From positions 434,001 through 498,000 of the forward strand of contig JAYWIR010000018.1 in the NCBI GenBank assembly GCA_036172245.1: a DNA stretch of 64,000 bases, read 5' to 3'. This DNA comes from Raillietiella orientalis. Taxonomy: Eukaryota. The position numbers were made by a program, and so were the translations under genes. The notes beneath the pieces were generated by a model. The model had not been told where the DNA came from, did not search any database, and was given only the letters and a program-made list of their open reading frames with translations. Below are positions 1-64,000 of this stretch, piece by piece (within the stretch, counting starts at the first letter, position 1; each line of letters opens with the position of its first letter).

Positions 1-279
1 AAAGAGGCTTGTATGCCCAGCAACTTCTTGGAGCAATGGATGACACGATCTTCATGTAATGTGACCTTAGAAATAAATGCTGCAACAGGTGGTACTTCGA
101 CTTCTTACAAACACTGAGATCAGAAACGATTTAAGCAAAATCGTATCGTGTACTGGCTTCAAAGAAGACAGGATTTAGAGAGCAGTTATAATTTGAACTA
201 GACTTCTTGTACTAGTTTGCTGTGTATGAAAGTACGTCATAGGCAATGGTATCGCTTTCGTTAGTGCAGTGCATTGGCA

Positions 280-534
280 TTAGCAAATGACGGTCAAGAT
301 TCTAAAAAGAAAAGTAAGCTCTGCAACAGAAGCAAGATCATTTTTGGTTGAAAGTTGCACCCAACTATCTGAAACGGAGGTTTCATTTGTTCCCAAAATG
401 GGAACATAAATTTCCAACTTGAACATCAATGGTGTGGGAACAAAAACGAAAACGGAAATAATAGGTGATAAAGAACTCATGCTATACAAATGACAGATAT
501 CCCTTCACATATTTTTGTAGTTTTGACCCATAAT
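280..534 (-). pseudogene. Candidate degenerate dsRBD module, frameshifted; likely a downstream part of the multi-dsRBD locus
   Basis: After a tttttcaaag acceptor-like site the minus strand reads (D)YGSKLQKYVKGYLS, like dsRBD helix 1. A shifted frame continues LYSMSSLSP...MFKLEIYVP...STKNDLASVAELTFLFRIL (strands plus helix 2-like). Confidence 0.3.
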
Positions 535-614
535 CTTTGAAAAAAGAAGAAAGATCTAACAACTTTTTAAAAATCATGATGAAGTAATCGCGAACGAGTG
601 GTGAGGGACGACAA

Positions 615-634
615 ATATATATATATATATATAT
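615..634. repeat. (TA)n microsatellite
   Basis: Direct reading of the sequence. Confidence 0.95.
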
Positions 635-639
635 CAGAA

Positions 640-1750
640 ATCCTAATTGCGTTGGAGGGAGTCTTTGACTGATGATGGTATATGAATTTTCGATTTCTCT
701 TCAACCGAATGAATGCTAGAGATCCTTTAGGTTTTGCTGAGAATTTTGTAGTCCAGAGACGAAATACCGGTCGGAAGAGGCTTTTTGCGTTCAGTGCCAT
801 CCGCGAGCATGCCCACCAGCGATTGCCGGTGTGTGTGCCAAGACTCGGCACCAAACGATCATGCAGCAGGCCTTATACATGTGTGTGCATTCAGAAAAAT
901 CAAGTTTCATCCAACTCCATCAGTGACAGGAAAAGCTTGTTTCTAGCATGTGAATTTTCCGAAACGCAGCAGCAGTGATTTTGTGTCTGCACCACCAGGA
1001 AATCTCCTTCCGTGCTTGCGACTCGGCAAAAAATCTGCCTCCCGGAACGCATGGCATGCATTCCTGCCACGACCCCACTCGTGCCTGACGGATGGTGGGA
1101 AATGCATTTGACAAGCGCTTGCAAAGGGGAGCATCGATGGGCTTGGTATCGGAAAACCTTTAAGGGATCGCAATTTGGGATCCAAGGAAAATTGCAGTTT
1201 CGAACTTTCAGGAACTTCGTCTCTATTGCTGTTTTCCAAAAACCAATAGACATTGTGTTTGAGTATTCGCTGCTTGCTTTTGCTGCACGCACCGGACCTC
1301 AAGTTCGGAAGCACGACAGCATTGGTTCCACTAGGGAAAGTTCTATGATGTCGTTGTTCACAAACATTCTGATAGCATTGAGATGAAGCGTGTCATCTCA
1401 AGATCAGCTTTTCTCATTCTCCTAAGTGGAGTTACTTTCACCGCGCTCCAGGATAACTGCGGCCGGTCCACTCCTGTTTGCTCTTGTTTCTCCTCCGCGT
1501 TCTTCGCCTAGGCAGTTCACAGGCTCCAGAGTTCCAGAGCCGAGGCTGCATTTGCAAACTCAAGGTTCAACGTAAGCGCTACGTCTCTGCAGTGCCAGCA
1601 AGTTGAGGTCTTATACGCGCATGTTGCCATGGTTTCAGAGATAGTGTCGTCGGAACACTTGAGTATGTCCAGCGTAAATGATAAACCGTTGGATTTCTCC
1701 CGTGTGACTTTCAGACCCTGGACTGAATCGTCAAAAGTACTCCTAGCTGT
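640..1750 (-). mobile_element. Decayed RTE-type non-LTR retrotransposon, RT C-terminal part
   Basis: Minus strand 879-838 reads CIRPAA*SFGAESW, matching the RTE motif (V/I)RPAMLYGAE(T/S)W. Many stops and frameshifts; limits approximate. Confidence 0.45.
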
Positions 1751-1843
1751 CATGCTCTATCGCCGATGCTTCAGACCGGCGCAGACTTTCGCGGTTTAGA
1801 CGGGGGAAAAAAGCGTGGTAATAGATTGCTGCATGACGCAGAA

Positions 1844-1846
1844 ACA

Positions 1847-1879
<33 letters not shown>
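1844..1879. repeat. (AC)n microsatellite followed by a poly(A) run
   Basis: Direct reading of the sequence. Confidence 0.95.
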
Positions 1880-1901
1880 CAATGGATGAAGAAGGACTTA
1901 C

Positions 1902-2040
1902 AGTTTGGCCAGCTTTCTGACTGTTGCCTGGAATTTTAGAAGCAGACTAAGGGACGCTTGTTCTCCTGCTTGGAATTTATTTTTGCCAGACCCATTGCCT
2001 AAACAACAATTTACCGTAAGAAGGAGTGAGTTGTTAATGC
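1902..2040 (-). CDS. dsRBD exon (beta3-helix2); alternative in-frame acceptor would start it at 1998
   Basis: Reads ...GNGSGKNKFQAGEQASLSLLLKF, the dsRBD G-x-G-x-(S/N)KKxA..AA..AL pattern. GTAAG donor at 1901-1897. In frame with exon 2237-2126 across a phase-1 intron. Confidence 0.65.
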
Positions 2041-2125
2041 CTTGAAACTTCAAAATTGCACACAACACGTCATCCATAGGCATTCGCAGACATCAAGGAA
2101 ACACGTTTCTCATAGCGTCCCTTAC

Positions 2126-2237
2126 CTGAACAAGGCAGCGAAACTTTGCAGAAGAACTTGTATCCTTCCTGGTTCTCCTGCACTTCGTAAACAGCCTCGC
2201 CACAAATGTCGAATACAACTTGGACGTAGGAAGTCCT
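2126..2237 (-). CDS. dsRBD exon (beta1-beta2)
   Basis: Pyrimidine-rich CAG acceptor and GTAAG donor; 112 nt, phase-1 end. Reads RTSYVQVVFDICGEAVYEVQENQEGYKFFCKVSLPCS. Confidence 0.65.
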
Positions 2238-2399
2238 CTGGGAGAAGAGAAGAGGTTATTGGCTGGCTGAAAAAGGTTAGGCTGGACGAAAAAAAGGCGT
2301 TTCCTTTTCTTCGTCCAGCACACTCTGCCCTGTAAGACTGAGGATATAAGAAGTACCGATTTGTACGTTTTAGAGCTTGAATTCAGAATTCAAGAGTAC

Positions 2400-4150
2400 A
2401 TTAGGAACAGTGATCCCTTTTCCCGTTGAATGTCTGACGCAAACTGCCGCGAACAACGACGGGCATGCAAACTCTTCGCCGCTATCCGATTCGAGGGGGG
2501 GCGCGCCACGGATCCAAGAATCGTCGAAGTGTTCGGAAGGAGATTCACCTAGCACGCTGTGTTCACGCTCGACAACACCATGGAGGGAAAACGAAAATCT
2601 CGCGCAGTTGCCGTCATCAGACCAGCTGCACACGGAAGGTAGTCTTTTCGAAGTCGAGACGCAAGGAAGCGGTCCATCGCTTCCCTGTTGATATCTCCAG
2701 CTGCCGTTCGACGCCACCTTATGATGTCGTCAGATCAGGAATGTTTGCACCATTCGTCGACTGAAGATGAACACAAGCTTCACCTTCAATCGGTACCTGG
2801 GAAGCCGAATCTCCCAGCTACAGACCATCCCCGAGTGGACACTCGCTCGCAAGGGAAAGCCGATCCCGGTACTGTCAGCTTTTCCGGTCAACTCCATGGG
2901 AGCTGTACTCTCGCATGTTCGTGAAGGCACAAAGAAATCTGGCTGCTTTGACGAAACGGTGAAGAAAATGACAAGCAAGGCAGCCCGGGGAGCTCTAAAA
3001 AGCGTGTCGGGTACACGTAGAAGAAACGCCCCCCTCTGTCTGTCTTTTACGACATGAACCATCTTTCGAACCGAACTGCGGTGAAAAGAAACCATAACTG
3101 ACATCTGACAGTGCAAAGGGAACCGCTGCAGTTCGGATTGATTTCAACCCTCCTCAACTGGGAAGGTAGAAACAGCAGTGAAGTGCGCTCCGCTTCTTCC
3201 GGAAGAGAAAACCATTGAACTCTGTCGGCAACGACCATTCTTCTCCGTGCCTGTGCGTGCGGATGCCACCAACTACAAGTAGGTGGTTACCAACGACCTG
3301 TTCTGCCGGATCCTTGTTTTTCGGAAAGCGTGCTTCCCAGCGAAGGGCAGCCGCTGTCGTTATGCTTCAGAGCTGCGACTTCGGATTTTCCGCGAACTGA
3401 TGAGTAGCAGTGAACGAAACTGGAGACTACGCGATAAGAGAGAAACTTTGTGAAGTAACGAAAGCATTGCGCTAAGGAGCACTGAAAAATGTAATGACTG
3501 ATGGATTTCTCATCTTTCTGGAGACCCAGCGAGAGAACGACGACAGCAGCGTAGCGGTATTTCTCTTTCCTCTTGGCGAGTTTCTTTCTACATCCCTATC
3601 CTCCACCTGTCTTCCTTGAAGCCGCTTCCTGCTTCCTCTCCTTTTTGGAAACGGAATTTTTCCAGACCAAGTCCTCACCCGAAACGCAATCTTTGTCATT
3701 CTGTCTAATGCGCGAGAGTTCAGGGTGATTCGTTCGATCTGAATCACCACTCACGCTCATCCACATGAACTCGCTTCACCACTGCAGATAGAGGGAGTAA
3801 TCGCCAATTCGTCCTGCGGCTGCGAAAGCCGCAGGACGAATTGATGATCGCTCTCCCTCCCTACAGAAATCTGTCGTGCGTCATCTGTTATCCGTGCGGT
3901 CACGACCACCAATCCCCCGGAACTAGGATGCGAATTTTCCCACATTTGGTCACGTAAGGACGGACATGATCGCATCGATGCAATGGTGCCTTATTCGTCC
4001 ATGCAACCGCCTCCTTGCTCTCGCCTGCCCTTGCCTATCCTGTCTTCGTGGATGATCAGATCCGAGTTTGCAAAGTTTTTGAAGCAGCCGGAGCTGTCCG
4101 AAGAACGGCCTCGCAATTCAGCGCTCTAACTGGAACCGATGAGGACTCGC
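2400..4150 (-). mobile_element. Decayed CR1/L2-like LINE ORF2 (APE endonuclease plus start of RT)
   Basis: Motif remnants in the expected order: EDRIGKGRREQGGGC (DR..GGGV), RALDRM (LD), LLVIFF..PDFFVP, PRYRLKVKLVFIFSRRM (YRPISLL..SK). Heavily degenerate. Confidence 0.4.
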
Positions 4151-5275
4151 TAGGGGAGGCTTTCGTTGGAGTTGGTTGCCTTGAATGCTCAAAGAACGGA
4201 AGTTACGTTTCACCTTCATTGTTCATCTGCGATGAACCAAAGTGCGGTAGCCCTGCGGCAGGAGCAGCGCTCACGGAGTAGGTGGGTTTGGGCTTGTTGC
4301 AACGCTTGCCGATGCCCCGAAGAAGAATTGCGTTGACAACGGACACCCGCGTGCCGCACGCCCTCTGTGAAACGCGGTATGCCTTTGGCGAATCACTGTG
4401 GCACTGTTTGCGTCAGTTCCGCAGCGCGAATCTTAAAACCAGTTTCTTGCTCTTGTACTTAAAGGGAGAGGGGAGGGAGAGCACTCGCCCCGCTGAGTTC
4501 CATTCCTGTGTTTTCCCAGGAAAAACAGCAAATAACGAGTTGGATGAATGGCAGGGGAGAAAGGTGCTTTCGGTAAGAATGTTCTTTCTACTATGAAGCA
4601 ATGGTTAGGGTAGCAGGACAGTAGGGCACCAACAACATTTCGCTAGTGATACGTAAATGCGGTGTGCAGAAGACCTTACATCGACCGTTTCGCAAGCACC
4701 GAGTATGAAGTTCGGACGAGAGTGGGTGCTGCTGCATCGCTAACAGCAGCATCTGCTGAACAAGAAACACGAACATGTGGGGCGTCCTTGTACTGCTCTT
4801 GCAGCCCTGTCAACGTGACAGTTTCCAAACGGCTGCGTCCAGTGCATTCCATTTGCATGGATGTTTACGATGGACACGGTGCACCAATTTTCAACCTCTC
4901 CGCTAACGGATCATGGTGTTTCGTGTGTTTTGTCCCACGTGGAAACGCTCCCGATTGAGTGCCACGGAGATATTCGGCAGCCTCGCGTCATATGGAAGGC
5001 AGGCGTTAGTCCACGTGTGCGGGTCGCTCACATGGAGAAAAAGATTTCTCCATGCGAGCAACCTGCACACCCATCAGAAAACATGAAACCAACTAGGGCT
5101 CCCCTCGGCAGGTGAAGTTCTTTGTCCCTCCCTCGACACATAAGTGTGCTGCTGGTTTTTCCGCAAATGTCACGATTGCAGTCAAACCGATGTGAGTGCA
5201 AGAGTTTACCTACCTTTTCTTCCTGGTATTTCTTGGGAGCGTGTCCTTCCGGCGCTCCACTCCTCTGGGACAAGC

Positions 5276-5360
5276 TGGAACCCATGGGGGGATTCGAACC
5301 CTCGCCTACAGCAGAGAATGGTTGAAGCATGAGATCTGCACATGAAGATGCCAAGATGAC
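5276..5360 (-). other. tRNA-derived remnant or SINE head (Pol III B-box)
   Basis: Perfect T-loop/B-box GGTTCGAATCC on the minus strand (5300-5290), followed by CCCCATGGGTTCCA. The 5' half does not fold convincingly. Confidence 0.3.
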
Positions 5361-5399
5361 GCAAAACGCAGAGTTGCACCGGAAGTGTTGTATTCGAAG

Positions 5400-6900
5400 T
5401 GCACGTCAGGGGGGGAGTGCGAAACGCCATGCGCAAACTGAGTACCGAATTTATGAACTCGTTTCTGGATGCCTGTCACCGAAAGAAACTCGGCCTGGTC
5501 CCTTCATCCGGGACAGGGAGTGAGTACAGACCGGCTCCCGTCAGGGAGCATGTTCACTGCGTTGTTTTCTGCTTACGGTGGGACCCTGAAGCTAACCACC
5601 TGAAAGCGCGGAATCGGTTTGGGACGCGATTCGCCTCGCTTGGCCGGGGCTGGTCGGACTTTTCGAACAGTGTGAAAACTCAGGAAAAGATAGCACGACT
5701 CCGAAGTTTCCAGAGCGAACATGCGCGACCTTGGCTGGTCCCGATTCTGGGGCGATGAACTGCAATGAATTCAAAATACAAGCTGCACACATTGAGACAT
5801 CCTTCACTACGAAGCCGAAGTCGGTCCATTAAGAATTAGCCCAGACGCTGTTCCCTCTCCGAAGTAGCGAAAGATTTGCTTTTCTTGTTGCAGCGGAAAG
5901 AGACCGCCAGTGTACTAGGGGCAAGAAAAAACAGACCAGGGAAGGTAGAGATCGTCTTTGCCTCAAAGATGCATGTTCTAGAACCAGGAGAACAGAATGC
6001 GCTAGATCGGTGCAATCATGCGAACGTGATTTACGATCAAACCCAGAACCACCATTGGGGCTCTTGTTAGGGGAAAAGACATCCGGATGGCGTGAGCGAA
6101 ACGGAACGACAAAGCATTCGTCTTAAGGAGCAGCGACGCCACTCCAAGTAAGTAGTCCGCGAGAGAAGTCACGCCATCCAAGAAAGAAAATCGCCACCAA
6201 CCGACAGATCTTTGCTCCCCGAACTTCACACCATCATGCGTTTTTCTTACCGGGATCCGCGGTTCTGTCTAGAAAATCCAGTTTCGGTATCCATCTGCAT
6301 CCAATGATGCTTTCCAAGGATTTAGAGGGCGCGAGCGGCCGCTTCTTCCCGGAGGGAACTTCCTGCAGAAACGGAGACAGTAGGGCCTTTGCTGCAAAGG
6401 TCTGCATGCTCTTACTGGATCACTCCGGTCGTCCAGCAGAAATGCTCTTTTAGATTTCATGCAAAGGTCAAATATGGAGAACAACTTCGCCTCCGTCCTA
6501 CTTCTCCCCGAAGACGAGCCTAAATTCACATGCTTTAAGTACGGGAGCATGAAAGAGCGGTTCGAAGCGGCAAAAACATCAAGTTGCTGGGAGGACATTA
6601 GCAATAGTAGAGTACCCAAAAAGGAAAGAGTTCGTCCAGAACCGAGTGGTGCGAAAGTCCCATGGCAACCCAGTGCCACACGAAATCTGGAGGAAACTTC
6701 AGTTTACTTCATGCGGAGCATCGCAAATGTTCTACGAATTGTCCAAAGTTAAAGAAAAACCGCCCTTCTGGCAGAGTGTTCTCGGATTCATCACTTCGTT
6801 CACAGACAAAGACAGATATCCCGTAGTAACCGATTTTGCGTGACTCATATGTGGCACAAGAGCACGCTGGACCGCATCCCTCATGATAAGAATTATCCAA
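5400..6900 (+). mobile_element. Decayed hAT-like DNA transposase
   Basis: VHCVVFCLRWDPEANHLK resembles the DDE beta-strand region. KPPFWQSVLGFITSFTDKDRYPVVTDFA resembles the FW...YP hAT dimerisation region. Many frameshifts. Confidence 0.4.
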
Positions 6901-7996
6901 GTCACAAGTTTCGCGTACGCTGTTTCTGAGATATGAATGTGAATCTTGGCCCCGGCCTTGGCATGTCGTGCTCTCTGCGTCAAATCGTTACCAACTCTCC
7001 GGCGATGGGGGGGACGGGGGGGGGCGACTTGTCGATCGACGCCTTCCAAAACTCGTCGACGTTTATAAGCACGCTGACACCGAAACAAGTTTCAACTGAA
7101 TGCCTTAAGTGTAGTCAGAAAGAAGAGTTTATTTTGTGATGCATTGGAGTTTCTTTCACCTCTCGACATTGCTGCTACGACAGGAAGTCGAGACTTAACT
7201 GCTTCCGGCGCCGAGTCACACGAATCCTGAGTGCAAACTCGAACGGCTTGCCAACTTGCTTTCCGCATTGCGGATTTGTCAAAAATTCGAATAACAGAAT
7301 CGATGTAAACATAAAAATCAGCACTTGGAAGCTGTCATAAGAATCAGCAAGTTTTGGAATGTTCACGGCGTGTCTACCCAGGCATTCTGAATCTTGAGTT
7401 CGCAGCGGGAGATGGATGTGTCTTGCGGAGAAATGGAGTTTTCCCGGTGTAAAACCAACCGAAAATTCCCCCCCCCCCCCCCAAATCACCCTATATTTCA
7501 AAAGGTTTGACTGAAGGCAGTGAAAGAGAAACGCAACACTTAACTGATTGAAAAGGCATTTCTTCTTGAATTTACATGCGTAAGATGCAGTATGGGTAAA
7601 TTTACTGCCCCTAATTTGACCGCGTTTAGTATTTGGGGTGCTTGATGCTTTTTATATTCATGGGAACATGACATTCTGGTTGATCAAGTTGAAAGATAAC
7701 TTTTCTTTTGAAATGCACCAAAGTTTCGGGCTATTCTGCCCAATTCTTTCCTCACTGACATGATTAATTTACAAACACTATTAACAATTTATATTTTTTT
7801 TTAACAAATAGTCCACTCAACAACATATTCAGTGTTCACTTTGCTTTAATACATTTCCTTTTAAAATATACCAGACGAATCCTTTTGAAGGCTGAATTAG
7901 GTAATGCATTAAATGAAATTACGTTTTGGACTGCTTACTGACATTTCAAGTTTGAAATTTATATAAACGAACAATAAAGTGTCAAAATCTACAAAC

Positions 7997-8126
7997 CTGA
8001 GCATGTTACAGAGGCAGTACAGTAGTGAACATCATTTCTAGCTTCATTCTGGAAACTAAGGTTTTGAAATAATTGCTTTTCGCAAACTTCACTTAAAAAT
8101 TCACTTGGAAGTTGGAAGTTCTGAAC
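7997..8126 (-). CDS. dsRBD exon (helix1-beta1-beta2)
   Basis: TACAG acceptor and GTTTGT donor; 130 nt, open, phase 0 start and phase 1 end. Reads VQNFQLPSEFLSEVCEKQLFQNLSFQNEARNDVHYCTASVTCS. Phase-compatible with exon 9848-9745. Confidence 0.7.
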
Positions 8127-8385
8127 CTGTAATATGTATAAATGCACTACCAGTCATCAGAAACCTCATATAAATTACTGAAAGTTATTTATCACTTCAA
8201 CATGAAAATATAACAATTTGTGAAGGAAAAATCATTGTGGTTCTGATCCGAAATGCATTCATTAGATTTTACCAAATTTTCTGGCCACTATTCTTGAAAT
8301 GAATCTAAAAGCTCCCTCCTTTGTTTCTTTATTCAAATTGCAGGTAAAAGACAATAATAATGGTGATTCATAATAATGTCAGCAG

Positions 8386-8543
8386 TCACGTCACCCTAAC
8401 TACACATGTTTTGGTTTCGATACATAAGATTGTTAGCCATTTAAATGCAAAACATTCTTGCAATAGTGCTCCTTGAAGATTTGAAGTTCTCAGGTGCTTC
8501 TTTAACTTTATGAAAACATGTAGGCTATCTCTTCTACAGCTCT
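8386..8543 (-). CDS. Possible additional dsRBD helix-1 exon
   Basis: SNLQGALLQECFAFKW resembles the NPVGALQELC..RW helix-1 pattern of TRBP/Loquacious dsRBD2. Splice sites uncertain. Confidence 0.25.
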
Positions 8544-9744
8544 TGAAATGAGGTAAAGTTGAAACAGTCTTATAATCTTTTTTATGCATTTTGAGAACAA
8601 GGAAAATTCTGTGTATATGTTCTGGGTACTGTTGAACTGCATGCTGTTAGACATGTCAGTAGATTTGATCACTGATTATGAATGCCAAATCAACTGACAC
8701 AAATGATCAGTTCTATAATTTAGGTACTTATATAAAATTCATAAAACAAATTGAAATTCTATTTTTTGTCGAATCCAATGAGTAGAATCAGCTATTTGTT
8801 TTCAAAATGGCGTGCAGTTCCAGGAGCTAATACTTAAAACAAATGACAATTAGTGTGAGGAATGATCAGTCTGCCTCTTTAACAGCTGATTTTCAAATTA
8901 GCTCAAATTAGGATGCAAAACTGTGCTTTATTTTAAAACTGTATTCTTCATCATTCCGATATAAGAACACAGCATCAAGTACATTGTAAAAAAAAATTGG
9001 CAGTCTCTTATCTATAAAAACTCTGTAACCAGTGTTGCAAGATGCTAAGGAATTGCTAAGTACTAGCTTGGTTTTGTAAAGTTTTTTTAATAGGTTATGT
9101 TGTTAACCCTTTTAATCATAGACTTGGGAAATTGATTGACATTGCAGCAGATGAAATCATTATCACTAGAATAGTACAGTTTTTGTTCAGTTGCTTTAAT
9201 TTTTTTTCCTTGCTGCTAATCAACAAAATTTCTGAAATTGCTTTTGAAAGTTTCTTGATATGATTGTTCATTGCACAAATTATTATTGCTATGGGTTCCT
9301 ATCGTTACAGATTCTTTTCCACTATTTGGCTTTATACCTCTGTGGATTTCGTGGTTGAATTCCTTTGGTAATTGGTCTTTTTAATCATAACTGATACTTT
9401 AGTTGCATTTGTGTATTTATTATTTCGTTTATGATGTTTGTTCATGTATGCTCTGAAGTAACATAAAAACTGAGTAAGTTGCTTGAATTCTCAATGTTAA
9501 TTGTTTTTTTCAGATCGAACTGCCAAGGAACGGCAAGGTTCTTGTGCCAATTTTTGGTACTGACTGATTGAGATAAGTGGAGGAGTGTATATATGTTTCA
9601 TCTTCCATATAACGCAAAAATTTGAAAACACCAAGACACTAGTTTAAACACAAGTAATTTACAATGAAATCAGCAGCGAAAGTTCTTTAAAATTTTCATT
9701 AAGAGGTCTTCTCATCTAAGACCTAAGCTACCCAGTTTACTTAC

Positions 9745-9848
9745 CTCTTTCTTGTCACTACTGTCTTGGAAGTACAGGATTTCTAATAAAATATTTAAAG
9801 CACATGCTTCTTTTGCTTCATGTGGAGAAGTTCCGTAACCTTTTATTC
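9745..9848 (-). CDS. dsRBD exon (beta3-helix2)
   Basis: TTTTGTAG acceptor and GTAAGT donor; 104 nt, phase 1 start and phase 0 end. Reads (G)IKGYGTSPHEAKEACALNILLEILYFQDSSDKKE. Confidence 0.7.
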
Positions 9849-9957
9849 CTACAAAAGACAAAAAAACATCTGATGTTATTCTCTTTGAATCCCATTTTCA
9901 TATTTTCTTTAAATCATTTTGGGTTCAGTAATTTGAAGCTAATGTTCAAATGTATAG

Positions 9958-10005
9958 TCCAAATATATGGTGTATGTGTTTAGGCACATACACCATATAT
10001 TTGGA
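9958..10005. repeat. Perfect 21-bp inverted repeat (hairpin) with a 6-nt loop, intronic
   Basis: tccaaatatatggtgtatgtg (9958-9978), loop tttagg, cacatacaccatatatttgga (9985-10005). Confidence 0.95.
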
Positions 10006-10047
10006 AGCCTTTTCTTTCGCGAAAATATTAGCAGAAAAGTTGCCTAC

Positions 10048-10203
10048 CTCTATGAAATTCCTTGCTGCTACATACACATTTTCTGCTGGATATATCAGTC
10101 TGTGGCTTCATACCGTTAAGATGCTCTAAGGACATATCATATTTTTGTGGCACTTCAGATCATACATCTTTAAAAGTTTTTTGAGAAATTCCGCAAGATT
10201 CAT
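10048..10203 (-). CDS. dsRBD helix1-beta1-beta2 exon with an apparent single frameshift
   Basis: MNLAEFLKKLLKMYDL, then in a shifted frame VPQKYDMSLEHLNGMKPQTDISSRKCVCSSKEFHR. Ends at a phase-1 GTAGG donor that joins exon 9848-9745 in frame. Confidence 0.45.
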
Positions 10204-12249
10204 AATTTTTCTTTACGCCAAACCTAAGCACCTAATGCAAAAACTAACTTGAGCATGAATGGAATTATTTGGAAACGGTTTTCAGTGGTCATCACAGAAC
10301 TGTTTCAATAATCATAAAGTACGTGTTTTGGAAGAAATTACGTGCATTTCTAAGCAAAGCAAATTTTTCGACCAGAAATGGTATGTGTTTCATCCGATTA
10401 CGGTTGCATTGAGAATTGATATTTCATAGGCGTGTTAAGAATACTGTAATGAATCGCGAAAGCACTGCCCGGTCGCGTAAACTTTGGTGTACGAGCAGTA
10501 ACTGGTTACCACGAATCTTTGGAGTAAGGATGAGTGCTCAATTAATTTCAGTTGTAATTATTAATAAGAAGTTACTATTCTTTGTTCGCAAATATTAATT
10601 CAAGGGAATTTAGAAAATGCATGTGAAGAACCTGCTTGAATATTGTTCATCCTTTTTTAATTCATCACATCATTCTTTAAAGAAAATTAGGAAAATCTCA
10701 CTGATAAAATACCTTGAGAAAGATAGTTTTAGTAACATATTAGATGTAATAGTCTGGCATCGAACTATGAATTAGTATTTGTATGTGAAGACAAACTTCC
10801 GGTTCCAGCAGAAAAAAACATTCTCATGTTTTTAAGTTCGCAGAAGTAAGCATCATCCACATGAAAAACACTGATGTTACAAATGATGATTTCAGTCTGT
10901 TTATTTTATTGTATTTTGGTCGTACTACACAGTTGTTAAAGTTGTGTTTACGTTGCCACTTAGCTCTCAACGCATTTCATGTAACACACTTGCTATTTCT
11001 GTTTGTTTACATCACATTAATCCATCCATTAGCTTGAATATCAGCGGAATTATTCATTACGTTCGCTAGAATAAAGACTTAAGGCTGAAATGTACCTTCC
11101 TCTCTGATGTGTATCTTTCCTTCTTTTTACTTTCCCTTTCTTGCTAAGATAACACTGTTAGTTAACACATATCTTAATCCTAGAAGGCTGAATTCTTTGC
11201 AAACATCTCGAGCATAGAACGGAATTTTTTGTTGTTTTTTACATATGCACTTGAAATGTGAAAAATGTGCGAAGTCAAAATCATTTTAGTAACAAAATGA
11301 AGCACCAAGTGACCATGTAACAAATCAAATCTGACTGGAAATAAAAGTTTTTTGTGGGTAATGAAAAACGTATAGCAGTCTTCTGATTTACTAATTACAG
11401 GAGAGTGCACTCGAATAGCAGTACAATTAAGCTTTAATATTATCTTTCTGATCTTGGGCTCAACTCAGAAGGATAATTGCAACAGTTCTTCCTTGGCTTT
11501 CTTTGCGGCGCACGGTGTTCTCCATGGTCAGGGCTTGCAGTAGAGGGCAGCGTAAAGCACGTAAGTGCGAGGTCAGGTCCTGCCCTTTCCATCTGCTCTC
11601 GGCGCTGAGGTTCTTGCAGCAGCAAAGCTAAGGAGGGAGTGAACCGCTAGGAGTGTTCCGAGCTCCCGAAGGAAGATTCTTCTTCCCCTCGAGTGCATGG
11701 AGCATGTTGATCGACACCGGAAACTGGAGTCCTTTCTTATGAAGTACGATTTAAACAGATTCATAAACCTTGGTCAAACAATTTGAATTTAGTGGTTTCA
11801 GATCTAAGTTAAATAAAGTCACGTTTTCAGTTCTAGGGATGGTTTCAAAACTTGTGATTACTGCAATGCAACTTCAGCTCCCTTTCGTCCACCTCCCAGT
11901 TCTCGTAAATTTTCCTTGCCTGATTAAAAACCAAGCAATATTGTGCGCTCCTTTCCTGTTCCTTTTGGGCCTTCCAGAACTGCTTCCAGGTTCCATGCCA
12001 CCCACGTGACCGGATTCCCAGCTCAACTGGCACGAATATCACCAGTGAGATCATTTAGCGCTGTTCTAAGACTGCACAACTCATTTGCTATCCCAAGAAA
12101 CTCAGTAGCAAGGTGGTGATAAGACCGACCGTGGTTGCATAAGCTCGGAAAAAGCGTGCTTTCCTGAAGACGCATCCTCGAAACACGCCTAGCAGTTTCG
12201 ATTAATCTAGTACACGCAGGTCCTACGAGATGGCGCGCAGCTCTTCGCG

Positions 12250-12700
12250 CGCAACCTCAGGGGTTGCTGGCGTTGCATCCATTTCATTCAGCGGGGTGTA
12301 TGTAGCAACGTTTCCTCGTCTGAAGGAGTACGCGTACATAAAGAGAGACCTGACCATGCTACGGAGCCGATCATCAGGCGCGCATGTAATGACATCTCCA
12401 GTTTACTGGAGCTATTGCCTTGCCCCTGCCTGCAGAGTATGCCGCTCCCCTTGTCCAGGACGGATGGGAAGCGAAGACAAAGGTGACCAAGGACTGCATG
12501 TCGACCCCACGTCCCATGTCCGGTCCTGAAAAGTGCACGAGACATTCGCGAGTCTCAGGTGGACCCAAGAATGTTCCTATGCTGGTAGGGCGAGCTTCGA
12601 CAGAACTCCATGAAGCCCCAGGACCAACTGCAATCTCTCCCTCTCCTTCCACTCCTGCCCACGGCTTCTCTTGCCCAGGAACGTCCGTTCGTCGGCGGAA
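12250..12700 (+). mobile_element. Decayed CR1/L2-like LINE RT C-terminal fragment
   Basis: SPVYWSYCL followed by PAEYAAPL across a frameshift resembles the Y...RP.LEYA.PVW motif. Confidence 0.3.
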
Positions 12701-13706
12701 ACATTAGGTGGACTGTCAGACGGTCGGGTCAGAAAAGTCATGATTGACATTGGCAGGTACGGAGAGTCATCAAGATGATCACCAGCGTTCAGGGCGCCTT
12801 TGCCGGAACGGAACCCGCGGAAAGTCTCGGCGGACGACCGGGCTTCTCTCAATGAATTGACGGACGGACCACTTCCACGTCCCATCTCCCGTATAGCTCT
12901 CAGAGGAGCTCTGTGAATGCATCATGCAGAGACGCATAGAGAGAGCTACAGGTAGCAGTGGGAACGGAGCGCGTCCTCGCTGCTCCTCCCTGCATGCAGA
13001 CCTTGCAGCGGAGGGAAGAAGAGGGGAGCCGTTTCTCGCAAGTGACTGAAGATGGGGGGAGCGGTGCGGCACCACCTTTCGCTTGCGGCTCCTCCCCAAG
13101 TGCGACGTCGCACTCCCGGGGGAAGAGAGCACATCAGGGAACGCGCGGGAACCAAGGATTCCTGCCCCTCTCTTTTCCAGCAGGCAGCCCCACGGCCCTC
13201 CCCTCTCGCCCCATGAGGGCTTCTCAGAGAAACGAAGGCGAGCCGAGCGCGCTCCTCGTTTCGCGCTGCAGTGGGGTGCGGGTCGCGTGGAAAGAGCGAG
13301 CGAGATCCACAGGGGCTGCGGCAGGCGCACACGTGGCCCTTAAGGCAACACGAGGGAAATCGTCTGCCGAGATTTGTCGCGAGGACAGAGGAGTAGGGTT
13401 ACAAGGAAAGATCTCACGAGAAGGTGTAGGTCAATGCCAGCTGGTGCTGCTGGCTCGCAAGTAGCTCTACGCTCGTTGCAGAGGAAGACGGGAAGACTCG
13501 GCGGTGCCCATGAAAATCCCGAAAGATCATACAAAATAAATGCAGTGCGCGTTGGACATGGTCACCTTTGCCGGAATGGAAATGCTAAAAATGTTGTTAT
13601 GGAATGTCGTTGATTCTATCGAGATGGGTGGTCGAAATAGAAAAAATAATGATAATAATTTTGGATAATGGAATAAAAGAAACCAAGTTGCTGACATGCA
13701 TTTTTT

Positions 13707-14192
13707 TTATAATCGAGTGAACAAATTCAGTAACATTAGAGGAGTAAAAAAATGATGATGGTGGATGCGGTAAACGATGACGATACGATATGAGATTTCG
13801 TTCCAACTTCTTCGCAAATTGCTTTTTCCCGAATTCTTCTCAGGAGGAGAACATGGCGAACAGGAAGGGGCACCTTCTGACCTCTCCATAGGGAAACGAG
13901 TGGTCAACAACACCGAATTTTCGAACGTTGTCCCTCTCATCTGAATTTTCTCCTGCGTGCTCCATGGGAGCGTTGCTGGTGGTGTCCAGATCATGAACAT
14001 GAGGTCATTCGTTTTGTCCTTCCGCCCACCCCATAGTCCCAGAGTCACTTGGTACAGTTTCCCCCTGGCTATGGAATGGAATCGCCTTGCAATGGGCATG
14101 CCATCTTCATCGGAAGAGTAGCCGATCGGTAAATTCAACTCAATTTCTTCAGCCGAAGAATGCAAACGCTTAAATTGCATCAAACACAGCAC
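13707..14192 (-). mobile_element. Possible CACTA/EnSpm-like transposase remnant
   Basis: The 161-aa ORF contains EIELNL...DGMPI...TLGLWGGRKDK...SCSPC, resembling the L.N.DG.P / GLW.G..KP / CxxC pattern. Confidence 0.35.
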
Positions 14193-14379
14193 TTTTACCT
14201 TCGTTCCCTTTTCGATTTCACGTAAAATATTTCCCCATCATCTCTCGTTTTCCCCCTCATCTTTGAGGCGTTTGAAAAAAGTCTCTTTTTTATCGAATGA
14301 CAGAAAACTTAAGATGCTGACTGTATCCAGGGTTGCTTGCGTCAAAAGTTTCTTTTATCAAAGGTACCATATCGAGCGT

Positions 14380-15030
14380 GCACTGTAGATATGCTTATTA
14401 TATAGAGAGATTACGATATATACGGATTTATTTTAACGTACATAGTTGCTCATATTTATGAAGCTACCCTTTATAAATAGTAACATTATTTTAACATGCA
14501 TGTTCATTAAGATTTGTTGGCATGCCGATTAGTAATATAAGTAATGATCTGTTTATTATATACTGATATACAGGTTAAGGATTATAAACAATAAATACAG
14601 GTGTTTATTTTATATATATATATAAGCATATATGTAACATATATATAGAAAAAGTATATGTACAGAAACCTATATGTATAGAAAAATATACGCATATAGG
14701 CGAACATAAATATAGAGAAATACATATATCTTGCCATGTAAATATCTATACACATGTATTTCTATATATACGTATCTATATACACATGTATATATTTATA
14801 TACATACTCACGTAAGTATATACATGCATGTATATTTATATACATATAAACGTGCATATTCATAAACATATATGTATATATATATATATATATGTGAGTA
14901 TTTATGTAAATATTTATATCTATGAGAAATATATACTAAACGAATGCATAAATATCGAATTTTTAAAGAAGGAATAACTGGTGAAGTTAAAAATGCAAAC
15001 AAGTTACAAAAAACAAAAAGTAAATGAACA
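14380..15030. repeat. AT-rich low-complexity tract of degenerate TA/TATAC repeats
   Basis: Direct reading; includes a pure (TA)n run near 14875-14893. Confidence 0.9.
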
Positions 15031-15723
15031 TATGGAGACGTGAAGGGAGAGTGGAAGATGGGGAAGAGCCTCCCTTCCTTATTTGTGCTATTGTAGCTGT
15101 GAACCTTGATAGCAGAACGGGGATAGATTATGGAGAATTCCACGATGGTAGTCCGTAAGAGTTGGTCGACTTCCACGACTACTTTCAGCTCTTCCCTCGC
15201 GATGCACGTCCGTCCACGACCGCCATCCCGGAAGCCGCGTCTCTCACTGGGAAAAAGGGGCCCTCTGAGCGGGCTAGAAAGTCGCATCGGCATATCTGGT
15301 GGAGGCTGTGGCTGTTTGTGGAGATCGCTCTTTGCTCGTTATTGCGTTGAGGGCTTTTCTGTTTTTCTTGAAGCATCACTCGGGGGTGCGCGCGTGCCGA
15401 ATGTCGACTACCTTACACCTAAATTCCCTGGTTTGTGTCTGTGAGCTCTCTTGTCACACAGAGGTTCCATCTTTTAAACCACCTTCAACTCGGAATGAAT
15501 ACCGGTTTGAAGCTGGACGTGTTGGAGGAGCTCAAGGATTTTACTATGGGCACGGGAGGAGCAAACTCCCAATTCTGTGTCAACAGAAAGCAGTCAATCC
15601 GTTCGTCTAGAAGGTGCGCAAAAGTCAACATTCGTGGCGGGACGAGGAGTACCACGGCCGACAGGCGCTTCCTCTGCGTCCCACCTCGGAAGTGCTTGCA
15701 ATACAGTGCAAGATATTTGTAAA

Positions 15724-17165
15724 ATGGTTCCCTCACACAAGGGCTGTAATGAATTAAGCGTACGAGGCTACTTGATGCTGAAGGAGAAAGGGGTAAGCGA
15801 TTCAGTTAGTGGTGCAGAGTGTTAATGGTGCTGAGAAAACACGAATTCTTTTCATTACCACGGTGGAGCAAGAACCGGCCTGTCAAGTGGACAGCATGTG
15901 CTGCTAAGATTAGTAGAACGCAACCACTCTGCAAATGCAAGTGTAGCGAGTGCCTCGAAGAGAACGGAAGAGCTGAAAACACGGGCGAAAAATCGAAGAA
16001 ATCTTCTCTGCCAAATTATTCAGGAGTGTACGACGCGCGTCCCTACGTACATAACACCGCGCTCGCCTCCAAAAAGCGCTCTTCTCCAAAAAGGGATCAA
16101 GAGTTCAGACAGCTCAGCGAGCTTCTGAACCAGACACTTGCTGACATAGGTGTGTTTCTGCAGTATTACGAAGCAGTTTAAATAGTGTATTGGTCAGGGA
16201 TTGTCCAAGAATACAGACTTCACCGTATCGAACATGGGAAGACTCGCTCGTGCCCCCCCCCCCCCCCCCCCTTTGGAAAATGGATGGCACTTTCAAAACT
16301 GACGCCTCAGTGTGTTATCAATGGTTCTACTATTTATGGTCCTGTTGGATCCGAGAAATTAAAACTTATCCGCGTGTGGATGCATTAACGACTGGAAAAA
16401 GTGAAGCACTTCACGAACGCTTATTCGAAGATTTGGTGGGCTCGGCGAAGAAAATGGACTTCAACTGAGTCTCCAAACCATAATCACGGATCTGGAATTC
16501 GATGGCTATCCGGGCCTCGAGAAGTAAACTCGAAGGTGCCACCAGCAGCAGAGTGTTTTTTTTTTTTTTTCTTCCCCCCCCTATTCGGACCAGTGCATCT
16601 GCCGGAACATCCAGACGAGTTGATTGGCTACGCGATACGACGAAGACGAAAACTCCAATCTAAAAACGCGTCATTTGTCTGCATTGGCACTTCTTCGAGA
16701 CCGTGAAATTCCAGGATCTTCCGATGAACCAAAGCCTCATTTGCCTGAAGAAGCCAGCCAAGTTACTGACTTGCGAGAATGATGATGTGCACGGGAGGGT
16801 GGAAAGACACTAATGCAATGGTATTGCCGTTCTATCACTGGTTCTGTTTTCGCTAAATTTGTGGGGGCCGTACACAAGTGCACGAGGAATGGGCTTCCGC
16901 GAACCCAGGATAATGTGGAAGCGTGACACAGGAGATGGGACAGTTTAATAGGGAACGCTCGTGTCGGAGTATACCGAATGACAGAAGAATTTCAAGAACA
17001 GCACCGCATAGAAAATGAATGTGAACGCATTCTCGGAAAAGAAAAATACCCTGAAAGAAAAAAGCTATTCATCGGGAAGAAAGACTCCAAAATGTAGTAA
17101 ATCACCGTCAGAGTCGGCCAGCTTTTATGGACTACCTATGTACCATTGCCCATAATCTATCCCGG
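15724..17165 (+). mobile_element. Decayed Mutator-like (MULE) transposase with a FLYWCH-like N-terminus
   Basis: Ordered motifs: SHKGCNELSVRGYLMLKEK, WKMDGTFKT, ALTTGKSEALHERLFEDL, ECFF, NGLPRTQDNVEA*HRRWDSLIG...EEFQEQ, and terminal MDYLCTIAHNL. Stops, frameshifts and poly-C/poly-T expansions. Confidence 0.8.
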
Positions 17166-19269
17166 TTTCATTTTTTAACAGCTACAGCAGTGTATATATC
17201 AGATCGGCTTGCTTTCCTTATATTTTCCCACTATTTTCGTCACAAGTTTTCATTCTTTAACATTCGATATTCATTTAATTCATTTAAAGTAATGTTACTA
17301 TTAATAATGTGAATGTGAATAAATTTGAAAAACTATACCATGTTAAAATAAATTTGTACATTAACCTATATACAATAAGCATGGATATTTATTTTTTATG
17401 GTCTTTTGGGATTTTGAACCAAACCCAGGACTCCGAACCCACCGGCTCCCATCTGGACTTCCTATCAAGACATCGTAAATTCAGAAGCTGCTGAGAAGCA
17501 GAAAGCCCCAGACACTGCGGTCGCCGGCGCCATTCAAAGCTGCTATTTCTCGGGGGTGCCATCACAATATGGCTACGGGGCTAGGAAGCCGTAGCATCAT
17601 GTGGCTCACAGGGATAGAAGTGCTCCATGTTTCAGGTGGTTGCGTGTACAGTGAGTGTATTTTGCAAAGTACACATCATAAGAATTCTGTACATTTTCTG
17701 AAGAAAGGAAGGCCTTATTGCGAAGAGCAAATAAGAGAGCATAGATAGATCACGTTAGAGAAACGTAAGTCACAAAGCATGGACCAAACTAGAATAAACA
17801 TAATATTAGGCAGAAACAAGTCAAAAAGCTGAAACTTGAGTAAATAAGATAAGATAAGTAGTACCAAGTGATTATTTCACCGAGAAGAATGGTTTTCTTC
17901 ATTAGAGAAAATTCATTTCGGGGCCTATCTGAAACTCTCATTTCTTTAACTTTTGCCAAAAATGAAAAGGCAAGGTAATAAATCGAATGCTATAAGATAG
18001 AAAACTATTCTATTCTTGAAGTAACATTTAAGTTGAAATTTTTCTATCGAGGTGTTTTTTTTTTGGTAAAATTGTGTTTGAAGCTACTTGCAAGAAACCT
18101 TTCTATATGACTTTTATTTTTGATTCAAGGTTCTTACTTTTAAGTGAAAAGAGTTTTTTTAATTTGCAATCATATTCAAATACGTTTTCTATTCAAATGA
18201 TTTCCTTCGTATCCTAAACGTATTTTATCTTATCCTAAAACAGTTTTCGAGTTTAACTTGCAGGGGAAGATGGAATCTTTGGCTTTGATCTTCCTCTCTC
18301 TTACGCAATTCTCGTATGCAAAGTATTGTTAGAACTATAGTGTAAGAAAGTTCATGCTAGTATGAAACACAGAATTTATGCGTGGCTTGCATACGTCATG
18401 TTTCTGCAACCCTTCAATTAATTTTTTCATTCTTCTAAATCCTTCATGCCACGCCGAACACTTAACTATTCATAGTTTTCATGAAACGTAAATTTGAATT
18501 CCATTAATTTTTCTCACACCAACATTAAGTTATCATATGAAACATTTTATCATATGAATATTTATAGAAAAGTATCATCTTTGATGTGTGTTGGACAGTG
18601 ATACTACTGGCTCTAATATTCCTGAGGATGGAATGTGGTTGAAAAAAGAAGCAGAAAGCCATAAAATTTCAAGATCGATACTGGATATGATGTTTTAATA
18701 GTTTTGTCTCTGTAAGGTTTTATAAATGATAGGGATCTAAGTTTCATATTTTGAATGAAAACAGTTTTTCGTCAAGTCAGAAGAGAATCAAAGTTTTGGT
18801 AAGATGTTTGAAATGCTTTGAGGTTTCTTCTATGAAGCATTGTAAAAGAATTCGAATTGATCTGCTTTTCAGCTGATGCACTTCGTTTCCAAAATTAATT
18901 TCCTAAATGTTCTTCGTTCACGTGGAAATGAATGTGTTGGCTTTACTTACTATGAAAGTTTAAAAGAAATTATTGAAACGACTGATTAAGGAGAACGTCT
19001 TAAAATTTATGCCGCACTGCTCACACATTGCAGCTTCTCTTAGCTTTGCAAGAAATATCAAGAATAAATCAAGAGGACTTTGAGAAAATCAATTTAAAAA
19101 ATCAAAACTTTTCTGGTTGTCTCCACGTGTGCGTCTGTTGTTATTTCCTTTTCGAGAAAAAAAAAAAACCTCAGCCAAATTTGTACAATGCAATTACTGT
19201 TTTTATTGCAATGAAATTTTCAGACAGGGAATTTTATAGTTCTTCCATTCGTCAGGGATGAATACTGAT

Positions 19270-19848
19270 CACATCCAGTTGCCAAATGCCTGTGGAAGCA
19301 TGGGATGCCTGTTTCCCTCCTCCACGAGCTGCAGCTTTGCGTTCCGTGGGAATGGAGAGATTTTTTTTTGAAGCGAAGCTTTAACGGAAGCCTTGCGAAA
19401 GTGTGAATGTAGGCGTTTCGAAGGCCGCCTAAATAGATGTGTTTTTTCAATCTCTTTCCATAATTGTGTATTTTAGGTAAATGCAAATGTTCGTGTTTTG
19501 TCGTGGGTTTTTCCCAATGTAGTGGACACTGAACCTAACGTATTTTAACAAAAACAGGCGCGCTTGATAAGTCTTTGAGATCACGAGAGTGATCCCTCCG
19601 TGCAAGCAATGCTTCAATAACCTGAAATCAAGATGGGTAGTACGAATTTCCTTTTTAAGCAGGTTTCAGCAAAACGGAATTTTCCCAGCATAGTACATGT
19701 AACCAAGCGTTTTCGATATGTGAAGCCTGATGAGGTTAATTTTAAGCAGATGTATGGCAAAGGAGTATACACGTGGGACCGTGCTGTAAGTAGTGTATTC
19801 CAATTCATAACTACATATAATGCAAAACCCTTAGACTTTGATGGTTGA
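19270..19848 (+). pseudogene. Divergent PARP-like (ADP-ribosyltransferase) catalytic-domain fragment; exon or pseudogene
   Basis: ORF 19633-19848 FLFKQVSAKRNFPSIVHVTKRFRYVKPDEVNFKQMYGKGVYTWDRAVSS aligns by eye to the PARP1 signature [58 protein letters not shown] near 19300 weakly recalls the regulatory-domain MPLGKLS..QI. Confidence 0.4.
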
Positions 19849-21439
19849 TACAATCTCTTTTAATGCGGTTCAATGGTTGATGTGAACTATTGATGTATAT
19901 GTTTATTTTCCTTTGTTCACAGAGGTCTGCAATAATCAGTTATCTGTGACACTAACTAAGTGGAGCACGTGTTTTTTATCAGATCCAAGATGATCATTTG
20001 CGTATTAATATGGCCTAAATGTAAGATAGAGCAGACGTAGATATCCACTGGCAAATAGCATGTACATGCTGAGTAATGTCTGGGGTCCTATGTACAATTT
20101 TTTTTGCTTTACCGTTTCACAGATAAAAAAACAGCACCATACGTCATGTGTAGCTTACCGTTGTTTGTGCCAACAGATTTGATGTGCGATAATGAGTTTA
20201 CAAGTATTGATTTACTTGTTATTCAAAAACTATATTTTGCCCTTGCCATTGGACTATTATGTGAGCAATGAGGAATTTTGTGACATGAAAGCTGAGTCCA
20301 CTAATACATTAAAAAAATGCAGTGTCTTCAAACAGTGCATTCAGAAAGCTTTTGAGTTCCTGGATTTTGGAAGTCGAACTCCAAAATCCTTGGTGATTTC
20401 ATTTAGCTAGAATAATACAAAAAATATCTCATGAAGCCAGTGAGCTGGTACCACATCTAGTGCAGTGCACTGTGTAATTATATATTGACACTTAATTTAA
20501 TAACTGGTTCAAAGGTGCAATCACTGGTTATTCTTCAGCCTTTCTCATTTAACCCAGTTTCAAGGAATTCCAAAGAAAGTATTATTATTGATAGTAGTAA
20601 TATTGCTATCTAAAATGATTAACAGTAATTATTTTTTGTTTTTTTGGTATGCTTTCTGTTGTAGCCACTATGTTGAAGAACATTTTTTAACAGAGCAAAA
20701 GGATAACTAAGCAAATACTATGGTATTTGCTGAGCCAATGTTAAGCCTGTAGCTCATACAGCTCACATTGCTGCTGGGAACTCAGATTGCAAATGCACTG
20801 GCAAGTGAGATCCCTAAATACACTTTATAGTAAAGATTGTTGAGGAAATAAATAAACTGTAATGATAGTCTGAATGATAGTTTAGGGGTTTAAAAAATAC
20901 TTGCAGATGTGCAGCATATGTGCTTAGCTGGTATAAAAACAGCATCAGGGTTTCTTATGCTTGTAAAAAAAGAAGAAAAAAAAAAGGTCATTTAAATGTG
21001 TCTGTTCTGGCATGTAGCGTTTGCTCAAAGTGAAGAGTTAAGATTTCCAATTTTAAGTAATATCTTAAATGATATCTTCAATGGTGTGATGTTAATAACG
21101 TCTTCGGTTTCCCTCCCCGGTGTTTCCCGAAGTTTCTTTTATCACCGAAGGGATGTAAGGGGCCGCACTGAATTTTCGGATTTCCAAAAAAGTGTCGGGT
21201 TTTCCGAATTTTTTCCCCTCAAAGTATAAGCTTTTGGAATGCCCAAGAATCGCTTCTTGATCAGCATCCGGAGCAACTGGCTGGAAATTCCGCCGAGTAT
21301 TGTGAATGTGTGGTAGCTGCGTTGAAGCCAATAAACTGCATGATTTCTTTAAACGCATCGGTGGGTAAACATCGTCTCCTTTCATTCTGCAGAGGAGGAG
21401 GAGGCCTTTCCTGTTTTTTTTTTTTTTTTTTTGTCCCCC

Positions 21440-21880
21440 TGCAGAGTCTGCACATTCGGAGGAGGGTGGCTCGAAAAACCAGTTCATGTTTGCCGACGTA
21501 TTCCGCATGTGGCAGTGCTCGCTGATGCTTGAGGTCCGGCGAGTGAGGTTTCACGGGAAAGACGGACGTCCGCTGCCTCGTGGAGGATTCGGCAAGCGGT
21601 CCGGAGGAAACCCAGCTTTTCATAAGATTGCTTCCGCAGTCCTTCCCGAGTAATCTCCGTCGCGTGGGGCTTGCCCGCGATCTCCAGGCTCTCCCCGCAG
21701 CAACATATTAAAAGGGAAACGTTCATTTGTAGGAAAATCGTTAATTGAAGTTCGTGCCTGCGATGTGTTTGCGGACTTCCGCAACACGGCTGAAGAAGCA
21801 GGAGAAGTCCTTGGTTTGCTCGTGATGCACGTGGAAAGTGGGGTGAAAAAGTACAGAAGTTCTGGCCAAATAACTTCGTG
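21440..21880 (-). mobile_element. Decayed IS630/Tc1-like transposase
   Basis: VFPVKPHSPDLKH...AEYVGKHELVF resembles LPPYSPDLNPIE..W..K.YV..N.F. Confidence 0.3.
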
Positions 21881-23102
21881 CATTCAGAATTGAACTAGCA
21901 CTCGCAAAATGAGTAGAGAAACACCGTGGCCTATAAATAGCATTCTGTAGTCCAGAAGTACACCAAGCCTCCGGAAGTTTTATCAGATGAGGATGCTTTT
22001 TACCAGATTTTTTTTTTTTTTACGTCCTTTTTTGTTTCATTTAATCATTTTCTTGATAGGCAATTTTGAGTACGTGATTGATGATGAAGGGTCAAATAGA
22101 AAATCGAAGCCTTCACGAACATTCCCCAAAATGTTTGTTCACACGCGTTTCAAAAATAAAAGCGAATTTTCTTATGATCTTTCGCTTACACCAGGATCAG
22201 CATTTCTGCGTCTTCGATTTGAGTTGTCAAATCCAAAGAAGTTTGTGGAGTCACAGTTGCAAACTGACCTCCATGACCTCATAACCGATGACCTGTGAGC
22301 AATATTTTTTTTGGGGGAAAAGAAAAAGACATTTCGAGATTGGAGGGCAGAATTTGTAATTCGAAATCATTGCGTTGAGGAGGAGCAGTTTTAGCGGGAC
22401 TGCTGCGGTGTTATGCCTGCAAGGAATAGCACACTTGTGTAATCCAGTCCTGAATATCGAAATTGATATCTGGAGTATGCAGCGGTAATTCTGTGTGCTT
22501 GCAAAGAAGGTCACAGCTATACGCAGAGTTGCCATAGGTTCTCGGGGCGGAAACAGTCACCGAAACTTTCGAATCAGATGGCTCTGTGTGAATGCCTGCT
22601 TGCTTTTTTTTTTTTTTTTTTTTCTTTTAAAAAAAAAAAAAATTGCGACCAACAAGCATGCAGTTTATATGGATGATGGGTGTTTTGGTTGGTTCGTGCT
22701 TCACGTCATGAACTGCTGTTTAGATGTGTCTGTTGTTGTGGCCATACGATTTCCCGAGTTACTTGCAGTGGAGATAATGGAAGACGATAAGTCTGCCAGC
22801 TCTTTGTCATCATTATGTGATGATGAAAAGATAGTGTATTCGATGGAAGAAGAGCCCACCCACAAGAGGGGTTGCGAGGCGATGGTAGGTGTTAGGAGAG
22901 TATGTGCCGAGACTCGGAGAACTCGGCAAAGTAGACTTCTGAGGAGCAGAACTCTTTGTTTTTGAAACAGTGAAATGATTTGTGGAAGTATGGTGAATGC
23001 CAAGGGAGAAGAGTTCAGATTAAGTTGGAGACTGCTCGCGGACTGAACCTGTATGGCTGATCAGTGTCCTTCCTGATAAAATACTGAACAACATCAGATC
23101 CT

Positions 23103-23520
23103 GTGTTTCCTAGAAGCCAATCGATAGTTGGTACTGCTTTCACATCTTTGTTGAAACCGTATTACGACAACTTCTCTCGGACCGGAACAGGTGAAGGTCC
23201 GTGCGCAGCGAGAAAATTAGATCGATCATCTCATCAGATCATCCAGAAAAGACAATTATCAAGTAGGCTGGGTAGGAAACTACTTGTTGTGTAAAATGTA
23301 TGCCTCAGGGAGCAATTTTGACCATTAGGATCCTTGAAAATTCAAGGATCGATAACGAGCTCAACGGAAATTACGAAGCTAAGAGATCTTGATTTTGGCA
23401 TGCATGGCAAAGCAAGATGCATTTGGGTAATCCTACTGTTTCGTGGAAGGGGTAAGGTGGACGGACATATTATGTGGGGTGACGGTAATCAATTAACGAG
23501 GACCTTGGCAAAGGTAAAAT
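23103..23520 (+). pseudogene. Possible decayed MAP kinase (JNK-like) fragment
   Basis: VGTAFTSLLKPYYDNFSRTGTGEG...KRQLSSR resembles the JNK N-lobe [24 protein letters not shown]...IKKLSR. Later LK...LDFGM resembles subdomains VIb-VII. Interrupted by stops. Confidence 0.25.
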
Positions 23521-23899
23521 AGCCTTTACATGCACGAGTCCCACCCTTTCCGAGCGATCGGATATCTCGTTCAGGATATCGAATTCGTAATAAATCAAAT
23601 GCTTGATGGAAATGGCACGCAGTTTTTCGGGAAGTGTCCCTGCTGCACCAGCCATTCCCGAATAGCAAGAGTGCCTTGTGCGGAAAGCGCGAAGTCGCTC
23701 TGTGGTGGAAGAAGGACTAGGGAACGGCTAGCGCGTCGACCGGAAGAGATGGTCTCGGATTCCCTGTGGACGATGGAAAGCTGATTTCCACAAATGGTCC
23801 CTGGCTCGTCCGATTCCTTACCAAACGTTTGTTCGCCACCCCGAAACGCGGACTTCGTTTGAAGGTGCTCCCGAAAGAAACTCAGTAAAAGTCGTCAGT

Positions 23900-24200
23900 C
23901 CACTTCTTGGTAAGCAAGAAAGTGGCGAACGGAACGCGACGACTCGACCCGGTGAAAACGGGAGCTGCCCGTGAAATTCCGAGTGTGCGAGGCCTGCGTG
24001 TTGCGTGGTACTCAAGGCAAGAAAGGGGGGAGCTGTGAAATGGGAGCGCAACCAGGGGCAATTGCGACACGCGTGCGGAACGTCGTAGGCGCGGGAATCG
24101 TCTGTTGAAATGGGAATTCGCGTTCCGGCGTCGGGAGAAGCCGAGAATGCGATGGAAGAGCGCTATGGTGGAAAGTCCTGGAATCTGGAAAATCTTGAGT
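23900..24200 (+). mobile_element. RTE-type LINE 3' coding-end remnant
   Basis: RRLDPVK...VRGLRVAWYSRQER...RLLKWEFAFRRREKPRMRWKSAM resembles RL.W.GH..R and R..GRP..RW.D. Confidence 0.5.
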
Positions 24201-25049
24201 GGAGGAGGGGATGTGGTTCTTTGACCATCCGTGCGAGCCGCGATGCATGCTGCTTCACATACGAATGTCGAGAGTGCTGTCTGTCTCCACGGGAGCTGCC
24301 ACTGGCACTCAAATGCAGAAAGGAGAATTCTGAAGCTCTCGGGGAGGCAGAGGAAGCTCTGGCGAGCAAGCAAAACAACGCTAATTGAATTGCTGTATGG
24401 ACCTTCGCGTACCTCTGAATGCAGATCATGTCTGGAGTTCTGGAGAGTTTTCCCATATCCTTCCTTCTCAGAAAGGAAGCATCAGCTCAGTTTCGGGGTT
24501 CCTCGGTATCGCGGCTGGAGCGTGTGAGAGTTCCGGGCGACGAGTAGGAGTGGCAGTCCGCATTTCCTGGTGTTGTTGTCTTCCCTGCTTCTGGGGGGGG
24601 GGGGGGGGGGGCTCCAAAACGATCTACTCCCGAGTTCGCCCAAGGCAGAGAGGTCCCTGGAACCTCATGAAGGGCGGGAATTTCGGTTCAGCATCACATG
24701 GAACCTATTGTTTGGGTCGTAAACTCTGCAATCCATGGAGGAATGTCGAAAGTCGATTTCAAATTTGAGCCCTCAGAAAACGAATTGAAACAAACGACCG
24801 TGTCGGAGTGTTCTCTCTCTACCCCATTTTTCGCCATTAAATGAATTTTGTTGACAGGTAGCAATAAATGAAGATCCATCGCTTCTTCATTCGACGAACT
24901 TTTTAGTAGACTCTCAGGGAGCTGAAGAGATCTCGATCTTAGCCTGCTGCTGTTTCATCGGCTAGTCGAAAGCGGGAAGTGCCGGGGAAGTTCTTTAGCG
25001 TTGTATTGGAAAGAATGGGGAGGGAATTGATCAGGAAGGAGGAGGAAGA

Positions 25050-25900
25050 AATCTTTGCCGCGTATTGACGGTGATCCATGGATACCTGGGTTTACGCAGG
25101 GTCCCGGTAATCCCTGCGTAAATGGGCGTTCTCTGTTTTGTGTTTTCATCGGGTCGAGTGTGGGAATTTGACGGTTTCCGATCTTCCCAAGTGGAGGAAA
25201 AGCCTTGAGAATTGCCGGAAAAGCAGCTCAACATCGACGATGGCCCCATTCATTTCTCGAAAGTGGCCATGCATCAAGTATGCGCACAAACAAATGATGC
25301 TGACGGCGATGTGTGGATGCTGGGCTGCAACCCCGGATCCCGAAATGGTTTTGAAATCCTTGTGTTGGTTGCATCGGGACAACGTCCTCCTCGTCCCAGC
25401 CGAAACATGTCGAGCCAGATAACCTTCTGTCAAGCATCTTGCCTTGATCGGTTTGGTTGTTTTGAAACATTGCCTGACACCGGAGAGTCTCGAGCACTTT
25501 CGGAAACGTTGGTTTCTGGAGATCACGAGCCTCGCGAGGTGTTCGCTGAAATTGCCTGGCGTTCCAAGAACTCGACTGTATCGGCAAGCAGCTGGAAGCA
25601 GCGACCACAGCGACGGTTTAGGAAGAACGCATTCATCACAAGTGTCATTTCTTTGTACGTTACCCAGCTACCAGCACCGAAACGTGGATATTAATTCTTG
25701 CATCGGGCAACTCTGGGAGTTCAAGTTGCAGCGATTTAGAATGCCCGAACTGCTCGAGAAGACTCAATTCGCTTATTCGGCGGTCTCGCAAATGCTAACA
25801 AAAGAATGGAGTTCCGATGCCGATAACCTTCCAGAAGCAAACATCACTTGCTGTGTGTGCACTCTTTATGACAGCAGGTTAAGCACTTTGTTGAGACCAA
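25050..25900 (+). mobile_element. Decayed piggyBac-like transposase
   Basis: PEKQLNIDD / MAPFISR..CIKY / DVWMLGCNPG / LHRDNV across frames resembles P...LSIDE.M.PF.GR..QY...K.W.L and DN(F/Y)F. Confidence 0.45.
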
Positions 25901-26716
25901 AAGCACAGCGTTTAACAGATACATGATTTTCTTGCACCTTGGTGGTGTTAGCGCATCCAAGTGCCGTGCAGTGCTAGTTGTCTCGAAAATGCCGCAAAGT
26001 AGAAAAGGCTGTGTATGTACTCCTCTGTGTGCACTACCGCAGGTGACCTGAATGGGGAATCAGCATTTTCCTCCGAAAGTTCTGAGTGAATTCAGGTTGC
26101 TTTGAATGGGCAAAACATTCCGCCACCAGACGATCACAGAGTAGCGCGTGGAACACGTGGCTGCAGCTCTCTCACAGTGAGTTCTGCGTTCACCGTGGAA
26201 GTGAATCTGTAGTGGAAACGGAAGCAGCTGTGGGTACGGTGACGGCTGGAGACAATACGGACTCTGGTCATTTCATGAGGAACTTTAAGGAAACCGCGTT
26301 GTTTTGCACTGCTCCGTGCCTGCCGTTAGCTGTTTAGTGAGGTCCAGTGAGTGTTCTTAGTCGCAAAATAGGAGCATCGGCCACCGTCAGATGTACGATA
26401 GCAGTGCTGCTGTCTCTGAGGTCGGTTAGGTGTTCTCAGAGGGAAGCTCTCTGTTCTGGTCGGAGGTGAATTCTCCCGTAAAATTTCATCACATATCGGA
26501 GCTTCGAATTGGTGACTTATTTTGCCTTAACCTATGCCAGGTGTTGGGGAACCTACGAATGCCTAGCGAACGCAACCGCGTATCGTCAGTTCCGTCATTC
26601 GTATTCTGGTTTATTCAAACTGGTCGATGAATTCGTTGGATTGTCCATGTAGTGACTGTGTCCGTGTTTGTTCGCAGGTTCTTTTCTCTGCTTCTAAGGT
26701 TTTCATCGTATTTCAG

Positions 26717-26935
26717 AGTACGTACAAAGTGGATCCCATGCTGCTGAAGAAAAGAATAAACAGGCTAATTGACCCATCCAAGGCGAGTGAAGTTTTTTAC
26801 AACCCTTTGGAGCCGTACAACCGTATGCTGGCTCATAGCAAGAAAGGAATCGTTTACGACAAGAAGCCATTCAAGTTTTCCTGCATCAAGGGGAAGATAT
26901 ACGAATGGTGCAACTGTGGGTACAGTAGGTCTCAG
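26717..26935 (+). CDS. CISD3: CDGSH iron-sulfur domain protein 3 (MiNT-like), penultimate coding exon
   Basis: TTTCAG acceptor and GTTAGT phase-0 donor. Reads ...HSKKGIVYDKKPFKFSCIKGKIYEWCNCGYSRSQ. In-frame ATG at 26738; any upstream targeting-peptide exon was not identified. Confidence 0.92.
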
Positions 26936-27771
26936 GTTAGTCTCATTCAGGCCAGCATCGTGCACCGAGACTCGTCTCATGTGTCTCAAATGTCTGTTGT
27001 GTCGCGTGCACCGTCCGAAAGGCAGTTTTAGTAATTTCGTCTCTGATTTATCGCCTGTTATCCTTCGTCAGCGGCACGATTTTCGTGGGACAGCAGCAGC
27101 ATGCTTGCAAGCCAGGCTCCTGCGAATTCCGAAGGGAACTTGGAGCCCCAGCTTCATCTAGGTGACTTCAGCTAAGCCAGCCCGCGAGATGGACTTCTTG
27201 CCTCCCGTATCCGCGTTTCGTGCGCTCTTTCGTCTGGGCTTGATCGCCAGGCGGGCCGTGGGAAGCTTCGAGCTGGAATGCCTGGGCCAGCGGTCGCAGG
27301 CAGCAAGCCGCAATCGCAAGACTACCAAGCGGTTCGGACGAGATCCCTCCCGCACCAGACGGCAAGTTGGAAGCCCGGGGACCGGCGAGAGGGAGGATGA
27401 CCGCTTCTGCGGGCGTCTCTCCGTCCCGGAAGCAGATGAGTCCCGGCGTGTGTACCGCCCGTGTATCTCCGAAGCTTGCCGAAGCCGCGCGGGCTTGGCC
27501 ATTACGAAGCGGAGAGCAACAAGTCATTGCTCGCTTGCTGGTGGATTGCGGAGCCGCCTGCACGGACTTGCACTTCCGACCTGGAATTGGATTTCGTTCC
27601 TGGCCTGCCTTTGGGACTCCAGAAAGCGGGCGCGGACTCTCGCGGAAGCGCTTCCTTGCGTTAGTTACACTCCCTTGCTGCGTGCGCGGTCCTGCCCCCC
27701 GCCGTTGTCGTTTATCCTTTGTGTGTGCGCTTTTTTATTTTTTCGTTTCTTTCTTTGATTTTGTTTTCTAG

Positions 27772-27963
27772 CCTTTCTGCGACGGCACCCACAAGGATAG
27801 AAGGTACTGCATCCAGCTTGGTCCCGTCAAGTTCCTGGCTCCGGAAACCAAGGACTATTGGTTCTGCAATTGCAAACAGAGCAAACGGAGACCGTTCTGC
27901 GATGGCAGCCACCGCTCCGAGTTCGTGCAAACTGCCGATCCCCTCCTCCAGTACCGGCACTGA
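27772..27963 (+). CDS. CISD3: CDGSH iron-sulfur domain protein 3 (MiNT-like), last coding exon
   Basis: Long polypyrimidine tract plus TAG acceptor. Reads PFCDGTHKDRRYCIQLGPVKFLAPETKDYWFCNCKQSKRRPFCDGSHRSEFVQTADPLLQYRH*, completing two W-x-C-x-C...PFCDG(S/T)H motifs. Confidence 0.95.
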   Translation, partial: PFCDGTHKDRRYCIQLGPVKFLAPETKDYWFCNCKQSKRRPFCDGSHRSEFVQTADPLLQYRH

Positions 27964-28049
27964 AGGGTCTGTTTCGGGAGGAAAGGAAGATACGAGACCT
28001 CGCGCAACGTGGATCCGCCTAGAACGCAAAGAAAGCGCTCAATGCTCCC

Positions 28050-29400
28050 TATGGAAGCTCCGTGAAGGAATACAAGCGAACGGTGCAGCGCTCTCAGAAG
28101 GGGTTGTCTCCTGGTGGGCTGCTCAGCCTCGTCGGCAGCGTTCCCTCTCTCCCCCATGTTCGAAACGGGGCGGCAGGAGACCCCTCGTCCGTATGTGGAC
28201 CCCATCGCCCGCCTCGGAGGAAAGCTGATGCGGCGCGGGGGAAGATTCGCGCGCTTGCGATGCCTTTCGTCAGACGACGATGCAAATGGCATCTCCAGAA
28301 ACGTTTCTTCGAACCGGCGGACAGAGAGCGGTCGACATGGTGAACTCCGCTCCGGACGGGTGTACAAAGTCCATGAAGACTCGTTCGTGGTCCTTCCTCG
28401 GTTTTCCCCAGGTTGTTGCATTCCGCGGCCTTTCCGGCAGGCACGGACCAGTTGACCACGGAACTTTTTATTGTTTGTTTTTCGTTTCTCCTCCGCCAGC
28501 TTCCGCTCCTGCATCCTGTCAGGAGGAAGTGGCAGCTCTCCTGACAAGCCGACTTTCTGCCGATGCCATTTTCGTGTTGCCCCCCCCGAAGTCTCGTGGC
28601 TGCTTCATCTCGTTCGTCGTCCGTGCGCTGGTGAAATCCTTCGCATCGACCCTTCGGGTGGGAAGCTTTCACTCATCCATCTCTTTCGTGACCGCCTTAC
28701 CTTCTCCACTCAAACCAGCAGATGGGAGATGAATCGCCGACGACGCAAACCGCTCGGTGGTTTGCCTGCGCATCTTCCGCAACGTCTTTTTCCTCGTTAG
28801 CCGACGTGAGGAGGGGGAGGAGAGTTATCGGTGATGATCTCCCTCTGCTCGTTCACTCCACAGCGTGTGGCGCCTGGCAGCTTTGTGAAACAGCACGAAG
28901 ATACTGGTAACCGGACGAGGTGACGAAAGACGCCTCTGTGCTGCACGCTGCCACGGTGGTTTCGCATGGGCTGGGAGACGCGCAGTAACGGCCCCAGCAT
29001 GCGTTTTCAGCGCCATTGGTCTTGTGCACATGTAAGGCAAGTGCCAAGCACGCGGAGCATATTCTGCATTCCACGAGGAGCACAAGTAAATGGTGCTGCG
29101 GCACAGCCTCCGGAGAACCATGCGTACACCGTCCGAGCACCGAGGGGCGTCGGCTGCATGAACCTGGGAACCACCTGGTCTATCGCAGCTAGGGTTCCCG
29201 GAAGTAGTTCGAGGTTCTTGTAGTTTCGCTACCGAAAGTTCTCAGAAGGATACGGGAGGACAAGCGGCGAGTCTTTTCATGCAGGGTCTGTCTTCGCGTC
29301 GCCTGCGGATCCCCTTGCAAGATCACCCGGTCTTGGTACGTCTTCTTCCTGCCTGGGCGCCCATCATTCCGAAAGCGGCACCTGCCTGCAGTGCACAACA
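28050..29400 (+). mobile_element. Decayed non-LTR retrotransposon RT and C-terminus, possibly R2/RLE-like
   Basis: QKGLSPGGLLSL / FPLSPMF (G..QG..LSP), RLRCLSSDDD (L.YADD), GLPAHLPQRLFP...GGGGV (LP......GGLG). Confidence 0.4.
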
Positions 29401-29549
29401 GGGATTCTGAGGAAAGCCAGGATTGTCGTGCTTCTGCTTTTCACGATGAATACGAGCGGGAAGGAAACTTCGCCTCCGTTAACATTGACGAGCACATGCT
29501 CGGATAGAAGGCAATAAATAAAGACTCCAATTTTCCTTAAAGTTTGCTG

Positions 29550-30651
29550 TAACGCCCGGCTGCGAAACGGAGAGATTTCCGGGCGGAATGCCTAAGTCCT
29601 GAGACTTATCATTTCCCCGAGGGAAAAGAGTTACTACTGCCGATGTGGGGAAGATCTTCATGGGATCACGGGACTCCCCTATGCAGATTCCTGCGATCAG
29701 CGCTGCTGAAGCGCACGCTGCTGTCTTCATGTTCCCGCTACACATCTGTACGCCCTACTTCACAGCGAAACGGGAGCCACAATACCGATTTCCCAGCAGT
29801 GACGCGTGTTCATCCGGTCGCGTTGGAGCTGCGCGAACGTGCGGCGTTCCTGCAGCGGCAATGTCGCGACCTGTTTCAGCTCACCATAGGGGTTAGCCAA
29901 GGTAATGCTTATGTTCAGTGAGGCTCGGCGGACAAGAGAGCACAAGTCCATATCCCTCGTGGAAGATCACGTGGACACCTCGGGAAACCTACGAACGTGA
30001 TTTCCTTGGAGCAGGTGAGCGGTGCTTATGAAGCGAAAATCGTTTCCGAGAACTTCTGGGTGGCGGTGGTCTCCTCAGCTAAGAATCAAGCACACATGGG
30101 CACGAAGACCAGGGCTTGCGTGGCCCAGGATTACAACCCCGTCCTCAACCTCAAGGTAGGAATTACATCTCGATCGGAGCACGTGGAATCTGTAGAAGAA
30201 CCGCAACGTATTGGAGTAGGCTGATGCGTAGACTCATCAACTCAACAAGTAGGCGTATCCGAGCATTCGTGCTCGTTGGCGGCGGCGAGGACTTTGGTGT
30301 TACCCTGCGCAGCTGCCTTACCGCACGTGCTTCTTGAACGTAGTGGGCAGAGTCAGGGATGAGTGCGTCTCGGAGAGCAATTCAGCTTCCTGATTCTGCT
30401 CTATAAGACCTGCTTAAGGAAATGCTGGCATCTCCAGGCTTACCTTCCGCCACCTCACTGATGAATCCCCGCCACTTGCGAGCATTGGTGATCTCCGAAG
30501 GGAGGAATGGTGTGGCCGTCGTCCTGGAGAGCCGTTGGAAATCGCCCTTGTCTAATACCAAAGAGCAACGAGGTGCGACGTGGAAGAGGAGCCTTCGGAC
30601 GATCGTGGGCAGGCGAACCTGATGCTGATGAGCGCGCAACCCCTCCCTCAT
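29550..30651 (-). mobile_element. Decayed Ty3/Gypsy pol (RNase H to integrase)
   Basis: GDFQRL...ARKWRGFISEVAEGKPGDASISLSR (TDH..L / RW / PG....D.LSR), then LEVEDGVVILG...DHRHPEV (integrase zinc-finger lead-in). Confidence 0.5.
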
Positions 30652-31149
30652 TTCATCCCTATTCTAACCTACACAGGGAATCATGCTGAGTATAGCGGGG
30701 TCGATCCTTCCCACTCGTATATTTGTTTACTGCCCCTCCCACTAATCCCTAATTTTGTCCCTAGCGAGGCCAGTTTCTGTTGGTAAGAGTCGACACATAC
30801 GTATTTGTCTTGACGTAATACGATGTTGGTACGTAGTCGTTTCAACTGATTTGTTTTACATAAGTGGACCAGCCATCTGGGGTCAGAGGGTCATGGACGA
30901 GGCATTTCTAAACATCAGGTGGTGAGAGCAGTTCCCATTAAAAACACAGTTGGCAGGAGTGGGGCTCACCGACTCGTGTGTCGAATACGTCCCGGAGAGG
31001 GAGGACAGATGACAAGAAATGGAAAGCAGTGGGGGGGAAAGACGAGGGAGGATGAAAGATCTTATGGTCTGGGCGCTCGTTTCCTTCTACTATCGACACG
31101 AGATGCAGCTGCGAGTCCTGCGACTAACGCAGACGTGAGGAGAGTCCAC

Positions 31150-31900
31150 TTGATGGCTGGCAGTCTCCACATCTTCCTGCTCTCAAGTGTGGCTTACGTG
31201 CCGCAAAGGCCGGTCAGCGAATTGTGCGCGGCAGTGCACAGATGCAGCTTGTTGGCTGCGGCCAATCCGCGATGGAGGATTCCATCGATCACGTTCTTCT
31301 TCGACGACCAACGGAGTTTGCAGGATGGTGATAGAGGTTGAATATTATCGATGCTGCCGAGTCATTCGCAGATCCGACCTGGGAAGCGCTCCTGCGTGGG
31401 GACGGGACGGGACTCCCTTCGGACGCTTCCAGAAAATTGGATTGAGCTTCCGGAACAGCAGCACTCTTCCCTACAACTTCCTGCGAGGTTCGCTGCGAAG
31501 CAACTTGAGGAATGGGCGATTTGGAACGCTTGCCGGGCGACCTGTGCCGACGGTTTCCCGTAGGAATGCCTGCCCACTGGCTTTGACGACGGAATGAACG
31601 GCGAAGCTGCACACTCAGCGAGCTGCCGACGGATCACCTCGTCCGCATGCTCCACTCGATCTTGGGAAGCTCTAGACCCACAATCCCACCGCCCCTGTGG
31701 GTTTCTTGTTTTTTATCATCAGACTCTCCAGTATCAACCAGCGCGGAGCGTTTCTAGGGAGATGGATGCTCGCTGCCTGAGTTTCTATCGAACTAGGGCC
31801 GAACGACAAGGTCGGCTCCGACCAGTATGCTCTGGGACCAAAGAGAGAAACATTCCACCTCTGCAGAGATAAGACTCGCACCCTGAGGGGACCGACCTCT
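31150..31900 (+). pseudogene. Possible decayed leucine-rich-repeat protein
   Basis: Fragments FQKIGLSFRNSSTLPYNFLRG and RLSSINQRGAFLG...SIELGPN resemble LRR units. Many stops. Confidence 0.25.
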
Positions 31901-32949
31901 GTTCGAGGGTACACCGGGGCTGGACTCGATACTTGGAGGCCCCTGCGTCCTCAGAGGGCCTCGCACGACTGGTGAGATCGGTCACCACCGGAGAATTTAA
32001 TGGTCGTGAGGCGTCAGGATAAGACGGCCCGCCGGCAGAGTTTTGGCCGTGCTTCGTGAGCTGACGCCTCTGGTGCGCGGAATCTTCACACCGGTTCGGT
32101 CAACAGCCGAGGTGCGCGCCTCGTTCCTACCAGCAGAAGGAGCGCTCCTCCGCTCCCAAAGTGGCGACGGGAGTTGCCAAGCGGAAAGTGTAGAAAAACG
32201 TCAGTCAGCTGACACGCCGTCCCAAGAACCAGCAGTTTCTTCCTGAAATCTCACAGGACATCTGCGAGCTAGCTGGGTAGTCACGGTCACTGTTTCCTCA
32301 GAGAGAAGACAAAGAAAGACCACGAGATCTTCGGGACCACGAGATCTTCCTGGGGCTTCCCGTGACCTCCTTGAACGAGCAGCGAGCGTGGACGGAGCAC
32401 TGCGTTTTTCTCCGAGCTCGTGCCGTTCATCTACGCCCATGTCTGAATCATTTCATGTTTCCAGGTACCATAGCTTCGCGAGCGAGCAGGGGATCTACAA
32501 CTGGTCCTGCACCAAGACAACTATCCGCGGAAGCGGACGATCCGCGTCGGGGCAGTTCTTCGGGGACTGCAGATCAGGAAGGGCGTTAGTCCTTCCGAGC
32601 AGGCTGCTCGCATGGCGAGAACTCGCGCTGGCGCGCGCCGATGGGTGGTCCAATATCTTGCAGGATCCAGCGCCAGTCTTTGGAGCTTCAGCTCCAGCGT
32701 CAAGAAGCCGAGGCCACCATTCCGATGTGGAGCACACAAATCCTCCAAGTCTTCCTCACTTTCAAGAAGCATCCTCGAAATTTCTTCTCCCGTCGATCCT
32801 GGTGCATCCATCCTGCTTATTTTATTCCAGTCCTTGTCCACTGCCGGTCAGGCAGGGACGTGCGTTTCATTCCCGCTTCTCCGCAGGCCCAACAGGGTAA
32901 GGATTGTGGTCTACGGGACCGTTCCTTCCGTTTTTCACCATCTTGGTCT

Positions 32950-33648
32950 TCCGTGGTAAAGACATTTAAAGATGAAGGGGTCCTCCCTCCATGAAGAGGA
33001 CTGGACTCCCGGTGTTTCCAATGGCGCCGGCATTCATGCTGACCACCTCTCTTTGCCCTCCCCAGAAGGCTTTCCGCAGAGGGACTTCGGTCCTCTTTAT
33101 CACGCTTCTGGGTTGGGAGCGAACAGAAGGCAAGGGGCGAAGGATAGAGGCTGCAAACGTGTCCCACGTAACGGCCCGTTCCGGCAAGAGGAACTGGCCA
33201 TCCTGGAACGGGACGAGCGCGGACTCTGCCCTCTGAAGACAGCTCAATCCACGCCTCCTCCGGGGAAAAATCCCCCAACATCACGTCAAGGTACTTAAAG
33301 TGCCGAACCGCGGGGATCCCCAAGCGGTTCAGTCCGGCCGTCCAGCCCACACCGCACCAACTGAGCGGACGCCTTCGTCCTATTAGCGCAAGCGCACGTG
33401 CCGCAACGGGTCCACCCGAAGAATTCTTCGAGAGCTGCTGCCGGGACTGGCATGGGGAGGAGCAACGGAAGATCGTCAGCATAAGCTGGCACGGCAGGCG
33501 TGACAGGGCACGGGCTCGGCAGGGTTGTGAGAGCCTCCTCAGCACCGCCTCGAAATGGATGCTGAAGGGCAGGGAGGGGACTCGGGCTGTCACCCTGCCA
33601 TATGCACGCCGGTGTGAGGCGTGCCGGAGGGATGGAGAAACCCAGCAA
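32950..33648 (-). mobile_element. L1/Tx1-like LINE reverse transcriptase core, decayed
   Basis: IWQGDSPSPL, FSIHFEAVLRRL, PAYADDL, ANRTKA and FKYLDVMLG in the correct order across frameshifts. Confidence 0.85.
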
Positions 33649-34110
33649 GGGGGTGGAACATGCAGTCCCTGAGCACCCTGCTCGTCCGCACCCACTTCGA
33701 GGTGGTGTTGGGGAAGCTCTTCCAACCTCGATCTGCTCCTGCTCCCCACGCCTCGCCCCGAGGCATCACTCGAGTTCCTGGAGTCGGGGAGCGAGCACGA
33801 CCGCGAAGGGACGAAGTCGCGCGTGATCTCTACTGGTATGGCGTGGACTGGACAGCCGGACTGGATGCGCTCGGGGATCCCCTTGGGCAGGCAAGGCCCT
33901 CCCTCCAATACGAGGGGGCCCCAAAAAACCTTTCTCGACAGTCCGTCGGACTGCTGGGGAAGGTCCGTTGGGCTTCCTTGAGGTTCCGAGTCCTTCTCAA
34001 GAACACGAAGGGCTGCTCCACAAAGGGATGCAGGACTCTGCATCCTAACGCTGGGAAGGATGGGGCCTCCTCTCCTTCTTTGAAGATCCGCTCCGATGGA
34101 GAAGGCTGGT
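33640..34110 (+). mobile_element. Second, diverged L1/Tx1-like RT fragment in the opposite orientation
   Basis: HFEVVLGKLFQP and WYGVDWTAGLDALG mirror minus-strand HFEAVLRRLSQP and WCGVGWTAGLNRLG at 33300-33600. Confidence 0.7.
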
Positions 34111-34399
34111 AACTTGGAGTGACTCCTTCCTAGTGGCCACCTTCTGTGGAAGGCGGTAAGGCGCGAGAGATTTCTGTCGGTCCCACTGGTACGTTAATTT
34201 TGAAAAGAAGCACGCAAGGACGACAGGGCACTGCGTCCCGCCGGGTCGAGCAGTTTCTCATGAGACGTTGACAAGGTTCTTACAGAGAGTGGAGAGGAAT
34301 AGGTGAAGAAGGCAAACAAAATAAGCGAGAACGTTGGTTTCTAGGGTTAGGGGCAAAGGAAAGGAGTGGTTGCCCGTTCGGTTGCGCCCTCCTGCATTC

Positions 34400-36262
34400 C
34401 GTAGGGATGACACCAAGCCCCTCGTGATGGCGTTCGAGATGGCACCACCTTGTCACTGGCCTGCGAGACGCTGGCCGGGAATCCCCCAGACGCACGGAGG
34501 TCCTCCTCGAAGATCCGGTGGCGCCACGGAGGCATCCAGGATCCGGCACCCTGGCCCTGAAGGGAGGTGGCGAGCGGCTTCTGCTATTGCTCCAGTCCAG
34601 GACGCGGCTATCGGCGCCCGTTCCCTTCAGCCCCGAGGCAAATGGTACTGCGAGGGCACGGCGTCGCTGATGCGTGTCGCCTCACAACCGGCAGGCCATC
34701 CGAATGCGCTCGCGTCCCTAGGCGAGGCAGACCGCTGCTGCCCTGAGGAGGGACAGCGGTCGGCGCCCCCCTTGCCGCCACGCGGTCCGCAGCGACGCTC
34801 GGCGGCAGGGAGCGGTGGGCGAGGGCGCGACCCATCCCCGACGTAGGCGCAGTCCCCCTGGAGGAAGAGCAGAAAGGGGACGGGAAGAAGCGCCGGCCCC
34901 CAGCTGCAGAGCCGTCCTGCCCGCCGGAGAGAAACGGCGGTCGCTGGTTTCGGCGGGGCGCGGGGGTGACCTCGTCGTCGCAGGAGCGACGCAACTGGCG
35001 GACCGCGGAGGCGGCATCGGCGCGGCGCGGCGCCCCGCGCCGAAATGCGGTGAAAACACCTCCCGGCTGCTCCCCCCTTCGGCATGAAGGCGCGCCCGGA
35101 AGAGCTGCTGCCGCGGCGCTCTTTCGTGCGGGGCCGGCTTCCCCGATCGCCCGATCCCGCATGGCGTCAGGAAGACCGCGCGCGCCTCTGCCCGCGGCCA
35201 CCAGGAATGAGGTGCAGATGACCTTGTGCACGATAATGCAGTCAAGGGGGAGAAGGATGCCGTCTGCATCTCACGCAGACAGGCTGCCAGGGGAGCGGCG
35301 GATGAGACCTACCGGTGACCCTCCTCCCTTCCTTCCCCAGACCTGACCAGGGCGTCGCTACTTGGTCCAGTCGCCTCGCCGTCCACCCACCCCTGCTGTA
35401 CTCGGTGTCCACCTGCGTCTCCTCCGCGCCCTGCCGGCTGGTCGCTGCCGCTGCCCCCACCTTTCGCGCTGCGGCGGCGAGGCGGTTGCGGAGGTCGAAT
35501 CCGGCGCAACGTCCTTGAGGACGCCGCCATCTCGCGAGAGAGAAGAGTCCTGGGCTGGTCCCCGCGACCTCCGCCTAAGCGCCCACTGTGCTCTGCTCCG
35601 GGGCTGCAGTCCGCAGAGCGGCAGGGGGTCCAGACTGGACATTTGTCTTCGTCGACGCAGTCAAAGCGGGAAGTCACCCGTTTCCTTATCTTTCTCAGGA
35701 TGGCACGACCAGCCTGATCCTCCTCCTCGGCCGGCAACTCGCCCGTAGGGGGAACGCGGGGGAGACCTCAGCGAATGGAGCGCTGTTGGGGCGCCGAAGT
35801 CACCAGTCTTCCCAAGCGGAGCCGAATGTGCGCTCGAGCCAGCGTGCCGAGACCGAGCTGCACGACGCGGCTCAGAGCCACTGACCCTGACCTTCCCGGA
35901 AAGCGGTTCAGGGTCCTCCCGCGAGGCCTTTCTCGGAATATCTCCTATGCGCTTGCTAGCGTTCGCAGGGGTGGGGCAAACAAGAAGAACGAGGGAGGAG
36001 GAGAAGGCCCTGTCCAGGAAGAAGGCGCTACCGCCTTGGAACGAGCGCGGCGGCGCTTCCGCCTTCGTAGGCAAGAGGGCCGCAGGTCCCCCAACGGAAG
36101 GCGGAGGTGCGCGAGAGGCGTGCCCGTGGTGACCCCGGCAGAGGCGAAGGACGGGACCACCCGCCGATGACCGAGGAGATCGAGGGTCCGTGGGGCCATC
36201 AGCACCTCAACAGGCAGGAGCCGGTCTTCACGCCCCAGCTCAGTACGCGCGTGCACGTGCAT
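34400..36262 (-). mobile_element. L1/Tx1-like LINE ORF2 (APE endonuclease plus linker), decayed
   Basis: Ordered remnants: ELGREDRLLPVEVLM..LDLLG, LVLLVCPTP, GDF..DCV, GGWTARRLDQV, RSHPPL, RRGEQPGGVF, PRPGLE. Confidence 0.6.
34460..35334. repeat. Left arm of an 875-bp near-perfect inverted repeat
   Basis: Reverse complement of 36634-37508 (paired coordinates sum to 71968). ORF translations are identical in three frames. Three substitutions seen, at 34518, 34539 and 34556. Confidence 0.97.
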
Positions 36263-36633
36263 CCGTCGTCGGGCTTGCGTGCGACCTTGAGCCAGCTCTC
36301 CGCGTTTGCCCTTCAGCGCGCATGTACACGCGATGCGTGCCTAAGAAACGAACGGACTGCGCCCCATCGCCTTCCGTTGCACGGTCGAATGCTCTGATGT
36401 CACGAGGATTGTCCATTCGGTACGCCAACGCAGCATCCTTCCCATTCGTTCCGCCTGGGCATTTCTTTTCCGAAAAGGAACAGGCCACGTGGATCGGGAA
36501 ATCCAGCAGACCGTCCGAAAATATCGAAGGAGAGGGAAAAGGAGAAACCTGTCCTTTCGACCCTCCAGTCGGCTACGCGGAAGGGCGGGGAAGGGGGTTT
36601 AGAGGAGGGGAAAATAAATGCATAATGCATGAA

Positions 36634-37508
36634 AAGGAAGGGAGGAGGGTCACCGGTAGGTCTCATCCGCCGCTCCCCTGGCAGCCTGTCTGCGTGAGAT
36701 GCAGACGGCATCCTTCTCCCCCTTGACTGCATTATCGTGCACAAGGTCATCTGCACCTCATTCCTGGTGGCCGCGGGCAGAGGCGCGCGCGGTCTTCCTG
36801 ACGCCATGCGGGATCGGGCGATCGGGGAAGCCGGCCCCGCACGAAAGAGCGCCGCGGCAGCAGCTCTTCCGGGCGCGCCTTCATGCCGAAGGGGGGAGCA
36901 GCCGGGAGGTGTTTTCACCGCATTTCGGCGCGGGGCGCCGCGCCGCGCCGATGCCGCCTCCGCGGTCCGCCAGTTGCGTCGCTCCTGCGACGACGAGGTC
37001 ACCCCCGCGCCCCGCCGAAACCAGCGACCGCCGTTTCTCTCCGGCGGGCAGGACGGCTCTGCAGCTGGGGGCCGGCGCTTCTTCCCGTCCCCTTTCTGCT
37101 CTTCCTCCAGGGGGACTGCGCCTACGTCGGGGATGGGTCGCGCCCTCGCCCACCGCTCCCTGCCGCCGAGCGTCGCTGCGGACCGCGTGGCGGCAAGGGG
37201 GGCGCCGACCGCTGTCCCTCCTCAGGGCAGCAGCGGTCTGCCTCGCCTAGGGACGCGAGCGCATTCGGATGGCCTGCCGGTTGTGAGGCGACACGCATCA
37301 GCGACGCCGTGCCCTCGCAGTACCATTTGCCTCGGGGCTGAAGGGAACGGGCGCCGATAGCCGCGTCCTGGACTGGAGCAATAGCAGAAGCCGCTCGCCA
37401 CCTCCCTTCAGCGCCAGGGTGCCGGATCTTGGATGCCTCCGTGGCGCCATCGGATCTTCGAGGAGGACCTCCGTGCGTCTGGGGGATTCCCGGCCAGCGT
37501 CTCGCAGG
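36634..37508. repeat. Right arm of the 875-bp near-perfect inverted repeat
   Basis: See left arm; the spacer 35335-36633 is 1299 bp. Confidence 0.97.
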
Positions 37509-37509
37509 T

Positions 37510-39200
37510 GCCTCCCTGCCGCGCGAGGGCATCGTCGTCCTGGAATTGCCTTGCTTCCTCCGGGGCTCTGCCCCGGCCTTAGACTAGCCGGTCAAACTGC
37601 TCTTGGCGCGCAGATCCGCGAGGGTGGCAGCACCACGGGGTGCCTCAACGGAGCGGTCTCGAGGCGCAGAAGAGAACGTGACGACCCAGCGTTTCCTCGG
37701 GGACAGAGGGGGGGGAGGACGCTCGGCGGTTCGACGGGTGGAGGTTGCCGGATTTCGCTCGGGATGCAGAGTCCAGGGTCGCCGACGGGTTTCCCTCCCC
37801 CGATTTCCCTCCTATCCAAAAATATTTTCTGTTTCTCTTAGCGGTGTCCCCGCGCCTCCCCCTTGCCACCAACAGGGTTCTCGGGGACATGCGTCCTGGG
37901 TTCTCGTCAGCGGACCCGACGCGATTCGGATTTTCCTGGGGAAGTGGGGATCCGTGGACGCCGTTCGGTCTGTTTTGCTTCGTTCCCTCCACCTCTTCTT
38001 GCTGATCTCTAAAAGTCGTCGAAACCGCGCGTTGCGCCGGGGCGGCAGCGCGGGCCGAAGGCCGCAGCGTCGCGCGCGCGCGCTGCCCGGAGATGGCGCT
38101 GCAGCTCGGCGCACTCGACCGCTGTGCTTGCCGAGTGCTGTCCAATCAGGAGCCGTGCCATTGTTGAGGCGAGTTGGGTTCGCCTGTGCGCGTCACACCG
38201 GGGAGAGGAGGGGAGGATCTCCCGAGCGGGCCGAGCTCCGTAGCTGATGAGACTTTCTGCCGAGGTGTGGTAGCGGATAGTGGAAAACTTCCAGAGTCCC
38301 AATTCCCGCGGGCGTGTCCCTCCCCTTCCTCTCCTCTCCTCAGCTGCTTCTGACGAACGGGGAACGCGAACGCCCGCTTCAGCGTCCTTTCGTCCCGACC
38401 ATACGAGTCAGCAGCGAGCACGGCCGTGCCTGCTGCGATCCGTGCTCTGCGGCGCACGCGCTGGCTCGGCCCCTGAGAGCTTTCACCCACTAGCTCGTGT
38501 GGCGCTCCGGGAAGCGGGCAAGTGGACTCCTGGAGGGAAGCCCGCTAGCGGCAGGAGGGGCGGCTACGTCTGGAGCGCGAGACGCGCAAAAGTCGACGAC
38601 TCCGAGCTGTCATGGCGCATCCACCTCGGGTGGAGAGGTAGCGGGTGGGGACCGGAGGGAGGGGGGGGTCCCAGTCGGAAACCGAGGCAACGGAGGACCC
38701 GAATCCCCAGCCACGTCGAACGCCGCCGTTTGCGTTCCCACCTCGCGCCACCTCGTCCTGGTCCGTCGGCCCAATCAGAACCCGCCGCTCCTGCGTAACA
38801 GCCCGGGCGTGCATCCTGTGGTTTTTTTGCCCGTTTCACGGGCCGAGGCTCTATCCAGTTAAGCCGATGGCTTCCTCCGAAGGATTCCCCCCAGAAACTG
38901 AATCGGAGGCGGCCGCCTGTGCCGGGAAAGGGAACGGTGGGGCCGTCCAAGTGGAAAATCCGCGCCGGATGAATTCCCGTCGGAAGGCAGGGACCGGCAT
39001 CGGGGAAATCGCAACGGAAGGCGGGGAGAAAGAACGGGAAGAGATGAAGGAGTCCTCTGTTTCGCACCACGGTGCTTCCCGCCGCGCTTTCTGCTCCAGC
39101 GGCCTGCAGCGTTTCCAGGTTCCCTTTGAAAATTCCGAGGCAGAGGAATCAGCTGCGAGTATTAGCGGAAAATGAGCACTCGGATCGGAAGGGTTGCGGG
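37510..39200 (+). mobile_element. L1/Tx1-like ORF1 (gag-like) remnant
   Basis: DAIRIFLGKWGSVDAV (L..YG.V), QEPCHC*GELG (zinc-knuckle-like), then a low-complexity tail. Confidence 0.4.
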
Positions 39201-39899
39201 AGGGCCATTTGCACGGACGGGATCGGCGGAATGCGCCGCTCCAGCTGGCGCTTCCAGACCCCATCCCGGACATGCGAGGCCCTCCGTCTCACCTCGGACA
39301 ACCCCTCCGCAGTGAATGAGGAAGAGGTGGTTCTCTTCGGAAACAACCATCAGCGGAGACCCCGGAGCTCAAGAACAGCAGCGCCCTCCCCCTGAAGCAG
39401 AAGGAGTCGGCCCTCTTGCCGCTGCGCTGGAGTCTTCCCGGCAACGCGCGCCGACACCACTGGATGCTGGGATTGTCGCAGGTGCGGGAAATGGGAATTC
39501 CCCCTCTCGCACCTGCTCGTAGACTGTGTTGCCCTCCGGACCCTATGGGAAACGTTTCGGAACGTCCCTCCGGATCCCAGTTGGCACCCCCAGGGAAGTT
39601 TTACCCCGTCTCTTTGTGCGGGATGCTCTGCAGCCCTACAGCGCTTTGCTTCATTCGCGGGATTGAGGAGGCCTGGAGCGAAGCCGACAGAGGGAGAGAC
39701 GGGAGGAGAGCCGTCCAGTCCTCAGTTCGCTTCCCGCGGATGGCGGCCAGGTGGCCTCACCTGGGACCTATTCGAACGGACCTAGTCGGCATCCTGCAGA
39801 GGATGCATACTCCCTCCAGTGGACAGTGGTCCCTTCCCGACCCTCTCAAAGATTTCATTTATCTTTATTTACCGCCTATTTTTATTTTCTTTTTGTTTT

Positions 39900-40900
39900 C
39901 CCCCTCCGCTGTCGAGGAGGGAGCCCCGCCGGTGACCCGGCAGGTCCACGGACGAGAGAAGTGTGGTAGTACCATCACGTGTGCTACCACCACAATTTGT
40001 GAGTTTCCTTTAAATTCTAAGAAACGCCCCGGTGTGACCGGGTGGAAATCGAAACAGCTCGCCACGCACCACCTGCCGCTCCTGACGCGCGCATGCGCTT
40101 CGAACGATCCGACTCGAAGGGGGAACGCGAGCGCAGAGGCATGCGTACACTCGGGGGAGGGAGGGGGATGACAGATGTCCACGTTCGGGGTTCTCTTCAG
40201 AGGAGGAAACGAAGAGCGATTCCTTCTGGGAGTCCCTCCCGTGAGAATATGGGAGAGGAAATTCCCTTCAGGGTTCCTCTCCCAAGCGCAAGAGGAACGG
40301 ACTCTCCTGTCCAGAGCTCTTCTTGGACTCATAGGGTGGTCCCTTCCGGATGCACCCTAGCTAGAAGAGTCATGCGCACCCTCGGAGGTGGCATGGACAG
40401 TGCCAAGGAGCTTCGTGAGCCCTCAGTAAGGAGATGGACGGTTTGTTAGTACTCCTGGCGAACCAAAAAGAAAAAAAGGGGGGGAGGAGAAAAGGGAAAG
40501 GGACGGGATGGGGCATCTCCCTCCAAACCAGAGGAACAGGTCTTCCTTGGAAGAGCTCCTGCAGGGCCGAGAGGAGTTCCGGGAAAGAAGGGAGCAGTGG
40601 AATCGCGTCTGAGAGCCGTTTCCTTGGTGCCCTCTTGAGTGAGAGCGCAGGCAGCGTTGGAGGGTCCGAAGGGGCGGACGCTTGCTCTTGGGGGCAACCA
40701 GGACTCCAAATGGGAAGAGGGGCACCGAGCCCCCTCTTTCCATCTCCCCTCCCCCAAGACGGATGGGCATCCGAGAGAGAGTCGAGCCCGTCCGCCGTTC
40801 CCAGAGCTGACGTTCCTTTCCCGTTCATGGGAGCGAGCGACTATCCGGTGGGACGATCCCATGGCTGGAGGTACCGCGGGTAACCCTGGAGACGATTTAT
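39900..40900 (-). mobile_element. LINE ORF2 C-terminal Cys/His region, two diverged tandem remnants
   Basis: LVWREMP...FSFWF...HCPCH and LSHILTGG...DICHP..PECTHA; related DNA at ~40140 and ~40371. Confidence 0.4.
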
Positions 40901-41199
40901 CCCTTCATCGAAGGGATGGAGTAGGGAGATCCGACCGGAGAGGGCAAGCGCGTTTTAACCCGGTGACCCCAGGACATTGATTTAACAATAAGCAAGCATG
41001 CAGGTCACCGGAAACGGAGTTCACAGGAAACCACAGGAAAAAGAGTCCACAGGGAATGGCCACGGGCATGCAGGCCGGCTTTGAAGGAAGCCCAGAAAAG
41101 GGAGAGGGGTCGATAAATCACGCAAAAAATAAATAAATAAATAAAGAGAAGGGGGGTAGGGACGAGGAGTCCCTGGTGTCGAGCACTCCTTTCTTTCTA

Positions 41200-44100
41200 G
41201 AGCTGACGCTGAGTGCTGGCGATCTCTCCGGTGACCTCTTCTCTGATGTCGCCGGAGAGACACCTCGGCGGCGCAGCCGCCCTCTTCCCCCTTCCATCCC
41301 CGCTCGTCGCGGTCCTCATCGAGGCTGCAGCTGTTACGCGTAAGGCCGCCCCGCGTGGAAAGACGCCGCGGCCAGTCCGTTTCGCCTGCGGCCTCTGCCA
41401 GAGCTTCTCGAGGGCATTGCGGTCAGTCGACCTGGGACGGTTCAGGGAGACGTGAGGCACCCCGGGGACGAGACGAGGACGCAGGCTGCACGCGCCCAGC
41501 AGCAGCAGCAGCACGCCCCGTTTCTACAGCAGCGGAAACACCAGAGTGTTCCAGAGGCGCGAAAATGGGACCGCGCCCGCGCGCGCGAGCTCTGCGGAGC
41601 ATCAAGCAGTGCAGGTAGGAGGCCACGAAGGAAAGGGCTTGTCTTCCTCTAGGTTGTGAGGTGGGAAGGAAGACAGGAGAGGCGGAGCGACGCATCAGCT
41701 GGCAGCGGCAGCAGCACACCGGGTGAAGCCGAAGGATCGTCAGGCAAGCGGAGGACGAGGGGAAGAGGGGGACACATCTGAGGTGCTCGGATCCTGGTGG
41801 AAGTCACGAGGGGCGCTTCGTAGAAGGGCGACCGACCATCCCCGGAAGCTCTTGTCTCCTCGGCAGTACCGAGACGAGGGAGGGAGGGAAGGAAGGGACG
41901 GGGGTACCAAGGCGGTCTCTGCCGAAAGCACGGGCGGCCCGCTGCGTTCGCGGTGGCGCGCCGAGGCGGAACGCAGACGTCGGAGTCCGCAACTGCGGTG
42001 CAGCACGCACTGACGGCTACTCGATTCAGTCGCTGGACCAGTAGGCGGATCCGGGTTCACCCTTCACGGCAGCCCGAAAAGAGGAGTGATTGCACCCTCC
42101 CCCCCCCCTCTTCCCCATGTCACATCCTCTCTCTCAACGGCCATTTGACTCATCGCCCTCTTCGGCTCTTAGGCGTGCCTCTTTTCCGTAGGGTGCCGAT
42201 CGGCCAGGACAACCGTGGGCGATGCGTGGTCTCTTCAAGGCACTCCCAGCAGCGCGATCACCTCTGACGTCGCAACCACGGAATGCGACGAGACCCTTCG
42301 TGACCGTCCAATCGGTGGTGCGCCCTTCGGTATCGAGGGTGGGGCGCCGTGCCGCGCGCCGGAGGAAGAAGGGTGACGTCTCGCGCCGAACCCCCCATTC
42401 CCCATCCCCCCTCCTCCTCCTCCTCCGGTTTCAGTAGGGAGGCTTGGATGCTGCTCTTCCACCGACCCTCTCCTGCGCCGGTGGGGATCGGCCAGCCTCG
42501 AGACACCGGCCGCCTCCGGGCCTTTCTGCTCGGCAAGAGGGCCGGGCACAGGGAAGCAGGGACGCGTCACCCGACTACACCTCCCGGAGTTGCCTCCCGC
42601 AAGGATGCTCCTCCCCTTCCGAGGAGGCGCGTACGACCTCTTTCCGCCACTCCTGACCGCTTGGAGTCTTCTGGCGCCTTTCGAATGCTCTCCACCTTGT
42701 CGGCCGCAGTTGGAGCAGCAGCGGGCGCATCACAGGCAGATGACGCTCTCGAAGGTAAGGTTTTTGGCAACATGGAAAGGAGGTTTCCAGGGAGAAGAGG
42801 ACACGAAGCTCCCTTGAGCGGAAGCAGGTTTGCTTCTCCGACCTTCCCGGAGCGGGAGACCGAACCCGGAAGAGGGCCAGGGAGCGGCGGCGGGAAGTCC
42901 GGGAACCCTGCACGAGACAGGAGGATGAAGAGCGAGCAACAAGGAGAAGAGGGGAAAAAAGGAAGGGAAATGGGGGAAGGGAAAGAGGGAACGCGAGCAC
43001 ATCCATCCATCCCTGGGCTGGCATGGACGCTGCCGCTCTCAAGACACAGACGGAAGGCGACCCTGTAGGTCAAGAAGGCACGCGGGTCAAAACCCGAAAG
43101 TTCCACCCCCTCGGCCTCCCCCATTTCTCGTCGTCATCTGACAACTCGTCAGAGCCTCCCCGGCGACGGCGTCTTCCCTGAGCTTTACGGGCGAGCAGGG
43201 CGGGGGCTACCCATGAGTGATCTCTGTCGGGGTGTCGTCCATGCAAGCATCAGACGGCTGCAGCGAGACCTCGCTCTCGTCCCTGCCGGAGGCGTGCCAC
43301 GTCGTCGTGGGTGACTTCCGAACTCCCCTTGCGGCTATAGCCGCAGAGGAGGAGGGACGCGCAGACCGACGGTGCGAGGGGGGACAGCAGGACTTTTGGG
43401 ACGAAACCTCCAAGAATGGACAGTAGCGATCGGGGGATCCCAGCCACAGGTCCGTCCGCCTTGCCCCAGGGGGAGAGTCCTCTCCCATCTCACTCTTCTC
43501 CGCTCGTTCGGCAGTTCGTGTGCCAGTCGCTCCGCATCTCGGCATCCCATGGCAACACCCACGCGGGATGCCAGGTGAGGTGCTGTCGACCTCGTAGCTT
43601 CCTGGAAACGTTGCGGCGGCGGCAGGAACCCCCGGAGAAAGCACCCGGATCGCTGCCATCGGCTCCTTGGAAACGGACGAGTTTGCCGAGCCTTGGCTCT
43701 GCCGGCTGCTTGTGCTCGCGTCCGTGTCGCGGACCACCGGTGACTCCTGCATGCCCTCGAGGCTCACGGCTAGCTCCGTCGCCCCAGGAGACGTCGCTCC
43801 TTGGGAATGCCGCTCGGACACCACGACGAGGCTCCGCTTCCCTCCTAGAGCGCCTCCGCTGGGCCGGCCCTCCCGGCCTTCCTCTTCCGGGATCTGGATT
43901 TCGCTCGGGAGTAGCGAGAACCGACGGCTCCTTGTCCCGGTCCGCAGTCCGTGGTCCTTAAGGCTTCCAGGAGTTCGAGCCACCCGGAGGATGCCTTGGT
44001 CCACTTCTGCGCGCCTCGCGCCGCGTTGACGCCAGCAGCAGCGCTCATCCCAGCCCGGAGTCGGGACGACGAGCATCGTTGGCTGACTGAGTGTCGCCGC

Positions 44101-45200
44101 CTTCGGACAGGGACAAGGGTGTTCCTGAGCACCGACCCGCCGCATCCCTAGGGACCTTCTGCAGGGAGGGGTCCTCGGACCCGTGAGATCGGCAGCCGAT
44201 CACCCCCCTCCTCCCGGGAGAAGAGGAGGTTCCCTTGGCGCCGGAACAGGCGCACCCATGTGCGAAGGGGAAAGAAAGGTCAAAGGGCAGCTCGGCTGCA
44301 GACCTCGGGGCGGCCTCTTCTCTGCTCCCCGGGTACGAAGGAAGGGGGGGTGCGTGGTGCGACTACGTGGAGGTTCCGCGGCGCGGGCACACCTTCAAGG
44401 TCTCCATAGAGGAAAGCGAAGGGCGCCGACACAACCTTCCCGAAGGGACGTGCAAGACGAGCCGAAGAGAAGCATTGCTGAGGCTGCGGAAAGGCGAATC
44501 GCCAGGAGCTCCGTCGCTCGGACCCCACGCTGCCTGCCGAGGGCGAGGTGCATGACCGGCGCGTCCGCGACTGGGCTGAGACGCCGCCGGCTGGAGGGCG
44601 CATCCAAACGGAGAGAGACGAGACGAAGGCCGGGCGGGAAAGATGGGAGGGGGGAGACTTATCTCCTCAGCCTCTCCGATTCCCGGGCCGCGATGCGCGC
44701 GTCCGCGAGATGCTTGGATGCCCTCCGTGCCGACGGAGCCTGGAAGGTGGGGGAAGGTGCCGGCGGCAGCTGGAGGAGGAGTAGGGGGCACAGAGGAACC
44801 ACTGCTCCCCGGTGTCCCGGGAGGCGCGCTCCTCACCAAGTCCGCAGAAAGAGGGGTCATGCCTCCCCGCCCCCTCTGCTCTTAGGCCGGAAGCCGGCGG
44901 CTGAAGGCTTGGCGAGGTGCCTACGACGGTTTCCGGTTCCGTGGCTGGCGCCGGAGGGGCGGCGCGTTTTCCCGCACAGCTCACAGCCCGGGGCCACCAG
45001 CTGCTTCCACCGTGGCAGGCTGCTCTCTCTGGGGAGGGCCGACGAGGATACGACCGTGCCTAGAAGCCGTCGGTTGCGCGTTCATCCCTTGGGCGGGAGT
45101 CGAAAGAGCAGCCTGGCAACCGTCCTGCGGGCGAAGGAGCAAGGCGGGTGGGCGATGAGCCACCGCACGCTGCCAACCGGGTGACTTGCCGGAATTCGCT
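41200..45200 (-). mobile_element. Long decayed L1/Tx1-like LINE (ORF1, APE, linker, start of RT)
   Basis: ORF1: LARPFGKVVS...LEGVP...TPPSFV, knuckle remnants and an S/P-rich tail (ORF 43207-44145). ORF2: LLDLQ, LALHPP, GEGRWKSSIQASLL, STDRNALEKL. Confidence 0.6.
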
Positions 45201-45279
45201 CGCCCGGAGGTGCGGGGGATTCCTGCGGGGCATCGGGGGATGGGGGAAGGGATGTGGGGGGAAGGGAAGGGATCCAACG

Positions 45280-45950
45280 CTGCCTTCGGAAGTCATACGG
45301 GATTTCGTCGTCGCCGGCGCGCCCTCACATCTGGCTCAGAAAGACAGAGGGGGAGAAGAGGGGGATTGTCAGCTCCAGAAACCGCGGGCCGGGAGCAGCC
45401 GACTCTGGGAACTCGACGCGGACGCACTCTTGTGGAGGAGGGAGGAAACGGGAGGCTGTGCGAATGCAGCCGCCGCCGTCGCGAGGCCTTGGATCGTTGG
45501 CTTCGCTGACGGGATGCGGAACCTCGGGAAGATTCCTCTGAACGGCGACCGCCGGGATCGAGACCAGAAAGGCCAGATCGCCCGGGAAGCTCCGCCGAGC
45601 GCAAGAAAACGCCGGAGCGTTCCCTGCCCGAGCAGCCCTAAGCGAGGGTTTAGCACCCCTGCACGAAGGTCCCGCAGCACCGGTTTTCCTCCGCCGGTCC
45701 CCGAAAAGGCTCCCGGGACATTCCGTTCCGTGGAGGGGTGCGCCTTCGCTCAACTCTCACAGGTTCACCGCAGGGGAGGATGCGAGTCGCGCGCAGCGAG
45801 GGGGTCGCGCAGCCACAGCTTCCTGATATCACGAGACCACCCGCCACCCACGAGAGTGCCGACGGCGCGATTCCCCGGCCCCTTCCCCAAATCGCATGAA
45901 CATCGGCGCCGGTGTCCAGCACGTCGGGCGTGCCGAACGGCGGGTAGTAA
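45280..45950 (+). mobile_element. LINE ORF2 post-endonuclease linker fragment
   Basis: PSHL...PRAGSSRLWELDADALL resembles SDH...G.WK.N..LL. Confidence 0.4.
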
Positions 45951-46268
45951 CGGGTTGGACCACGTCCGTTGCTACCCGACGAAGATTAAAGAGGAAATTG
46001 TTTTCCTATTTTTATTTGTTTCACATCAAAAAACAACGGGAAAAAAAGCAAAGCAAAGCAAAGCAACAAAAAGGCAGCGTAGCGCTTCCATGGCTATGCG
46101 AGAGTGCGACGCCGATAGGCCTACTCGACAGTCTTCTTTGAGGCGCACCCTTACGTGGGAAGATCGTTCATAGGGATACCCGCAGGTCCGTCCGTACACG
46201 TCCGTACAAAATACGGGCACATCCGCGCGATACGAGATCGGAATCGTTGGAAAAAAGAAAAAAAAACA

Positions 46269-46822
46269 TGCTCTTAAATTGGGGGCGTGTACCAACGAAA
46301 TCGCTGCTTGGGGATCTGAGGTTTATGGATCAATAAAAAGATCGGAAGAGTTCGGAATAAAAATGGAGGGAGTTTCGATATGCAGTCAATGGTGAAGCAT
46401 TCAAGAAATGCTGCCATCTAGCGGGTTGAATTTTTCACGGGGTGGGGGTGGGGGTGGGAAGGTGGGAAGACGAAAGGAACATCAAAGCTCATCAAGACCT
46501 TGGTGAAAGACTTGCAGGCAAAATGGCACTATAAAAGTTTTCGGCGATATGGAAGATCAGGAAACGTCTTCCGAGAGTGTTACTTTAACAACAGGAGTTT
46601 GAGCTAACTGGAAAACTGAAGCGGATGGAAGGTTACCATGGAGTGCACAGCATGCCGTGGTGTCAGAAAGATTATCAAAACCTTTGCTGATTGCAGGGTC
46701 TGGCCCGATCGGAATAGAATTCACAAGTTTTCATGGCGCTCTGGGGGTTAATGAAACGCTCACGGAGATGAAAGGCTCCAGTTTGCCGTTGGAAGATGCC
46801 GGGATTCCCAGCCTGGCGGCTC
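46269..46822 (+). pseudogene. lpdA: Bacterial dihydrolipoamide dehydrogenase pseudogene fragment, Wolbachia/Rickettsiales-like (putative nuclear endosymbiont transfer)
   Basis: Collinear frameshifted blocks: LNWGRVPTKSLL / SEVYGSIKRSEEFGIK / SFDMQSMVKHSRN / NIKAHQDLGERLAG / GTIKVFGDMEDQETSSESVTLTTGV*A / EADGRLPWSAQHAVVSERLSKPLLIAGSGPIGIEFTSFHGALGVNETLTEMKGSSLPLED. No introns; stop at 46600-46602. Confidence 0.88.
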
Positions 46823-47699
46823 TCAAAGAGGGGAACGGGAAAGTGCGGCAAGTTGGAAGACTTCATAGTGGTGCAGAAGAGGCACCGGCAGGGGCAGAGG
46901 GCCTGACAAGAGCCGGTTGTAGCGGTTGGCGTCCAGCGAGCGCGGGAGCGGGCTGGGATGGAATGATGTGATCGCTGGTGTCCAGGTCTCCCCCTTTCCC
47001 TTCCTTCCTTCGGGAGTCCTCCTCCGGGAACTAGCCGGGGGCGAGCAGAAAACCAGGGCGTTGGCTAGGAAACGCGCCAATGGTCTCTCCTCCCTCTCTG
47101 ATTTTCCCGTTCGACGATTCCATGTGATGCGACGGAGGATTCTCCCGTCTGGGCATCTCCGTGATTCTCTCGCATCTGCGTGTCATTAAGCAGCAGGGTA
47201 ATTTCGGAAAAATGCGACTCGAACGCGGAAATGACGTTTGAGTAAGGAGGATGGAAGAAGACGAAGGAAAAAATGAAAATGCAAAAACAAAGGGGAGGGG
47301 GGGAGATGAGGAAGAGGAGGAGGATGGAAGGAGGGGGGGGGAGCAGAACGGCGGCTCGAACATCCTTGCGTTTTCCCAGCTTGCTGGCGTCCCACCTCTG
47401 TACCGCGCTTCCTTTTCGTCTTCTGGTCGGTGCAACTACGCAGCACGAGTGCAGAGGAAGAGGAATCGAAGGGATCGTGCAGTGGTGCATATGAGGAGGA
47501 GGACAAAGGAAGAGGAAGAACAAGTTTCCTCCCCCCTTCTCCTCTTCCCTCTTATCCCGCCGCCGTCCGCAGCCACCGCTCCTCCCCGCTGTTTAACATG
47601 CAAATCAAACGATTAAGAAAAAACCGCAAGCAGAGGAAGCAGGAAGGACTCCGGGGCAGAAGCGGACGCGGGACGCGCGCCGCGATGCGCTGCTGGATC

Positions 47700-49450
47700 G
47701 ATGCCGCTGCCGCGCCCGCTATCGACTAAGCGAAAGGGAGTGGAGAGCTCAGGCGGGGACACGCCCGCGCGCGCCAAGGAAGGGTGTGCTCATGTCGCCA
47801 CCCCCCCCCCTTCCCCCTGATCATCCCTTGCCGGAGGAAGAGGCTGGGCGCAGGCGGCGAAAAGGTTACGGTCGGCGCAGCACCGTGCCAGAACCGGAGC
47901 TCAGGCGCTCGAGCACTCTTGGCGCGTGCCCTGAGGAGTACACCTCCCCCTCCACCCCGAGGGTTCAGCCTGCAAGGACCCCCGCCCACGGGACGCTTTG
48001 ACGCTGTGAGAGATCGCTCGGGCGCTTCGCCAAATGACATCCCAGTCTGACTGCACCTTTCTCTTGTCCTCCTTCTCCTCCGGATATCTCCTTACTGGCC
48101 CACACTCATAGGCACCTGGCCGGCCGGTGCCTCGAGCTGCTTTCGTGGGCACTGCCGAATAGCCGGAGGGAGGGGAAGAGAAGGCGGGAGACCAGCCTCC
48201 GACAGTCGCTCGCCCCCCTCTTCCCGTTCCCGGCAGAAGTCACGCTGGAACTCGAAAACTCCTGCAGCTCCCGCGGTAAAGATGTCCCAAGGGCGCTGGC
48301 ACTGCGAAGGAATCTATCCCGTCCGAGGTCGGCGCCGCAGACTGCTGGAGCCGCCTCCTCCTTCCCCCTTCCCATCCTATGGGGCAAAGGCCACCGTCCT
48401 CCGCGGAATCAGCACAGGGACAGAGTTCCACGGAATATCGGCATCGACGCCAGCAACGGTTTCCCTTGACGGAGGAATGGCGGGTCCTTCCTTGCTCCGC
48501 CCGCTCCCCCGAAGGAAACCGACGTCTTCTCATCATAAAGACGGGATCTTCCTCGACGCCGCTGGAGCAGAGAGTCGCTCGCCGTGCAGCGCTCGGAAAC
48601 GATCTTTCAGGTCATCCTTGGAGATGGAACAGAGGGAGGGAGATGAAGACGGGTGGAATGAACGGCCTCCTATCCTCTGTCTCTCATTCCAGAGAGCCCC
48701 GGATATTCCGAGGCAGAAGGGTGAGGAAGAGTTCCTCGTCCAATGTCCGCGGCAGCGATGGAGACGTCACTCCCCCCTCTTCCATCCTCCCCACCTCCCC
48801 TTTTTTCTCGGGTGGAAAAGGCCGGAGCTTCTGGTCTTCTCTCTCCCAGGGGCGACCGAAGGGAGCAAAGGGCGCGCCAAGCTTCCAGCGCGCCGCAGAG
48901 GAAGGACGGAGCCAGCCTCTGCCTTTCCCGGAAACCGCGATGGGGATCGTCGGGCGAAGCAGGGCTGCCAAAGGAAGGGAAGAGCCCCTCGGAAGTACGT
49001 CAGTGGCTCAACCGAAGGAAAAGTTCGCCTGCTCCCTCCCCTCCCCTTCTTCCCCCGAGAAAAACACACAAAAAAGCGGCAGTTCCTCCCCGGTGCCTAC
49101 TTCCCGGAGTAGCTAAACACACCGCGGACGCATCTCGCATTGCTTTCCATCGAGAGAACGGACAGAAAGCTTGCTCCCTCAGGATCGCGAACCCATGCCC
49201 CGCAGGGTCGAGGGGCGGGCGGCGACGGGAGAAGAGGCAACGGAGAGGGGGGAGGGTTAGATGGAGGTCACGTCCCCCCTCCGCGCCTGCGGAGGCGGAA
49301 CTCGTTTCTGCACCCAGCACGAGACGCCGTATGACGCGGAACGGGTCGAGAGCGCACGGCGCCGCGAGCCCACACCCCCCGTCGCTGGCATTACCAGGGA
49401 GAGCCGCTCGGATGCTAAAAATAATCTTCCTCGCAGCTACCTCCAGGCTG
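47700..49450 (+). mobile_element. L1/Tx1-like RT fragment, decayed
   Basis: HCEGIYPV...FHGISASTPATVSLDGGMAGPSLLRPLPRRKPTS resembles EKAFD.V / LY....V..NG..S..F...RG.RQG.PLS. Confidence 0.45.
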
Positions 49451-51299
49451 GTTGGCTCTACGGTCCGCGAGCACATTGGCGAATTTAATTGCTCAAATCG
49501 GGGAAAGGGAGGGGAAGAAGGGTAAGACTTCCGAATGGCCTCTGCTTATATCCATGAGAAGGCTAAAGCCCGACGGCTTTGTGATCCGGTGCTTTGATTC
49601 TGGAGACAAGATGGCATGTGGCGCGAGTTAAAGAAGCAGTCACCGTCGCAAGACAACGTGTCTGCTCCAGTCTTTGCATCATGATCCCACCCGGAGGAGG
49701 AGGACACATTTCCTCATCGAGACGTAATGGGAGAGGTGGATTCGGGTGCCATCTGATATGCATGAGGGGGCGGGCACGGCCTCTCCGGAGGAACAAAAAA
49801 CATCTACAGATACGGGCCCACCCGGTAGATCTCGCCATCTTCTTCCTCTGACAGTCTGCAGTCTTTTTGCCGCCGCAGTCAAAATCCTCGGCCTCCTTCT
49901 TCCGTGATAAACACGGGACCACGTTTCTGGAGAGCAAACAGCAGGTAGGGTGCCGATCTTGTGGGCAGAGAACGACTCCCATCTGTCGAGAGACATCAAC
50001 GCATCCTGGGAGATTGAACCGACCTGCATCGAGGAGCTGTCCTGCACGGGGTCCGCGGGCACTCGTGAAAATGAAGTGACCTCGAACACCGGCAGTATTC
50101 GACCTTCCCTTCAAAGACCTCCGTAGCACCTCAAAGGAAAGACAGCTCGTTGGGGAGCTTGCAGGTACGTGTGTACACGTACACGTGACGAAATGAAATG
50201 GAAAAGGCATGCGCTGTGGAGTCCTCGTGGAGTGGGTTGGCCGGAAAATCTCGTTTTTCGCACAGTCGCCTCTGTGACCAACAAATTAAACGGAGCCAAC
50301 TTGTCGGTCAGAGAGGCATCGGTCACAGCCGACGCTCATCATCTTGACGTATGATTTCATTCAGCGAAGTGCACTTGATTGATGCTATGTATAATGCAAT
50401 GACAAACAGACCATTTCACATCTTTATAGCTGCTTATGTGCAATCATGCGAGCTTAATTGAATGCGCGATTATTTTGTTTCCTTAAACGAAAATCGGTGG
50501 AACAGGATCACGCGGGCACTCCATTGAAACGAGGATCTTTCTTTACTCCGTGGCAAGCCCCGATTAATAAATCATTCAAAAAATGATTACCATCCAAATG
50601 AGTCGAATCACAGGAGCAAGTAACACACGAAAAATCTCTCCCTTCTCCCAGGTTATGTATCACCGAATTTTTTTTTTTTCCACGAATCTAATAAAGGGCG
50701 AAAGCTTTATCTTCGTGGTTCCGAGGACCTCTCCGGCTTGACCACAGTGATGCAGGCACCGCGGCAGATAGCGAGGCGGGAGCGGGGGGGAGGGGAGCAA
50801 AAGCGTCCCGCAAGGGGGCGCGCGCGGGCAGAGCAACAGTGATCACGACTCATCGGCGAGCACAGGCTAATTTATCGATCAAGTCGCCCGCCGCCATTTG
50901 AACCGTGTTCTCGCCCCCTGCCCTCCCGCAGTTCCGCTATGAGAACGATCGACGAGTGCCGCACGGGTCTCTCCTCCGCCTTGTCCCACGCAGGGTTCGT
51001 TTCTCCAGAATCAAGGGTCGCCGCTGACAACCTCGCCTGCTCTTCTTGCATTGCCCTTTGCTCCGTTCTGTATCTTTCGGTGTCCGCACCCCCCTACTGG
51101 AGCACTCGTCGTCGTCGCCGTCGCAGGATGTCATCTCACTCGCCACCCTTCCTCACTGTCCCTAAGACGCTGCGTCCCGATTCTCTCGTCGTTTTTGATT
51201 CGGAGGATTCTGCTGGGGAAGAGTCCGCTGCGTTCCTCTCTTGCTCCCTCTCCACCGGAGGGAAATCCGATCGTACCTCGCCACGGCGGGTACCGAAAA

Positions 51300-54200
51300 C
51301 TGAGAGAGAACGGGAGAGAGAGAGAGAGGAGGGGGGGGGACGGCGGCGACGGCGCCGGGATGCCTGCTTCGGGTATCCCGCGCTGTAAGCGCCATGGGGA
51401 GGGCGTCGCTGCCGAACCCTTCCCCTACTCCCTTCTCCTTCCTCCTCCCCTTTACCTCCTCATCTCACCCCTGGAGAGAAGAGTGCTTCGCCGCTGCCGC
51501 CGTGGCAGTGCCCTGTTGCTCTCGCGAGCATCCATCCCTGGCGGCCGCCCACAGCTAGAATGGATGCCAGGTGGAAGGACTTCCCTCACACGATGCACGG
51601 CGGCAGGGAGGGAAGGAGGGAGAGAAAACGGTGGTCGAGGGTTAGAGAAGGAATGGGGCGGAGAAGGCAGACGGTGCCGCGTGCCAGGCGCTCCTGGAGC
51701 ACGAAACAGCCACGCTCGCCTCGTAGCTGTTGCCACCCAAGATACAAAGCAGTACACTCCTCCCTCTCCTCCGGAACGCCCGCTCGCCCCAGCCTTGGAC
51801 GGACGTGCTCTACTTCGATGACGATGAGGCCTTTCCCAGGCAGAGCTCGGGACGATGCGATTCTTCCTGCACGAGGGGGACCCTTGGGAACGAGGAGTCC
51901 TCGATCTCCTTCTCTGCGGGCAGAGACCCGGCTTCAGGTCACGCATGGTGGTACGCTGCTCTACGCCACCTATGGCTTTCTTTTCTTTCCTTCCCATCGG
52001 ATGGGACACAGGAGTCTCCAAGCTGCGACTCGGCAGATGGGGAGGAATCTTCCGGGAGGAGGAGCAAGCCCGTCTTCCCTCCTCTTCGAGGGTCCCCATG
52101 GGCTGCAGCCCCGCATGCGGATGAAGGTAGGGTGGAAACAGAAGGGCGGCGGTGAGGACGGCGGCAAGCGCCGAAGGGAGGGGAAGGGCACCTGGACGGA
52201 TGGGAATAAAGGGGAGCCGTCTCGTCCTTACGAAGCAGAAGAGCAAGTCCCGGAACGTCTTCCCGCGTCCTGCTTCTCGGGGTGCTCGAGAGAAGGGAAG
52301 GGTAAAAGAAAGGGGGACGAGGGAGAGTGGCCGCATCCGGTGCGAGAGCAAGTGCTTCTGATTCAGGCAGGAGTCCTCCTTTTTCGGGCTGTCTTCCGGG
52401 GAAAGACAATGCGCCACCGTTCCCGGAGGATGTCGGGGAAGGGATGCTTCCGGGCGCCTGCGCGAGCGCAGTGAGCCTCCCCCCACGGTTCCTGGCAGCA
52501 GAGGGCCTTCTGCCCGACCGTGTCCCGTTCCGGGTCACAGATGCGGCTGGGGGGGAGGCTTCCCTTCGCGTCGCTGCGACCGGCGCACTCGCGGCGGCTG
52601 TCGCCACGGAAACCGCCGCAGTGAGTGCCGAGGACGGCTGGCGTGCCGGAGGTTCCGCTGAGGCGCGCCGCCCGCCGCTGCCCCCGGCTCCCCCCTGGTG
52701 AGAAACGGTACCTCCGTATCCCGCCCCCACCTTCCTCCTTCTTGTGCTGCGAGTGCCCACGATAGGGGGAATGGCAACCCCGCTGCGCCCACCGTCCCCA
52801 CCCTGAGACGGCCATGTCGGAAGGAGGGTGGGCGGCGAACAGCTCCTCTCCAGAAGAAGCCAAAGAAGGGCTGACCACGCCCTCCGTCCTGGCGACGTCG
52901 GTCCTTCTCGCTGCCACCACGTTGGTCACCATCGTAGGTGAGTGAGAGTCAAGAAAGGGGCAGTCCTTCCCATGGCCTACAATTTGGGTTCCCATTTCAT
53001 CCCAGAGAGACCGCGTTCCTACCCTCCTTTTTCGGGAGACGGCGGGAGTCGCGCGTTCTCCCTCTCATTCACTCTGGAATCCCTCTAGTGGGCAGGGAGA
53101 AGCAGGAAGCTGACGATCCTGGAGAAGGCGCGAGTCGGGAGCGGCCCAACTTCTCGTCCTTCCCCCTCGAGAGGCGGGAGTCCCTCCTTCCTCCTCGATG
53201 GGAGAAGGGTAGCTTCCCCACGGAAAGGAGGGAGTCATCTCACAGCCTCCAGAACGGGCGGTCTTGCCCCTCTTTGCTGCTTTTCCTGCACCTCCCCTGT
53301 CGGCGAGACGACCCGGTGGTTCCTAGGGGCAGTCTCTTCGCATCCCCTCCTCCCCGAGGGAACAGGGAGGGTAATCGAGGGCAAAACGAAAGCGAGTAGG
53401 TGATCCAGATCGCTGCTCCCACCGCATCAGTGATCCGGGCTCCTCTGCTCTTGCCGTGCCTCGAGGTAGCCCACTGCACCTTGCGCGACCTTCGGGACGA
53501 ACGGTCTCCCGCGTGTTTTTTCCCGCGTTCTCCTGCCATTAAGATTTCCGGTTTCGGCTCGTGCAGTGGGCTAACAGGAATTTCGGAGAGGGGGGGGAGG
53601 TGGGACAGGCGGGTGGGAATGGGGTGGAAGGAACTTCCCATCCGCTCTCCTCTCATCTGGGTGGGTTGATGGCGCGCGCGCCCGCCTCCAGTCTCCGCAT
53701 TCTTTACCCACCCGAGAAGCCGAGAGCTCCCGGCAGCCGCCTACGATGAGGCCGACGGAACTTCCCGGAAGTCTTCCTGTCGGGATAGATGCCGGTTTCG
53801 GCAGAGAGCGGCGGGAGGAGCCTCGTGATTCGATGCACTCGTGGCGGTTACCGTCTGGGGGGTCACTGTCGCGGAGTGGTGGCCCAGCAGCAGGCATTTC
53901 AGGAGCCCGCAGTCGGGTTGATCCAAGGACCTGAGAGTTGAATGCAAAAGAGCACGAAAGTTGGTACCTTGGTGATCCTCAATCCTCTCGCGGGATTCAC
54001 GACCACCGAGACGGTCGATTTCTTCAGCAACTGGCGGGTAGCGGGTCTTCCTTCGAGCCTTCTTTGCTCGGCGTTCCAAAAACGCTGGCCTCTTTCACGT
54101 CCGAGTCGGTACCGCAAGCAGTCCGGCCGAATTCCGGCGAGGGTAGGCGGAAGTGACCCGCTCTGGGGTTAGGACTTCGTCGCCCATCTGCAGGTTTCTC

Positions 54201-54500
54201 TCGGCTTCTGGTTCAAGTGTTTCCTTTCGCCCCACCTGCGTCGCCAGGAGCGAAAGTCGCATTCCCTGTCCGGTGAGCGTCTCCACGGACGGGCGCAGCC
54301 ACGATTCTCGCCACGGCCTGATCAGCACACGCCATTTTTCCAGTGCGAAACAATGCGTTCCCCACGGGCGGATCGTCCAACAGTGCGCTCTTATGTCCGC
54401 CATCAGGCACGCTTCCCTCCCATCGGTCCGCGTATGCTTCGCAACTCTTCGCCACACTTGGACGCAAGAATGTGTTCGCGACGCCATCTTGTTTCGCTTC
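51300..54500 (-). mobile_element. Decayed L1/Tx1-like LINE 5' part (ORF1 plus APE)
   Basis: ORF1: ITKVPTFVLF, then QPDCGLLKCLLLGHHSA (CxxC...GH). APE: VPGLALLLRK, PPYLHP, QLGDS. Confidence 0.55.
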
Positions 54501-54849
54501 AGGGAACCCACGTCGACAACAGTGACTTTTTACGCCTTCCAGATGGAAACACAAAGAGGCGTCATCGAGAAAAAAGACGGAATAATAAAGCCCTTCGCTT
54601 TGTGTTTCTTCTTTTTCTTTTTCTTTTTTTATCTTTGCATCTTCCCCTTTACAAAAATTTCGGGAAATCTTCGATAAATCGGGAAAAGGGTGTGTGAGGG
54701 AAAGGGGGGGGGGGAGGGGGGAGGGGAAGCGGCAGACTCGATCAGAGGGGAAAAATCCAACACGTAGGGAGAAAAAGAAAAACAGAAGGAAAGTTTAAAG
54801 GCAGGGAGAGTTCACGGGACTGGGCAGAGAAGGATTTCTCAGAGGAGGG

Positions 54850-56700
54850 GATCTGTAGCTTCGGGAATCAAAGCCGGGAAGATCCTGCGAGCGCATTTAC
54901 ACTGCACGCAACTCGAGAGCAAGAAGGTGCGTTCCATGCGCACACTGGTCATTGGAAGTCTCTTGCTTTTTGCCTCTGATCTCGCTAGAGAGCAGCTCCA
55001 CGCGGAGGAGGAGGAAGGCTCCGGAAGAAGAGGGCAAAGGGGCATGGCAGGAGGAAGGAAAATGGCAACTGGAGATCGCACGTATGGTGGGAGGTAGGCT
55101 GAAGCGTTCCCTACTGTGGGAGTCTGGAAGAAGAAGGAAACGGGACTCGTTGCAGGCAGAGCTTCCGCTTCTCCGTCCATCCTTTCCCGAACCCCTTCCC
55201 TCCTTCTCTCCTGAGCCTTCTGCTCTGTGTTCTCGAGGAGTCTCAGAACCGGAGTTTTCCGATGACGAACACAAGCAATTCTGATCATCACAGATCCATC
55301 CTCCCCTCCCTCATCTTCAACCTCCTTCTTTAAGGAAAACTCCTTCGCAAATCCTTCGGCGGGGATGCCCAAGTCCGCTGGCAGGGAGATGGATCCCTGT
55401 TGCCTCCTCCATTCTTCTGAGGGTCGGCAGCAGCGCCTGTGGCCTCGACGGAACGTGATGGACAGTTCCTCGGGGAGAGGGCGGCGAGTATCCTTCGGGA
55501 GATTCGGTCCTCGCGGTTGGCTGCTCCCCGGAGGAAGGATGGGAGTCCCCGCGCTCCCGGAAGGAATATCCGCCACCCGCGCGGCATATCCGGCGTACCC
55601 TCATCCATCAGGAGATTCCGAGGCGTCCAATAGTCGCCGCGAACGTCATGGAAGTGCGTCCGCCCGTCGTTCCCATGTCTCAGGTGGAGGGGAGGGGGGA
55701 GGGGACGGGAGAGGGTAGCGCGTGAGTTTCCCTGCGATGCTCTGGTCCCTCCCGCTCGGTGCAGGCACTCTCCCCCCAAAAGCGTTCAGCGTTCCTCCTC
55801 TGGAGGCGCACCTACTACAGGGGAGGAACACTGCTCTCTCGTCCGACCTCCCCTCCCCTCCCTTTTTTGTACCGGTCCCGTTCGTGCAGCAGCAGATGTG
55901 CCAACGCCGAACCAACCATGCCCTTGTCTTTCTCTGGCGATAGTCTCGCTTGCTGGGAAATGCTCACGGGGGAAAGGGGGTCCACAGTGATGGACCCCCT
56001 CGATATCAGCATTCTTGGCGAGACCCACGGATCCTCCTTTTGGTTTCCGTTTGGGGGAAGTGAGGAAAGGGGGAGGAAGAGGATGGACCAGGAGTTTGCG
56101 GCATGCACGGGATTTTCACTGAAAAGGGAGAGTAGTTCCTGGGGCGAGGAGAGCGCTTCCTGGAACACGCAAGAACCGGGAGAGACAGCTGCCTTCCGGC
56201 GAATCCCGTGAACCGTTCCTTCCGGGAGTTTCTCCCGGGGCGAAGCGCACGCTGCATCCCGAGAGAAAGGGAGGCTCCCCTCCCCCCTCTCAAGGGAAGA
56301 GAAAGTAACCTGTGAGCAGGCTCTCCCTACTCGCTCGGCCGCGAGGACGGCGCAGCTGCGTCCTGGAGCCCGCTGCCCTTTAGGGGCCATCGGATAACAC
56401 CGGAGAGCCATTCGGCGTGAACTGCCTCCGACCCCTACTCGAGCCATGTTTGTCGCCTTGACGCCACCAGCGGATCCCTGCTGGTGGTCCCAGCGCACAC
56501 CGGAGGTGTTCCCAAGGAAAGGCGCTTCTAGGAGGCTCACGAGGGACGCAGAGGAAAGGACAACCCCGTGTCTGGCGGGGCGAGTTGCATAGAGAAAAAA
56601 AAAAGAAGAGGAAGAAGAGCCCGGCGGGGCAGGCCCATCCCTCCCGCGGCTACCATAAGGCCTTCGTAAGCCACCCTCGTGCAAGACTTTCGGAGAAGCA
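54850..56700 (-). mobile_element. Further decayed LINE fragment (ORF1/APE/linker pieces)
   Basis: GDYWTPRNLLMDE (G.WK.N..LL.D) and KNADIEGV (N..G) remnants. Confidence 0.35.
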
Positions 56701-56949
56701 GGCCGAGCGAGGGAGCAGTCCGGGACTCAGCAACTCCGATCAGCAGGATCGTCGCTCCTGCAGTGAGCAACGGCTGAGCATCCAACAGAGGAGCGATGGA
56801 AGCCTCCCCAGAGGGGTCACCCTCACCGAAAGCACCAGATAGGACCAAAGACGCCCACAGGGAATCGAGCAGCCGGACTCCTGAGGAGAGAGGGAACGGC
56901 ATCTTGCTGGAGCAGACGGCCAGGAGGCAACGAAGAGGGAAGACGGAAT

Positions 56950-58000
56950 GGGACAGCGGAAGACGAAGAGCAAGTGGATGAGCACACCCAGCACATCTCC
57001 CTGCTGCTGAAAAATGGGAGTACTTCAGGAACCCTCCCTTTCCTCTCCCCCTGCTCTGTGAGCGGTTGCAGTCTTCGAGACAATGTGTGGAATTTCTGGG
57101 AACTTCTACTCCCTCCAGAGTGTCCTCCCCCTTCTGGCCTGCAGGAATGCGTGGAGAATAGGAGCTCATGGCAAGACTTCCGGGTGTCGACACCCTTGGA
57201 GTGCCCAGAAGTGGAGTCGAAGATGGAAACCGCCCAGGAAAACAAAGTGCTTCCGGGAAGCGTGTTCCTTGGAGCAGGGAAAAACCCGGGAGCATTCTCG
57301 AAAACCTCCCGCTTTACCCAACACCAGGAGGTGTCATGAGGTTGCCTGAGAGCAAGAAGGATTGGAGGAGGAAGTCTGTGCCACCATCCTTTATTCGCAG
57401 AAAGCCTGCAGTTAGGAAAGAAAGGGATTTTCACGGTCTCTGGGCACCTTTTTTTTTCCGACAGGGAAAAAAGAGGGAAGAGTCCCCGGAGGTCGACACC
57501 CATTCTCTGTCTTTCTCTCTCTCTTGCCCGTAGGGACCGCTGACCGAGCGCGCGCACTCGCGTTGAATTGTGTCCCACGAGAGTGCCCAGCTTGGGAAGA
57601 GAGACTCCATTGGGAGGAGGCGGCGGACCCTGAGAAGCAGTCTCGCAGGATCGTCCCAGGGCCCGTGGGATCGGCAGGATATTGTATGTCCTTCCCTTTT
57701 CGACCTGGTCCTGTCATCCCTCCCATATTTCCGGTTAACTCCACTCTTTCCCTGGATGCCGACTCGTCCCCGTGGAAGGGTTCCCTCCTTCTGTCAGCTC
57801 CTCCTTACCCGGATGAACGAGGTCAACCGGGAGATCTCCAGGAGGCACCGAAGAGGGGAGCTGGCGTATCAAAACCCCGACAAGCAGTTGCGGAGCAGCT
57901 GCTTCCCCTCCCCCCTCTCCCTCCTTTCTCCGACACCAGTGAGATCGTCCGGCTGCGTGGGCACGACATCACCACCGGCCGGTCACGAATGGGGAAACCA
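56950..58000 (+). mobile_element. L1/Tx1-like RT and post-RT fragment, decayed
   Basis: CSVSGCSLRDNVWNFWELL (C.VPGR.I.DN...RD), LVLSSLPY, DLQEAPKRGAGVSKP (L..P...GGLG). Confidence 0.5.
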
Positions 58001-59199
58001 GAAGCATGCACGCACGCGGCAGTCCATGCATTTGCTTAGGCAGATTTTGGCATGCTTCCGTGAGGGGCAAGGAAGGATTCAGCGGCCCCGTGCATCCCCT
58101 TCCCCCTCACTTCCTCCGTGCCCTTCCACCTGCGTCCGTGGGTTCTTACGGAAGGTGCACATCCCTTCTCGCAAACCGCGGGCACACCAGTGGATCGATG
58201 GTGCAGAGCGTTACCAAAATGCCACGGGATCAGCGATTCCTTGAGAAACGAGGCGATGCACTCAAAGCAAAAGCGGCGTGTCCGCGTGCACACGCAGCCG
58301 AGGACAAGCAAACCTCGCCTAATCTGCTCTTGAGCTGTACGCTGGCGACGAGGTGGTCACCAGCGTGCAGTGGCCGTTATCAACCTCGTGAAAACAAATC
58401 TTCCTTACTTCAAGAAGCTCACCTTGTGTATTAGCATTCGCTCGGATTGGCTTTTCCGCTTTCTCATTCGTGCGTGCAGGAAGCGAAGAAAAATCGGGTT
58501 TGTATGCAGTGCAGGAAACGGGGAATCCCGTCGGCCGTAGTTTTCCAACGCAGTAAGAAGTCCGACCTCGTCACAGCTCGAATGATCCCAGATTTCGAAC
58601 GGTCTTCCGAACCCGTAGGCTGCCATCTCTTCTGTGAACTCCGTCACAGCGCCCGGCTGGGTGGAACCACAGGTTGCGGGGGATGGTGCGCCCCCCCCTT
58701 CGCACGCCAAGAACGAACTCGGATGGACTTCCCTCGCACGAATTCCAGGCCCGAATCCAGGAGCGGGGAGCCGGCAAAGGCCGCGGAGACAATGGAGACG
58801 CGCGCAACAATGGAACGGTTGGCGTATCCAGGAGCCCGTTGCTGAGCAGCCGCGCCATTGTTCTTGCTTGAATTGCATTTTACCAACGAAGGCCGTGCCC
58901 GCTGGATTTAATGACCCGAGTACATGGCTGCGGTTCCTCAGATTAATGGAGAAAAACACACGCGACGAATCATAATAAGAGATGCATTATTTAATTAAAT
59001 GTGATCTCATAAACTCCCGCGTTCGCTACCTCGTATAATATATTTGTGGTGCATGCGCTCTTTCATGCTTCCGATTCCCGGACCGGTTTGCTTTCTTTCC
59101 AGAAGCGAAACCACGAAATGAAGTTTCCATCAAGTTATTTGCTTCCGGAGTATGCATACACGTGTGCGCGCACACACGTGTATACGCGGAGATGCACTC

Positions 59200-60850
59200 G
59201 GCAAGATGCTCGCATTTATCATGGAATCTGACGTGTTTCTCGGCTGCGATTACGTAGACAACGGTAACGCAATGACATTGCATTTGCAGCGCGAAGTTTA
59301 TTAAGTCCGTCCATCCGTGAGCAGATTACTACTCTCAAAGTCTCCGTAAACACGGAAGTCCGCGTGTAGGATACAGAAGAGAAAAAGATTGTTCTGGTGA
59401 AGACATTCGAAGCAGGAAAAAAAGAAAAAAGGCAGTGGCAAGACAAACTTTCGACAAGGCGGGCGGAAAATCTGGAGTTTTCTCGGGAATGATCGGAAAT
59501 TTTTCTCGGCACACTTTGGAAAACCAAGGAATGCTTTTTTCCTTCCAGGATTTCCCGCCTGGCGGGCCAGAGTGCCGAGCACTTGGCAATCAGCTGATTG
59601 TACCCTTGACTTGTATACTCTATTTATTGTATTGCCCTTTAATAAATTACATATAATATCAGTGCTTCATTAGTGCATGCCTTGTTCAATTCATAATTGC
59701 TGAACGGGGAGAAAACCGAGGACAGACGAGAGGATAACTCCAGCAAGCTCGAATTTCCTTTGGGAAATTTGTCAGACGCAAAGTGGAAACGCGCTGGCCA
59801 GAGCCCATGCGCTCTCATCCTGAGCTCACGCATCTGCAGCCCCAGGAAACCTGTTCATCCCGGGCTGCTGTGGCTCGAGTGCGAGTGGCCATTTTCGTTC
59901 GCACTTTCCCCTTGCCTCCGGGAAGGACCCGATGAGCCACCGTTGTGGCCCCTCCCTCCCTTTCCTCCCACCGTCGAGAGTACTCGCTCGGGGGCGATGA
60001 CTTGACTTGTGCAATGAGCAGAATGTCCACGATACATCTCTCATCTAGAGTGAACTAGTTTAAGATCATGGTAAGATCATGCAACCATCAAGGTGAAGTC
60101 GTAAAAGGTAAAAACGCTCTCCGTTCGTGCTGATGGAGTCTTAACGTGGACCATTCGAAGCAGCCGGCCCTGTCGCCGAGGTGCATTAACAGCGTTCGTT
60201 GACAAGAACTTATTACTGAAACGAGATTCAGGAGAAAGATTATTGGATTTTTTCGACAAAGTATCAGCAATGTATATCAGCAAAATATCTCGACCACATC
60301 TGAGACGAGAGAGAGAGGAAAAGAAAAAAAATTCTTCTTAAAGGGTAATGATTGCGTAATGATTGGCACGGACTTTCAAAATGCCCCCCAACTTTTCGCG
60401 AAGAACTCTCGCATTTCCTTACAGCCTCTGTCTGCGGAGATGGGCACGGCCTGCTTTGCTTTTTTCCGACTCTCTTTTATTTTTGTAATGCAAAAAGCAA
60501 AAAAATAAAATAAAACGAAAAGGACAAAGCAGGACGGCTGCTGCTAAGATTCTTAAGATTTCCAATGCCAAGAGCAAAGGAAACAGTCGGGGATGGAAAA
60601 TCTGCTGTCGCTCTGTTGACGAGTCACTCCTTAGGGACCGGCCGCAGCACGTGGTTGTTAGACTTTGCTCACGAAATATCCCTCCCTGCCTCTGTTTTGA
60701 AAATGAGAGATTCCGGGATCTCGGATCCCACGTTTAATTTCTTAGCGCTGGCAAATTGACAATCGAGACAGATAAAGAGATCCATGTGAAGACGACATCT
60801 GTCCGTTTCCTATTTCCTTTTCACGGCGCTCGTAGGAAAGTGGTTCCCAT
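59200..60850 (-). mobile_element. Decayed Ty3/Gypsy pol (RNase H end plus integrase)
   Basis: IYIADTLSK (ADxLSR), HSSH, LRMRAHGLWP (RAR..YWP), ILHADFRVYGDFE..LLTDG (LK..F..HG.P....SDNG), in order. Confidence 0.5.
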
Positions 60851-62099
60851 TGGCAACCAATTTCCTTGCGCTCTCTTTGTTACTTTTCCCTGTCTACTGT
60901 ATGAGCGGCTTTCTGAGAGCTCTCGTCATGATGTTTGCTTGCTCCCCTGGCTGGTCAGCCACGAGGATTCGTCTTCCAGGGTCGGAAGTTTCTGCAACCT
61001 CTCAAACCCCTCCTTCCCACCCACCACGCGTGGAAAAAAACACTTCCAAGTCTTCTGCTTCCCTTCTTCGGTCATTCCTCTGGGTGTCACCACGTGGTTG
61101 TCAGCATTTGAAGGTGCGGATGTCCGTGGCGCGCAATTCTTCCAGCGGCACCAGTGACCGAAGGACTCGTTGGACCCTCATTCATCTGTGGGGCTTAGTG
61201 GTGACAACCGACCCCGGTAACAGCACCCGCGGAACCGCGGAGCAGTCCTTAAACGAGCGCGTTCCATTCCGGCGGCGGACTGGGGTCGCCTGCGAGCCCG
61301 TGTGCATCACGTAATCCGCACACGTACACACACACACATACATGGGTGTTTGAAAGTATACATCGAAAAAACATTTCCAAAATATTTATCCATTTCGAAT
61401 AGGCGTTTTGTAAACGACGCCGTCTCTATAAAAACCAACCCACTCAGTACGTGTCTGTTTAGATGGCCGGATGTTTCCTTCCTTTTGCTTTCTCCTCCGT
61501 AAGCATATTTGGCTGTGCAGTTTCGTTTTCCCTTATGCTAATGCACCGTGCTTGTCGGTGTATCAGTGTGTTTTCCTTGTGTACACGGAATGAATCAACA
61601 TGGAATGCTTAGTATACATCCGAACCGAAGGGTCGCTCCTGCGCATCGTTTCCATCGAGGGTTTGTGTATTCTTTGCTTAAATATTGCATTTCTTCTCCT
61701 CATCAAAACGGTCGACTTGCATGAGGATTACCACATTTGTGCTTTCTTTTAACTGATCATTTGCAACTTTAATCAATAATCCAGGAGCATGTGGGTTCTG
61801 ACCATCCACGTACTGGCGCCAAATTTATCGTTTTTGCAGCACCATTTGCCTTTCCATTATACGCATGCTAAAGTCACCTTCCCCTCCCCCCCTCCTCCCT
61901 CAAAAAAAAAGGAAAAAAAAAAGTAATTCTGCTAGAAACACACACACACACACACGAGAAATAGAAGGCTGCCACTTCCACGTGCGCGATGTACACAGTT
62001 CCATCACTTCCCACGGTGTTTCTCCGGAGAGCTTCTGTATTGATTGCTTACAGAAAAAAAAAGTCCACGTCGTAAGTCGGGTTCGGTGCTCAGGAGTAA

Positions 62100-64000
62100 C
62101 GTGCAACGGCGTTGATTACCGCTCTGTCAGGCGCGGTGGATCCTGAGGTGAAGAAAGACTTTGGACTTCTCCTTCCCCTCCACGCTTGCGAAGGCACCCC
62201 AATTCTTGTTGGGGTGCAAGCACTAGAAGGAGCTCGGGGTACTCCGAGCCAGCCGTGAATTCAGCTGCATCATTTTCTGGATTCCTGACGGCTCCATCCT
62301 CCACCGACAGCAGCGAAAAAGAATCAAGGCAAGACTTCCGGGACCCGGAAGCCTCTCTCTGCGCTCGTGGGGAAGGACGGACACACGCGGCGGGCGTGTG
62401 CCCTGCAGGCAACCTGGCCCGCCCCATCTGACGGCAGCAGGTGGCAACGCTTCGCTTCTTGGAGGGCGGAAGTCGCGTCGCAGCCTGGAGCGCCGTCGGA
62501 ACTGCAGGCTGCGGGGAAGCCGGTACTCATGGGGACCCTGCGACCTTTCTGACCTCCCGCCGTGGGTTCGAGAGCTCCTTCCTCTTTTCCCTCCTGGCTG
62601 GAGCTCTTCGCTTCCTTCAGGCTAATCTGCCTGGATCCGGGAAGACCACCGGTCCTCTTGTCAGCAGTATTCGGGAAAGGGCGCGAGGCGAATTAGATGC
62701 AGCGCTCCAGAAGGGACTCCGCCGCTTCCCGTGGGTGCCGATCGTATTGTCCTCCCGTGAGGTCGGGCCCGTTGACGGCGCCTCTCTGGAGAATCCTCCC
62801 TCGTGTCGGTTGTACTCCGAAGGCACGACTTCCTCGGATGGAAGAAAAGAGAGACCAAGACAGGGTAAGGGAGCGGGGGCGGAGGGCGCCTTCCAGGCTG
62901 GGATGAGAAGAGAGGCAAGGATCGCCGCGCGCCTATCCACTGCTCTCTTGGGCGCGCTCGAAGGCGCTCGCTTTGCCCAACTGACGTCGCTCGCGGAGGT
63001 CCCCTGGGAAGTTCCCCCGGAAGCACTGTCCCTCCTCTCCACGGAGGGGCTCCTGGCCGCTCAGGGGAATCACTCCGTCTCGGAGGAGGGGAGAACTGGA
63101 GAGGAGACGAGAGACTTTCGGCCGCCGGAAGGCGCTTTCAGTACGTCTCGCCCTTCCGGGAACCACTCCGGAGACTGCTTGGTTGAGCTGCGTGATCTAC
63201 CCACTCCCTTCCCGGATGATGCTGTGAGCCGCGATGGCGTCCGCGATTAGAGCGGGGGAGGACGGCAGTGAAGAAGGGCTGAGGAGAAGGGGTTCGTCCT
63301 CCGCTACGGCGCGCTCCCTCCCGACCCGTGATGAGCGGAGCGCCCTCTGATGAAAACGGTTAGTTGCTTGGAGCGAGGCGGGGAAGTTGCTCCTGACCGC
63401 TTGCGCTCTGAAGAAAGGAGGATAGGGCGCGACCGGTGGGTTCAGTCCAAGGAGCGTGCGACCCTGCATGAACCGGAGGGAGGAGCGCGCGGCTCGACGA
63501 GTGACTTTCCTCTCGGATCTCACGCGGGGGCGGATCCTTTGCGACCTCCCTTTGGGAACGGCAACTTCCTCTTCCCATTCCTTGAGCTCCAAGCCGTTTT
63601 TCCTCTGTGCATATGGCGAACCTGAGCCCAACGCATGTGACCCGGGATGCACTCGTGAGCTTTGGGCTTTCTCTGCCCTGATCACTGGGCAGGAGGCTCG
63701 CGCCTCCCGCTCGACCATGCCATCGAAGCTTGGGATCTCTCGGGATCGAGGGAGTGCCAACTTAGCTCCCGCGCTCCCTGGAGCGTCCCTACTGATGCTC
63801 CCGGAAAGGGACATGTCTTAACGACCAGTGGGCGCTGTTGGGTAAGGCATAAGAGGCGATGCCCTTCCCCCATCGTGTCCATGGCGTCATCTGAAACCCA
63901 GGAGATCCTTCTCCTCTCTTCTCTCCTCTCAAGGTGGCTCCTTTGCCATTAGAGAGTCCTCCTCGGGTGGCAGCCTGGTGAAACCGCCCAAAGGCAAGGA
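62100..64000 (-). mobile_element. Decayed L1/Tx1-like LINE 5' part, running off the window end
   Basis: ORF1-like REIPSFDGMV plus low-complexity tail, then APE-like PSKKRSVATCC...LPAGHT and LLLVLAP. Confidence 0.45.

Follow-up and report, generated by a model that had tools for sequence, protein, structure and literature searches.

A decayed Wolbachia lpdA fragment in a host contig, very probably a nuclear Wolbachia transfer

Nuclear Wolbachia transfers (NUWTs) are a well-described class of DNA leakage from symbiont to host. In filarial nematodes, PMC12693587 describes short, dispersed, and neutrally decaying pieces that number in the hundreds per genome, with 483 to 653 NUWT regions in Onchocerca and Dirofilaria and a mean length of 434 bases in Onchocerca. 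Their mixed supergroup origins are treated in the same text as a record of superinfection and replacement (PMC12693587). In Dictyocaulus viviparus, PMC4046930 describes inactivated Wolbachia fragments that were co-assembled with the host and checked by reads and PCR, with an average identity of 84.5% to filarial Wolbachia and no evident live infection. Here we describe a fragment of the Wolbachia gene lpdA in a 64-kb window, by which we mean the whole stretch of host DNA analyzed. It is very probably an ordinary, nonfunctional NUWT with junctions known from the assembly alone, a further example of the class and probably one of several hundred in its genome. Like the filarial NUWTs, it belongs to a set of short, dispersed, and decaying pieces, but the host is an arthropod and probably not an insect, the donor falls with support in no sampled supergroup, and the number of regions (about 440) is extrapolated from four tiles of a Wolbachia genome. 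Like the D. viviparus fragments, the pieces are inactivated and assembled together with host DNA, but they are more divergent (66 to 83% identity for matches of at least 200 bases) and are known from the assembly alone.

The fragment occupies positions 46243 to 46818 of the window on the plus strand. Its 576 bases, or about 189 codons, correspond to codons ~30 to 218 of the ~461 in lpdA; neither the start nor any of the C-terminal half is present, and no long open frame is left. A profile built from 19 Wolbachia lpdA genes identified it with nhmmer as the sole match in the 64 kb (E = 4e-87; model positions 88 to 654 of 1380), and blastn aligned it to locus L096 (E = 4e-74). Identity to Wolbachia reached 75.2% across 431 well-aligned columns. 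This start lies 26 bases 5' of the one given in the initial annotation (46269), whose description of about 180 collinear codons of decayed lpdA with frameshifts, a stop, and the motif LNWGRVP was otherwise borne out. Relative to the closest Wolbachia gene, the fragment carries 13 indels, 9 of them shifting the frame, and one TGA stop, and it has lost the second redox cysteine. Specifically, the remnant of the redox-active motif, LNWGRVP (46274 to 46294, plus strand), has an arginine codon in place of the second cysteine codon and a 2-base insertion immediately 5' of it, while the in-frame TGA (46600 to 46602, plus strand) adjoins an 8-base deletion. A G-rich tract at 46439 to 46466 (plus strand), of a type common in the flanking host DNA, is without a Wolbachia counterpart, and the indels around it are alignment dependent.

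Downstream of the stop, a stop-free part (46603 to 46845) matches dihydrolipoyl dehydrogenases in the PDB. When 150 open frames were scanned with Pfam, it alone gave a credible match (Pyr_redox, E = 6e-4); the set was taken from 152 frames of at least 128 residues with 3 dropped and the stop-free lpdA frame added. This part includes the remnant of the NAD-binding motif, GSGPIGIEF (46696 to 46722, plus strand), which is supported by sequence, PDB, and Pfam matches. A possible decayed continuation of the gene (46819 to 46935, plus strand) was not significant in a shuffle test (P = 0.07), and neither was an extension at the 5' end (P = 0.29). The intact reading frame with catalytic residues that marks a functional transferred gene was absent from the fragment. 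Judged by its sequence, the fragment is dead, not an enzyme, and without function today.

Comparisons at several levels identified Wolbachia as the closest source. The stop-free piece was compared with 400 genomes from the order, of which 371 gave a match and one more was not scored. The top 19 genomes, at 62 to 74 bits, all belonged to Wolbachia and made up 19 of the 20 sampled genomes lying in one genus. The next genome scored 60 bits, and the 19 sampled genomes from the same family outside Wolbachia scored at most 55. All 10 of the top matches whose names were checked are annotated as Wolbachia dihydrolipoyl dehydrogenase. With blastn, E values ranged from 4e-74 to 4e-25 for 19 Wolbachia loci, and the best of 91 other loci reached 5e-10. 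Protein identity over 140 residues was 49 to 64% to 15 Wolbachia proteins, 36 to 43% to 20 other alphaproteobacterial proteins, and 22 to 29% to six eukaryotic proteins. The fragment is thus collinear with Wolbachia LpdA (E3, the 461-residue paralogue) and 56 to 64% identical to 14 of the 15 proteins (49% to the most divergent), but it differs from LpdA in being truncated, frameshifted, interrupted by a stop, and devoid of the catalytic cysteine. A word-based protein search with the fragment returned one match, from outside Wolbachia, and identity was at most 53% among the 150 matches listed from a 50%-cluster library.

Phylogenetic placement pointed in the same direction. As outgroups we used 80 other bacterial loci, found in named genomes by means of the non-Wolbachia protein from the word-based search. 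In the protein tree, the fragment nested inside Wolbachia with support of 100/100, although it had been aligned with the Wolbachia profile before tree building, which favors that placement. A tree joining the fragment to eukaryotes was rejected (approximately unbiased [AU] test, P = 5e-5), whereas a tree constrained to make the fragment basal to the other alphaproteobacteria was 27 log units worse but escaped formal rejection (AU P = 0.06, fast search). The initial annotation had called for such a phylogeny and had proposed an old lateral transfer from Wolbachia, which is the best reading of these data, as both the best matches and the tree placement are Wolbachia and not eukaryotic or other bacterial. 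The motifs that it had given as characteristic of Wolbachia LpdA hold up: among 19 Wolbachia proteins, SEVYRLIKRSEEFGIK occurs in 1 and EADGDLIWNAQHAM in 4, and both are absent from 91 other alphaproteobacterial proteins. WNAQHA was found in 15 of the 19 and in none of the 91. The proposed alphaproteobacterial signature, GSGAIGIEFASFY, was present in 13 of the 19 Wolbachia proteins and in 72 of the 91 others; it is not specific to Wolbachia.

The donor differs in sequence from the sampled Wolbachia strains and is not assignable to a sampled supergroup. Nucleotide identity to Wolbachia ranged from 65 to 75% over the 431 well-aligned columns (68% in a looser alignment) and was highest for A-type strains, a label taken from cluster names. 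A-type genomes also led among 60 Wolbachia species genomes, 56 of which were matched, none at more than 70% identity over the full length. Diagnostic sites ran 16:10 against supergroup B and 23:13 against the clade of loci L091, L097, and L105, neither significantly; from its tree position and from genome sizes, we take this clade to be probably supergroup F. With the backbone fixed, the fragment was placed best on the basal branch of the genus or on the A stem, and 20 of the 35 branches escaped rejection. The supergroup differed, at low support, among the GTR, purine/pyrimidine-coded, and protein trees, the last of which placed the fragment elsewhere, and weakly.

Among 187 sites that are invariant in all 19 Wolbachia, 30 (16%) were changed in the fragment, by 26 transitions and 4 transversions. 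The dN of the fragment was 0.23, versus 0.08 to 0.15 between Wolbachia strains. When a sampled strain was made to decay neutrally in simulation, at the rates seen at those sites, the nonsynonymous differences were roughly explained (0.15 simulated versus 0.20 to 0.21 observed). For synonymous divergence, simulation predicted a pS of 0.24 to 0.25, versus 0.43 to 0.51 observed (P ≤ 0.001), with a dN/dS of 0.2 to 0.4. Because synonymous divergence exceeds what neutral decay of a sampled strain would produce, we infer that the fragment came from a Wolbachia that was unsampled or ancestral and that ~0.18 substitutions per site of decay followed.

The fragment is single copy in the 210-Mb, 491-contig host assembly, and its neighbors on contig C18 include high-copy host repeats. 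A repeat at ~39360 to 40480, 6 kb away, recurs on many contigs (39 of 3,942 candidates were scored); it is unclassified, with one copy 98% identical on the same contig and most copies at 71 to 76%. The rest of the 64-kb window had no match to the 1.2 Mb of Wolbachia genome G266. One weak candidate, at 58619 to 58762, resembled a Wolbachia frame read in antisense (E = 6e-5) and was rejected when neither the sense strand nor a DNA comparison upheld it. Other features of the window include an A/T-rich island of 91 bases (45985 to 46075; 30% G+C), which lies 170 bases upstream of the fragment and is unmatched in the Wolbachia DNA compared, and an inverted duplication of 875 bases (34460 to 35334 and 36634 to 37508) with arms 1.3 kb apart and 99.7% identical, either recent or an assembly artifact. 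A short decayed stretch at ~16790 to 17070 (plus strand) resembles the C terminus of a MULE-type transposase. The stretch at 52814 to 52937 (plus strand), a hydrophobic helix followed by a GTGAGT donor, probably represents the initial coding exon of a G-protein-coupled receptor; if the exon is real, the fossil precedes a host gene by ~6 kb.

The G+C content of the fragment (46.5%) falls between that of Wolbachia (34%) and that of its flanks (60 to 68%). Measured in 1-kb steps across the window, G+C lies between 31 and 68%, with a plateau of 55 to 68% over most of 27 to 58 kb. At the invariant sites, 23 of 123 A/T positions had changed to G/C, versus 4 of 64 G/C positions to A/T (P = 0.03); a looser alignment gave drift in the same direction that was not significant (P = 0.07 to 0.14). 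This drift toward G+C-rich surroundings argues for real integration. In a second fossil, on contig C40, which has 37% G+C in 41% flanks, the balance was the opposite (72:31 versus 179:162, P = 0.002), in a comparison that involves different alignment methods and includes divergence from before the transfer.

Many further decayed Wolbachia pieces were found elsewhere in the assembly by the genome-wide search suggested in the initial annotation, run here with 4 of 60 tiles. The four 20-kb tiles of G266 were hand-chosen to cover lpdA, single-copy DNA, 16S, and duplicated DNA, and they gave 44, 20, 27, and 15 matches, respectively, for a total of 106. At E ≤ 1e-10, there were 79 of these matches, which form 58 regions on 33 contigs with a median length of 212 bases. 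The 43 matches of at least 200 bases were 66 to 83% identical to Wolbachia, with none above 83%; they cluster at 66 to 75%, with a smaller group at 77 to 83%, perhaps from two waves of insertion. Regions derived from single-copy Wolbachia DNA numbered 24 on 19 contigs, and crude scaling gives ~440 genome-wide. There are thus probably several hundred Wolbachia fossils in the genome, a figure extrapolated from four tiles and not a census. The 16S tile recovered no intact 16S, only a 103-base match of 74% identity, and there was no near-identical long match in the 4 of 60 tiles, although symbiont contigs are often removed from assemblies. A small control, the 3.2-kb locus of a non-Wolbachia relative, had no match.

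The longest pieces are a collinear 3-kb fossil (C10:168431-171499; 66 to 69% identity), which contains an internal inverted piece of 156 bases, and the fossil on C40. At C14:1926348-1927670, two pieces from Wolbachia loci ~9 kb apart now lie 330 bases apart, as in a patchwork insert. From the same Wolbachia lpdA region as the window fragment, the start is found at C15:1820676-1820750 (85%) and the end at C2:4802889-4803429 (70%), either as separate insertions or as scattered parts of a larger one.

The second fossil named above (C40, ~170855 to 172296; L004:590-2031) comprises two adjacent genes in Wolbachia order over 1.44 kb, at 71 to 74% identity. One is a second lpdA paralogue; the other we take to be a beta-propeller-like outer-membrane gene. 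The C40 fossil was matched by 59 of 60 Wolbachia genomes and by 9 of 38 other genomes of the family. Its highest scores came from the G354/G287/G280 clade (805 to 887 bits, with relatives up to 923), while A-type genomes scored 689 to 734. For the window fragment, the ranks were nearly the reverse (G212, 216 bits; G266, 203; G287, 139; G354, 104; G280, 75). Because the C40 fossil ranks a different Wolbachia clade first, these data suggest two or more donor Wolbachia lineages, on the evidence of BLAST ranks and not of a tree.

A transfer from Wolbachia has to be weighed against two readings under which no such transfer took place. One is that the fragment is a processed pseudogene of the host mitochondrial dihydrolipoamide dehydrogenase (DLD), or organelle-derived DNA. 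It is intronless and homologous to the host gene, but that gene, which is intact on contig C26 with nine GT-AG introns and 468 codons in frame, is only 28% identical to the fragment over the same 140 residues for which Wolbachia proteins reach 64%. With the eukaryotic tree rejected and Wolbachia-only motifs present, we regard this as the least probable explanation, to the point of being negligible. The other is an assembly chimera or contamination, in which co-sequenced Wolbachia reads were stitched into a host contig. The junctions are indeed supported by the assembly alone, and the fragment is single copy. Yet an essential gene with a stop and nine frameshifts cannot stem from a live bacterium, the best identity to any of the 60 Wolbachia species genomes is 70%, and the four tiles gave neither a long near-identical match nor an intact 16S. 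Drift toward the local host composition and dozens of similar pieces on large contigs also stand against a chimera, which is highly improbable. The initial annotation had cited decay and host flanks against contamination, and the nine frameshifts and stop, the drift in G+C, and the other pieces on large contigs reinforce that argument.

Two further readings accept a Wolbachia source but differ on how the fragment arrived or what it once did. Domestication, in which the gene worked under purifying selection in the host before it died, would account for a synonymous divergence above the neutral prediction and for the low dN/dS. However, an unsampled or ancestral donor gives the same excess, the near-basal position of the fragment in the genus favors such a donor, and the C40 fossil has the same codon pattern. 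Furthermore, the fragment is half a gene without introns or promoter evidence in a host that has its own enzyme, and we give domestication hardly any weight. LINE-mediated retroposition of a Wolbachia mRNA would fit a fragment that lies within one gene, with a decayed LINE-like motif pair 12.8 kb away. The initial annotation had placed the fragment in a "LINE graveyard," for which that upstream pair, without Pfam support, is the one sign seen. It consists of decayed reverse-transcriptase motifs recognized by eye at 32700 to 33500 (minus strand; YADD at 33483 and GGLG at 32730). A typical retrocopy shows the reverse of the pattern observed here, with the 3' end kept and a poly(A). Because the 3' half of the gene is missing and no poly(A) stands at the end of the fragment, retroposition is very unlikely, though slightly less so than the other alternatives. 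The ends of the fragment are too far decayed for exact placement. The sister fossils also speak against retroposition, as they include multigene blocks, insertion sequences, and neighboring pieces from distant Wolbachia loci.

Since the sister fossils span several adjacent genes, capture at the DNA level is indicated. In the scenario that we favor, an ordinary nuclear transfer, a Wolbachia carried in the ancestral host germ line would have released DNA, and a piece of it would have joined the chromosome, most likely as filler in double-strand-break repair. The inserted piece may never have had a complete frame, or may soon have lost it, and would have decayed without selection toward the local G+C, while the host presumably relies on its own intron-containing enzyme. 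At least one past infection, and probably at least two, would have left the fossils.

The affinity of the host was approached through its own genes. In a DLD tree, the long branch of the host sequence belonged to neither the arthropod nor the nematode clade and joined rotifers weakly (92/73). We read this position as long-branch noise because the host DNA contains 14 arthropod-type cuticle chitin-binding domains above cutoff, and because the named best matches of a thioredoxin reductase exon were Daphnia, Artemia, Caligus, and two orthopterans (62 to 66%), although the top-scoring match was a fish sequence at 49%. Searches of the host for nematode cuticle collagen and for insect odorant-binding families, run without positive controls, gave no match. 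Our best guess for the host is a non-insect pancrustacean; among the other hosts considered, a nematode is unsupported and a tongue worm would be a further candidate. The host thioredoxin reductase (L005; C20, ~762000 to 763000) ends in Gly-Cys-TGA-Gly-stop, as in the selenocysteine type.

The fragment is a record of a Wolbachia, unlike the sampled strains, that was once in the germ line of the host lineage. Together with the C40 fossil, it indicates that more than one Wolbachia probably infected this lineage, and the genome-wide fossil record is more informative than the single lpdA piece. If the host is an ostracod or a similar crustacean, the fossils bear on an unsettled part of the Wolbachia host range. 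The occurrence of Wolbachia in ostracods is disputed (PMC3335409, PMC6296333, and PMC7998251): two infected species are cited in the first, and negative screens are reported and cited in the second. In the accessible literature outside subscription journals, we found no paper on Wolbachia fossils in an ostracod-like crustacean genome. We tentatively raise the possibility, which we hold to be rather doubtful in its full form, that the host is a nonmalacostracan crustacean carrying several hundred fossils from at least two lineages, one near the L091/L097/L105 clade and another, the donor of this fragment, that branches close to the root of the genus and is missing from the 60 species genomes. 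If this is true, such fossils could explain the conflicting results of PCR screens. Having begun from one starting composition, they would also serve as a gauge of local G+C-biased substitution in a genome whose G+C content spans 31 to 68%.
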